DNA of 64,000 nucleotides from Mustelus asterias (lineage: Eukaryota). A model generated the notes under the pieces. That model made no database searches. It was not told the DNA's origin and saw only the letters and a program-made list of their open reading frames with translations. The stretch is taken from positions 44,640,001 through 44,704,000 of the forward strand of contig NC_135823.1 of the NCBI RefSeq assembly GCF_964213995.1, read 5' to 3'. This document shows positions 1 through 64,000 of this stretch, one piece after another (position 1 is the stretch's first letter; each line of letters starts with the position of its first letter). Made by a program: the position numbers and the translations under genes.

Positions 1-979
1 TAATTGGTCCACTACTGCTCTACTAGGTTTGCTGCCCACTTTGGGAACACCAATAGTGGAGATGCTTAAAACCACCTTCTCTATGTTGTCAGCTTGACTC
101 AGTTAGAAGTACTCTGCCCTCTGTGCCAGAAGATTTAATCCCCATGCCAGAGCTTTACCATATAGTTTGCCAGTTCAGTGTAGCACTTAGCCAAATCCAA
201 CTTGCTAGTTTGCCTCATTCCCCTTTCTTTTAACATTCAGACACATAATTGCAGAAATTGTTATAGATAATACAGGTATTTACAAATTCACATATATTTA
301 ATAAAATCACAGCACAATCAAGGAAACCCTAATTTAGAATATCTGTCATTGTACATTTAACAATTCACACTCTCATACATGCATTATGCAGTCACCGTGC
401 ATCCCAGTTATATAGCTGCCTGTCAGAGGAAAGCATCAGTGATCAGCTTGCTTGCAGTAGATGCAATGCAAACTTGCATACCCAGGGTTCTCAAGATACT
501 TAAGTTACAGGACAATGGGGAGTGCCCTGTGTATTGAAGATCACATTGACTGGGTTAGTGCTTCCATAGTTAGCGGTTGCTTCCCATGGGGCTTAATTTG
601 TGCTGATTGGGCCTTCACAAATCAGACTGGTGTTTCCCAGTTCCAGTGGATACACATTTAATCAGCAGATACCCCACCTCTGTTTCAGCCACATTTGATG
701 TAGAGGGGGCACTCAACCAGGAGAGAGGGTTGTGCATCTTCTTCCAGCTAGTAACGAGTTGTATTACCTATTAGTGATTATGGGGTCCTTTCTCTCCAGG
801 AGACAAGGATAGAAAGTACTAAAATAGATCTTCTAGAACCATGAGATCTGTCTTATTTCTGATGATCTTCCAAAGTGCTATTCAGAATGGCCAGATGTGG
901 CGAAATGACCAACATATGAGTAGGGAGTTCTCCCTCTGCCCATGTCCTGCCAGCAATCATCTGATGTGGAGGGTTGGAA

Positions 980-1098
980 CTGCGGAGTAGGTGCAGGGTT
1001 GGAACTGCGGAGTAGGTGCAGGGGTGGAACTTGCGGAGTAGGTGCAGGGGTGGAACTTGCAGAGTAGGTGCAATGTGTGGTACCGATAGGTGCAGGGT
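980..1098. repeat. Short tandem repeat, ~25-26 bp unit (GCGGAGTAGGTGCAGGGGTGGAACTT), about 4-5 copies
   Basis: Repeated unit visible; it produces the repetitive PTLHLLR peptide in ORF 853..1170. Confidence 0.85.
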
Positions 1099-1599
1099 TT
1101 TATTCTGAAATTGTCTTTGTGATTTTGCTGCAGATGGTACTAAGGGACTGACTGTATTTTCCTTTGCCATTTCTCCTACCAGACAGCCAAGCTCATGATT
1201 CCAAGGATTCTTTCAGGTTTTCTGTCCTGTCATTGACTATAGAGGAGTACATAAAGTTTGGAGTTGCTTCAGTAAGGGTTAGGGTAACTAGAGGAAAAGC
1301 TCCGACAGGGTGTATCACACTGACATTAGTAAACCATTGAAACTTCTGAAGGGTCAGCTTCATCTGGACATATTAATAGTAGTCATGTTGGGTGAAACGA
1401 AAATTGTCAACAACCAGTAGAAGTGCACAGTCTGGTGATCCCTTTTTCAGGTCAAACTTTGCATTCAGCACAGACAATCTTTTCTGCGAAATTCCCATTA
1501 TTCTACATTGGGGAGAAGGCTGACGTAACCTCGGGAATACTTAAAGAGTTTGTACATTTGCCTCGAAGAAAGAAGCTTGTAGCAACGGTAAGTTACTTA

Positions 1600-2400
1600 C
1601 AGCTCGCTACTGGTCTCCCCTGAGGGTTTATGAACAATGTGCTGTATAGGGGGGGTTTGAAAGGAGTTCCTGAATTCCATTCCCAACCACAGTGATGTTC
1701 TGGGGAGGAGATTGGGAATCAGGTCACCTGTAGTTAAGGAAGTTGCCCAGAAATAAGGGAAACTTACTTTTTCCTCTTGTTTTGGGAACAAGGGGTGTTT
1801 GAGGCATATTGCTACACAAAGTTTAAAAAATAAATGTCTCTTAAAAAATGTTTGTGCTGCATGGTAGGTTCTGTCCTGAGTGATATTCATAAAGTTTATA
1901 ATGAAAAGAATTCATGTAAGAAAATTCAATAGCTGTTGAAAAATAAAAGTTCCTTTGCAAACCTCCTATGATGGAGGAGGTTTAGCCGTCAGATAGCATC
2001 TCAACTTTGACTTCAGCCCCGTTTCCATAGCTTGCAGCATTCATCTTGACTTTGAAACAGAACATTGTTCTGCCTTTCAAGAATGACTACCTTTCGTTAT
2101 CTTTCTGAATTGTGTGTTAATGAGTTGTCAAACTGTTTTGTGTGTGTTTGTCATTAATGCCAGCCACCCTACTGGCTAAATAACCATAAAATGAATGTGA
2201 TGGTTATCAGGCATAACTCCCATGTAATTTCTGCAGATAGTACAACACCTATTCACTTTACACAATAGGTACATCCTGAAATACCACCAAAATAGCTTAT
2301 TGCCCAACCATTGATAGGTACCATTCCTGAGCAATGGAGTGCAAGGATATGGACAGCATAATAGGCACATACCAACTCATCGAGCCCGAAGCTGTTAATT
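1600..2400 (-). mobile_element. Possible highly degenerate LTR-retroelement integrase remnant
   Basis: Minus peptide GTYQWLGNKLFWWYFRM...VNRCCTIC resembles the integrase HHCC zinc-binding region (FWWPxM...CxxC); no intact ORF. Confidence 0.3.
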
Positions 2401-3788
2401 CAACTAGAAAATAAAACATTCAAGGGTAGGGGTGCTTTTTCTTTCTGTGCCTGAGGGAGTGGTGCCACCGTTGTTCTTTGTTGTCCAATGGCAGTCCAGA
2501 CAGCAGATAACACTCACTCGTTCAGCTGAGACGTCCAAGCGGAAACTGGATTATTATCTGAAAAGGATGTGCAGGGCTACAGGAAAAAGTCAGGGGAGTG
2601 GATTTCTCCAGCAGAGCTGTAACATTCTATGTTTCTATTTAATGATTCTGCCCTGAAATAACTACTCCTTGAACCTTACTAGGTACAGATGAGAAGGATC
2701 ATTCAGCCCAATTATCCCAGGGTCTACTTCAGAAGGTCTCTTTTGCAATTACTCCATGATAGAAATATGAGAGACTTTGCTTCAGTTTATGAAATGCTTG
2801 CTGGACTGAACGACTACATTCCACAGAAATTATACATTTATCATTCCATACTGGAAAATAAATGGTACAATTAATGTTCTTAAATGTAAAATGATCTCAC
2901 AACTGACTGATTATCATGCACCATTTTTACATATCACCTGTTTTGGACTGCAACACATTATATACATACATGCACATAAATCTGAAATTACCTGTGCTGC
3001 TATCCAGTTCCACGATCAGATTCTTATTTGTGAACAGTCTCCTCTGGTATGATGACTTGCATGGCGACTGGCATAAAATCCTTGTTGGTTTACAGTGTAA
3101 ACTTCTAATACCATAAAGTGACAAGTGTCCTGAAACACACAAAAAAAATCACTGCTACTAAATGCTCAGGGAACGGGGCATCTGATCCCAAATGCTTCCC
3201 ATTCATTGCAAATTAACTTAGGTAACATCAAAATGTTAACGTTGAAATTTGAGTGCAGTAGCAAGCCCAAAGACAGCTTCCAAACAATAACAAATGACAG
3301 ACTATGATGATAGGTAGACCATAGAACCATTCCCAATCATAAACCAAATAGTAATTCCCACAGAAAAAAACTGCCAATGTTAAATATAGGATGAAACCAG
3401 CAAAACAAAAAGTCCCAATAACTATCAGTGACAAGTCCCAGTAACAAATCCTTGGTAGAAAACTCTAATAATAAATTCTAAAGCATCTAAACTCTACTTG
3501 AAACAGAGCAGAGAGGATAAATAGAACAGTAGGATGGTTTTAAAATAGATGGTCGAGAGAAGAGCAAGAAATGAGGTGTACCCAATAGCAAGCGTACTGA
3601 AAGTCGGTACTTTGCAGAAGAATATGAAGTGAAGAACAATCAAAAGGAGTAAGAACTTAAGAGTGGGCTGCACCAAGGAGTGGAAACAATTGTCTTATAA
3701 TACAAACACAAGGGACACTCAGAATAATCTAGTGATCTGATGTTCCAAAGTGACAGAATTACATTACCCTTGTGCTTAAATAAGTACA

Positions 3789-4216
3789 GTAAGAAGTCTC
3801 ACAACACCAGGTTAAAATCCAACAGGTTTATTTGGCAGCACAAGCTTTCAGAGTCTCGCTCCTTCATCAGGTGAGCGAGGAGTTCTGTTCACAAACAGGT
3901 CATATATAGACACAAACTCAATTTACAAGATAATGGTTGAAATGCGAGTCTTTACAAGTAATCAAGTCTTAAAGGTACAGACAATGTGAGTGGAGAGAGG
4001 GTTAAGCACAGATTAAAAGAGATGTGTATTGTCTCCAGCCAGGACAGTTAGAGAGATTTTGCAAGCCCAGGCAAGTCATGGGGGTTACAGATAGTGTGAC
4101 ATGAACTCAAGATCCCGGTTGAAGCTTGTGCTGCCAAATAAACCTGTTAGACTTTAACCTGGTGTTGTGAGACTTCTTACTGTGCTTACCCCAGTCCAAC
4201 GCCGGCATCTCCACAT
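3789..4216 (-). mobile_element. Non-autonomous Penelope-like element with inverted termini and 14-bp TSD
   Basis: ~60 bp inverted ends (GTAAGAAGTCTCACAACACCAGG...CCTGGTGTTGTGAGACTTCTTAC), tail CCAGTCCAACGCCGGCATCTCCACAT, TSD CTTAAATAAGTACA at 3775-3788 and 4217-4230. Confidence 0.8.
3839..3873 (-). ncRNA. Minimal type I hammerhead ribozyme motif
   Basis: Minus strand reads CAC-CTGATGA-A-GGAG-CGAGA-CTCT-GAA-AGCT-T-GTG: core, stem II, palindromic stem III, stem I CAC/GTG. Confidence 0.7.
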
Positions 4217-4779
4217 CTTAAATAAGTACACAGGAGGGTGGCAATGTCACAGGACATAAATTGGACCAAAGAGACAGAAGGACTCGGCCAGAGGCAACAT
4301 TGCATTCTATACAAAACAAATGGAAGTAAGGTAAATAATTAAACCTGGTCTCAGTGTAGGGGTGTTGTGGACAGAGATAAGAAATTAAAAGGCACTATCC
4401 ATGCCAGGTCATGACGGCAGGTTTCGATTACAGATGCTGAACGATTCAAAAAGAATTAGGGAGGTCTATCTGAGCATGAATATGACTTTCTGGGGGGAAT
4501 TTTAAATGACCATAAATTAAGTAGGTGAATGGGGAAAGCAGAAACAAAAATGATTTATATTGGGGAGGTTGGGAAGAGACCATACAAGAAGAAATGATCA
4601 GAAAACCTGATGATTTAAGTGCAAGCCATATAATTACAGGCAGGAGAAAGAAATAAAAGATTTTTTTTCCAAATAAGGTTAGATGCAGAGGGTTGGGAGA
4701 ACACTCAGAAAGTTGGACTAAATGGTTGGTTTCTATGCTGTACATTCTGTGTACTTCGGAGAGCTAACTCAGCTAGTGG

Positions 4780-5130
4780 ATAAAGAGAACTTGGTAAACA
4801 TTGGTTATTTAGATTTCAGTGAGGCTTGTTAAAGGACTGTTTATGAAGTTGGCCAATAAAGTTAGAATGTATGGGATAGTTGGATGGATATTGAAGTGGA
4901 TCGGTATAGACGCAACAAATGTGTCAGGGAAACTTAAATAGCAGGAGGTGATTAGTGCATTAGCTGGAACACTTTATCATTCATGTTATATATCAATTCC
5001 TTGGAGACAGATGAATGCAAAACTTCAAAATTTACTGAACGTGGATGAGAGTGGGGATCAGTCAAGAGCAAATCAGTCAAGAGCTTGAAGAAGATCGAAA
5101 GGCTGGCTGAGAAATGATGAGTTCAATGGT
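4780..5130 (+). mobile_element. Old degenerate CR1 RT fragment
   Basis: TATTTAGATTTCAGTGAGGCT resembles YLDFxKAF; downstream text is similar to the intact CR1 at 58700-59100. Confidence 0.55.
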
Positions 5131-5416
5131 GAAAATGTAAAGGGGAAGGGGGTGGTGAAGGAGAGCCTATTGGCTAAAAGCAGAGATTTACAGACACACT
5201 GAAAACAGTGCAATAAATGAACCAAACACAGATCAGGTAGTGAGCTGTGTATTATCGCTATGTCGGGACTATGGTATTGGCAATGAGCATTGCGTCACAG
5301 GGTGCTATGCAGTGTGAACTGGCAGTTAGTAGGGTTCAAGCACTGGCCTGTAGGTCAGTGGGGTGCAGTAGCTGGGCTGGTGGTCAGTGGGCTGCAGGCG
5401 CTGGTCTGGAGGTTGA

Positions 5417-5606
5417 CGGGGAGCAGGCAGCCAGCGGGGTGCAATTTGCCAGCGGGGTGCAGGATGCCTTTGGGGTGCAATTTGCCAGCGGGGTGCAGGT
5501 TGCCAGCGGGGAGCAGGCAGCCAGCGGGGTGCAATTTGCCAGCGGGGTGCAATTTGCCAGCGGGGTGCAGGTTGCCAGCGGGGTGCAATTTGCCAGCGGG
5601 GTGCAG
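5417..5606. repeat. GC-rich 18-bp minisatellite (GCCAGCGGGGTGCAATTT), about 10 copies
   Basis: Direct tandem units; 6-aa repeats in several frames of the ORF track. Confidence 0.95.
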
Positions 5607-5639
5607 TGAATCTGAATTTCCAGATAATTTACCCAATTC

Positions 5640-5850
5640 CCTGTGGTGAGCCCCAAACTCCGCCGTGGGGAATAGGCACGGTCTGATTTTAGGCAATACG
5701 GAGTTGCCTCCGTACGTGCGGGATTTGGGGACAGACCTGAGCGAAACGCCTTCAACACAGCCGCCATTTTCCACCGGAAACCACAAACCGGAATTGGGGA
5801 GCCGCTCACACTGCCACCAATCGGACTGTGTGCGTATTGCAGCCTGGTGA
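5640..5850 (-). promoter_or_regulatory. CpG-rich housekeeping-type promoter/first exon on the minus strand (possibly TELO2)
   Basis: Local CpG enrichment; YY1 motif CCGCCATTTT at 5761-5770; two CCGGAA ETS cores at ~5774-5793; candidate donor CAG|GTCTGT at 5737. TELO2 identity rests only on recalled human synteny. Confidence 0.55.
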
Positions 5851-5879
5851 CAGCATTGGCTTATTATAGTGCTGGAGTT

Positions 5880-6185
5880 ATGTACTCTCAATGACTATGT
5901 ACTCTCAATGGCTATTTACTCTCAATGACTATGTACTCTCAATGGCTATGTACAGCCAATGGCTATGTATTCTCAATGGCTATGTACTGCCAATGGCTAT
6001 GTACTGCCAATGACTATGTACTGTCAATGACTATGTACTCTCAATGGCTATGTATGGCCAATGGCTATGTATTCTCAATGGCTATATACTGTCAATGACT
6101 ATGTACTCTCAATGGCTATGTACAGCCAATGACTATGTACTCTCAATGGCTATGTACCACCAATGGCTATGTACTGCCAATGGCA
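5880..6185. repeat. 17-bp minisatellite (TGTACTCTCAATGGCTA), about 18 copies, resuming at ~6580-6605
   Basis: Direct tandem units visible. Confidence 0.95.
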
Positions 6186-6186
6186 A

Positions 6187-6578
6187 TTTGATTTGATTTG
6201 ATTTATTGTCACATGTATTATCATACAGTGAAAAGTATTGTTTCCTGCACGCTATACAGACAAAACATACTGTTCATAGAGGAGGAAATGAGAGAGTGCA
6301 GAATGTAGTGTTACCGTCATAGCTAGGGTGTAGAGAAAGATCAACTTAATGCAAGATAAGTCCATTCAAAAGTCTGACAGCAGCAGGGAAGAAGGTGTTC
6401 TTGTGTCGGTTGGTATGTGACCTCAGATTTTTGTATCTTTTTCCCAAAGGAAGAAGGTGGAAGAGAAAATGTCTGGGGTGCGTGAGGTCCTTAATTATGC
6501 TGGCTGCTTTGCCGAGGCAGCGGGAAGTGTAGACAGAGTCAATGGATGGGAGGCTGGTTTGCATGATGGATTGGGCTA
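6187..6578 (-). mobile_element. Rex-Babar clade LINE 3' fragment
   Basis: ORF 6346..6588 (LPSIDSVYTSRCLGKAASIIKD..HP...FFPAAVRLLN) is typical of the Rex1/Babar ORF2 C-terminus; (AAATC)n tail on the minus strand. Confidence 0.8.
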
Positions 6579-6769
6579 CAACTCTCAATGCCTATGTACT
6601 CTAAATGGAAAGACAGTACACTATTATAGACTTTAACTGCCAATGGGAATATTTTCCATATCCAGTTCACACCATCACCCAGTGCCTCTGAAATATTCCA
6701 AGGAAATGCAATCATACAGCACTGCCTTTTTAGTTTATCTGACTGTTTATTTTCTTTTACTGGTTTAAC

Positions 6770-6912
6770 ATTATATTCTCCACCCTTTCCTTTCCTTTTC
6801 TTCTCCCCATGCACTCTATGAACGATATGTTTTGTCTGCATTGCACACGAGAAACAATACTTTTCACTGTATCCCAATACATGTGACAATAATAAATCAA
6901 ATCAAATCAAAT
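6770..6912 (+). mobile_element. Rex-Babar 3' tail fragment, inverted relative to 6187-6290
   Basis: AATACTTTTCACTGTATCCCAATACATGTGACAATAATAAATCAAATCAAATC. Confidence 0.75.
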
Positions 6913-7659
6913 AATTATAAAGGGCCCCAATGCTTTGTGATTGATTGATCAGTATCAAATAAATTACAAATCCTGAGGAAAAAAATTGTTCTGAGCAGAT
7001 GTAGCAGAGAAATGTTCATCTGGGATCTTGCTGCAGGATGAGGATAATCATCTGATGATCCACAAGTGATGTCAAGTGTGTAAAAAAAAAATCTATATGA
7101 TAGGCAAAACTCTGTCAATTATCCAACATGCTCCAGACTACCAATGAGCAGAGCATGGAACAATAAGAGTGGTTGTCTCACAATAATTAATTGTGTTTGA
7201 TAGTATTCATTAAGGAGGAAAACAAAGAGGTGAAAAGGAAAAATGGAGAAAGTTAGAGGGGGGAACAAAGGTTTGGTTAAGAAGAACAATTTTGAGGAGA
7301 ATTTTGAAACCAAGGAAATTGGTTTAGCATATAGCTGCAGAGATTTGAATCGGTGGTGCTTGAAGACGATGGGAGAAGGGTGACTGGTTAACAGAGCACA
7401 AGAGACAATTGAGATGTTGACTGAGTTGTTTCAGGGGTTCATGGGTGGAGAGGGACACCAGTCAATCTTACAGGAGTGGAAGGAAAAATCTGAGTGTCAG
7501 AGCAGATGTGGCAAGGAACCTGAGCTTAGTGGTAGGCATACAACACAATTCCACTGCTATGTCCCGCCACTGACCTCCTCCCCCTTCGCAAATTCAGTTT
7601 GCGACCACCAGGGACGTCTTTAAGAGGAAATAGAACATCAGTAAATGTACTGTAATAGC

Positions 7660-7970
7660 AATCAGCTGCCTTCTTGAACTTTCAATATGGTGTAGGTACA
7701 TCCACAGTGCTGTTAGGGAGGATGCTCCAGGATTTTGACCCAGTGACATTGAAGGAATGGCAATATTGTTCCAAGTCAGGATGGTCTGTAACTTGTGGGA
7801 GAACTTGCAGGTGGTGGTGTTCCCAGTCTTCTTCTGCCCTTGTCTTTCTAGGTGGTAGATGTTGTGGGGTTTGGAAGTGCTGCCAAAGGAACCTTGGCAA
7901 GTTGCTGCAATGCATCTTGCAAATGGTACCCCCTGTGCCACTGTGCTCCAATGGTGGGGAAAGTAAATGA
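7660..7970 (-). mobile_element. Non-LTR retrotransposon 3' fragment (family distinct from HER1; clade unassigned)
   Basis: Reverse complement matches copies at 20660-21040, 50290-50945 and 52080-52480 (CACCTAGAAGGACAAGGGCAG...GGGTCAAAATCCTGG). Confidence 0.7.
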
Positions 7971-8350
7971 TTAATGTGATTGATGCATCCCAGTACTACC
8001 CAAATACTCTCAGATGTTGAGCCTTCATTCTACAAAGCCACCGGTTTGCAGGACCAAGGAGGTTCTCAAGGCCTCTCTTTCCAGCATACCAGAATCCCAT
8101 CCTTCCAGTGGCTTCCTATTTTTTGGATCCCGATTTATTATGTATGCCCACCTTGTTAGTCTCCCTAATAAATACTGAGACAATGCAATTATTCAGTATT
8201 TCTGCTATTTACATCATTACCTATGAGATTGTCTTGTGCCTCAATTTGTATTCTGATTTTTTTTGTTCTTTATGTGTCTGTAAAATACTTTATTTTTATC
8301 AATAGCTTAATTTTGAGTTCCTTTCTTGCTTTCCTAACAGCTTTGTACCT

Positions 8351-8656
8351 AAAGTTTATTTATTAGTGTTACAAGTAGGCTTACATTAACACTGCAATGA
8401 AGTTACTGGGAAAATCCCCTAGTCGCCACACTCCGGCACCTGTTCGGGTACACTGAGGGAGAATTTAGCATGGCCAATGCACCTAACCAGCATGTCTTTC
8501 AGACTGTGGGAGGAAATCGGAGCACCGGGAGTAAACCCATGCAGACATGGGGAGAATGTGCAGAGTCCACACAGACTGTGTTCCAAGCTGGGAATCAAGC
8601 CCAGGTCCCTGGTGCTGTGAGGCAGCAGTGCTTACCACTGTGCCACCGTGCTGCCG
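8351..8656 (-). mobile_element. tRNA-derived V-SINE (HE1-like head, type-2 tail)
   Basis: A/B-box head (GGCACAGTGGTAAGCACTGCTGCCTCAC), V-domain, tail GTAAGCCTACTTGTAACACTAATAAAT. Confidence 0.9.
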
Positions 8657-9444
8657 TGTCCTTTTGTCATCCTGTCTTTAATGTCCACATTTTTAATTTA
8701 TGCCATTTTCTTTAATTTCAATTTCATCCTCATCTCTCCATTATTTCAAGCTATTTCACTATGGTCTATTGTGCAGTCATGTTTAGTGGAATATACTTCT
8801 CCTGGACTCTATTGATCACAACTTTATATCTTTTCCTTTATGGTCCTTTTTTTGTTTCATTTTTTTCCCAGATTTCTAACTCCAATTTCATCCCCTCAAA
8901 ATGAACTTGTTCCAATCTATTAGTTTGGTCTTGGCCAATCATTATTTCAAGCTGTATTATGTTCTGATTACTAAGGCCTAGATGTTTCCCCATCTCTTAC
9001 CAACTCTGGCTTATTTCCCATTGCTAAACTCAGCAACTCTCTTGTTGGACTGTTTAACATACTGGGTCAGAAATGAATCCTGAACACAATAGTAAGAACT
9101 CAATTCTCTTTTCCTACCTCTCCTTGCCAGTTGGGGGTAGTCAATATCTTCTGTAATTGTTATTCTATGTCTTTTTACTCACTTGATAAATTTACCTACG
9201 TATTTCTAGTCTATCTTCTCCTAGGCACTGGCAAGCCACCACTGACAATACAAACTGCCAAGCAAACAGCTCAGGATGAAGCTTCAGCAGACAATAGCCT
9301 TCAGGCACAACACAGATCAATTAATGAAGAGTGAGATACTTTTCTTTCACTATTAAGTGGTTTGTAGTATATACCCTATCAATGATATCAATCCTTCTCT
9401 ACCGTTTGTCTCAATCCATATCTGTTTCTATTTTAATGAACTTA

Positions 9445-9800
9445 CATTAGAAGCAATAGGAGCAGGAATAAGCCGATACGCTCCCTCAGTATGATCATGG
9501 CTGGTCTGATCTTGGCCTCAACTCCACTTTCCTAGCTGTTGGTCATAACCCTTGATTCCCATATATTTTTAAAAATCTGCTTATAGAGTCATACAGCACA
9601 GAAACAGGCCCTTCGGCCCATCATGTCTATGCCGACCATCAAGTACCAATCTATACTGATTCAATTTACCAACACTTGGACTCAGCTTTGAATATATTCA
9701 ATGATTCAGCCTCCACAACTCTCTGGACTGGAGAATTCCAAAGGTTTCACTATCCTCTAAGAAAATAAATTCCTCCTTATCTCCCTTTTAAATGGCCGAT
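9445..9800 (-). mobile_element. Older CR1 3' fragments (nested)
   Basis: ATAGGAGCAGGA...GATCATGGCTG and ATAGAGTCATACAGCACAGAAACAGGCCCTTCGGCCCA are reverse complements of CR1 tails. Confidence 0.7.
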
Positions 9801-10403
9801 TTAACCATGTTTCAGTTATCACTGTAACATCTGGCTCCTGGCTATGGATTGTTGTCCCTGGGTCTCACCATTTTATTCAGATACTGTCCAGCTAATTTAA
9901 TTTGATTTTCTTTAGGTTTAATTATTTTCACTCACCTCCCCACCACTTCACTAATTTACAATTCTAACCACAACCCTATTTATTCATTCTGCCAGTACTC
10001 TGGGAAATCAATCTAATCGCTATTATTCTTGGCTAGAATGTGGAACAGTGGAGGTGTAAGTGCAAAGAACTGTACAGGAATTCGGAGGATTGGAATGAGT
10101 ACAGATAACAAACTGTTCTATTATTTTCACAGGTCTGCTTTACGCGAGGTGTCCAGCCAAGCGGGTTGTTGAAAGAAAATCATTGTTTTTTGTCAGACTC
10201 GACTATATCCACGGCATGTAAGGAAACTGAATTCAAGAGGATCAAATGCAGGAGGCCTCAATTGAAAAAAAACAAAACTAGTCTGGAACTGTGTCTGCTT
10301 GTCCATGCCTTGACTTACTGATATTATGTGTTTCTAACAAGTGTGCATTCTGTAACTAATGTGAAAACATTTGCTTCAACAATTGCTGATCACCGGGATG
10401 GCA

Positions 10404-10800
10404 CATAAGAAATAGGAGCAGGAGTAGGCCATCTCGCCCCTCGAGCCTGCCCCGCCATTCAATAAGGTCATGGCTGATCTGAAGTGGATCAGTTCCACTT
10501 ACCCGCCTGATCCCCATAACCCCTAATTCCTTGACCGATCAGGAATCCATCTATCCGTGATTTAAACATATTCAACGAGGTAGCCTCCACCACTTCAGTG
10601 GGCAGAGAATTCCAGAGATTCACCACCCTCTGAGAGAAGAAGTTCCTCCTCAACTCTGTCCTAAACTGACCCCCCTTTATTTTGAGGCTGTGCCCTCCAG
10701 TTCTAGCTTCCTTTCTAAGTGGAAAGAATCTCTCCACCTCTACCCTATCCAGCCCCTTCATTATCTTATAGGTCTCTATAAGATCCCCCCTCAGCCTTCT
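10404..10800 (-). mobile_element. Young CR1/HER1-type 3' fragment
   Basis: ORF 10489..10761 is near-identical to the C-terminus of ORF 41009..41488 and of ORF2 at 56804..59809. Confidence 0.92.
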
Positions 10801-10801
10801 A

Positions 10802-11109
10802 ACGGTGACACAATGGTTAGCACTACTGCCTCACAGCGCCAGGGACCCGGGTTCGATTCCATCCTCAGGTCACTGTCTGTGTGGAGTTTGCCCATTCTCC
10901 CTGTGTCTGTGTGGATTTCCTCCGGATGCTCTGGTTTCCTCCCACACCCCAAAAGATGTGCGGGTAAGGTGCAATGACCAGGTTCAATTGCCCCTTAGTG
11001 TCAGGGAGATTAGCAGGGTAAATATGTGGGGTTAAGGGGATAGGGCCTGGGTGGGATTGTTGGCTCGATGGGCCAAATGGCCTCTTTCTGCATTGTAGGG
11101 ATTCTATGA
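10802..11109 (+). mobile_element. HE1-like V-SINE (CR1-type tail)
   Basis: TGGTTAGCAC A-box, GGTTCGATTCC B-box, tail GGGATTCTATGA. Confidence 0.9.
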
Positions 11110-11631
11110 ACTCTCCTGTTCTTCTGGTTAACTGATCGCGCCTGTTTTAGCCCAACTAAACGATTCAACGCACTGTGATTCAACTGACAGTGAGCTGCAG
11201 AATGTAGAAAGGAATTAAAAACCTCAAACTGCTGGGATTCCTTGATCAGATGAAGAGTAAACACCTACCCTCCTCCCCCTCACCCCCCCTCCGCTCCCCC
11301 TCAAAAACAAATTCCAAACCTGCTTTCCTCTTCAGGGACATTGCCCTCTCTGAGTATTTGCAGCATGTTCTGTTTTTACTATACACTCCCACCCGAGAAA
11401 CAGCTCAGGCACAGCAGATCAAGTTGTGGTACTTCAAGGGCGTCACATCTCATTACCGGAAAGCCTTGTCAACAGTTGGAAATCATTTCAATGCATTCGG
11501 AGGAGTCTGCAAATCTCATCTTATTGAACTGACTGCCTTTATTCCCATTCCACCCCGCCCCCTCCCCACTCCAGTAACAGAACCCAGGGGAGGTGAAAGC
11601 CATCAATCATGTAAATGACTTAGCTGCCAAA

Positions 11632-11637
11632 TATAAA
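11632..11637 (+). promoter_or_regulatory. Candidate TATA box for PTX4
   Basis: TATAAA about 115 bp upstream of the ATG, in non-repeat sequence. Confidence 0.35.
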
Positions 11638-11751
11638 TCAACCCCCGTCCCAATCCCCTCCCCACCAACACCACATCACCACCAGCCACCGTTCATTTAC
11701 AGGTTTAGTTCCGTCTCTGCAGGGAGAGCTATTCTATTCCACCGTTAAGGA

Positions 11752-11889
11752 ATGGGTTTCAGCAAAAGGTTTCACTGGATTTTTGTCACCTGGATTTGTT
11801 GCAACCTGCATGTCAGCGGCTCGCTGCCTTCTGAGAGTGCGAAGCAAAGGAAACCTTTCTTTGAGCGGCTCAGACGGCTGGAGGAGCAG
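11752..11889 (+). CDS. PTX4: Pentraxin-4 coding exon 1 (signal peptide and start of coiled coil)
   Basis: MGFSKRFHWIFVTWICC...RKPFFERLRRLEEQ, the PTX4 hallmark, followed by phase-0 donor CAG|GTGGGT. Confidence 0.93.
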
Positions 11890-11974
11890 GTGGGTCCAGG
11901 AAAACACACCTGGCGGGATTTATGTCACATTATCAGTAACCCCCACAGCTTTCCTCCTGGTCTTGCAGAATCTC

Positions 11975-12245
11975 ACTAGCTGTTCTGTCTGGAGACAATA
12001 CACATCTCTTTAACCTGTGTTTAATGTTCCCTCCACCCACATTGTCTGTACCTTTAAGACCTGGCTGGCTGTAGGGATTCGCATTCTAATTAGTATTCTG
12101 TAACTTGATTTCTGTGTCTCTGTGCACTGTTGGAGAACAGATTTTCACTCCATCTGACGAAGGGGCAGCGCTCCGAAAGCTTATGGTATTTGCTACCAAA
12201 TAAACCTGTTGGACTTTAACCTGGTGTTGTGAGACTTCTTACTGC
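11975..12245 (+). mobile_element. Penelope-like element 3' fragment in PTX4 intron 1
   Basis: Same family as 3789-4216; ends AATAAACCTGTTGGACTTTAACCTGGTGTTGTGAGACTTCTTACTG. Confidence 0.8.
12150..12186 (+). ncRNA. Intact minimal type I hammerhead ribozyme motif
   Basis: CCAT-CTGACGA-A-GGGGC-AGC-GCTCC-GAA-AGCT-T-ATGG; all core residues and stems I and II present. Confidence 0.78.
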
Positions 12246-12261
12246 AGCCTTTGGTGCAGCC

Positions 12262-12890
12262 CCAGCATTTTCTCTTTTGGTTTCAGAGTTTGCTTTTGTC
12301 CAGTGTTTAACTCACTGCCACTTCCCTTCCAGAGCTTTGACAAAAAGGGTCATCTGGACTCGAAACGTCAGCTCTTTTCTCTCCTTACAGATGTTGCCAG
12401 ACCTGCTGAGATTTTCCAGCATTTTCCCTTTTGGTTGGGTTGCAGCTTTTGTTGGGGCTGGCTTTGTATAGAGTGCGCCTGTTGTATAGAGTTCCTCTTG
12501 GTGGGGGGAGGGAGGGAGGATTGCTAGCCTGCCCTGTCTGTCCACAATGCTAAATCTTTTTAGATCCTTTCTCATCCAGACTTGGCTCTATTCTCCCTCC
12601 ACAGAGGCTGTCAGACTGGCTGAGATTCCCCAGCATTTTCTGTTTTTGCTCCAGATTCCAGCATCCGCAGTAATTCTGCTTTCATCTTGGTATGTTGAAC
12701 ATATTAGTTGATGGGGCTCTTCCCCGGTTAGTTGCTTGAGTGAGATAGAAACGAAGCTTTGACAAAGGGTCATCTGGACTCGAAACGTCAGCTCTTTTCT
12801 CTCCTTACAGATGCTGCCAGATGCTGAGATTTTCCAGCATTTTCTCTTTTGGTTTCAGATTCCAGCATCCGCAGTAATTTGCTTTTATTA
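12262..12890 (+). mobile_element. Cluster of second-family Penelope-like termini (about 3 partial tandem copies) with degenerate hammerheads
   Basis: AGCT-TTGACAA-AGGGTCATCTGGACTC-GAAACGTC-AGCT at 12333 and 12755, followed by the repeated CAGATG(C/T)TGCCAGA...TTTTCCAGCATTTT. Confidence 0.72.
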
Positions 12891-13044
12891 TGATAGAAAT
12901 GAAAATGTCTTTCATCTGCCTAAGGGGGGGTTTCAACTAGTTCTGATCAATTGGTCCAAGGCAATATTTGCTAAAATGCATTTAAGTGTGGTGTTTGGTA
13001 AAGCTTCCTTTTTAATGTGTATCTCTCCCGTTTCATTGCCACAG

Positions 13045-13636
13045 TTTCGGCGATTTCAAGATCTTAGCTTGACCCGGTTACAGATCATTTCGGAAAACTT
13101 CAATGTTTCTTCCAATGTAGACCTTCGGCTCCAGTCGCTAACCGACCAGTTCAATAACATCAACGCCACGGCGAACAGGTTCCACACTGCAGCAGAAAGT
13201 GACATCGGGAGCTTAAAATCCTGGGTGAAGAAACTGCAGAAGAAAGCCAAGAAAATCGACCTGAAGATGTCAACCTTGGAGAAGGTCCTCAACGAGCGAA
13301 GCAAGCAGGTGTCGAGGGACAAGAAAGAGCAGGATTTGCTGGTGACCAACCTGACCAGGAAGGTGGAGGAGCAGAGGGAGGCAATCGGTGCCCTGGCCGC
13401 CGGCAGGATCAAGCTACAGAAGGAAATGGAGGGCATTCGCGATGAGGTTAAGGGCCAGGGCGTTAAAGTAGCCAGTTTTGAGGAGCAGATGACAAGTGCC
13501 TTGCAGAACGACGCCCTCTCGGTGAAGCCAAGCCCCATGCAGTCAGCAGCAGCCACAGCACCGCTGGGGCACCGGGCAAAATCCTTCAACCAGGCACCCT
13601 CCACCAAGCAGCCACTCTCCAAAAAAGAAGGGTCAA
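13045..13636 (+). CDS. PTX4: Pentraxin-4 coding exon 2 (coiled coil and linker)
   Basis: Acceptor CACAG|TTT, FRRFQDLSLTRLQIISENFNVS; phase-1 donor TCAA|GTATGT joins exon 3 to give GS-I-CNV. Confidence 0.9.
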
Positions 13637-13755
13637 GTATGTCTGAATTCCAACAGGGCTGGGGAGATGATATGGTTAATTTACAAAGCAGAAGTTGATT
13701 TAAGTAAAAAAAATACCCATTCTGTATTCAAACATTAGCCTCTTTTATATATCAT

Positions 13756-14077
13756 GGTTGGCATGGTGGCACAGTGATTAGCACTGCTGCCTCACAGCGC
13801 CAGAGACCCGGGTTCGATTACCGGCTTGGGTCACTGTCTGTGTGGAGTTTGCATGTTCTCCCGTGTCTGCGTGGGTTTCCTTCGGGTGCTCCGGTTTCCT
13901 TCCCAGATGTGTGGGTTAGGTGGGTTGGCCATGCTAAATTGACCTTTAGTGTCAGGGGAACTAGTTAGGGTAAATGCATGGGATTATGGTGATAGGGTCT
14001 GGGTGGGATTGTGGTTGGTGCAGACTGGAGGGGCTGAATGGCCTCCTTCTGCACTGTAGGATTCTATGATTCTATGA
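13756..14077 (+). mobile_element. HE1-like V-SINE (CR1-type tail)
   Basis: tRNA head, V-domain, (ATTCTATG)2 tail. Confidence 0.9.
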
Positions 14078-14845
14078 TCATTCCTCAGCACTTCTTAAAA
14101 TGTACTTGTCAGCTTGGATTAGGTTAACATATTTTCCAACCCCATAAAATCCAACCCTTCAAATGTAACAAGAGATAGTTCAGTTCCTGCTCACCCTGGG
14201 ACATTTTTAAAACAAATATTTAAGTCCGCATTTAAAAGACTGCAGTGGGGAATGTGACACAAAAATGAGGGACTTCTTTTTAGAAACACCAACATACATT
14301 TGCAAAGGCAAAGTGAATTTTGGGCAGGGACATGTCAGCACTGTACTGCATGTAGGATATTTCCTTTAGGCAGCATTCAAATGATTGGGTGTTTCAGTAA
14401 AACTAATACTTTCAAACTGCTGATTCTTCAGTAACCGCCCCCCCCCCTGCCCCACCCCCACCCCCATCTCAACAATATAACTCAGCTCCAACCCCAACCC
14501 CTGAATAGCCACCCTCTTAAAGAAACCGGAGCCTGCAGAAAGGTCAGGGGTCCAGAGCATGTGACTGCCAAATTGCTTCCACAGCATCTAAATTAACTTT
14601 CTATAAATGCAGAGGAATGCATATTAATATCACGCAACTATTTATGATCAATGCCACTCGGCAGAGACTTTAAAAAGTTCAGCCTGAATAAGTGTAAAGT
14701 CATGGAGTTGACTTGTAAATGAATAGTAAAGAGATTGGAGATTTTGGTACATGCATTGTTAAAAATCATAGGCTCAGTATGCACAAACGGTGAAAAACAA
14801 CACGCATAAAATTTTGAAATATCTACTGCGACTTGTAAACCAGAA

Positions 14846-15157
14846 GGGTGGCACGGTGGCACAGTGGTTAGCAGTGCTGCCTCACAGCGCCAGGAACCTA
14901 GGTTTGACTCCTGGCTTGAGTCACTGTCTGTGAGGAGTCTGCACGTATACCCTGCGCCTGCGGGGGTTTCCTCCGGGAGCTCCAGTTCCCTCCCACAGTC
15001 TGAAATTCGCGCTGGTTAGGTGCATTGGCCATGCTAAATTTCCCCCTCAGTGTACCCGAACAGGCGCCGGAGTGTGACGACTAGGAGATTTTCACAGTAA
15101 CTTCATTGCAATGTTAATGTAAGCCTACTTGTGACACTAACAAACTTTAAACTTTAA
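14846..15157 (+). mobile_element. V-SINE, type-2 tail
   Basis: GGGTGGCACGGTGGCACAGTGGTTAGC head; tail GCCTACTTGTGACACTAACAAACTTTAAACTTT. Confidence 0.9.
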
Positions 15158-15846
15158 ATTGACGTGGATCTTGGTGAAGCCACACCTGGAAGTGCAGTGT
15201 TCATTGTTCTCTGAATGACAGACAGGTTTTATAGGATGATTGCAGCAAGTCTGAACAAGGGCTGCAATGCAAATTCATTAATTCAGAGGGCGAAATGATG
15301 AGGACATGTTGTCTAAACCGAGTCATTTAGTCCCTGGAGAAGAGAAGGACAAGGAGTGACCTGAGATCATGAAAAGTTTAACAAGCTTCGTAGAGTTTGA
15401 ATTCACAAAATTTCTTCTGACGGACACAGGATTTGGGTGATTTGGGGACCATTTAAAATGAAGCATACCCATCGGAACCTGAAAATGTATGCAACCTTTC
15501 TTAGCAAATGACAGATTTTAGAACTTGGAGTAGTTGAACAGAAAGTACTTTGTATAAAGGAATTATATAGAAATTATAACAGATGAACGATTCATTTGAC
15601 TGAAACAATACCTATGTGTATACACAGTTCGGTCGCTTCATGACAATCTAGAGAGAAAAGGGAGTGCTAGAATTTGTATCTGCTGACCTGCATTCTACAA
15701 CATACTGTTCTCAGACTGGTAACTTTAGTACAGTTGTAACTTAAGGTGAGTTAAGAATCTTCAGTGAAGCCACAGCACCTTACACTGAACATCTTGTAAC
15801 AAATTATGGTTCAACTGAAAGATTAACATTTTACAACAGTGTAAAT

Positions 15847-16136
15847 ATTTATTAGTGTCACAAGTAGGCTGACATTTACACTGCAATGAAGTTACTGTGA
15901 AAATCCCCTAGTCGTCACGCTCCAGGTACACTGAAGGAGATAATTTAGCAAGGCCAGTGCACCTAACCAGCATGTCTTTCAGACTGTGGGAGGAAACCGG
16001 AGCACCCAGAGGAAACCCACGCAGACATGGGGAGAACATGCAGGCTCCACACAGGCAGTGACCCAAGCCAGGAATTGAACCCAGGTCCCTGGCGCTGTGA
16101 GGCAGCAGTGCTAACCACTGTGCCACCATGCCGCCC
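15847..16136 (-). mobile_element. V-SINE, type-2 tail
   Basis: Reverse complement of the 14846 family. Confidence 0.9.
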
Positions 16137-16203
16137 TGAATAGGCACTGAAATAAACAGTTAAATCAAATTAATTAATTCATTAAAATCAGTTAATGAAA
16201 AAA

Positions 16204-16490
16204 AAGTTTAAAGTTAAAGTTTATTTATTAGTCACAAGTAGGCTTACATTCACACTGTAATGAAGTTACTGTGAAAATCCCCTCGTTGCCACACTCCGGC
16301 ACCTGTTCGGGTACACTGAGGGAGAATTTAGCATGGCCAATGCACCTAACCAGCACGTCTTTCAGACTGTGGGAGGAAATCGGAGCACCCGGAGGAAACC
16401 CACGCAAACAAAAGGCGAAAGTGCAAACTCCACACAGACAGTGACCCAAGCTGGGAATCGAACCTGGGTCCCTGGTGCTGGTCCCTGGTG
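16204..16490 (-). mobile_element. V-SINE, type-2 tail, 5'-truncated
   Basis: Reverse complement of the 14846 family; lacks the A-box. Confidence 0.88.
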
Positions 16491-17179
16491 AATACAGTTT
16501 ATAAAGGAAAAAAGTTAGATTGCTAAAAAAACAAACAAAAATAGCCCAACATTAACTAATGCTTAACATTAGACATTATTACAAAAACCATCAATTTATA
16601 TAGGATGATGAATGCACAGAGATGAGTTGAATTTAATGGATCTTCATTCCTAAGAATGGATACAATAATAGGGAAAATGAATGGTTGTAGCTATGTTGAT
16701 GTGGATGATGTTTACTAATACAGATCTTTCTGGCAATGAAGAGTCTGAAATGTGTTACAAACTTAAGATCAAATACTCTGGCTATTTTTTGCAGGTATTG
16801 TACTGATTTATCAGAAGGTCATAAAAGAAAAAGTTATAGTGCAAACGGAGGCGATTTTGGCTTCAGGCTATGACAGCTCTCCAGCAAGAGCTTTCTATCC
16901 AAATCTCATTTCTCTATGTCTTAATATCTTCCTCCTTAAATATGTATCCAATCTTTCAAAAGTTATATTATTTTCTCCATGTTTCAAGCATTCATGGTGT
17001 AATAATCTTCTGCATGAAAAAGTTCTCCAAACTTTGTCCGTTGCTGTTCTATTAATAGTGCCCTTGTCAATGATTGACCAACTGAAGGAAACAAGTTCTG
17101 ATTACCTACCATTTCAAAACCTTTCATAATTCTGGAACATCCATTACATACCCCTTAACCTTCTCTATTGGGATCGAGT

Positions 17180-18260
17180 TTGCATAGAAGACACAGAAAT
17201 AGGTGGAAAGGTAAGTTGAGGGAGGGATACAAACAGTTTACAAAGCGATATTGACAGGCTAAGTGAGTGGGCAAAAAGTTGGCAAATGGATATAATGTGG
17301 GAAAATGTGAAGTTGTTCACTTTGGAAGGGGGAACAAAAGAACAGAATATTACTTAAATGGAGAAAAACTGCAGAAAGATGCAAGATAGAGGGTACTTGT
17401 GCACAAAACACAGAAAGCAACAGGTAATCAGGAAGGCTAATGGAATGTTAGCCTTTATTTCAAGGGGTTTGGAGTATAAGAGTAGGGAAGTCTTGCTGCA
17501 ACTGTACAATGTACTGGTGAGACCACATCTGGTCCCCTTATTAAGGAAAGACATCAGCCATGATTTTCTTACCATATTGCGCCTGGCACAGATCTTGCTA
17601 ATCCGGGAAAATTGCATGCGGGCCTAAAGATGGGTTTTGCGCCTGGCGTCTTGCATTCTTCCCAGTCCCCTTCTCCAAATCTTGCCCAGAGAGGGTGCAA
17701 GGCTGGTTAGCACGAGATTGACTTGATTTTCTCACCTTAAATGACACAATCATTTTTTGGGAAAATTCCAGCCATTATTTCATTTGAGGTCGTTCAGAGA
17801 AGGTTCACTAGGATGTTCCGCGGTATGGAGGGATTGTCTTATGAGGAAAGGTTAAACAGGTTCTGACTCTACTCATTAGAATTTAGGGATTTTTAAGGGG
17901 CTCGACAGGATAAATGCTGAGAGGATGTTTCCCCTCATGGGAGAGTCTCAGACCAGAGGGCATGGCCTCAGAATAAAAGGGCACCAATTTAAGACTGAGA
18001 TGAGGAAGAATGTCTTCTCTCAGAAGATTGTGAGCCTTTGGAACTCCTTGCAGCAGAGAGCTGTGGGGACATAGTCCTTGTGTATATTTAAGGCTGAGAT
18101 GGATAGATTTTTGATCTGTAAGGGAATCAAGGGTTACGAGGAAAGGACAGGAAAGTGAATGTGAGGAATGACAAATCAGCCATGATCGTACTGAATGGCG
18201 GAGCAGGCTCAAGGAGCCGAACGGCCTACTCCTTTTCCTATTTCTCATGGTCTTATACTC
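17180..18260 (+). mobile_element. Degenerate CR1 3' region, interrupted at ~17555-17775
   Basis: QQVIRKANGMLAFISRGLEYKSREVLLQLY matches CR1 ORF2; CR1 tail GGCCTACTCCT. Confidence 0.85.
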
Positions 18261-19009
18261 TGATATGTTTTAGAAGACTTCCCAATTTGACCACAAAATA
18301 TCAATTTGTAAAGGGGCTGCAAAGACACATCATTCTTTGCTTAATCAATATGTTGTGCACATTCTTATCCCAGCCTTCCTCAGGAGCCTACCCAAGCATT
18401 CCCCATTCTTACAACTCTGAGACTATAGCAAACCTCCAACCGGCCCATAAATCTTCTTAATTTCTTACCCTCTAATTATTGCTGTATAGTGTACACCCAA
18501 GATGGTAACAGATCCCTTATTATTTACTAACATAGACAAGACAGACTCTCCCTGAGCACCCACAGCACTAATAGAATCTCCACTTTGATAATTGTCATTG
18601 TGCTCTTAATTAACAAAGCCACCCTTTTCCCTTCAGTATCAATCCTGAAAATGTAAATGTCCACTTACATTAATTGTATATTTAGTTGCAAGCTTGATCC
18701 ATATTTGGCAGAGTTCCTGCGTAGTGGATTAAGTTCAGGGGTTTAAGGTATTAAAAATATATTCACAGAAAATTAGTTTAACTTTTTACAAAGGCTGCAA
18801 AAACCCTCAATCTGTTTTACACTTAAAATTTGCATATTATCATAGATTATGTAAATGCTTCCATTACATCGCAATGGGTGATAATATTTGGTGTCATGTG
18901 CAACAAAAGCTGGCATACTTGATACCCCAAAGAAGATCTGAAAAGTGAGGACCAATGAATATTTATCGCTTAGGATGTGCATTACTTGTAATACTCACAT
19001 TTAATACTC

Positions 19010-19329
19010 CCCAAAGGTAGGGAAGTCTAAAACTAGAGGGCATAGGTTTAAGGTGAGAGGGGAGAGATACAAAAGGTTCCAGAGGGACAATATTTTCACA
19101 CAGAGGGTGGTGAGTGTCTGGAACAAGCTGCCGGAGGTAGTAGTAGAGGCGGGTACAATTTTGTCTTTTAAAAAGCGTTTAGACAGTTACATGGGTAAGA
19201 TGGGTATAGAGGAATATGGGCAAAATGCGGGCAATTGGGATTAGCTTAGGGGTTTAAAAAAAAAGGCGGCATGGACAAGTTGGGCTGAAGGGCCTGTTTC
19301 CATGCTGTAAACCTGTACGACTCTATGAC
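19010..19329 (+). mobile_element. CR1 3' end (second subfamily), just upstream of PTX4 exon 3
   Basis: Near-identical to 55168-55488; ORF FTQRVVSVWNKLPEVVVEAG. Confidence 0.9.
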
Positions 19330-19361
19330 ATTTGATCATCCATGTGTTTCTCTTCTTGCAG

Positions 19362-19999
19362 TCTGCAATGTGAATTCAGTGATGCACTTTCCCAATTCTT
19401 CCACTGAGAACTATGCAACCTTCGGCAAAGGCTTTTCAACCGGGCTATTTGAAATGACCATCTGCTCCTGGCTCAGAACCAAATCAAACTATTTGGGAAC
19501 TATGCTGTCATATGCAACAGAGGATAATGACAACAAATTGGTACTGCACGGCCGAAATACAAGCAAACAAACCACCATCCATTTTGTAATTGGAGATCCG
19601 GCATTCAGGGAACTTCCTGTGATACCACTCTTAGATGGCCGGTGGCACCATATTTGCATAATTTGGTCTTCCTTCGAGGGTAAGTACTGGTACTATATAG
19701 ACAGGCGTCTGGCAGCAGCTGGTTCCAAATTCCAAAAAGGCTATGAGATTCCAGCTGGTGGAACACTTATAGTAGGCCAGGAACAGGATAATGTGGGAGG
19801 AGGCTTTGACTATACTGAATCCTTTGTAGGGAGTTTGGCTGGATTCACAATTTGGAACCGGGCTTTGGTTCCTGGGGAAATCTCGAGCATCACTACAGGA
19901 AAGTCATTACCTGGAGGCAGAGTTTTAACTTTCAATGATGTTTCCACACTTAATGGTGCAGTTCGACATCAGAATTGTACATGCCTAGAGCATTGTTAG
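19362..19999 (+). CDS. PTX4: Pentraxin-4 coding exon 3 (pentraxin domain and stop)
   Basis: Acceptor TCTTCTTGCAG|TC; ICSWLR, LSYATEDNDNKL, WHHICIIWSS signature, LIVGQEQD..GGGFD..ESFVG; exons total 1368 nt = 455 aa plus stop. Confidence 0.96.
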
Positions 20000-20196
20000 T
20001 AAAAAAAAACATATTGGACAGGGAGGACTCATTAAACTCTACTTTATACTCAGTATTCCGGTCACTTTGTTTGCAATGGCTACATTTTCTGTACAGCAAT
20101 TCAGAGTTGTCGTATTCACGTCTCTGCAATGTGCTTTAAAACTCAAGATCACTTTCATTCTTTGAGAAATCAACCAGTAATATTTGGCTATACATA

Positions 20197-20495
20197 TGGG
20201 ATTTTTAAGGGACTTGACAGGGTAAATGCTGAGAGGATGTTTCCCCTCATGGTAGAGTCTCGGACCAGAGGGCACAGTCTCAGAATAAAGGAGTGCCAAT
20301 TTAAGACTGAGATGAGGAGGAATTTCTTCTCTCAGAGGGTTGTGAATCTTTGGAACTCTTTGCCACAGAGAGCTGTGGGGGTAGAATCCTTGTGTGTATT
20401 TAAGGCTGAGATAGATAGATTTTTGATCAGTAAGGGAATCAAGGGTTTCGAGGAAAGGACCGGAAAGTGGATGTGAGGAATGTCGGATCAGTCAG
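20197..20495 (+). mobile_element. CR1 3' fragment downstream of the PTX4 stop
   Basis: GLDRVNAERMFP...RRNFFSQRVVNLWNSLP. Confidence 0.88.
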
Positions 20496-20659
20496 GACTA
20501 TAAGCAAGTAATAGAAAGAAAATCTTTGGAGAGAATTAATGGTTACATCCAAATAAGGCCAATGCATTTTGAATAATCATTACAGAATGTAATACAGAAG
20601 TACGTATAAGACCAAGTACAGCTTACTGCGGTTTTAAAGACTGAAATAGCCTTGCAGAA

Positions 20660-21040
20660 TGTATAACACACCTAATTCACTCTCTCCACCAATGGTGCAC
20701 TATCAATGCAAGATACAAGGCAGCAACTCAACAAGGCTTCTTGAAAAGCACCTCCCAAACCCATGAACTTTACCACCTAGAAGGCCAAGGCAGCAAATGC
20801 ATGGGAACACCACCACTGGCAAACCACACACCATCCTGACCTGGAAATAAATCATCATTCCTTCTTCGTCACTGGGTCAAAATCCTGGAACTTCTTAACT
20901 AACAGAACAGTGATGTACCTACAGTGCATAGACTGCAGTGATTTAAGTAGGCAGCTTACCACCACCTTATGTGCATTTAGGGATGGGCAATAAATGCTGG
21001 CCTTGTCAGTGATGCCTACATCCTGTGAATGATTTAAAAA
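20660..21040 (+). mobile_element. Non-LTR retrotransposon 3' fragment (same family as 7660-7970)
   Basis: GGGATGGGCAATAAATGCTGGCC...TGAATGATTTAAAAA tail shared with 50880-50945. Confidence 0.7.
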
Positions 21041-23689
21041 ATTATAAACTTTGTGTATCTTACTAATTTGAATACTGATAAAATTTAGTTGTGTACTTTA
21101 GGGCTTTCATATTATGTCCTATAGTTTCGTATGAAGAAAATTCTTATTGAAATGATGTATTGGTCTTGTTTGTGCTTTCTATTTTTGTAGAATGATTTGC
21201 TCATAAAGTGATTTGATATCAAACAGCTGTTAACTGTGTCAAAGTTTCTTATCATCGGGAGTATTCTGACCAAGTTCAAATGCTGGATGATGCGTTGTGC
21301 CCTAAAGGCAGCTAAGCCAAGAATCTCCCGCCTGTCATAGTGCAAGAATCACTGATGGACAATAACAGTCACCCTGAGGCCATTGCAAAAGCACGTGATA
21401 TATAAGATCCTTACCTTGTGCAATGTCTTTGTCTGACCACATCTATAATATGATTTTCAACTTTGGTCCATTCACAAGGTATTAAGGCCTTGGCAAAGGA
21501 TTGACTGATTCCTTGTTTAAGGGCTCTATGTTATCAGGATAGGTAGCTGGGTATTTACTGCTTAAAAAATGGAAGTGTCAAGGGGATATGATTCAGTTCT
21601 CTCAAGTTATGGAGGGGTTAGATTTTGTCCATGTGGATAATTTGAGTTCGATGAGCAGGGGAGAATAAAGTACAACAACAGTGGAAAATGCTGGAAATAA
21701 TCAACAGATTTGATAACATCTGTGGAGAGAGAAGCAGAGTTAACATTTCAGGTCAATGAACTTGCATCAGTTCTAGTGGAATAATGGAACATGCTTGAGG
21801 GCTGAATGGCCCACTCTTGTTCCAATGCTCCATTTCCCTACCCACACCAATAAGAAAGTAAGAATTTGGAGTGAAAGTAGGCCTTTTGGGCCATCAAGCC
21901 TGCTTTGCCATTTAACATAATCTTCCACTTCAACTCCACTTTCTGAAGCTATCCCCATATCCCTTAATTCCCTCAGTATCCAAAAATCTATTGATCTCTT
22001 TATTGAACATAGTATGTTCTGAATTCTCGCATTTTTGTTAAAATAATGTAAAATCTTGTTGAACACCTCCAAGAAGGCCATGTAAATAACATTCATTCAC
22101 ACTCACTTATCGAGCACATTGGTTACGTCCTCAGAACATTCCACTAAGGCTATAGTTAATCCATTTAGCACCGTTCCTCCTCAGAGTTAGTTTCATTATT
22201 TTTTCATATGTCTATATGCAAACATTCAATAACACAAAACATCCATTGTTTAACCTTTGAAATATTTATATTTAAGTTATTTAAATTGTATCTCAGCCAC
22301 CTATGAATAATCAGATCAATAAAAATGCTAAGTGTGATTCAGTTTGAATGAAAGAGAAACTAATTCAACATTTGTGAATAGATTACAATGATGACCATAA
22401 GAAAATTGTGCTGACATTAGCCAAATTTGATTCAGATATTGAATGCCATACTTGATTCTATTCACCTGAAGTTCACCCGTGATAAAGGAGTTGGGGGCGT
22501 ATTGACAGAGCAGAAGATGCAAATGGCGATGGATTTGCTGGAACCAGTTTACATTGCTGGTGCATCACACAAAACAAGGCACATGTATTCTCTGGGATTG
22601 TATCAGACATCTTCTCTATCGTGCCAGAAGCATGTACAGAACTGATCAGGAATATTCTTGGTACGTGGTGTTTCTATTGCCAATTATCGTAGATACAAAT
22701 ACCATTTTTAATATGAATAAACAGGTCAGTGATAACATTGAAGATGTACTGCACCAAAAAGAGGAGTCTTAGCAACACAGAAAAAGTAGCTGGAAGAGGT
22801 ATTGAATTGTCTTGTATATCTTTTTTTGAACATAGAATAGATTTATTTTAATTCAATGCAACAGACAATGAATCTTATTTAGATATTTGCAGATGATTTT
22901 GAAAGTTCATTTGGGGACAGTAGAACTCTGGCACATGTGAACAAAGAGCACAGACTAATGGCTCCGTCCTCCAGCTTAAAGGTTGTAATTCTCTTTCTGT
23001 TCACTTCAGCTGACTCATTTTCTTATTTATACAACAGAATAAACTTGAATTTACACAGTACTTTTAACATCAGAAGTGCTTCACTAAAGGATAATCAGAC
23101 ACTAATGGATGCTGAAGAACAGAGACATCAGGAGATATGACCAAAATCTTTGCTCAAAGGAGTAGGTTTTGAGGAGGATCTTAAAGACATAGGGAGGTGA
23201 ACCAATTTTGGAGGGAATTTCATACTTTCGAAGGTATGGCTGCCAAAGTTGAGCAGGGTGGGGCGATGGCAGAGGCAGAGGAACAGAGAGTTGGCGGGCA
23301 GTGTGTATTGTAGGGCAGCAGAACGTTACATATATAGAGTACAGGGCGAGAATTAAATAATTTAAACATGAGGATTAATTAGGGGAGTTCAGCCATTGAT
23401 GACAGCAAGGATAGGGATAATGGGTGAGCAGGACATGGTGAGGGATGGATACTTAGAGCAGAGTTCTGAATGAGCTGAAGTTTACATGTGGCGGAGATTG
23501 CAAGGCCAGCCAGAAACAATGGAAATAAGCAAGTCTTTTGGTCAGAGAGGCAGGGATTTAGGTTTCAGTGGCAGGTGGGCTGAGTCAGGGCTGGAGACAG
23601 ACAATCTTTGTGATGGAGAGGATGAGATGTCAGAAGCTGATCTCATGCTTGAAGAAGATAGAGATTGTGAACAGTAGGATTAAGCAATA

Positions 23690-23990
23690 GTTAAGAAAGT
23701 ACTGCACTGTCAGACTCTGCCTATTAAACAAGACATCAAACTTGAGACTCCTTCTGCCATGTAAGGTGGGAACAGTAGATTCCATGTAAGAATTCAAGGA
23801 AGGACCAATATCAATCGATACCACTAAAACAGATTATCCAGTCATTCATCTCATTGTCATTTGTGGGACCTTCATAGGTGCAAAGTGGCTTTCATATCTT
23901 CCGACATTACAACAGCAAGTATGTTTAATTCACTATGACGCACTTCAAGACATCCTGAGATTATAAATTAAACTATACAATGCAAGTCTT
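23690..23990 (+). mobile_element. Degenerate DeuSINE (SacSINE1-like)
   Basis: AAAACAGATTATCCAGTCATTCATCTCATTG...TGTGGGA...CAAAGTGGCT...ATTACAACAG is similar to 33780-34200. Confidence 0.55.
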
Positions 23991-24534
23991 AATTTTTTTC
24001 TAACACTTTCCAATAATTAAATTTCACTGTAAAGATGTCTCCTAACCTTTCTCTAGGGCCGTATGAAAGTGTAATTATATCCAGCAGGAGAGCTCTAACC
24101 TCAAAACATTGAACCTTGATAACAATAACAGTAATGCTGTACTCGTGACAATTTTGTAATAATAAAGATTTCTTTGTGCGATTTATTTGTTCATGTTGTC
24201 ATACTGATAATATTTTCCATGGCTCTGTGAAGAGATCTTCACCCCCATGGGCAATTTTAAGAAAAGTTGTCATCTTTTCACACACTCTCAGAATTAGATT
24301 CAGCCTACATGATTATATTTTTGGTTAAACAATGCGAATCAATTTTAAGTGAAGTGCGAAGCTTTAACAATATATGATCAAAATGAACATTAATATTCAG
24401 GACTGCTCTACATTTATGTGTTTGGCAAATTATCTTGAATTAATTTTGTTCTTGTACATTGCTAACACATATCTGCATGCAATCTGAAAGTGCCAACAGA
24501 CAAGAATAAATGCTGCCATGGACAGAGCTTATGG

Positions 24535-25275
24535 ATGGAATTTTCCTAAAACATGACTAAGTATCATTTTGGGTGAGAAAACCAGTGGTGCAAATCATGC
24601 CCCCTTCACAACCCCCCTTCACAACCCCCCTTCATGACCTCCCCTTCATGAGCCTCCCTCATGCCATCCCTTCATGACCCCCTACATGCCCCATCACTCG
24701 CAGGCCCCCCCCCCATCAGGACCCACACCCCCTGTAGATCCATGCCTCCCCCCAAGACCCAGCTCCCTTGGAACTGCCCCCAGCATCCTGGCAGCACTGC
24801 CAGGGCAATAGTTGGCACTGCTGGATTGGCATTGCCAGAGTGCCAGTTGACACTGCCAAGTTGGCATTCCCACATGGAAGTGGCCCAGCCATTTCCCCGA
24901 CTAGCTAAGGGTTGCAATGGCCTCCGAGCCCCCGACCCCCACCACCCCACCCCTGCGCTGGCATGGTCATCATGTCTTGTCTCCGTTTGTGTAGATCAGT
25001 AGTAATTCTAATTGGGTTCCCGCTATGCCCAAAGATTGGAGAATCTCAGGGGCAGGGAGAATCTGGCTTCAAAATGGACTAAGCATATTTAAATGCTTAT
25101 TTAAATCTGCTAATCTGGTTCCCTCACTGGGCAGGAATCAGATTACACCCAGGCACAGTGGCTGGGAGGATTGCAACAGGGTTTTGCGCCAGTGCTGAAT
25201 GTGCTAGACCCCTCACTGCAATTCTCCAACCTCACCCTGCCCCAACACAATCTGCGCCAGGCATGATGTGGCCAG
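24535..25275. repeat. Unclassified MITE-like dispersed repeat with C-rich core
   Basis: Shares GGCA-rich and GGAGAATC motifs and overall layout with 60790-61395; low-complexity C tracts. Confidence 0.45.
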
Positions 25276-25734
25276 TAAACTGCGGCCTATGTGTTTAATA
25301 TTGTCTGTGATCAAAGCTTTTTTATGTGTGCGGTTAATGAGTGTTCTTACCCGGAAAGTGGTTTGTCCTGATTTACATAATTTCCAGCAGCAAGCTTTTG
25401 TGAATTTAAAAATAATGAAGGTATTTATTATCACAATATTGCCCAGAACTTTAACATGACATCTCACATCTTATCTCATATGTACAAAGGCCCATAACTT
25501 CCCAGCTCTTGGGTGTGATAACTAGGGTGAGGAACTGCCTACCCTCCAGATGTCACCAGGTAATGTTGCACAGCAATTTCCTGGGGAGTTCAAACTTTTG
25601 TTGCATAATTGCAGTTGGAACCATCCGAAAATATGATATAAATCACAATCTTCAAATGGTTCCACCTGCATTACCAGCACTGTTAACAGAAAAGGTTAGA
25701 AGAATTAAAATCGCTTTTAATGCCACCTTCTCTT

Positions 25735-26215
25735 AACCCCCCACGGAACTCCACCTGTCTATCCCTTAACTCCCCATAACCCCCTCACTGATTCCCTCAG
25801 CCCCTCTTGACTACATTCTCCTAACTGCCCCATGGGACCCCCTTGATCACCTGACTCTCCAATGGACCACTCACCCACTGACCACTTGAGCATCCTGAAC
25901 ACCTAGCCACCACCCAGCCAGTTGACCAATTGTTCCAGACCCCCAAATCACCTGAACCCTACTCCCGAACAACCTACCCCCTCCATTGACCACCCAACCC
26001 CCAAACATCTGATACCCTCACTGAGCACCTGATCCCGACCCCCCCCATTGACCATTCAACATACACACTCACCACCTGCTCCCGCCAACCACCTGGTCCC
26101 CCTCGACCAACTGAAGCACCCCCTAACCAAGCAACCACCTGCCTTCCAAGAGACAGCCTCACCCCCAGCCCCCAACTCTAGCCCACCCATGCTCCTGCCC
26201 ACTTACCTGACAAAC
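25735..26215. repeat. C-rich low-complexity region
   Basis: Strong C/A bias with recurrent CCACC/CCCC. Confidence 0.6.
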
Positions 26216-26714
26216 TTACTTTCTCCATGACTTTTCAAACTGGCTGGACCTTTAAAGTTGTTCTGCAAGAAAAGGGGGCATAATGTCCTCACTTTCAATT
26301 CTGCTGCCAGTGACACAAGATCTTGAGAACATGATGCACAGTAGACAGTTCTTGCCCGGCCTGAGTTGGAGGGTGAGGAGAGAAAGAAAAAGTTGGATTT
26401 TAAGATGTGAAAATAGGGCCAGAATTCTCCAGCCGTTCATGCCAGTGGGATTCTCCAGTCTCGCCTGTGTGTTTTGCAGTGGTGTGGGGTGAACATTAAT
26501 GGAAAATCCCATTGACAATGGTGGGACCAGAAAATTCCATCACTAGCAAACAGCATGCTGGCTTCCAACACTGGGAAACACGTGGAGTGGAGTGGCAATT
26601 GCACTCCATGGGAGTTCAAGGCCAAAGAATAGAAACAGACGAAAAAAAATAACATTACAAGTTAAAATGATTTCAGCCTCTTTCATAGCATGTCTATAGC
26701 TTCCTCAAAGAATT

Positions 26715-27009
26715 ATCATAGAATCCTACAGTGCAGAAGGAGGCACCGACTACAATCCCACCCAGCCCCTATCCCCATAACCCCATGCATTTACCCTAGC
26801 TAGTCCCCCTGACACTAAGGGGCAATTTAGCATGGCCAATTCACCTAACCTGCACATCTTTGGATTGTGGGAGGAAACTTGAGCACCCGGAGGAAACCCA
26901 CGCAGACACGGGGAGAATGTGGAAACTCCACACAGACAGTGACCCAAGCCGGGAATCGAACTCGGGTCCCTGGCGCAGTGAGGCAGCAGTGCTAGCCACT
27001 GTGCTGCCC
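26715..27009 (-). mobile_element. HE1-like V-SINE (CR1-type tail)
   Basis: ATCATAGAATCCTACAGTGCAG...GGGAATCGAACTCGGG...GCTAGCCACTGTGC. Confidence 0.9.
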
Positions 27010-30000
27010 TTGGTTGAACTAAAGCTACAGATGGAATAGAAGTCAGGTGAAAGTAAAGGATTCTCAGTAAGCTGCAATGTTTCTTGCAGTTAAATTGCCA
27101 GGAGGTCAGCACTCAAGTGAACTTGTAGCTGGAACAGTTTGGGGATAGATTCATTGGGTGGGGTTTTATGGCCTCGCTCGAGAAAAATCCCACTCAAGGT
27201 CAACGGACATTTCCATTGCCCACCCCTCGCCCACTCTGATTCCCTGTACATTCTTAGGTGAGAGCCCAGAAATCCATTAGCCTGCAGAAACACCTGCACC
27301 CAGGAAAAACATTACTCGATTTACATATTTGGCTCTCTGATCTATGCTGTCAATTGCACATTTTTTTATTTCCATAAGATCAAGAGATTGCAAGTGTTTA
27401 TAGTTTCTGCTATTGATACTTTAAATTGTCTTGGAGATTGATACTTCTATTGCCCTGTAGTAAAGCTTAGTTTATTTTTAAGGGAGTGGAAAACTGTCAA
27501 TGAAAAACAATTTTTAAAGCATTTTTACACACCTTACTGTAACTATAGCATTAATTGCTTCTATACAGTGTATAGTGTGTGAATGGGTATTTAAGTGCCA
27601 TGGCTTGGCATTGGGAGGGGGTCTATAGGGTTGTTTGCATGGTTGTTTGGCATAGGGAGGATGAGGGGCCATAGGGGTTGTATTGTAGGTTTATCGGGGA
27701 TTTATAGGGGAATAGAAGCATTTACGTGTGATACAGTGTAAGAGAATCAGTCTTGTAGCAGTCATAAGTATTTGAAGTGTTTTACATTTTCCCAATAAAG
27801 ATGTTATTTGATGAAAAGATAAAGATTTTATGTCTATCTGGAGCAACGTTCTCGGTTAACATCACACTGCAAGCGTTCCTCAATGAGAACATTCTCACAG
27901 CTACCCGTATTATCTACATGAGCGCCACAGAGCTCAGCCCAATCTGCCATATGCTGCTGCCAAAGGCCAGGGATGCTAGGTAGCGTATCTGGGCAGGAGA
28001 GACTCCCACGACTGAAACAATGCTAGCCCAAGGGGCTGGTTGTATGTCAGTCAGAGAGAGAAGGCGGGACAGACATCCTGAGGGCTAATATCTGACTCCC
28101 CATTGGGCTACAAGTCATAGTCCATCACTGACTGCCCGGGTGTATTGAGTATGATAGCATGGCAGTTTCATCCTGGGGCACTTGGATATCCCCAAGGTCT
28201 TCACAGACCACCCCAGGCCACTGGATGGCTCGTGGGAGTCAAGGGCTATCTGCTGAGGTTGTGGTTGATGACACCAGTGTGGAAGCCTGAGACTGAGGTG
28301 GAGACTCAATACAATAAGGTCCTTGCTGCCACCTGATCTGTCATTGGGCGGTATATTGGCATGCTGTGCTCCGCAGTATTTGCATCCTACCCTTTATCTG
28401 CAATTGCTCAACTCTTTCAGCTAGGACTGTCTCTCAGCATAATGTATCTCCTGATCTGCTCTGCCATACAAATTGTATGGCTGTTGTTTCACAACTTCTG
28501 CATTTTGACACATGTCCTTTTCTTTCTTTAGCATCAGTTTCTCATCTTTCAGTAGACTTGCTCTTACCAAATGGTCTCTCAAACCTAGGACTAATCTATC
28601 TGAAATCAGATAATCTTTTAGCTGTCTGAATTCACATTATTCTGCTAACTATATTACTGCTGTGACATACCGTTCAATGTTCTCAGCATCACCGTGAATT
28701 CTAGTGTTGAATACATAACGTTCATATATAACATTTACTTGAGGTTCTAAATGTGCATTCAAGGCTTTCAAAATCTTTCTCCTCTTTCTTCTTTGTTCAT
28801 CTTTAGACTTACAGTGGACTTTGTAGCACTCCCTCCCAGCAATGTTAAAAGTATTACTCCTCTTATCATTTCAGTCTCCTTAATTGAGCCTGTTGCAATC
28901 TAATAGTCTTGCCATTGTAATTGGAAAAACTCCCAGTTTTGCATGGAGATGGGATTGGAAAGTTTACTGCAGCCATTTCTATTCACTCAGTAATTTACTT
29001 GCAGTCTTTGTCCTTGTTTCCTTTTTCTCTGCAGCCAGTAATTTCACTTGCAACCTGAGTGTGCTTTTCTTTTGTCTTTTTGTTTTTGCAGATTTTGAAC
29101 CTTTCTGTACTCCTGGGTTCTCAGTGTCTTCGCTGAATCATTTCCGAGATTCAAAATTCTATTTTTTGCCACTCTCTAGCATCATGTTGTAAGCATAAGG
29201 ACAGTTGTGCCCCTCCAATGTGTCTCTGTAAGATTTAACTTATCTCAGGATGTCTGCACCCAGAGGCAGACTCATGGCATGGCCACCTGAATACAGAAAG
29301 ACTGAGGTGTCAATCAGACTGGTTACATTTTAAAACCCCAACATCAGCCACCCCAGATATTTTGGGCTGGGAAGTAGGAGCTAAGGAGCATGATAATTGT
29401 TAGTTATTGCCAATCAAGCTCTCTGGCACTGAACATTAACTATTACTAATGATAAGTCTCATTGATACAGGTTTTGAATCTTTCAGAAAAAAATTTAAAA
29501 ATCCCATTTTTTTCTAACTTTCCTTTTGGTCTCTTTTCTCTCCCTTTCTCTGTTAATCTAATTTCTCTTACCCTCTCTTTATTTATATTTATGTACCTGA
29601 TTTGACATTCAATTCACTGACCTTTCTAGTCCTTTCCATGTTTATTTCTCAATCTTTAAATGTCATTAGTTAAGGAGATGCCCTGTTCACTGAGGACCCA
29701 GATGCCCCATTTCTCTCACTATTGTTATTAACTCAGAGTTTCTGCAACTTTATGGGATTAAGCTGAAGGATGTGGGAGCAAGGTTAACAAATAGTAGACA
29801 CAAGTAAATGCCCAGCTCCTGGTCCAGTAATTTAAAATTACTGATACCAAGGGATTGATGCTTGCAAGCACATTCCAAGCACCTTCATAGATGATCTGGG
29901 ATGCATTAAAACAATGCAAAAGACCATGCAACTCCACAGCAGCGTGATGAAGCCATGAGGGATATTGAACATTTACTTGTTTTGAGTTGGTAGGAAAGTC

Positions 30001-31284
30001 TTATAAATATTGTTCAGCTGATATTCTCCCTATCTCTAATGTTACATTGTTGTATATAACAATAATGTTTCCCATCAACGGGAAAAATGCTTCCAGGAAA
30101 ATTAATTTCCTATAAACGCAATTATCTGCTCGATCATTTTAAAAATGAAATTAGATAGCATTGCAATGTTCATATTATTACGTTTGTCTGGATCTGGATA
30201 TATTTGGATGTTCAGTCACATGTTTAAACAATAAGAGGTTTGTATTCATACAGGACTCAGTAATGGAATCAATAAAGATATGTTACTCAATCACACAGGA
30301 GGAAAAAAGGACTTTGTTTGAAGAGGAATGAATAATTAGCCCACATGATAAGAGTGCTGCAAAATATTAAGACTACTTTCAAGTGAGAATTATTTCACAT
30401 TTACGCTTGTGCATAACTATATCATTCAATAATAACCAGTGTGTTTTAAGATATTGTATGTACAGGTTTCTAGTAAAGATCAAAACTGCATTGTGTTCTA
30501 GTTTTTATAGTTACTAATCTGGCATTGCTCGTGCCTTTTTCACTTTGCCTGGCTTCTCTTGACAAACGATTGACAAACTAATTCCCACTATAGTAAGAGT
30601 GATTTCCAACACCCACCTTCGTACTAAGCGGGTGAAAGTCAAGTTTCGTTTTGCAAATCATTGATACATGCTGTCACATCGGGAACACAACTTTAATAGC
30701 ACAACATGAAGGTAATAAAACAATATTCTTAAAACTAGGGGCTGAGAAAATATAGTCAGATTCCCCTACTTGGGTATTAGTTCTTAAAATATTTGTGAAA
30801 GCAGAGAGCATTGTTTAAGTTATTGTTCAAGTTGTGTTAGAAGACACAATGAATGCTTTGCAATGTATAGTACAATACAGATTCAGCATGGCTGATTTGC
30901 AGGATTAAATCAAATTGTGTTTTATTACTACTGGAGTGTTGTTTTCAGGCTTAAAGTTCTTTTGTGCATAAATCAGTGCCCAAATTGTTATTAAAAATTA
31001 CTTTAACAGTGAATTTGATGCTATCACATAGCTTTACAAGCACGTGTGTAAAGAGAAATGGGACCTACAACAATTGTTGTCAGAGCATCCCACCCGTCCT
31101 TTCTCACCTTCAGCTAATTCCTTGCCTGTTACCAGTTACTTTTTCATCATAATTATTCCTGCCAATAAATTAGTAGCTTTCTCTGAGAAACATTCAAAGA
31201 CTTTTTGAGTTCTTGGTGCAGTTACAACACACAAAGTTAACAAATTGTACATGCTTAAGTATATAAAATAAACAATTGGAAACA

Positions 31285-31900
31285 ACTATTCTCTTCCATG
31301 TCCTTCTGTCGGGGGAAAAAGATACAAAAGTCTGAAAACACATTCCAACAGATTCAAGAACAGATTCTTCCCTGCTATCATCAGACTTTTGAACAGTCTA
31401 TCACATATTAAGCTGATCTTTCTCTTCACCCTATCTGTAACTGCAACACTATATTCTGCACCCTATCCTTATGGCTGGTACGCCTTATGGGCGGCACAGT
31501 GGTCAGCACTGCTGCCTCACAGCGCCAGAGACCTGGGTTCAATTCCAGCCTTGGGTGACTATCTGTGTGGAGTTTGCATGTTCTCCCCGTGTCTGCGTGG
31601 GTTTCCTCTGGGTGCTCTGGTTTCTTTCCACACTCCAAAGATGTGCAGGTTAGGTCAATTGGCCATGCTAAATTGCCCCTTAGTGTCAGGGAAACCAGCA
31701 GGGTAAATATGTGGGGTTATGGGGCCTGGGTGGGATTATTGTTGGTGGAGGCTCGATGGGCCGAATAGCCTCCTTCTGCACAGTCTATGATTCTTTTCCT
31801 TTGTGCCTATGTACTCTATGAACGGTATGCTTTGTCTGTATAATGTGCAAAAGGCAATACTTTGCAATGTATGCCAGTACGTGACGATAATAAATCAAAT
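31285..31900 (+). mobile_element. Rex-Babar 3' fragment containing a nested SINE
   Basis: AGATACAAAAGTCTGAAA...TTCTTCCCTGCT matches the reverse complement of 6360-6450; tail GTGACGATAATAAATCAAATC. Confidence 0.75.
31489..31792 (+). mobile_element. HE1-like V-SINE nested in the Rex fragment
   Basis: GGGCGGCACAGTGGTCAGCACTGCTGCCTCACAGC head; CTATGATTC tail. Confidence 0.88.
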
Positions 31901-31955
31901 CTTATTTCACAGTAACTTTCACAGAAACTTCATTGCAGTGTTAATGCAAACCTAT

Positions 31956-32146
31956 GAGAGAAGAGAGAAAAAAGAGAAAGAGACAGAGAAAAAGAAAGAG
32001 AGAAAGGAGAGAGAGATAAGAGAGAGAAAAAGAAAGAGCGAAAGGAGGGAGAAAAAGAGAGAAAGGATAGAGAAAAGACAAAGAGAAAAGAGAGAGAGGG
32101 AGAAAGAGAAAAAAAGGGAAAGAAAGCTAGCAAGAAAGAAGAGAAA
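31956..32146 (+). repeat. Polypurine (GA-rich) tract
   Basis: About 190 bp of almost only A and G. Confidence 0.95.
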
Positions 32147-32192
32147 TCTCATTAAGCGCGGTTTGCAGTATTTGTCTGTGTTGCTGTCTGGT

Positions 32193-32231
32193 ACAGTAAG
32201 AAGTCTCACAACACCAGGTTAAAGTCCAACA
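32193..32231 (-). mobile_element. 39-bp Penelope-like terminal insertion with 10-bp TSD
   Basis: ACAGTAAGAAGTCTCACAACACCAGGTTAAAGTCCAACA flanked by GCTGTCTGGT at 32183-32192 and 32232-32241. Confidence 0.85.
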
Positions 32232-32279
32232 GCTGTCTGGTTGCCAGCAGGAGTGGACACTGTGCTGGGGATGTGCAAT

Positions 32280-32600
32280 GGGGAGATGTTTCGAGTTGCA
32301 GCGCAATGGGCGGAGTGAGCGCACTGAAGCCCGGGGCTCGCCGTAGAGGGGGGGAGGGGATCACGGGACCGGGTCTCTTGGCAACAAACCCGTCGGCACC
32401 GGCAAGATGGCGAACGTGGTCAACAAAGTTTCTTGGTCCAGCAAGGATGGCGAGGCGAGGCCCGGGGAGGATACCCCGTTACTGAACGGCTCGCCCAGCG
32501 CCTCCCAGAGCCCGGCGCTGCCCCGCCAGGTAAGCCAGCGGCCGCCAGGTGTGCCCATCCCCTCCCCTCTGTCCCCCAGGCCGCTCAGTGTTCAGACCCA
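32280..32600 (+). promoter_or_regulatory. CpG island/promoter of CLCN7
   Basis: High GC and CpG; GC-box GGGCGG at ~32308; RFX-like GTCTCTTGGCAAC at 32373-32385; CAAGATGGCG start context. Confidence 0.75.
32407..32529 (+). CDS. CLCN7: H+/Cl- exchange transporter 7, exon 1
   Basis: MANVVNKVSWSSKDGEARPGEDTPLLNG...RQ versus human MANVSKKVSWSGRD...TPLLNG...RQ; donor CAG|GTAAGC. Confidence 0.95.
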
Positions 32601-33779
32601 ACACGCCCAGCTTCTTACCTCCTGGCTGGCTGCTGTTTGTGGAACCACTCACAGGCTCAATCACTCTGCTGTTAGCAGTACAAACACAAAACAAAAGATC
32701 TGGAGATCTCTCAGCCCCGGGCTGCCTGATTAGCTCACATTTAAAACCATCTTTCTGCCCTCCCAACCCCACAAACAAGAGGAGAATTTCGACAATGGGC
32801 TTCAAACTGTGATGGATTAAAAAGTTGGGTATTGTTGGGTTAGTGGATTCCCCCCCTCCCCCCTCCAATCATTCAGATGTTTGAAATTAGAAAGTCGCTT
32901 CAGGTTTTTTTTATAAAAAACATTTCATGCTTGTGTTCTGATTCATGACCTGTAATTTAAAAAGGGCCAGTGTACCGCTGTAGTTGCTCTAATCATTCCA
33001 TTCTCTACAAGGCTGTGATTTAATCTCTGGGTTCTGATAGTATTTGTAAACAATCAATGGTCACATAAATTTAGATTAGATTACATGATGTGATAACCGC
33101 GAATGGTATTTGTGCTCAGATTCCAACTCTGAAATCATCTTGAAAATGTTGATTGTCTTGCTCTTCTTACATATCATTAACAATCATATGGATGTTGTGG
33201 ACCTGTTGGTGTTGGAAGCCCCAACTAGAGCATTGAGAATATTTTCTCACACAACTTGCTCAGTGTGGCAGTCTGTCTTTGGGTAGGGCACCCTAAACTT
33301 GCTTTCACCAACACTAGTCACACACATTTAATTGACAATTCTTCAGCAAGTCCTCAGATTGCTTGGCATTGTATCATAGGTGTCTGCTTGTTTGCAGCTT
33401 CAGTTGTGTAACTTCTAGACTGTTTCAGAACTGTACAGATGAAGTGTTTTTCTTTCATAGAAGGAAGGGGCATTTGGGCAAATTCTAGATTCTGGGGCTG
33501 ATGACAACAGGAATATATTTGATACGGAATTGTAAATGTCACTGTTGCAACCGAACTTTATTTCATGAACTATTTGGTCTATCATGCTGATGCTGGCTAT
33601 TTGATAACATTTGTGTTTTGTCTTATATCCCAGCCTGTGCATGCAGCTCAGCAACATTATTAGCTATGCTGTGAGCATTGATGTACATATAACTTGGTAC
33701 AATCCTTCAACAACTTTCCTTAATCTGGTCCTTGTAATTTTTAGGATGCTTCCAATTTTACTGCTGTTTATAACCTGTC

Positions 33780-34200
33780 ATCGGGAAGCCTTTTTGCTCA
33801 AGTCACAGGCTTCTGGGTTCACGTCCTACTCCAGGTCTTGAGAACAAAAATGAAGGCTGACTGTGCAGTGGAGTACCTCGGGAGATTTGCATTGTTAGAG
33901 GTGCCACTTTTCAGATGAAATATTAAACAGAGTCACTATCAGCCCACTCAGGTTGAGGTAATGGATCCCAAGGCACTATTTCAAAAAATGGTAGTGGAGT
34001 TATCCCTGGTGTCCTGCGCAATATTATTCCTCAATCGACATCACAGAAAACAGATTCTGGTTATTATTGCATTGCTGTTGTGGGAGCTGGCTGTGTGCAA
34101 ATTGGCTGCCATGTTGCTTACATTACAACTGTGAATATACTTCATTCAATATAAAGAGCTTTGTGTCCGGTGGTCATGAAACACTCCATATAAATGCAAA
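33780..34200 (+). mobile_element. DeuSINE (SacSINE1/AmnSINE1-like)
   Basis: Deu-domain-like GTGCCACTTTTCAGATGAAATATTAAAC...GATCCCAAGGCACTATTT...CCCTGGTGTCCTG; tail ATATAAATGCAA. Confidence 0.72.
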
Positions 34201-36759
34201 ACCTTTTACTCCTCTCAGATATTTTCTTCTTCCCCTCTCCCTGCTTCACACCAGCTCCTCCCAATCCTCCTCTTAAAACCCCGTAAACATATCCTTTTAT
34301 TTCTTTCGCCCTCATCGGTTTTAAATGCCTCAATTACTCTTTGTGGTAAAACAATTCACATTTTTACTACTCTCCTGACACCCCTCCTGAATTCCCTGTT
34401 GGATTTAATAGTGACTATTTCACTTCAATGAATTAAGTTTCTCTTGAAGTGGAAACATTTTCTCTGTCTATCTTGAAAAAAATCTTTAATTTTCAAGACT
34501 TCTTATCAGGTTATGCCTTGGCCTTCCCTTTGAGTGAAAAGACCTCTAGTCTGTTCAGCCTTTCTCGATAGCTATATATGGCCTCCTTATTCTTGCCACC
34601 ACAATGCACAACCCTGCACTTGCATCATTTTGACACTAATTTGCCAAATTGCACACTATTCTGAAAATCTATTAAGATATTGTATTTTGTACATACTTTC
34701 CCAATATTAGCTACATCCCAAATTTGGTGTTTTCTGCAAGTTTTAAAAAACGATACTGGCGATTCCCAAGCCTAAATTCCGGTGTAAAACTGTGAAGTTC
34801 AGTGGTCTAAGCACTGATGCCTGTGAAATACTACTTCTGACCTTTTTGCCATTGGAGTAGTTACCCTTAAGCACTACTGTCAGCACTCTGGCAGTTGGAT
34901 AAGAAAAATACATTGTGTGTGCATCCAAGGTGCAAGAAAAACATGGAAGCCCTTTAGAATTACTAAATAACACTGCTAACAATGTGAAATGAATGGATCT
35001 CAATGTGATCAAGCAGACTTTGGGTTCATATCTCGATGTCAACAAGATTGGTTTAATGTGAATGGTGAAGTCAGCTGACTTCATGATAGGAACAGGAGAG
35101 CACATCAAAATCCACCTGTTGATCCTTGTTTAATGACTTGAGATGGTTGTTTATACAGATCCTTGCCTCAAAGTGTAAATCAGATGGCATCAAGTGCAAG
35201 ACTCCTGTTGGAAAGCTCACAAAACTGAGTTGCAGGGATATGTTGACAGGCAACACATGAGACACTTGTAGACAGAGTTAACAGCTGTTCATGGTATCAG
35301 TAAAGAGCCAAGATAAATCACTGATAATGAATTGAGATGTAATCTGTTAGGAATGGGTGATCAACAATACTAAGTAGCTCTGAAGAAGCATTTGATCACA
35401 TTCTGCATGTTGGATGTTTCACTGATCATTATGAAATAGAAGATGCCATGAAATCAATGCAAAATGGCAAGGTACCAGGATCTTTGTTCCTTTTAAAATT
35501 TAGTTGTTGTGTGCAGGCAGATTTTTCAGGCCTCTTTTAAAATCTTTATATGTGGTTTTGCATGATTTAGCATAAAACTAGGGCTGTGCGGTACCTTCCA
35601 GGCTGCTGTCCGGTTGTGAGCTGTGTAGCATAATGGGAACCAGGATTAGGACAAAATAACATTCCTGGAGATTTACAAGATTGGACACAGAACTCATGTT
35701 TTCCCTATTTGCTGTGCCTAATCTGGAGAGAGAATGTCACGTAGCACCTATAGGACGCAATGTGATATCTGAAAAATGTCACATTTATGTTTCAGGATCA
35801 ATATTCTGTTAGCTTTTTCTGCTGCTTAGTATAGTGGGTAGGAAGTTCTTGGAATCACAATGCAGATTTGTGGCTAGCCTCAAGACCATGAGAAAAGAAA
35901 ACCCAAGATATGATTTTTGGTGTGCATCCTAAATCAGACAAATGAATGAGAGAAACAGGAATTTTAGAAAGAGGCAAGAAAACAAACATTGTGGAGAGGG
36001 AATTATTGTCTTGAAGGATGTCAAATTGCACATTACTGCATGAAAATAAACAGGAATTTAAATACTTCAAGAACAACGCAGTTGATGATATCCATCCATC
36101 CAGCAAAAGTATTTTAAAAACATATTCAAACAATTGTGGCACTAAGTAGCTCCACAGTTCCACAATATGCTTTTTAAAATTTCTCACAGGGTAGGTGAGG
36201 AGTTCTATCTGACAACAGCTTTCAGTTCCAAGTATGACCTCCAAGCATTAAGGGTATGATTATCATTGGCAAGGTAATTTTTATGAACTCTCTCTCAAGT
36301 CTGCCCCAATGGTTAGCTTTCCAGAGTTCCATTTCAATTGACTAACCAACAATAACCTGTTTTCACAATTCACCAACCTCTGATAAAACACTCCGCTCTT
36401 TAGCATTATCAAGCTATTCACATAGCCTTTGAGTTTTTGGACCCTTTGAGTCCCTTCACACAGTGCCTCCAAGAGCCCCTGCATCTGTGTGCTGATTGCC
36501 TTCTGCTTCCAGATCTCTTTTGTGTCTGGCCACATGGCTTCTGTATATTAACGTCCTCCTTGTACCGCTTCCAGGTTAAGGGTCACCAGGTTACGTGAAC
36601 CAGTGTTGTTACTATTATTATTATTCAAGAAAATTACAATTGATCCTACACAACTGATACAAACTTCTAAAGTCATTTTCAAACATACTGAAAACCAATT
36701 AGAGATTCCACAGACATTTTAAAGATTACAAATTTTCCATGTCAAAAGTTGCCATAACT

Positions 36760-37505
36760 ATAAGTGTGAGGCTATCCATTTTGGTTGGAGAAATAAAAAG
36801 GCAGCTTATAACTAAATGGAAAGAAACTTCAAAATGCTTCGGTGCAGAGGGATCTGGGTGTCATTGTGCTCAAATCACAGATGGTTAGTAGGCAGGTGCA
36901 GCAGGTAATAAGGAAGGCAAATGTAATTTTGGCATTCATTAACGAAGTAGAGAAGTGCTGTTGCAATTGTTTAGGGCATTGGTGGGACTGCAGCTGGACT
37001 ACTGCGCACAGTTTTTGTCCCTTTACTTGAGGAAGGATGTAAATGCATTAGAGGCGGTTCAGAGAAAGTTCACTCTGAGAATGAAGGACTTGGCCTATGA
37101 AGAGAGATTGCGAAGTTTAGGCCTATACTCTCTGGGGTTTAACATTATCTTCTGTACCTCAATCGGATCTCATCTCATTCTTCTAAAGGGGGTGGACAGG
37201 ATATATGTAGAGTGGATGTTTCCCTTGTTGGATGTAGTTTTTCACGCAGATTTAAAATGAGGAAGAATTACTTCGCTCAAAGGGTCATGAATCTGTGGAA
37301 TTCTCTTCCCCCAGAGTGCAGTAGATGCCAGAACGCTAAACAAAGGAGGAGATAAATAGGTTTTTGATTAGTGCTGAGATGGAGAGTTATGGAGAGTAGG
37401 CAGGAAGGTGGAGATGAGGCCAACATGAGATCAGCCATGCTCGTATTGAATGGTGGAGCAGGCTCAAGGGGCTGCTTTGCCCACTCCTGCTCCTTGTTCT
37501 TATGT
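36760..37505 (+). mobile_element. Degenerate CR1 3' region
   Basis: QRDLGV...QVQQVIRKAN, LDYCAQF..YLRKDVNALEAVQRKFT; CR1 tail. Confidence 0.85.
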
Positions 37506-37627
37506 ATAACAGGCGCTGCTTAACCTGAGTATTTCCAGCATTTTCCATTTCTTTCAGATTTCTAGTATCTGCAATATTTTACTTTTCTATTGGTACCCTA
37601 AAAGTTAAGCTGCCTTCAGTGAAGTGT

Positions 37628-37970
37628 GGTAAGAAGTTTAACAACACCAGGTTAAAGTCCAACAGGTTTATTTGGTAGCAAAAGTCACAAGCTTTTGGAG
37701 CCTTAAGCTCCTTCAGGTGAGTAGGAATTCTGTTCACAAACGGCATATAAAGACACAAACTCAATTTACAGAATAATGGTTGGAATGTGAATACTTACAG
37801 TTAATCAAGTCTTAAAGGTACAAACAATGTGAGTGAGTTCCATTTGAAGAAGGAGCTTAAGGCTCTGAAAGCTCGTGGCTTTTGCTACCAAATAAACCTG
37901 TTGGCCTTTAACCTGGTGTTGTTAAACTTCTTACTGTGTTTACCCCAGTCCAACGCCGTCATCTCCACAT
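37628..37970. mobile_element. Non-autonomous Penelope-like element with inverted termini and 14-bp TSD
   Basis: TSD CTTCAGTGAAGTGT at 37614-37627 and 37971-37984; inverted ends; degenerate hammerhead at 37840-37878. Confidence 0.82.
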
Positions 37971-39484
37971 CTTCAGTGAAGTGTAACAGGGTTTGTAATT
38001 GTGATCTCAACTGAACTCTGGCTCTGAAAGAAAATTGTGGCATAATGTTAAATTTCTCTCATGATTAATTTGTTTCTAATTTTTTTAAAAGTTTGCTCCT
38101 AATGTTTAAGTTACTAATTTAACCCCATGTAAATGACCAAATCCTTATTTTGCTCTCTGTAAAATTATTAAAAATTGATTTGATTATTAGTGCTTTTCGT
38201 TTCCTGGTTGGCTTTCTGTGAGAATTCTTTAATGTGATTGGCTGCTTGGATAGCTTGATGACATCACTGCAGCTTGGCACTGGGAAACCCCATTTAAAAA
38301 TGCCACAATCAATTGCACATCAGGAGAGGTAAAGTTCTCACTACGGATTGCTGAATCTTTGAGCGAGACATTCCCTTGTTACGCTATTGATCGCAAGCTC
38401 CAGGGCACTATGTTGATGGGATGTGATGGAAGGAGGCTCACGTGGAGCATGAGCACCATCATAGCATCAGTTGAGCCAAATGGTCTGTTTCTGTGCTGTA
38501 AATTCTATGCAATGAGCCAGCTTAAATTGGAATAATTAGTGCCATCTTGGATGAATTGACTCCAATAATAGGAGCCCTACGGTTTTGGGCATCAGATAAT
38601 CAGTTCATTAAAAGGCAATCTTTTATTTCATGAGCAGCATTAAAAAATACAGAGAGGGTGCCACAAACCTCATTTGGTAGTACAGTCGTGTTAGCATGTT
38701 ATCTCACTAAGTCTCTTCTAACATATTCAGACTTCACTGAAGTTTCTACATGTTACTTGTTTACTACATTCCAGAGAACTGGCTTTGACAAATAGGAATC
38801 ACATGAGTCTTAGACAGCAGTCTGAATGTTGTATCTTAACAGATTGGAATATTATCTGCTTTTGTTCTATTTACCCATACAAAGGCTGTCTGATTTAATA
38901 TTCTCATTCTGTACTGTCAACCCTCCTGAGGACCCAATTATAAAAGAGACGAGTGCCTGTTTGGCTATGGAGACTTCCACCAATAGTAATTCTATATGTT
39001 ATCGATGTCCAGCCCGAAAGAGTCACGCGCTCTCATGCTACTGATTGCAGGTATCCTCATCACCATTTGCACTCTGCAAACAGTCATCAATGTGGCGCTT
39101 TTGCTTTTAACAATTTGTATGCTGCGGTGATTGTTGTCGACAAGGGGAATGAAATATCACTGTTAGATAAAAGGGGCGAAAACCTATGCCATTTCTCAAG
39201 TCGTTTGAATTACCATCAGTTGCCCTAACAGGGGTGGGCAAGTTTGTGCCGAGATGCTGACACTTTCACTTGACAATGCACTGCGGTACCATGTAGGGCT
39301 GGTGTACATTGTAACGCATGTGCAATATGATATCTGATTGGCGTGGACTGAAATCTTAAAAGTTGTGAGGAAAAACCTGAAGAAACTCTAAAGAGTAGCA
39401 ACAGAACTTCTGGCCATTTGGAAATTATTGTTAGAAGGGGAGAATGTAACAAATTTCAAGGAACCAACTCAATGTTAGGCTTCG

Positions 39485-39590
39485 GAAACAAAAACAGAAA
39501 ATGCTGGGAAAAGCTCAGCAGGTTTGGCAGCTTCTGTGGAGAGAGGATAGACCCAACGTTTCACGTCTGAATGACTCTTCATCAAAGTTT
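39485..39590 (-). mobile_element. Second-family Penelope-like terminus with degenerate hammerhead
   Basis: Minus strand TTGATGAAGAGTCATTCAGACGTGAAACGTT...CCTGCTGAG, similar to 12333-12430. Confidence 0.6.
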
Positions 39591-41009
39591 CATTGCCTTT
39601 ATCATTGTTAGGTTTGCCTTTTCATTGTTTCTTGCCACCTCCCTTGTGTGAGCTTTTCTTATTTATTTTTTCATATTTTGGCTGCTTGCATATCCTTTTG
39701 TCCTCTTAATGGCTTTTCACTGAGAATTTCCTGTCCTTTAAGGGTTGCAGGGTTATACTCTGCCTCATTGAGATTGCTGTATTTACTTGTTCGTCCCTTT
39801 TTTTCCCCTCACAATCCTACAAAAATAATAATTTTTCAATCTTAAAGTTTCTGAGCGCTGCAGTGTACTTGCAACATTTAGTTTGAATTCGAGATGTTAT
39901 TGTGATTTTCTTCTACTGGTACAATTCATTCTAATGTGGAGTGAATAGTCCATTGAAGATATAATTGGTCGTGTTCATGGATAAATATTCTGAAACTATA
40001 ATTTAACCTTGTGTTTGTGAACAAGCTGATATTTCTGTCCATTTAGAGTTAAAACCATTGTCATTAAGGCCACATGCACTTAGCATTTTGAGGAACTGTG
40101 TACATCTGTGGCTAAAGTTTTCAGAATAGTGTTAAAGAACAGTGAGTCAAACTGACAGCATAAGACTGTTTCTGCTTTTAATTTGTAAAAATGGCCAGAA
40201 GAGCAAGTGGTGGATTTGTATTTCAACGAGAGGTTATTTGCCAGTTCAGATCCTTTCCTTCCTCATTTCACAAGTATATCTTGGAAATGGTGGATGAGCT
40301 TGCAGTTACTGAGAAACAATTTTGCTCCATTTCTTTAATGTTTCCGTTGGGATTAGAGGAAATATACTGGAGGAAATATTAGTTACACAAAGAGGCTTAT
40401 GGTAGATTTTGTAATGAGGCAGATCAAAGTCCCAAGTACAGAATGTACTGGGGAGCCTGAAGAGGGTTTTTAACTGAAGCATCCTGACCTAGCTTCTCTA
40501 AGGATTGGGCAAAGAATATTAGTGAAACGTAAACAAATTGTCTCAAAAATGAAATGTCGATTTGAAGAACAGATTACACACCAATCTAGTATTCAGCTGA
40601 GTGCCTGAGGGGATGCGCGTCTCAGCTTTGCTTGAAGCAGGAAATTGCTAAGAAAGTTACAGTTTGATTGCGAGAAGTATCTGCTGATTATGGAAGTCCA
40701 GTTCACTTTTGGCTGGGCGAGCTGTAGCTGCACAACATTTGATGCTTAATTTTCCTCCACCCCCTCCGATCCATCTAGATTCGCCCTCCCCTCTCGATTT
40801 CTGCCAGCGTTCATTAAAAACATATTTGATTTGTCTTCCATGGATCCAGTGTGACCCTTCACTTTTCCTCAATGATCAGCATCTGTCTCAGTGTCTCCCA
40901 CTTGCTTAATGGCCTGGGTTATGCAGTTGGAATAACAGTGAGGCTGTCACTACCACCATTATTAAAGAGTAAATCAGACTGCAACTTCTGGCCCACATAT
41001 GATTTTACT

Positions 41010-41580
41010 TGAGGCCGCAGCTGGAATACTGTGTGCAGTATTGGTCCCCTTATTTGCGGAAGGATATATTGGCCTTGGAGGGAGTGCAGAGAAGGTTCAC
41101 CAGGTTGATACCAGAGATGGGGGGTGTTGATTATGAGGAGAGACTGAGCAGATTGGGTTTGTACTCGTTGGAATTTAGAAGGCTGAGGGGGGATCTTATA
41201 GAGACCTATGAGATAATGAAGGGGCTGGATAGGGTAGAGGTGGAGAGATTCTTTCCACTTAGAAAGGAAGCTAGAACTAGAGGGCACAACCTCCAAATAA
41301 AGGGGGGTCAGTTTAGGACAGAGTTGAGGAGGAACTTCTTCTCTCAGAGTGTGGTGAATCTCTGGAATTCTCTGCCCACTGAAGTGGTGGAGGCTACCTC
41401 GTTGAATATGTTTGAATCACGGATAGATGGATTCCTGATTGGTAAGGGAATTAGGGGTTATGGGGATCAGGCGGGTAAGTGGAACTGATCCACTTCAGAT
41501 CAGCCATGATCTTATTGAATGGCGGGGCAGGCTTGAGGGGCTAGATGGCCTACTCCTGCTCCTATTTCTTATGTTCTTAT
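41010..41580 (+). mobile_element. Young CR1 3' fragment
   Basis: 159-aa ORF near-identical to the ORF2 C-terminus at 59331-59809; TTCTTATGTTCTTAT tail. Confidence 0.95.
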
Positions 41581-42803
41581 ATGTGTAATTAAACATGGAA
41601 ATCAGGACCTTGCTGTTGGAGGTGCCCTGCTCCTCCACAAGCTTCACTATACCGTACCTGGCCAACTAGTTTGGCATTCAAGCACATGAAGGGACTTATG
41701 GTACTTAATCAGATACCCAATAAAAGCTGGGGCTTTCCCATTCGAGTGTAAATGAATTTCTATGTCTTGTAAATGGTCTCTGGTAAGTTGGCCACACATG
41801 CAGATAGCTTAAATGGACATTCCTTCATGTCTTCGGCTAATAAAAATGCATCCAACTCAGTCTTAAAAATTTCAATAGTCCCAACATCGACAGTCTTTGG
41901 GAAAGGTTTCCAGATTTTCACCACCTAGCCTAGCTCTGATTTTGCGATTGTGCCCGATTGTTCAGGATCTCCACCAGAGGAAATGGCTTCTCTGTATCTT
42001 CCCTATCAAATCCCATGACATTTTAAAGACCTCATTTAGGTCATTCATAAACCTCTAAGCCCAAGGGAATGCAAATCAAGTTCATGCAACATGTTCTCAT
42101 AATTTAACATTTTAAGCCTCAGTATCATTCTGGTAAATTTGCTTTGCAGCCTTTTAAGGCCATTATCATCTTTGCTGAGGTTAGATGCCCAAAACTGATA
42201 CTGCAGTTGCTGGAAGTCTGAAACAAAACCAGAAAGCGATAGAATTACTCGGGGTCTGGCAGTGTCTGTGGAGGGAGAAATGAGTTTCGGATCGATGGCC
42301 TATCATTTGTACTCCAGATGTAGTCTAAGTTTTATACAATCGTTAAATAAGTTGAACACTTTTTGTATTCCAACCTTTTTAGAATAAAGGGCCACATTCC
42401 TCCCCCACCCCCTCTCGATTTCTCTTTATTTTACTTTCTGTACGTGATATTAATTTCCATTAAAATTCAAATTTACTCTGAATATCTCAGTGAGCATTCT
42501 ATAATCTGGTTAAAAAGAAGTTCCTGCACAAAAGTCCATAAAAGGCCTGCGGGGGTTAGAAGTGACACTTTTCATTCGCCACTGATCATAAAATCTTGGT
42601 CAATTTGTCTGTCTCTTTGTAACTGCACCAAAATACACAACTTACTGTATCTTCTATATTAATATCACATTCAAATTTAGTTATTCAGTTCTATTGCTTT
42701 CAGCTGTGACCCTGGGAAAGTTTAAAATAAAAGAAATAACACTTGAAAAGTGTAATACATTTCAGACAAGATGAACTTGCATTGGAATACAGATGAATGT
42801 GTA

Positions 42804-43056
42804 GACGTGCTGGTTAGGTGCATTGGCCATGCTAAATTCTCCCTCAGTGTACTCCAACAGGCGCTGGAGTGTGGCGACTCGGGGATTTTCACAGTAACTT
42901 CATTGCTGTGTGAATGTAAACCTACTTGTGACTAATAAATAAACTTTAAACTTTTTGTTCTTTTGGTCCCCAGAAGGGTAGGGGGTTTTAGTTCAGTCGG
43001 TGCAGGCTTGGAGGGCCGAAGGGCCTGTTCCTGTGCTGTAATTTTCTTTGTTCTTT
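42804..43056 (+). mobile_element. 3' half of a type-2 V-SINE followed by a CR1 tail
   Basis: GCTGGTTAGGTGCATTGGCC...CTACTTGTGACTAATAAATAAACTTT, then GGGCCGAAGGGCCTGTTCCTGTGCTGTA. Confidence 0.8.
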
Positions 43057-43539
43057 AGGAGTTAGTGGGGATAAATGCATTTTGAAAGCAGCTGATGAAG
43101 TGAATCTCAGGTTGCTCGTTGCAAAATATCAAGTATATGACTGAGAAAGAAAGGTATAAATAATATGGATGAAAATTAGCTCCGGGGTGATGCCCAGCTA
43201 ATCACCCAGAGAAAGAGAAGCAAAGGGTGTGGTTGGGCACTGAAATATCATCCGTACTCTTGGATTCTTGAAGTCAAGCCTGTTGTTGAACTTTTGTTAA
43301 ATGATTAATAATTGGGCAGGCATGAATTCAGATAAGCATTCTATAAAAGGATTTACAATCTTGCATGAGAGCTAGTGAAAGGAATTGTAGGTTCATGGAG
43401 CTGCAAGTTTGTAGTAACGTCACAAAATCTCTGCTTTTCATTGAGTTTTGCAGTTGTGTCTGCTACTCTTATTGGCTTATCTTTGTGCTAAAACCATGTG
43501 GTTCTGTCAATGATATTGATTTTTTTTTTGATGTTACAG

Positions 43540-43614
43540 CCTTCCCAAACCAATTTTTTCCGTATTGACCGACTGACCACGGTGAATCTAGATGACGATA
43601 TGGCACAGGACCAG
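43540..43614 (+). CDS. CLCN7: CLCN7 exon 2
   Basis: TTACAG|PSQTNFFRIDRLTTVNLDDDMAQDQ|GTAATT; aligns with human [24 protein letters not shown]. Confidence 0.85.
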
Positions 43615-44236
43615 GTAATTACATTATAAACTTTTTGTGTGCATCAAAGAATTGTTGCAACTTGGCAATATTAGAACACTACATGTATGCAGTGAATTTT
43701 TAATGCTGCATATTATGTGATGGAATTAAGGGATTTTCATGATTCCTAGTTTTTTTGATTACACTTTCAACTTTAAAAGGTTTCAGCGTAAGTTTCCATT
43801 TCGGTGATGGAGAACCTACATAGCATTTCTCTGATTGCACTTGCGCAGATCTCTTTGTTTCTAATGCTTTGCTGACTTCTGATCACTGGACACTAGAGCC
43901 TAATGTGGATCTGTGGGTCCAGTGTTTGCAGAGTGGAAATTGTGGGCAACATGGGTTGGGCCATGTTTTCTTCATTTACGTGAAATCACTGTTCATTCAC
44001 TCATGTGGATAGAATCTGTTTTCATCAACAAACTTAGCCGCTGAAAATTGGTGGAGCAGGGAGGAACATGTTCCTGAATAACTTGCTGCAGCCTTCTCCC
44101 TGACGTCCATTGAAAAAGTGGTTAAATGCTGTGAAAAACCTAGTTTATAGTAACTGCAGTCTATCGTGGATGGTAAAATTTAAAATGGAAAAATGTTGCA
44201 TGCTATTTACTGATAAAATGTGCTTTTCTCACATAG

Positions 44237-44308
44237 GATGGCGATCCATCTATTTATGCTTTCAAGGAAATTCTACACAACGAAAATCTTCTTTCACTTA
44301 AGTATGAG
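44237..44308 (+). CDS. CLCN7: CLCN7 exon 3
   Basis: CATAG|DGDPSIYAFKEILHNENLLSLKYE|GTAATT. Confidence 0.93.
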
Positions 44309-44490
44309 GTAATTGCAGGATTAAAACTATAAGGACTTGACTCCATTAAGATGTTTTGATGTTAATGAACTGCCATTCACAGAACACTCCCTGCTTGGAC
44401 TGCAGAAGAATGACACCCCCCCCCCCCCCCCCCCCCCCCCCCCCAGTCCTCTGATGATGTAAAAACGATGTTACACAATTAAAGCTTTTT

Positions 44491-44793
44491 AAAAGTTTAT
44501 TTATTAGTGTCACAAGTAGGCTTACATTAACACTGCAATGAAATGAATGTGAAAGTCTCCTAGTCACCCCACACTCTCTGTTTGGGTACACGGAGGGAGA
44601 ATTTAGCTTGGCCAATGCACCTAACCAGCACATCTTTTGGACTGTGGGAGGAAACCGGAGCACCCGGAGGTAAGCCACGCAGACATGGAGAGAATGTGCA
44701 GACTCCGCACAGACAGTGACCCAAGTTAGTAATTGAACCCAAATCCCTGGCGCTGTGAGGCAGCAGTGCTAACCACTGTGCCGCCGTGCTGCC
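44491..44793 (-). mobile_element. V-SINE, type-2 tail
   Basis: Reverse complement of the 14846 family. Confidence 0.9.
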
Positions 44794-45439
44794 TGTCAGT
44801 ATTCACGACGGTTTGATGCTCTGAGGGAAGGGGAGGGAGTGGAGTTGAGCAAGACCATATTAAGACTTTTTTTGTATGTGGTGTAATTCCCATGTGATGT
44901 AATTCCTATGTGATATAAAAAGGAAACATAATGTAGCTTAAAAGAACTGTGCTGTGTTTTTAAATATCAGAGAGGGCATATCTGCTCTGCTATATGGTTA
45001 AAGTTTCCATTCAAAGAATGGAGAAAATCTAGTCGGTAACTAAATTGGGTTTTTGAGATCACTACAAATTATTGGAGCCTTTGGGCACACATCTGCTAAG
45101 CTCTTTGAATTCCAAGTTCCAGATATCAATTCTTTATTCTGCATTTTCACACAAAAAAAGTATATACTTTCCACAGTCTGCACTTCCACTAACGTACGTT
45201 TCTTCAACTGAGTGATGCAACCTGATCAATTGGGACTGTGATCACCAAGGCAGCAATGACATTAATGAAGGGAGGAGAACCGTGTAATTGGCTCCTTAGA
45301 CCCAAAATATGCGTGCATATTATTTTTTCCTCTCCTGTAGTTTAGTCGACATGTCCACAGGTGAATGAGCTCCGAGGCTTCAGCAACTGGCTCCATCTGA
45401 GCCTGTGAAATGATTGAGGAACAAACCACCTTCCAACAC

Positions 45440-45670
45440 AAATCTTTCTTGCCCTCCCCCACATTCGCAACTCTTTTCTCTCCCCCGCCCCCCCCACCAC
45501 CTCCCCACCATTGTCCCCGCTCTCCCAACCCTTTTCCACATCTCCCTTCCTCTCGCAACCTTTTCCTTGCCATCTCCCCCACACTCCCAACTCTTTTCCC
45601 CCATTGCCGCCACTCTCGTAACTCTTTCCCCCATCACCCCCATTCTCGCAATGCTTTCCCCCATCTCCTT
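45440..45670. repeat. Degenerate pyrimidine-rich tandem repeat (~28-30 bp)
   Basis: Recurrent CTCGCAACTCTTTTCCCCCAT-like units. Confidence 0.7.
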
Positions 45671-46385
45671 GCTTAACACCAAAGAGCCATGCCAAACTAG
45701 TACGCAATTTAGGAGACATTTGTGTATAAATCGTTACAGCTTTAAAGGAACTATAGTTCAAAATTAAATGTGGTCAAAGGCTTTTGACCAATCTGTGACA
45801 TTTGCTTCATTTGGCAACCATGCAGATGCTAATTTGAATTCGAGAGATGCTCAGGAAGAAGTGATGGAATTGCTTTGCTTACATTAAGAGAAGAACACAA
45901 TGTAGGGTGTCCTCCAGCATCCATTTGGCTGCTCAATTAGTCGATGGTTCACTGCAGATTTTCATGCTAGCTCAGCTCCCAAAACACATTAAATTAAACG
46001 ATGCCCATGTGGAGGGTGTGTAGAATTGGAAAAATGGAGATCCCACCAAGTAGATCATATATAATAATATATTCTTTGTCACCAAATGAAATAACATTTC
46101 CATGAAAATATACTGGTTTAACGTGTTAGAACTTAGTATTTTCTAAAAAATTTAGACATTATAATGAGTTGAACTAATAAAGGAGTGAGAAAAAGTAATG
46201 GCAATAATGGATGATGCAAATCACAAAAACAGAGAATTAAAGGATATGTTCAAAAATGGGAGGCAAATTTACACTCAGTTTTTGAATGTTTTCAAGGCTG
46301 TCCTTTCTGTGGGTGTTTGAGTTACATTTATAAAGGTGCATTACATTTTTGTATTTGTAGTGGTATCTCTGGCCTGTTCTATAGC

Positions 46386-46684
46386 CATGATGTGGAGATG
46401 CCGGCGTTGGACTGGGGTAAACACAGTAAGAGTTTTAACAACACCAGGTTAAAGTCCAACAGGTTTATTTGGTGGCAAATGCCTTTAGCTTTCGGAGCGC
46501 TGCTCCTGTGGACAGGACAGCCAGTGAGATTCAGTATTCTATAACTTGATTTTGTGTCTCTGTGCCCTGTTTGAGAGCAGATTTCCACTCTATCTGATGA
46601 AGAAGCAGTGCTCCGAAAGCTAATGGCATTTGCTACCAAACAAACCCGTTGGACTTTAATCTGGTGTTGTTAAAACTCTTACTA
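46386..46684. mobile_element. Non-autonomous Penelope-like element with inverted termini and 9-bp TSD
   Basis: TSD TTCTATAGC at 46377-46385 and 46685-46693; tail GATGTGGAGATGCCGGCGTTGGACTGG. Confidence 0.82.
46590..46626 (+). ncRNA. Minimal hammerhead ribozyme motif (one stem II mismatch)
   Basis: CTAT-CTGATGA-A-GAAGC-AGT-GCTCC-GAA-AGCT-A-ATGG. Confidence 0.65.
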
Positions 46685-46911
46685 TTCTATAGCAACATAA
46701 TATATTTTCAAATATTTGTTCTCCTGTATCATATATACTCTCGTTAATGAGGGCCTGAAGATCTTGTGTCAGAACATACCTTCTGAATATAAGATTTATA
46801 ATCTTTTGGTTACATTTACCTGGAAATAAATGTCCACTGAGCTTTGCCTTGTCCAATTCCTGTCCATGTACCACAGAATGAATTTTGATTTGTTCTTGAT
46901 TTTTTTTTTAG

Positions 46912-46977
46912 AGCCTTGACTATGATAATAGCGAGAATCAGCTATTCATGGAGGAAGAAAGGAGAATTAGCAAAATA
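46912..46977 (+). CDS. CLCN7: CLCN7 exon 4
   Basis: TTTAG|SLDYDNSENQLFMEEERRISKI|GTAAGT. Confidence 0.96.
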
Positions 46978-48125
46978 GTAAGTACGTTAATGCAATTTGC
47001 CCATTTGTTTTAGTAATATAATCATTTCCAATGCTGTTATCAGACAAAAATAAGTTGCCTTCCCCTCTCCTTTTATCTCACAGTATTACTGAAACCTGTT
47101 GGTTTCTCTTTCTTGTCCTTTCTCACCTTTGAACTTTTCCTTTCTTATGTTTCGCTGCTCTGTATGACTCCCCAATTCTTATCATAATGTCATCAATTTC
47201 TATGTCTTATGCAGCAAGGTGCCAGCAAACATGTACCCGGTTGGGGGTAGGATCAAGCTGTGTAAGAAGCTGGGCAAGTGGAAGTGAAATTAGGGAATTG
47301 AGATTGTGGCTGAGAAGTAGCATTTCTGCTTCACTGTCTGGCAATTGTCACTGAATATTTGCTCGGCTTTTTTTAATGAACTTGCATGTTTTAAATCATT
47401 TACCTAATGGTTTATATTTTGAATTAAATTGCTTTTTCATATGGCGATGTGTAGTATAAGGATATCAACTGCTGTCTGTATCACTGATTAGTTTGTACCG
47501 GCAGTGAGGCTACATTCAACAGAGCAGGGAGAGGGAGGTTTGGGATTGAGTACGTTTGCTCAAACTAGATGCAAGGCAAAACTTTAAATCTTTGACTGAG
47601 TGATTTGAACCTTAGCCAAAGGAATATGACTGGGGCTCAACTGCGTTGAGGCTGCACCAGACTCTGTCTGCTTAGAACTATTAGATGTGCATCCGAAGGT
47701 CATGCACAGGGAAGCAGGAATGGCGTTGTGGGAGGAAGAAAGCTATGTCAGGAGCAGAGGCTGGAGTTTATCTTTTTAAAGGCCTTTACTGTGGACAGAA
47801 TAGTTGTACATATCAATATTGATGAGCCTTGAGTCATATTTCTGATGTCGTATAAGATTTTCAAGAGCTTTTTCATCACTTAATTAGCTCATTTACCAAT
47901 CTGTTACCTACAAGCCAAGTGACATGCAAATTTGCTGTGGACTACATGGTTGGTCTTGGAAATAAATGCATTGTTATGGATGGAAGAGAGGTAGATGGTG
48001 GGATATCTTTTCTCTTTCCTCCTTCCTCGTCACCTCTTGGTTGTCTGCAATAGATCTGTGTCTGAGAGGGAGTATTTTAAACCTTGTGATTTTATAGACA
48101 CAAAGCAGGCTTTCAGGTAAATTTA

Positions 48126-48469
48126 AATCATAGAAATCATAGAAACCCTACAGTGCAGAAGGAGGCCATTCGGCCCATCGAGTCTGCACCGACCACAATC
48201 CCACCCAGGCCCTACCCCCACATATTTTACCCGCTAATCCCTCTAACCTACGCATCTCAGGATTCTAAGGGGCAATTTTTAACTTGGTCAATCAACCTAA
48301 CCCGCACATCTTTGGACTGTGGGAGGAAACCGGAGCACCCGGAGGAAACCCACGCAGACACGAGGAGAATGTGCAAACTCCACACAGACAGTGACCCGAG
48401 CCGGGAATCGAACCCAGGACCCTGGAGCTGTGAAGCAGCAGTGCTAACCACTGTGCTACCGTGCCGCCC
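48126..48469 (-). mobile_element. Young full-length HE1-like V-SINE
   Basis: Complete head, V-domain and (TTTCTATGA)n tail. Confidence 0.93.
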
Positions 48470-48505
48470 CAAATCAGAAGAGAGGATAATTCACTCGAGA
48501 CCCGA

Positions 48506-48843
48506 GGGCGGCACGGTAGCACAGTGGTTAGCACTGCTGCTTCACAGCTCCAGGGACCTGGGTTCGATTCCCGACTCGGGTCGCTGTCTGTGTGGAGTTT
48601 GTCATTCTCCTCGTGTCTGTGTGGGTTTCCTCCGGGTGCTCCGGTTTCCTCCCACAGTCCAAAGATGTGCGGGTTAGGTTGATTGGCCATGCTAAAATTG
48701 CCCCTTAGTGTCCTGAGATGAATAGGTTAGAGGGATTAGCGGGTAAAATATGTGGGGATATGGGGGTGGGGCCTGGGTGGGATTATGGTCGGTGCAGACT
48801 CGATGGGCTGAATGGCCTCTTTCTGCGCTGTAGGGTTCTATGA
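48506..48843 (+). mobile_element. Young full-length HE1-like V-SINE, inverted partner of 48126-48469
   Basis: GGGCGGCACGGTAGCACAGTGGTTAGCACTGCTGCTTCACAGCTCC head. Confidence 0.93.
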
Positions 48844-50111
48844 AAAACCCTGAAATGTAATTACAGCAGAAAACACTCACTCCTTCACGCATGACAGGAG
48901 CCAGTACAGGCCAGGCCACAAGCCAATCACAGACCACACTTAAGTACCACCTAACTCTCCAAACGGCCAGGACCTATTGCGAGCCAATCACAGCTCATGC
49001 TCGGGAACCACCTTACAGTCCTGATGCCAGGCACCTACTCCCCACACTCAGAAAAGCCCGACTTGGTGTTGGCAGGGGCCACTTGACAGAAATATCTGAG
49101 TGGCCTACAGACAACATGATCAGTGCTCCAATCAGTTGAGGCAATGCCCGCTCATACTGCAGAGCTAGAAAAAATGGCGCTCTTATGAGCTAACATGAGG
49201 GTTGTCTGAGACTGACAGGATGCTGGTATAGTGATTAATGAGTGATAATGTTATTAATTAGTGTCGGATTGAACTGGTAGTAACTGGGTGGATTGCGGTG
49301 CACTGTGTTCCCCGAGAGCAATTGGCTGGGGAGAGAATTGTTCAGGCTCAGTGGAATTTAGAGGGGACAGATTCATTCCCCCTCTCTGTGTCACATTAAA
49401 TCAGTCGACGGGAACAACTGATGTGACTTGGGGCCCAGCTGGATGGAAAAGCTCAATACAACATAGCTGCTTTCTGCTATATCTTTGTTACTGCCAACCT
49501 CGCATTGAACTATATAAAATATACAGCACAAAGAGAAAATTCGGCTCAAGTGCCATGATGTCACTACTGCCAGCTTGCCATGACATCTCTTCCGCCAATG
49601 TGTTCTGGAATATGTCCAGCCAGAGTTGACAACTATAGTGGTACCTCACAGATATGTTAATTACAAGATTGCTGCTAGACCAGTCCTTTAGGTTAGTGAT
49701 GCCAAGTTAATATGTGTAGGCAAAGATTGCTTAAGACAATGTCATAATATTATTGCGTTTCACAATCTTAGTGACTCTTTTTGGTAGCCATGCTGAATGT
49801 TGGAAAGTCCTGAACTAAGAGCAGCTGAAAGCTGTCTCATTTACTCTTCCTCTTTGGCACATCTAACTTTGGAATTCAGTTACCCCCCCCCCCCCACCCC
49901 CAAAATTACCTGAATATATATACTTCCGCACACACTGACCTTCTGTGAATGAGGGGTTTCATGGTCTATATTATGATGTGAAATAGTGTTGCTGTTGGAT
50001 TATACTCTGTTCATTTTCAACACTGAATTATAGAAGCTTTTTCCAAAGTTGTAATAGCTTGATCATTTCTGATGGCTTGCTTACAGTTTTTTTCCCCTTT
50101 TTTCTCCGTAG

Positions 50112-50244
50112 GGCTTTCATGTACTTGAAGTCAAACGATGGGTCGTCTGTTGCTTCATAGGAATCCTTACTGGCCTTATTGCCTGTTTTATAGATATTGT
50201 TGTGGAACTTCTTGCTGACATGAAGTACAATGTAATTAAAAAGA
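50112..50244 (+). CDS. CLCN7: CLCN7 exon 5 (first transmembrane helix)
   Basis: CGTAG|[44 protein letters not shown], 133 nt. Confidence 0.96.
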
Positions 50245-51057
50245 GTATCCTTTTCCATGATTTTTTTACTGGATAGCGTATCCTTCCTTTGGCAGCACCT
50301 TCCAAAGCCATGACCTCTGCCACCTAGAAGGACAAGGGCAGCAGCTTCAAGGGAGCACCACCACCTGGAAGCTTCCCTTCAAGCCGCACATCATTCTGAC
50401 TTGGAAATGTATCTTAGAAATCTTAGAAACCCTACAGCACAGAAAGAGGCCATTCGGCCCATCAAGTCTGCACCGACCACAATCCCACCCAGGCCCTATC
50501 CCCATATCCCTACATATTTACCCACTAATGCCTCTAACTTACGCATCCCAGGACAGTAAGGGCAATTTTAGCATGGCCAATCAACCGAACCCACACATCT
50601 TTAGACTGTGGGAGGAAACCGGAGCACCCGGAGGAAACCCACGCAGACACGAGGAGAATGTGCAAACTCCACAGACAGTAACCCAAGCCGGGAATCGAAT
50701 CCAGGTCCCTGGAGCTGTGAAGCAGCAGTGCTAACCACTGTGCTACCGTGCCGCCCAATGTATCGCCATTATTCACTGTCACTGGGTCAAACTCCTGGAG
50801 CTGCCTCTCGAGCATTACTGTGGGTGTACCTACACCAGATGGACAGCAGCATTTCAAGAAGGTGGCTCACCACCACCTTCTCGAGGGCAATTAGAGATGG
50901 GCGATAAATACTGGCCGAGCCGGCAATGCTAATAACTCATAAACGGATAAATAAAGTAAAGTATCTCTGTCGCTGGTTTGTCTACTTGTGTTTGTATAAT
51001 CTTTCCCTTCAACTATTCTATGCAGATTGCCATTGTCCTTCCTTAAATAATATGTAG
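50245..51057 (+). other. CLCN7: U12-type (minor spliceosome) GT-AG intron, CLCN7 intron 5
   Basis: 5' site GTATCCTTTT; branch point TTCCTTAA at 51039-51046, about 11 nt from the AG; no polypyrimidine tract. Confidence 0.92.
50414..50756 (-). mobile_element. Young HE1-like SINE with 8-bp TSD, nested in a LINE fragment (50290-50945)
   Basis: TSD AATGTATC at 50406-50413 and 50757-50764. Confidence 0.92.
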
Positions 51058-51167
51058 ATATCGACCAGTCTATTGGAGAAGGTGGATTATCCATTTCGCT
51101 TGTCCTTTGGGCATCACTGAATGCAGGTTTTGTGGTAGTTGGCTCTTTAATGGTGGCATTTATAGAG
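51058..51167 (+). CDS. CLCN7: CLCN7 exon 6
   Basis: (N)[36 protein letters not shown]|GTAATT, 110 nt, phase matches exon 5. Confidence 0.95.
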
Positions 51168-52079
51168 GTAATTAGATTTTCTGTTACTCTGCATATTTTT
51201 ATCAACCTAATTTTATAAACCTTGTAAATCAATGAACTGCTGGGTAAGCAAGGTTGAAAATGGATTTTAAAATGTAATTTTATGACTGAGTTTATAATTT
51301 TGCAACAATATTATTCAGTATTCGCAAACAGTATCCTGTTATCAATATTCCTTTTAGTAATTAAATGTATTTAGATTGTGCAGCTTTCATAACGGACTGA
51401 ATATCAATTGTTTTCTCTCTCTACGGATGCTGATGGACCTGCTGTGTTTTTCCAGCACTCCCTGTTTTATTTCAGAATTCCAGTAGTCACAGCATTTTGC
51501 TTCTACTAAAATGTCTTTGCTGTTGCCTTATGAAAGACATTTTTTCAACCTGTGTAATATAACACTTTTTAATGTGTTTTGGGTAATAACTGATGGTTGA
51601 GATCTTCTACCCCAATTGCTTTTTCTAATTTTCTTGCCAACTTGTCAAATTGCTTGAATATATTAGCAATTAATCCTAAAAGGTGGCTTTTTGCATCATT
51701 CAGAAAGCAATTGGATTTTCCTGTTTAAAGCTGCAGCATAATTTGAGCCTGACAGATTGATATTGTACACCATTAGTCACTGTGATCTCCTCCATTGGTT
51801 TGGTTATCATTGCATGTTTTTGAAACACGTATGACATGTAATACCCAGATACATATTATCAGGAATGAATGGCCATAAGAGTGAAGAACCACTGCTGTGT
51901 TCACTTTCATTAGACTCTGTTTTTCCTTGCAAAACCAGAGAAATTTATAGTGCACATGGACTCTTTTAGAATATTGTATATTAATGACTCTGCTGAAACA
52001 ATCCAGGACCAGCCGTGTAGCCAAGCTATCTTACCCATTACTTTAAATTACTGTTTCATTCACTTTCCCTAAAATATAC

Positions 52080-52480
52080 TGCAGTCTCTGCCTCAGTCAG
52101 TGGCCCTGGCATCAAGGGAGATGTTGAACTGTGGAGTGGGAGGTTAAACTAATGTATCCTTGGATGAGTTCAACTGCAGCATTCAAACAAAACTCAACAC
52201 CATCTAGGGCAAAGGAGTTCATTTGATTGGAACTCCTACTACCAATACACAGCTGCAGCGGTTTGTACCATCTTACAGGATGCACTGTAACAATTCATCA
52301 AAGCTCCTTGGACTGTATCTTGCAAACCCCTGACCTCTACCACCCAAAAGAATAAGGGCAGCAGACCTAGGGGAACACCACTACCTGTAAGTTCCCCTCT
52401 AAGTCATATGCCACCACTACCTTCTCAAAGGCAGTTGGAGATGGGCAATAAATGCACCCCATGAAGAAATAATAAAAAAT
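52080..52480 (+). mobile_element. Non-LTR retrotransposon fragment (same family as 7660-7970)
   Basis: GGGAACACCACTACCTGTAAGTTCCCCTCTAAG...GATGGGCAATAAATGC. Confidence 0.68.
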
Positions 52481-53674
52481 GTCCTAAAGTCGTTCAAGTA
52501 TAATTTAATATGTAGGTGAATATGGCAGCCATTTTTCAAACAAGCTAGTTATATAAAAACGACTGCCTCATTCAACTATATAATATCATGAGAGAGTGCT
52601 GCATTGCCAGAGATGCTGTTCCGCAAATGAGACATTAAACCAGTGATACCATAGGATCTTTAATGCCTGCTTAAATAGGCAGATAGGAGCTTGCCTTAAC
52701 ATTGCATTTGCGGAACGGTGTCTTTTGGCAGTGCAGCATTCCCTTAGCATTGTACTGAACTAGTTGCCTAGGTTATGTACTCGGGTTAATCCACAGATGT
52801 TTGTATTATGACTTTGGTCTGAAACATAGTCTGTAGGGCAATGTGTGGATAGAAAACGAAAATATCGCAGATGCTGCAAATCTGAACTAAAAACAGAAGA
52901 TGCTGGAAGTCATTAGGCAGCATCTGTGGAGAGGGTGAAGGATCGCCAACCTGAAATGTTAACATTGCTGTGTTCTCCACAGATGTTGTCTGACCTGCTA
53001 AATATTTTCTCTGTTTCTATGCAACATAGGCTGAATTGGGCAGTACAGTATGTGTATACTATATTTATTATAAAATGTATGGAAATTAGATTGGAAGCAA
53101 ACCATGACCTCATGGAATCTGTTATTGGTTGTTCCATATTTAGGGTAATTGATTCTGATCCCATTTCTCTTCTGATCAAATGTGTCGAGTTTCCTTTTTA
53201 AATGGTAGTTCATGCTTCATTTGCAGTGAAGCATTTCATGTCCAATAATGCATTGTTCTAAAGTTTCACTAGCATTGATCCACAGTTTGTCCTCTACTAA
53301 TTTGTGAATTAGTACAAACCTTTCATGATACTCAGTCTCAAAACCTTTCTCATTTTGTAAAACTCTTTTAGATTTCTCAGCGTTATCACTGATTTTGGTG
53401 AATTCTTTTTCCTCCTTTTCCGCAGCATTGCAATTCTTTGTTGGAGCAGACTTCCTGGAGCTGCCTGCAGTATTCCAATTATGAACTAATGAATGTTTTG
53501 TACAAAATCAGCATTTTCTTACTTTTCTATTCAATACATAAAACCCAGAATCACTTTTTCCTCTTTTGCAAATTTTTCTATCGATGTTCCCGTTATTGAA
53601 AGATCGGTATTTCTGCTCCCATGGATTTCTCTGTGCCTCCACCCTGATCAGAATTTTACCATTTAGGGTGTAGA

Positions 53675-54030
53675 CTATAAGACATGGGAGTAGAAGGAGG
53701 CAATTTGGTCCACTGTAATGATGCTATGCCATGTAATGAGTTTATGACTGATTTGATATGATAATGCTCAACTCCACTTTCCCACTTTTTTCCCCATAAC
53801 CCTTGATTCCCTTACTGATTTAAAACCTGTCTATCTCAGCCATGAACATATTTAACGACCCAGCCTCTACAGTCCTCTGAGGTAAAAACAAAATTCCACA
53901 GATTCACTGCCCTCTGGGAGAAGAAATTCCACATCTCTGCCTTAAATGGGCAACCCCCTTACTCTGAGATTATGCCCTCTGTGTCCTAGACTCTCACAAG
54001 AGGAAACAACTTCTCCGTATACTTCCCATC
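53675..54030 (-). mobile_element. CR1 3' fragment
   Basis: CCCCATAACCCTTGATTCCCTTACTGAT...TTCCACAGATTCAC. Confidence 0.8.
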
Positions 54031-54324
54031 AACATTCCAATGCCAAAGATATGTGATTTTTGCATTTAACTGCATCTTCACACTTCACTAACCTGGCTTT
54101 ATCCTCATGCTATCGCTTGCATTTTTTTGACAATGCTATGTCTCATAATAAATATCATAACTAATTCCTATTTATCTCAGCGATTGGTTTGCTTGGGGGT
54201 GTTGAGTTTGTTCTATGCAGCAAAAATGGTTTGCGATTAAACAAAAAACTTTTACAATCTGACCACCTCGAAGGGCAGTGCTGGATTATCTTTGTGACTT
54301 TTTTTATTGGATGTTTTGCTTTAG

Positions 54325-54423
<99 letters not shown>

Positions 54424-54821
54424 TGAATGAACTGAGTGGATCTTGTTCTTAAACTCCAGTTTGGTGCCTGATAATTTGTATTTTGGACAGCACTTGGACG
54501 TGGAACCATAGTTTGTGCTCCACAGTACAAATTGATTCTTATTAAAAACTGAGTTATAAAAAGTTAACTTGTGGTAGTTGCATTTTTAGGTTGTGAAACG
54601 TGCTCCACAGAGTCTTTCATGATGGCAGGATGGCTCAAAGTGCTTCCCAACTGATGGAGCACTTTTTGAAGGGTAACCACTGATGTAATACAGGAAACAC
54701 AACAACCAATATGCACACAAAACACTCCCACAAGCAGAAGTGGGTAAAAAAAAAATCAGGTGGTTGAAGTGCTTGCCATGGGTCAGTTGGTAACACTCTT
54801 GCATCCGAGTCACAAAGTTGT

Positions 54822-55488
54822 AAGGACAGAGTGGTGAAGAAGGCATTCAGCATGCTTGGTTTCATCGGCCAGAACATTGAATACAGGAATTGGGACATTT
54901 TGTTGAAGTTGTACAAGACATTGATAAGGCCACACTTGGAATACTGTGTGCAGTTCTGGTCACCCTATTATAGAAAGGATATTATTAAACTAGAAAGAGT
55001 GCAGAAAAGATTCACTAGGATGCTACCGGGACTTGATGGTTTGGGTTATAAGGAGAGGCTGGATAGACTGGGACTTTTTTCTCTGGAGCTTGGGAGGCTG
55101 AGGGGTGATCTTATTGAGGTCTATAAAATAATGAGGGGCACAGATCAGCTAGATAGTCAATATCTTTTCCCAGAAGTAGGGGAGTCTAAAACTAGAGGGC
55201 ATAGGTTTAAGGTGAGAGGGGAGAGATACAAAAGTGTCCAGAGGGGCAATTGTTTCACACAGAGGGTGGTGAGTGTCTGGAACAAGCTGCCAGGGGTAGT
55301 AGTCGAGGCGGGTACAATGCTGTCTTTTAAAAAGCATTTAGAAAGTTATATGGATAAGATGGGTATAGAGGGATATGGGCCAAATGCAGGCAATTGGGAT
55401 TAGCTTAGGGGTTTAAAAAAAAAAGGGCAGCATGGACAAGTTGGGCCGAAGCGCTGTTTCCATGCTGTAAACCTCTCTGAGTCTATGA
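54822..55488 (+). mobile_element. Young CR1 3' fragment (second subfamily)
   Basis: 190-aa ORF RPHLEYCVQFWSPYYRKDIIKLERVQKRFTR; tail GAGTCTATGA. Confidence 0.93.
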
Positions 55489-55566
55489 CAAGTCCAGGAC
55501 TTTGAGCACAAAAATCAAGGCTGGTACTCCAATGCAGTACTGAAATGTCGTCTATCAGATAAGAAG

Positions 55567-55916
55567 AAATCATAGAAATCATAGAAACCCTACAGTGTAG
55601 AAAGAGGCGATTCGGCCCATTGAGTCTACACCGACCACAATCCCACCCAGGCCCTACCCCCATATCCCTACATATTTACCTGCTAATCCCTCTAACCTAC
55701 CCATCTCAAGACACTAAGGGGCAATTTTAGCACGGCCAATCAACCTAACCCGCACATCTTTGGACTGTGGGAGGAAACCGGAGCACCCAGAGGAAACCCA
55801 CGCAGACACGAGGAGAATGTGCAAACTCCACACAGACAGTGACCCAAGCCGGGAATCGAATCCAGGTCCCTGGAGCTGTGAAGCAGCAGTGCTAACCACT
55901 GTGCTACCGTGCCGCC
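55567..55916 (-). mobile_element. Young HE1-like SINE inserted in a DeuSINE remnant (55490-56090)
   Basis: Full head and tail; flanks join into a sequence resembling 33830-34080. Confidence 0.9.
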
Positions 55917-56590
55917 TTAAACCGCTTTAAAGAAGTTAAAATTGAGGCGCTCTCTCCTAATGGGGATATAAAAGATTCCATTTCGCTTTTTTGAAGAAAA
56001 GCTGTTCTAGGTGTCTTGGGCAACATTTATCCCTCAATCAACATCACAGAAACAGACTGGTCATTATCATATTGCTATTTGTGACAGTCATAAAATTTAA
56101 AACCAAGATATTCAAGGGATGTAATCAGGAAGCCTCTTTTCACAAATTATTGTGAAAACCGAGAATTATTTTCCCCAAAGGGCTGTGGCTGTTGGGTCAA
56201 TTGAAATTATCAAGAGTGCAGTTAACATTTTTATTGGGTAAGGATATCGAGTAATGGGGATGAATGGTGGGAAACAGGGCTGAGACATAGTTTGAATAGC
56301 AGAACAAGCTCCCTTATCCATGTAAAATATGCCTGATGCACACTGTGGTGTCACTCAAGAAAATGTTTTCTATTTTTGACTACTTAAAGGAGAAGGAAAA
56401 TCAAGAAAAATGATACTGACGTTGAGTGAATGTAGAAATTCTGTGTTAGTGTTATAATGTTGGGTATTATTGATTTCAAGAAGCTCCATTTTCATGATCT
56501 TACAAATCTTTACTGATGGCTGAGATACATTATTAATCTCCTTGTGGAACGGCGACAACTCCGATTCAATCCTTGTTTTTTTTACCAGGA

Positions 56591-56798
56591 AGGTGAGGGC
56601 AGGAATGGAGTGAGGTGGAGGATGAATGTGTGGCTGAAGGACTGGTGCAGGGGGCAGGGATTCAGGTTCCTGGACCATTGGGACCTCTTTAGGGGCAGGG
56701 GTGATCTGTATACAAAAAACGGGTGGAACTTGAATCACACGGGGACCAATATCCTGGCCGGTAGGTTGGCTAAGGCTACTGGGGAGAATTTAAACTAG
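56591..56798 (+). pseudogene. CR1 ORF1 C-terminal fragment (SGNH/GDSL esterase-like)
   Basis: MNVWLKDWCRGQGFRFLDHWDLFRGRGDLYTKNGWNLNHTGTNILAGRL matches the vertebrate CR1 ORF1 esterase end. Confidence 0.85.
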
Positions 56799-56803
56799 AT
56801 AGG

Positions 56804-59800
56804 TTGGGGGGAGGGGAGCTAGAAGAGTTGACTAGGATCAAGGAACTAATTGATGGGGGGGAGGATGCAGGGGTAAGGGGAATTACAAAATTAATGGTAG
56901 AGGAGAGGGTGCAAATGAATGAAGGCGGTAATTTAGATAAGGGAGTAGAGGGAGACGGTGTTCGCGACTCATCAAAGCGGGTTCAGATAAAAGCTGGAAT
57001 AAGGACACTTTGCCTGAATGCACGAAGCATTCGGAACAAGGTGAATGAGTTGATGGTGCAAATCAGCACAAGTGGGTACGATCTAGTGGCCATTACAGAA
57101 ACGTGGCTGAAAGGTGACCAGGACTGGGAGATGAATATCCAGGGGTATCAGGCGTTTAGGAAGAATAGACAGGAAGGAAAAGGTGGTGGGGTCGCGCTAT
57201 TAATAAGAGATAATATCAGGGTAGTACTGAGGGATGACATAGGCTCTGAGGAACAAAACGTGGAATCATTATGGGTAGAGATGAGGAATAGTAGAGGGAG
57301 AAAGACACTAGTAGGTGTGGTATATAGGCCCCCAAATAATAATGTTGAGGTAGGGAGGGCTGTAAACAAGCAGATAAGGGATGCGTGTAAAAACGGAACG
57401 GCAATAATCATGGGGGACTTCAACATGCACATTGACTGGCAGACTCAAGTCGGTAAGGGTGGAATGGAGGAAGAGTTCTTAGAATGCTGTCGGGATAGTT
57501 TCCTTGAACAGCATGTTACGGAACCGACGAGGGAACGAGCTATTTTGGATCTGGTATTGTGTAACGAGGTAGGTAGAATTAAGGATCTTATTGTGAAGGA
57601 CCCTCTTGGGTCTAGTGACCACAATATGGTCGAATTTCTGATTCAGATGGAAGAGGAGAAAGTTTGGTCTCAAACCAGTGTCCTCTGTTTGAACAGAGGG
57701 AAATATGATAGGATGAGGGATGAATTGGCTAAGGTAGACTGGGAGAGCAGGCTGGCAGGTAGGATAGCTGAGGAACAGTGGAGGATTTTTAAGGAGATCC
57801 TTTTCAGTTCTCAGCAAAAGTATATTCCAGCAAAAAACAAGGATTGTAAGAAAAGGGAGAACCAGCCGTGGATAACGAAGGAAATAAAGGAGAGTATTAA
57901 AATAAAAACAGCTGCGTACAGAGTGGCCAAAAATAGTGGAGAAACAAGTGATTGGGAAAAATTTAAGAAACAACAAAGAGAGACTAAGAAAGCGATAAAG
58001 AAAGGAAGGATAGACTATGAAGCTAGGCTAGCAATTAATATAAAAAATGATAGTAAAAGTTTTTATAAATATATAAAAAGGAATAGAGTGGCTAGAGTGA
58101 ATGTTGGACCCTTGGAGGACGAGAGGGGGGAGTTAATAGTGGGAAATGAGGATATGGCTGAGTCTTTAAATACGTTTTTTGTGTCGGTCTTCACGGTGGA
58201 GGACACAAATAGTTTGCCAAATATTAACGATAGAGGGTTGGCAGCAGGAGAAATACTTAATACGATTAATGTTACCAGAGAGGCAGTGCTGGGTAGACTA
58301 ATGGGACTGAAGGTGGACAAGTCCCCGGGTCCGGATGGAATGCATCCCAGGGTATTGAAAGAAATGTCAGAGGTAATAGTGGATGCGTTAGTGATTATTT
58401 ATCAAAACTCGTTGCATTCTGGGGTAGTGCCGGTTGATTGGAAAACGGCTAATGTTACGCCGCTGTTTAAAAAAGGAAGGAGACAAAAGGTGGGTAACTA
58501 TAGGCCGGTCAGCTTAACGTCTGTAGTAGGGAAAATGCTGGAATCCATTATTAAAGAGGAGATAGCAGGGCATCTGGATAGAAATGGTTCGATCAATCAG
58601 ACGCAGCATGGATTCATGAGGGGAAAGTCGTGCTTGACGAACATGTTGGATTTTTATGAAGATGTGACGAGGGCGGTTGATGGAGGAGAACCGGTGGATG
58701 CGGTGTTTTTGGATTTCCAAAAGGCGTTTGATAAGGTGCCCCATAAAAGGCTGCTGAAGAAGATTAGGGCACACGGAGTTGGGGGTAGTGTGTTAAAGTG
58801 GATTGGGGACTGGCTATCCGACAGGAAGCAAAGAGTCGGAATAAATGGGTGTTTTTCCGGTTGGAGGAAGGTAACTAGTGGCGTGCCGCAGGGATCGGTA
58901 CTCGGGCCGCAACTGTTTACCATTTATATAGATGATCTGGAGGAGGGGACGGAGTGTAGGGTAACGAAGTTTGCAGACGACACAAAGATAAGTGGAAAAG
59001 TGAATCGTGTGGAGGACGGAGAAGATCTGCAGAGAGATTTGGACAGGCTGAGTGAGTGGGCGAGGATATGGCAAATGGAGTATAACGTTGATAAATGCGA
59101 GGTTATACACTTTGGAGGAAATAATAACAAATGGGATTACTATCTCAATGGAAACAAATTAAAACATGCTACCGTGCAAAGGGACCTGGGGGTCCTTGTG
59201 CATGAGACGCAAAAGCCCAGTCTGCAGGTACAACAGGTGATCAAGAAGGCAAATGGGATGTTGGCCTATATTGCGAGGGGGATAGAATATAAAAGCAGGG
59301 ATGTCTTGATGCACCTGTACAGGGCATTGGTGAGGCCGCAGCTGGAATACTGTGTGCAGTATTGGTCCCCTTATATGAGGAAGGATATATTGGCATTGGA
59401 GGGAGTGCAGAGAAGGTTCACCAGGTTGATACCGGAGATGAGGGGTTTGGATTATGAGGAGAGGCTGAGGAGATTGGGTTTGTACTTGTTGGAGTTTAGA
59501 AGGATGAGGGGGGATCTTATGGAGACTTATAAGATAATGCGGGGGCTGGATAGGGTGGAGGCGGAGAGATTCTTTCCACTTAGTAAGGAAGTTAAAACTA
59601 GAGGACACAGCCTCAAAATAAAGGGGGGTCGGTTTAAGACAGAGTTGAGGAGGAACTTCTTCTCCCAGAGGGTGGTGAATCTCTGGAATTCTCTGCCCAC
59701 TGAGGTGGTGGAGGCTACCTCGCTGAATATGTTTAAAGCGCGGATGGATGGATTCCTGAGCGGTAAGGGAATTAAGGGTTATGGGGATCAGGCGGGTAAG

Positions 59801-59809
59801 TGGTACTGA
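56804..59809 (+). CDS. CR1 ORF2: APE endonuclease plus reverse transcriptase (true start uncertain; first ATG ~56894)
   Basis: EN motifs LNARSI, ITETWL, GDFN, SDH; RT motifs KSPGPDG, YRPVSL, QHGF, LDFQKAFD, GVPQGSVLGP, FADD; no stop codons. Confidence 0.96.
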   Translation: MGGGELEELTRIKELIDGGEDAGVRGITKLMVEERVQMNEGGNLDKGVEGDGVRDSSKRVQIKAGIRTLCLNARSIRNKVNELMVQISTSGYDLVAITETWLKGDQDWEMNIQGYQAFRKNRQEGKGGGVALLIRDNIRVVLRDDIGSEEQNVESLWVEMRNSRGRKTLVGVVYRPPNNNVEVGRAVNKQIRDACKNGTAIIMGDFNMHIDWQTQVGKGGMEEEFLECCRDSFLEQHVTEPTRERAILDLVLCNEVGRIKDLIVKDPLGSSDHNMVEFLIQMEEEKVWSQTSVLCLNRGKYDRMRDELAKVDWESRLAGRIAEEQWRIFKEILFSSQQKYIPAKNKDCKKRENQPWITKEIKESIKIKTAAYRVAKNSGETSDWEKFKKQQRETKKAIKKGRIDYEARLAINIKNDSKSFYKYIKRNRVARVNVGPLEDERGELIVGNEDMAESLNTFFVSVFTVEDTNSLPNINDRGLAAGEILNTINVTREAVLGRLMGLKVDKSPGPDGMHPRVLKEMSEVIVDALVIIYQNSLHSGVVPVDWKTANVTPLFKKGRRQKVGNYRPVSLTSVVGKMLESIIKEEIAGHLDRNGSINQTQHGFMRGKSCLTNMLDFYEDVTRAVDGGEPVDAVFLDFQKAFDKVPHKRLLKKIRAHGVGGSVLKWIGDWLSDRKQRVGINGCFSGWRKVTSGVPQGSVLGPQLFTIYIDDLEEGTECRVTKFADDTKISGKVNRVEDGEDLQRDLDRLSEWARIWQMEYNVDKCEVIHFGGNNNKWDYYLNGNKLKHATVQRDLGVLVHETQKPSLQVQQVIKKANGMLAYIARGIEYKSRDVLMHLYRALVRPQLEYCVQYWSPYMRKDILALEGVQRRFTRLIPEMRGLDYEERLRRLGLYLLEFRRMRGDLMETYKIMRGLDRVEAERFFPLSKEVKTRGHSLKIKGGRFKTELRRNFFSQRVVNLWNSLPTEVVEATSLNMFKARMDGFLSGKGIKGYGDQAGKWY

Positions 59810-60789
59810 TCCACGTCAGATCAGCCATGATCTTATTGAATGGCGGGGCAGGCTCGAGGGGCTAGATGGCCTACTCCTGCTCCTATTTCTTATGTTCTTA
59901 TGTTCTTATTAGGTGATTGCTAAAATTGGCCAGGATGTTAATTCCAATAACACCGCATGGTGAAAGAATTAGAATAAAGCTAGTCTTTTACCTCAGGCAG
60001 GTTTATTCACAAGACAGCTCATGGTTCCAGTTGTGCCTATTTGTAGCTGAGCCAATACTTTAATACTTACACCCATCTTTAACAATGCAATTGGCATAAT
60101 AATGTCATTGCCATACAATGCAATTGCTGATACATTGACAGAGGAATCCTCATTTAGGGGGTGGAAAAACAACTAGGGTTCCTAGTGACCTCCTATATTG
60201 TAAGTAGTTCACAGTAATCAATGCCAGGCAATGTTTGGGCCTGTTTATGTGGTTATCAATATTCACTGTCTAGCTTAGAAGTGAACAATCACCGTTTAGT
60301 TTAGAATTGAGAAACGATTATTCTTTCTGGAACCATACCCCTTACAGGTAGAGAGGAAATAGAAATAGGAAAGGAAATTAATTGAATGCTTACTGAAGTA
60401 AAGTTTATCTCCATTTGTATTTTACTATGACTATGGTTGCTCACTAGTTATTGCATGTTGCTTTTGACTCGGTGAGGGGAAGCAAAATAAGTGCAATCTA
60501 GCCTTTGGTCTTCCTTTCATCTTGCTACTTCTGCAATGGTCTTTAATATTCCTTATCCCCATTAAAATGCTTGCCATCTCCCACTATTATTTTCTTTGGT
60601 ATGGTCCCCATTTTTAGTCCTGTAAGTCCATGCTTCTTCTTTATTGACTCTTAGTACAACTCGGGTGATAATGAGAGACAGTTTGCTTCAGGATTTAAGT
60701 AGGGCCTTTTTTTTGAAAAGTTTAAGATAAGGGAATGATGAACTGTGTATGGCTTGTTTCGCTTACTTAATAAATGTTCTTGAGACATT

Positions 60790-61395
60790 GAGGGTGTGAT
60801 CTTACGAAAGGAATTCGAAGTGCCGAACGAGCGAGGAAATGGGAGAATGGCGCTGGTGTTTTTGGCGAGCCGTGAGTTGCAATCTTACTGTTCCGTTGCA
60901 ATTCTCACCAGTAGGGGGCGGAGCATAAGCTCACCGGTGAAGCTGGCTGCAGAGTGCTTGGGACACCATTGCACAGGCACCCGGATCTCCCAGTGAACTG
61001 GGAGACCTCCTGCACTGTGCCAGTCCCTCCCAACCCTGCTGATTGCTCTCTGTGCCAGTTCCCCCACTAATCATTCCCTCCCACGAATCCCCACCTCCTT
61101 GGCACTCTTGGTACAGTAATGGTGCCTGGTGGGCACTGCCAGGGTGTGAAACTCGACTCGCAAGTTGATATTTGTAAGTGATCCCTAACGATCACATCCA
61201 GAACTCACCAGTGACATGTCAAACAAGTCATTAATATTTAAATTGGCTTCAAGCTGATTTCGCTGGCAAAACAGGGCCTGTAAGATTGTGTGAGCTGAGA
61301 AAATGGGTGTGAACCAGATTTTCCGCCACTCAAGCAATCTTACCACTTCGCCTTGCCGAATAACGGGTGGGATGAGGTTGTAATTTTGCGCCCTA
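60790..61395. mobile_element. MITE-like element with imperfect terminal inverted repeats
   Basis: AGGGTGTGATCTTAC ... GTAATTTTGCGCCCT ends; GC/CpG-richer than its flanks. Confidence 0.5.
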
Positions 61396-61519
61396 GAGTC
61401 CTGTCATAATATTCAAGCACCCGGGATAATTACAAAAATATGCACCCTTCTTTACAATGGATGTAAACAAGTGAGTTTTCAATAAAGGGAGTTCTGAATA
61501 AAATTTTTGCCCAGTTATT

Positions 61520-62160
61520 AATCCGTTTTAAAGATGCATGTGGGATCCTCAGCTTTATAATCGCAAGGAAAGAGTACAAAGGTAAGGCTGTGATGGTCAG
61601 CCTTTCCAAATCGATGAATAGACCTTAAAAGGGAGAAAGAAATAGACTAGTATTTACAGGGAAAGTAAGCTCAACTTCTGGTGGGAAAGTATTGAAAGAA
61701 TAAATCTTCCTTTTGGGAAGACACTGATCAACCAAAGGCAGCACGGATTCATTGAGAAAAGGTTTGACTAACATGATGCAATCTTTTGGGGAGTTAACAA
61801 GTAGGGTTGGCGTTTCATTTGACATAGTATATGTGGATTTTAGCGTGGCTTTTGAGGAGATCCCATATGACAGACTGGTCCCAAAAGTTAAAGCCCATAG
61901 GATCCAAGGCAAAGTGGCAAGTTGGATCCAAAATTAGTTCAGAGACAGAAAAAAAAGGCTAATGGTAATTTTTGTGACTGGAGGGCTGTTTCCAGTGGGA
62001 TTCTCCCACTGTCAGTACTAGGTTGCTTGCTTTAAGTGGTTTGTATCAATACTTTGGATTTGAATGTAAGGATGTGTGATCAAGAAATTTGTAGATGACA
62101 CAAAAAATGACCATGTGGTTGATAATGAAGGAATCTATAGACTGCAGAAAGGTATCAGTG
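61520..62160 (+). mobile_element. Old CR1 RT fragment
   Basis: DIVYVDFSVAFEEIPYDRLVPKVKAHRIQGKVASWIQN. Confidence 0.8.
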
Positions 62161-62241
62161 AACATTTGGGGGGGTTGAATGGTGGGGGTTTCCTCTCCTC
62201 TCTCTCTGCTCTTTAAATTTATGGTTGTGCTTATCTTGCAG

Positions 62242-62304
62242 ACCCTGCTGGTGAAGGTGCTTGGTGTGATTTCTTCTGTCGTTGGTGGACTGGCAGTTGG
62301 GAAG
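62242..62304 (+). CDS. CLCN7: CLCN7 exon 8 (gene continues beyond the window)
   Basis: TTGCAG|TLLVKVLGVISSVVGGLAVGK|GTAATG, immediately before the GKEGP gating glutamate. Confidence 0.95.
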
Positions 62305-63114
62305 GTAATGTAAAACAGAGATAACCAGCTGTGTATTTTTGCATAATGTTTGCTACAATTATCTTACATGAACTGCATTGCACCATTTTCTCCGATGGAT
62401 TTGTAATTGAGGAATGTGTTATGGAGAACAAATTCATCCAATAATTAAGGCTAATTCACATCAAGGCAAATAAATGCTGCAAAATGTGATATTAAAATTT
62501 TACATGCCACTCTTGTATTTACAAAAATGATACATTTAACAATTGGTGCAACATTTAGTACCAAGATAAATTAATACTAAAAAGCTATATGTATGTTACA
62601 AAACAAGTAATTTGTTTAGTTGTGGTTTTAGTTGTGGTCCAGTCTTAAGTATTCTGTTATAGCTACAAATTGATCAGTATTCGGACCTAAAATGTGCGTT
62701 GTCATTCTGCTGTGTGTGTGCAGACTATTCAGTATTTCCTGTTTGCACATTTTTTTTACGCGATCTATAAAGTTCTGTGGTTTGAATTAAGGAACTGCAA
62801 TTAAGGAGCAGAAGTTTTAAGTTGGTTTCACAAAATTGTTTAGCAATTTGACGGAATGTAGGAACTTGCAGAACTCAAGACCATTGTGATCAATCTAGTA
62901 GGTCTGCACTGTTTCTTATAATGTGTGTGCAAAGAACTGCACATAACTTGGTGGAGTTGTGAATGTTACAAAGTGCAAAGTAAAAACAGGAAATGGAAAT
63001 AGCCTAACTTGTACATGTTTCTATTTCTGAAAATTTCTTTCTTATACAATTTTGGATCATTGTTGCTAGCTCATTGGGAATAATCAAGATCTACCCTCTT
63101 GGCAAACCATGATT

Positions 63115-63345
63115 ATAGAGTCATAGAGATATACAGCATGGAAACAGGCCCTTCAACCCAACTCGTCCATGCTGACCAGGTTTCCTAAACTAATTCCATT
63201 TGCCTACGTTTGGCCCATATCCCTCTAAACCTTTCCTGTCCATGTACCTGTCCAAATCTCTTTTAAATGTTGTAATTGTACCTGCCTCCACCATCTCCTC
63301 TGGCAGCTCATTCCATATCGCACTACCCTCTGTGTGAAGAAGTTG
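63115..63345 (-). mobile_element. CR1 3' end
   Basis: WNELPEEMVEAGTITTFKRDLDRYMDRKGLEGYGPN. Confidence 0.88.
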
Positions 63346-64000
63346 ACCCTCAGGGCGTTTTATCCTGCTGTTCACTATCCAGGGCTAAAATAGTGCTCTT
63401 CCCCTTCCCACTTCCTCAATCCCACCTAAACACCACTTCTATTCTTCAACCCCTTGTCCATTGTATAGTCTAGAATGTTAAAACACACCAGTACAAGGTC
63501 TGCCGAACATTGTCGTCACAGCCTGCTTCTACCCCACAATCTTCATCGTCTGCCAGTGAAGTTTTCTACCTGATTTATCTTATTTGCGTGAATGGGTAAT
63601 TTAATGCACTTACTGATATTACAAAAATAACATCACTTCGTGGATTTATTTTATCCAGAACTTTATTTCACAGCAAAGTTCTTTCCAGGCTGCAGAAATG
63701 CCCGTGGACTTACTGGTGTGCTATTTCTGGATTTTGATGTTGGATTCCTGAAAATCTGAGATTGCTCAAGCATCAGCCTAAATTTGTGACTTCTGATAAC
63801 ATGAGAATTATTTTTCTCACTTCCTCTTCCATTCAGTCTACATGTTTGCTGAATGAATACCTTACTGATAATTGACAAGTAACATTGGGCAATGACCATC
63901 TCCAACAAGAATGTATCGATCTCTTTGACTTTCAATGGCATTACCATCATAAAATCCACAATATTCAACATCCTATGCATCACCAATGACCAGAATCTTA

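What the first reader, a model, noticed from the sequence alone, without database searches (positions are those of the whole stretch)
12150..12186. Intact sense-strand hammerhead ribozyme in PTX4 intron 1
Seen: CCAT/ATGG stem I, CUGACGA core, extra A, 5-bp stem II, GAA, palindromic AGCU in place of stem III, and a predicted cleavage site after U12182. It lies ~260 nt downstream of the exon 1 donor on the transcribed strand. Known: minimal Penelope-type hammerheads cleave best as dimers through the palindrome. Inference: it could cut PTX4 pre-mRNA, alone or paired with another copy.
Basis: partly seen in the sequence, partly recalled or inferred. Interest (0 to 1): 0.7.

Follow-up and report, generated by a model that had tools for sequence, protein, structure and literature searches.

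The report
Penelope hammerhead cluster in shark intron
This is a real tiny hammerhead-ribozyme motif of a known kind, left in a gene's first intron by one of tens of thousands of copies of a jumping gene, and it is likely too slow and partnerless to cut the host transcript, although two more intact hammerheads of a second family sit in the same short intron and its sister copies often begin exactly where it is predicted to cut.

Summary
Observation confirmed base by base. The motif ends a 329-bp, 5'-truncated copy (11916-12244) of a Penelope-like retroelement with RT and GIY-YIG domains. It has 10,354 near-identical intact sisters; about 25 intact hammerheads occur per Mb, so one in an intron is ordinary. 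The copy is young (7-9 differences of 329 from the nearest copies), which explains its intactness. Cutting of the pentraxin (likely PTX4) pre-mRNA is unlikely: it has no helix III alone and no same-family partner in the gene, and a transcript contig shows clean exon 1-2 splicing. (1) Copies of this subfamily start at the predicted cut site 380 times versus 44-130 at four neighbouring positions. This likely records cleavage of the element's own RNA; the scan found this before on other DNA of this genome. (2) The same 1,155-nt intron holds two more intact sense hammerheads of a second family with a swapped U3-A8 core. They could pair with each other, though this is predicted to be uphill. New member of a known kind.

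The parts
11752..11889 (+). Coding exon 1 of a long pentraxin gene (likely PTX4; name recalled), signal-peptide-like
   Evidence: Translation; GT donor at 11890; joined to exon 2 in contigs of runs X1 and X22
11890..13044 (+). Intron 1 (1,155 nt, GT..AG), holding five Penelope-like fragments, all sense
   Evidence: Joint skipping 1155 nt, GT..AG, in an X22 contig of depth 82; fragments mapped
11916..12244 (+). 5'-truncated copy of Penelope-like family A: last 7 codons and stop of the RT-GIY-YIG ORF, then the pseudo-LTR, without the ~37-nt tail; no target-site duplication found
12150..12186 (+). The flagged minimal type I hammerhead (C3-G8 core, AGCU palindrome, CUU triplet)
12182..12183 (+). 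Predicted cleavage site; the position at which sister copies most often begin among the five positions tested
12199..12204 (+). AATAAA inside the pseudo-LTR, the only one in the intron, followed by GU-rich sequence; use untested
12260..12299 (+). Short 3'-end fragment of Penelope-like family B (edges approximate)
   Evidence: 26 of 26 bases identical to family B at 12262-12287; flanks read
12331..12436 (+). Family-B copy B1 with minimal hammerhead 12331-12375: U3-A8 core, 3 extra A, ACGU palindrome, GUC triplet, predicted cut after C12369
12570..12690 (+). Older, decayed family-B-related copy lacking the second half of the hammerhead core (edges approximate)
   Evidence: 82-83% identity at 12585-12685; left edge read
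12755..12888 (+). Family-B copy B2 with minimal hammerhead 12755-12793: U3-A8 core, 1 extra A, ACGU, GUC, predicted cut after C12789; own 11-bp target-site duplication with 1 mismatch (12744-12754 and 12892-12902)
13045..13636 (+). Exon 2 of the pentraxin gene
19362..19999 (+). Exon 3, pentraxin domain (start read from the acceptor sequence, not from RNA)

Best explanation
The motif is the minimal hammerhead in the terminal repeat of a young, 5'-truncated Penelope-like retroelement copy lying in intron 1 of a pentraxin gene; it likely cuts only the element's own RNA, as a dimer or with help from the element's protein, and this lone copy is likely an inert passenger that splicing removes. Shown: the repeat identity, the parent's RT and GIY-YIG ORF, the copy numbers, covarying stems, a peak of copy starts at the cut site, and a spliced contig. 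Inferred: in the parent arrangement (repeat-ORF-repeat) two hammerheads swap stem I strands and pair their palindromes to form helix III; cleavage after H17 gives a new 5' end; reverse transcription runs off that end and leaves copies that start at the cut. Inferred for this copy: no compatible partner in the pre-mRNA, a competing fold with downstream flank, and only 862 nt to the next exon, so splicing wins.
For: 10,354 exact matches to the 35-letter family pattern. 15 descriptor-positive hammerheads in 599,800 sampled bases, so about 1.4% of 1,155-nt stretches carry a sense one. Full repeat-ORF-repeat unit in L085 with RVT_1 E 8.7e-9; GIY-YIG E 3.9e-4 in L064, below Pfam's cut-off; CX4CxxC linker. 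8 of 12 pairs show two-sided change, 0 of 500 shuffles reach it (23 of the 25 rows were pre-selected for pairing). Nearest copies differ at 7-9 of 329 sites, so zero changes in 37 nt has P 0.40. Copy starts: 44 at -3, 123 at -1, 380 at the cut, 130 at +1, 89 at +3; 19 of 20 inspected cut-site rows are true 5' junctions. Exon 1-2 joint in X22 and in X1, a relative. Palindrome duplex with B2 is 0.0 kcal/mol. Stem probabilities in the whole intron 0.00-0.01. PMC4209133: single motif showed no cleavage, dimers low. PMC11167929: Anolis PLE hammerhead cut only with protein, and no RNA-seq ends were found. PMC10274809, citing Fong 2009: slow intronic ribozymes did not affect splicing.
Against: The fold prediction is not robust: stems I/II are 0.9 just after synthesis and 0.65-0.72 with a 100-nt span limit. 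The spliced contig shows that some transcripts survive, not what share; X22 is a different sample from DNA run X19, its type is not on record, and the insertion was not shown in its allele. The cut-site peak shows the family is probably not dead, and a trans partner is plausible with more than 10,000 copies. The peak has rivals: 26 of the first 100 cut-site rows are fold-backs pivoting on the self-complementary AT (hand count), only four control positions were tested, and counts are not normalised for copies per 24-mer. Three intact sense hammerheads in one short intron is rare (Poisson 5e-7 per tile and strand; 0 of 960 sampled tile-strands had 3 or more same-strand fragments), and I did not test why.
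Confidence: 0.82

Rival explanations
1. The flagged hammerhead cuts a share of the pre-mRNA by pairing in trans with other family-A RNA, or when bound by the element's protein, so the gene is dampened where the element is active.
For: Intact core and stems; transient folding 0.9 just after synthesis; family cut-site peak; many copies with long open ORFs; protein-assisted cleavage in PMC11167929.
Against: Active A-A dimer is 3.3 kcal/mol above two monomers before any entropy of association; spliced contig at depth 82; the copy lacks the tail and ORF start where the Anolis protein is thought to bind (PMC11167929); low dimer activity in PMC4209133.
Confidence: 0.07
2. The intron is cut, but by the two family-B hammerheads (12331-12375 and 12755-12793) forming a cis dimer across 379 nt; the best-formed core would be B2's, cutting after C12369.
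For: Same ACGU palindrome; swapped stems I pair fully (6 and 4 bp) in a nested fold; GUC triplets; stems predicted at 0.69-0.99 at 37 C; U3-A8 is the amplified master state, 77 of the first 100 listed of 2,971 matches, against 17 C3-G8, 5 C3.A8 and 1 U3.G8 (hand count; one swap event, not independent copies).
Against: Cis dimer predicted 14.7 kcal/mol above the ensemble in context (11.8-13.7 for a single core) and 5.7 above monomers as bare motifs, without tertiary contacts modelled. B1 carries 2 more extra A than usual. No clear cut-site peak for family B: 58 versus 42 at a control, 34 of the 58 are fold-backs sharing AGCT, and 4 of 12 inspected loci were merely mutated whole copies. B2 is finished only 251 nt before exon 2. 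Spliced contig.
Confidence: 0.07
3. The insertion matters to the gene through its AATAAA or through the family-B polypyrimidine-CAG acceptors rather than through catalysis.
For: Only AATAAA of the intron at 12199; acceptor-like words ending 12390, 12604 and 12810.
Against: No such joints among those shown (15 of 61 joints displayed, 15 of 176); U1 bound 310 nt upstream is expected to suppress the signal (recalled knowledge).
Confidence: 0.04

Closest known systems
Minimal type I hammerheads (min-HHR) in pLTRs of metazoan Penelope-like elements (Cervera and De la Pena 2014, PMC4209133; parts 1-2 of 4 read, supplements not seen)
   Same: Stem I of 4 bp, extra nucleotide between 9 and 10.1, G10.1-C11.1, palindromic 15.1-16.1 region with no helix III, position in the pLTR, thousands of dispersed single copies; U3-A8 variant described there for Schistosoma Cercyon elements.
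   Different: Stem II is 5 bp rather than 7-8; host is a cartilaginous fish by my recall of its repeats (not named by any search), a group not mentioned in the parts read; here a whole vertebrate subfamily has U3-A8.
Neptune/Nematis-type C-terminal EN+ Penelope-like elements (Craig et al. 2021, PMC8557442; passages)
   Same: Single ORF with RT then GIY-YIG, CX2-5CxxC linker, partial tandems, inverted 5'-truncated arms, 30-40 bp optional tail, hammerhead in pLTR.
   Different: No tree was built, so Neptune versus Nematis is not resolved; very high copy number.
PAc, Poseidon element of Anolis carolinensis (Frangieh et al. 2024, PMC11167929; passages)
   Same: Two 3' ends separated by the tail; minimal hammerhead near the ORF start.
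   Different: There the ORF starts inside stem II and no RNA-seq ends were found at the cut; here the ATG lies about 100 nt after the cut and genomic copies pile up at the cut.
CPEB3 intronic HDV-like ribozyme (PMC10274809; passages) and amniote intronic hammerheads (PMC6765202; passages)
   Same: Self-cleaving motif on the sense strand of an intron.
   Different: CPEB3 is described there as highly conserved and self-sufficient, with a half-life of 2-3 min against 9.9 kb to the next exon; this is a young repeat copy that needs a partner and lies 862 nt from the next exon.

Membership tests
PLE minimal hammerhead (min-HHR) | Core C3 U G A N G8 A9 ... G12 A A A15.1 ... U16.1 H17 | tested here: met
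PLE minimal hammerhead (min-HHR) | Helices I and II supported by covariation; extra nucleotide before 10.1; G10.1-C11.1 | tested here: met
   (rows mostly pre-selected for pairing)
PLE minimal hammerhead (min-HHR) | Palindromic segment in place of helix III | tested here: met
   AGCU in family A, ACGU in family B
PLE minimal hammerhead (min-HHR) | Lies in the pLTR of a Penelope-like element | tested here: met
PLE minimal hammerhead (min-HHR) | Self-cleavage as dimer or with protein | not testable with these tools
   Only the indirect peak of copy starts
EN+ Penelope-like element, Neptune/Nematis type | One ORF with RT and C-terminal GIY-YIG | tested here: met
   RVT_1 above cut-off; GIY-YIG hit below cut-off in L064 and absent in two other copies, but the two-part motif is readable at residue 790
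EN+ Penelope-like element, Neptune/Nematis type | CX2-5CxxC linker between RT and EN | tested here: met
   CX4CxxC at residue 753 of the L085 ORF
EN+ Penelope-like element, Neptune/Nematis type | Partial tandems, inverted truncated arms, 30-40 bp tail | tested here: met
EN+ Penelope-like element, Neptune/Nematis type | RT phylogeny places it in the clade | not tested
   No reference sequences were fetched
Rfam hammerhead families (canonical) | Match to a covariance model | tested here: not met
Non-LTR retrozyme | Head-to-tail tandem units, each with a complete hammerhead, no ORF | tested here: not met
   No tandem array at 11.9-13.0 kb; family A has an ORF-bearing parent; B2 has its own target-site duplication. 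Criterion from bioRxiv 10.64898/2026.07.22.740005 (passages)
Domesticated regulatory intronic ribozyme (CPEB3 type) | Conserved at the orthologous position, with sequence constraint | tested here: inconclusive
   No excess conservation against sister copies (P 0.40); no relative's genome held

The most novel reading that the evidence does not exclude
Penelope hammerheads in this fish really cut in vivo, and this intron, which has collected three intact sense copies, is a switch: a B1-B2 cis dimer or a protein-assisted family-A hammerhead breaks the pentraxin pre-mRNA whenever the element's protein is present. Tens of thousands of intronic copies would then couple host gene output to retroelement activity.
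Probability: 0.08. Interest if true: 0.7.

Novelty: new member of a known kind. Interest (0 to 1): 0.24.

Why it matters
As a single copy it is ordinary. The family-level peak of copy starts at the cut site bears on an open question, whether Penelope minimal hammerheads cleave in vivo (left open in PMC4209133, PMC8557442 and PMC11167929); the scan had already reported this signal elsewhere in the genome. The intron offers a ready test piece: one partnerless hammerhead and one natural compatible pair in 650 nt of the same transcript.

Tried and rejected
Rfam: no hammerhead match. No RNA holder listed by the run search; all laid runs were contigs, which cannot show RNA ends, so the lack of end pile-ups is no evidence. 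Apparent preference for CAG after the 3' end in L001-L030: rejected as selection by the query; in less biased loci 1 of 19 tail-less ends had it, and that one is the window copy. Cis dimer of the flagged motif with B1 or B2: palindromes and stems I do not match. Tandem retrozyme: no array. Target-site duplication search: none for A, B0, B1 or the old B copy; found for B2 only. Cut-site footprint for family B: inconclusive. Protein atlas gave no result for the gene name. Lunse et al. 2016 on dimer cleavage is not held; I know it only through the review PMC6765202 (passages). Literature searches: hammerhead + Penelope + shark gave 4 papers, none on this by listing; Penelope + hammerhead + cleavage site + truncated + pLTR gave 1 review; U3-A8/C3-G8 gave 2; exon tethering gave 7 listings, none read. 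Sense/antisense bias in introns was not tested, for lack of gene annotation. Supplements of PMC4209133 were not opened and could list cartilaginous-fish motifs; bioRxiv supplements are closed.

Full report
What is there. The 37 bases at 12150-12186 read as described: a 4-bp stem I, the CUGACGA core, one extra A, a 5-bp stem II with one G-U pair, GAA, the palindrome AGCU and U12182 as H17. A descriptor for minimal hammerheads finds 3 hits in the 64 kb and 0 in 300 shuffled windows. Rfam has no matching family. The host gene is a three-exon long pentraxin; the label PTX4 is recalled and is only weakly backed by a CLCN7-like neighbour. Intron 1 is 11890-13044.

What it belongs to. The motif lies in a 329-bp repeat copy, 11916-12244, that begins 26 nt after the donor. 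Sister copies extend upstream into a reading frame, so this copy is 5'-truncated within the last codons of an ORF. Locus L085 holds a whole repeat-ORF-repeat unit with an RT domain, a CX4CxxC linker and a GIY-YIG-type motif (Pfam GIY-YIG E 3.9e-4 in L064, under the cut-off). Many insertions have inverted arms and an optional tail of about 37 nt. These are the features that PMC8557442 (passages) gives for Neptune/Nematis-type Penelope-like elements; I built no tree. The genome has 10,354 exact matches to the 35-letter subfamily pattern. In 60 stretches taken at round coordinates (599,800 bases, 20 of them from the window's contig) there are 15 intact hammerheads, about 25 per Mb, or roughly 90,000 by extrapolation. 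About 1.4% of intron-sized stretches carry one on a given strand.

Is its intactness special? No. Among the seven loci compared, the nearest copies differ at 7-9 of 329 sites, none inside the motif, and zero changes in 37 nt has probability 0.40. The structure is kept at family level: in 25 aligned variants 8 of 12 pairs change on both sides and no shuffle of 500 matches this, with the caveat that 23 rows were chosen by a pairing descriptor and the rows are related.

Does the family's ribozyme work? Earlier notes of this scan claimed that copies start at the cut site, so I tested it for this subfamily. I counted genome-wide 24-mers preceded by four bases that all mismatch the element: 44 at -3, 123 at -1, 380 at the cut, 130 at +1 and 89 at +3. 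Of 20 cut-site rows inspected, 19 are true 5' junctions, two pairs being arms of one insertion each. The simplest reading is reverse transcription running off a cleaved RNA; this is inferred. Limits: 26 of the first 100 rows are fold-backs pivoting on the AT after the cut, the controls also hold indel-damaged whole copies, only four control positions were tested, and counts are not normalised.

Would this copy cut the pre-mRNA? Probably not. It has no helix III as a monomer, and PMC4209133 (parts 1-2 read) found no cleavage of a single motif and low cleavage of dimers. PMC11167929 (passages) found cleavage only with the element's protein and no matching RNA-seq ends. No same-family partner lies between exon 1 and exon 3, and the other hammerheads in the intron do not match it. 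An A-A trans dimer is 3.3 kcal/mol above two monomers. Folding in context is uncertain: 0.9 just after synthesis, then 0.00-0.01 with longer-range pairing or about 0.65-0.7 with a 100-nt span. Only 862 nt remain to exon 2; at the mammalian rate quoted in PMC10274809 that is about 15 s, and that paper cites work showing that slow intronic ribozymes do not affect splicing. A 1,550-nt contig of depth 82 in run X22 joins exon 1 to exon 2 across GT..AG with 1 difference in 669 bases, and a relative's contig does the same. X22 carries the same organism code as DNA run X19 but is another sample and its type is not on record. Contigs cannot show RNA ends or the share cleaved.

The other two descriptor hits are in the same intron and also sense: B1 (12331-12375) and B2 (12755-12793). 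They belong to a second Penelope-like family, whose upstream DNA in L115 and L101 encodes an endonuclease region 35-37% identical to family A's. Their core is UUGACAA, a U3-A8 swap of the C3-G8 pair, with an ACGU palindrome and GUC triplet. The exact 39-mer occurs 1,573 times; among the first 100 of 2,971 relaxed matches 77 are U3-A8, 17 C3-G8 and 6 mismatched, so the swap was amplified from a master copy. The same swap is known from Schistosoma (PMC4209133). B1 and B2 could form a nested cis dimer with fully paired swapped stems, but it is predicted 12-15 kcal/mol uphill in context, B1 has two surplus A, and family B shows no clear cut-site peak.

The cluster. Five fragments of the two families lie in 1,155 nt, all sense, and B2 has its own target-site duplication. 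None of 960 sampled tile-strands held three or more. Under a uniform model about three stretches with three intact same-strand hammerheads would be expected genome-wide, so this is a local hot spot or a rare extreme.

Verdict. A real minimal hammerhead of a described class in a young Penelope-like fragment, most likely a passenger in this intron (0.82). New member of a known kind; interest 0.24. The family footprint and the natural B1-B2 pair are the parts worth a bench test.

Noticed in passing
window 12331-12375 and 12755-12793: Two further intact sense hammerheads with a U3-A8 core and matching palindromes in the same intron; possible cis dimer.
   Followed up: yes
window 11916-12888: Five Penelope-like fragments in one 1,155-nt first intron, all in the same orientation; 0 of 960 sampled tile-strands had 3 or more. 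Cause untested.
   Followed up: partly
L031-L050, L067; window 12333 and 12755: Many family-B copies begin at the first base of stem I, and longer copies have a TATA-like word about 25-30 bases upstream, suggesting the hammerhead forms the start of the element's RNA.
   Followed up: partly
window 12372-12390, 12591-12604, 12792-12810: Family-B repeats carry a polypyrimidine tract plus CAG right after the predicted cut site, a splice-acceptor-like word, in sense within the intron.
   Followed up: no
window 56774-59806 (+): Uninterrupted 1,011-codon frame with endonuclease and reverse transcriptase domains, a LINE-type ORF2.
   Followed up: partly
window 37629-37968, 46392-46683, 3786-4214: Head-to-head family-A pairs with the tail on one arm, typical fold-back insertions; their hammerheads are decayed.
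   Followed up: partly
window 32347-32730 (+): Short frame resembling the N-terminus of CLC-7 (E 0.014-0.038), likely the first exon of the neighbouring gene.
   Followed up: partly
L083:1272-4052: A family-A ORF preceded by a family-B-like hammerhead start fused to the family-A 3' end and tail, a possible chimeric promoter.
   Followed up: no
window 13399: One G-to-A difference in the X22 transcript contig against the window and DNA run X19; likely an allele, as the samples differ.
   Followed up: no
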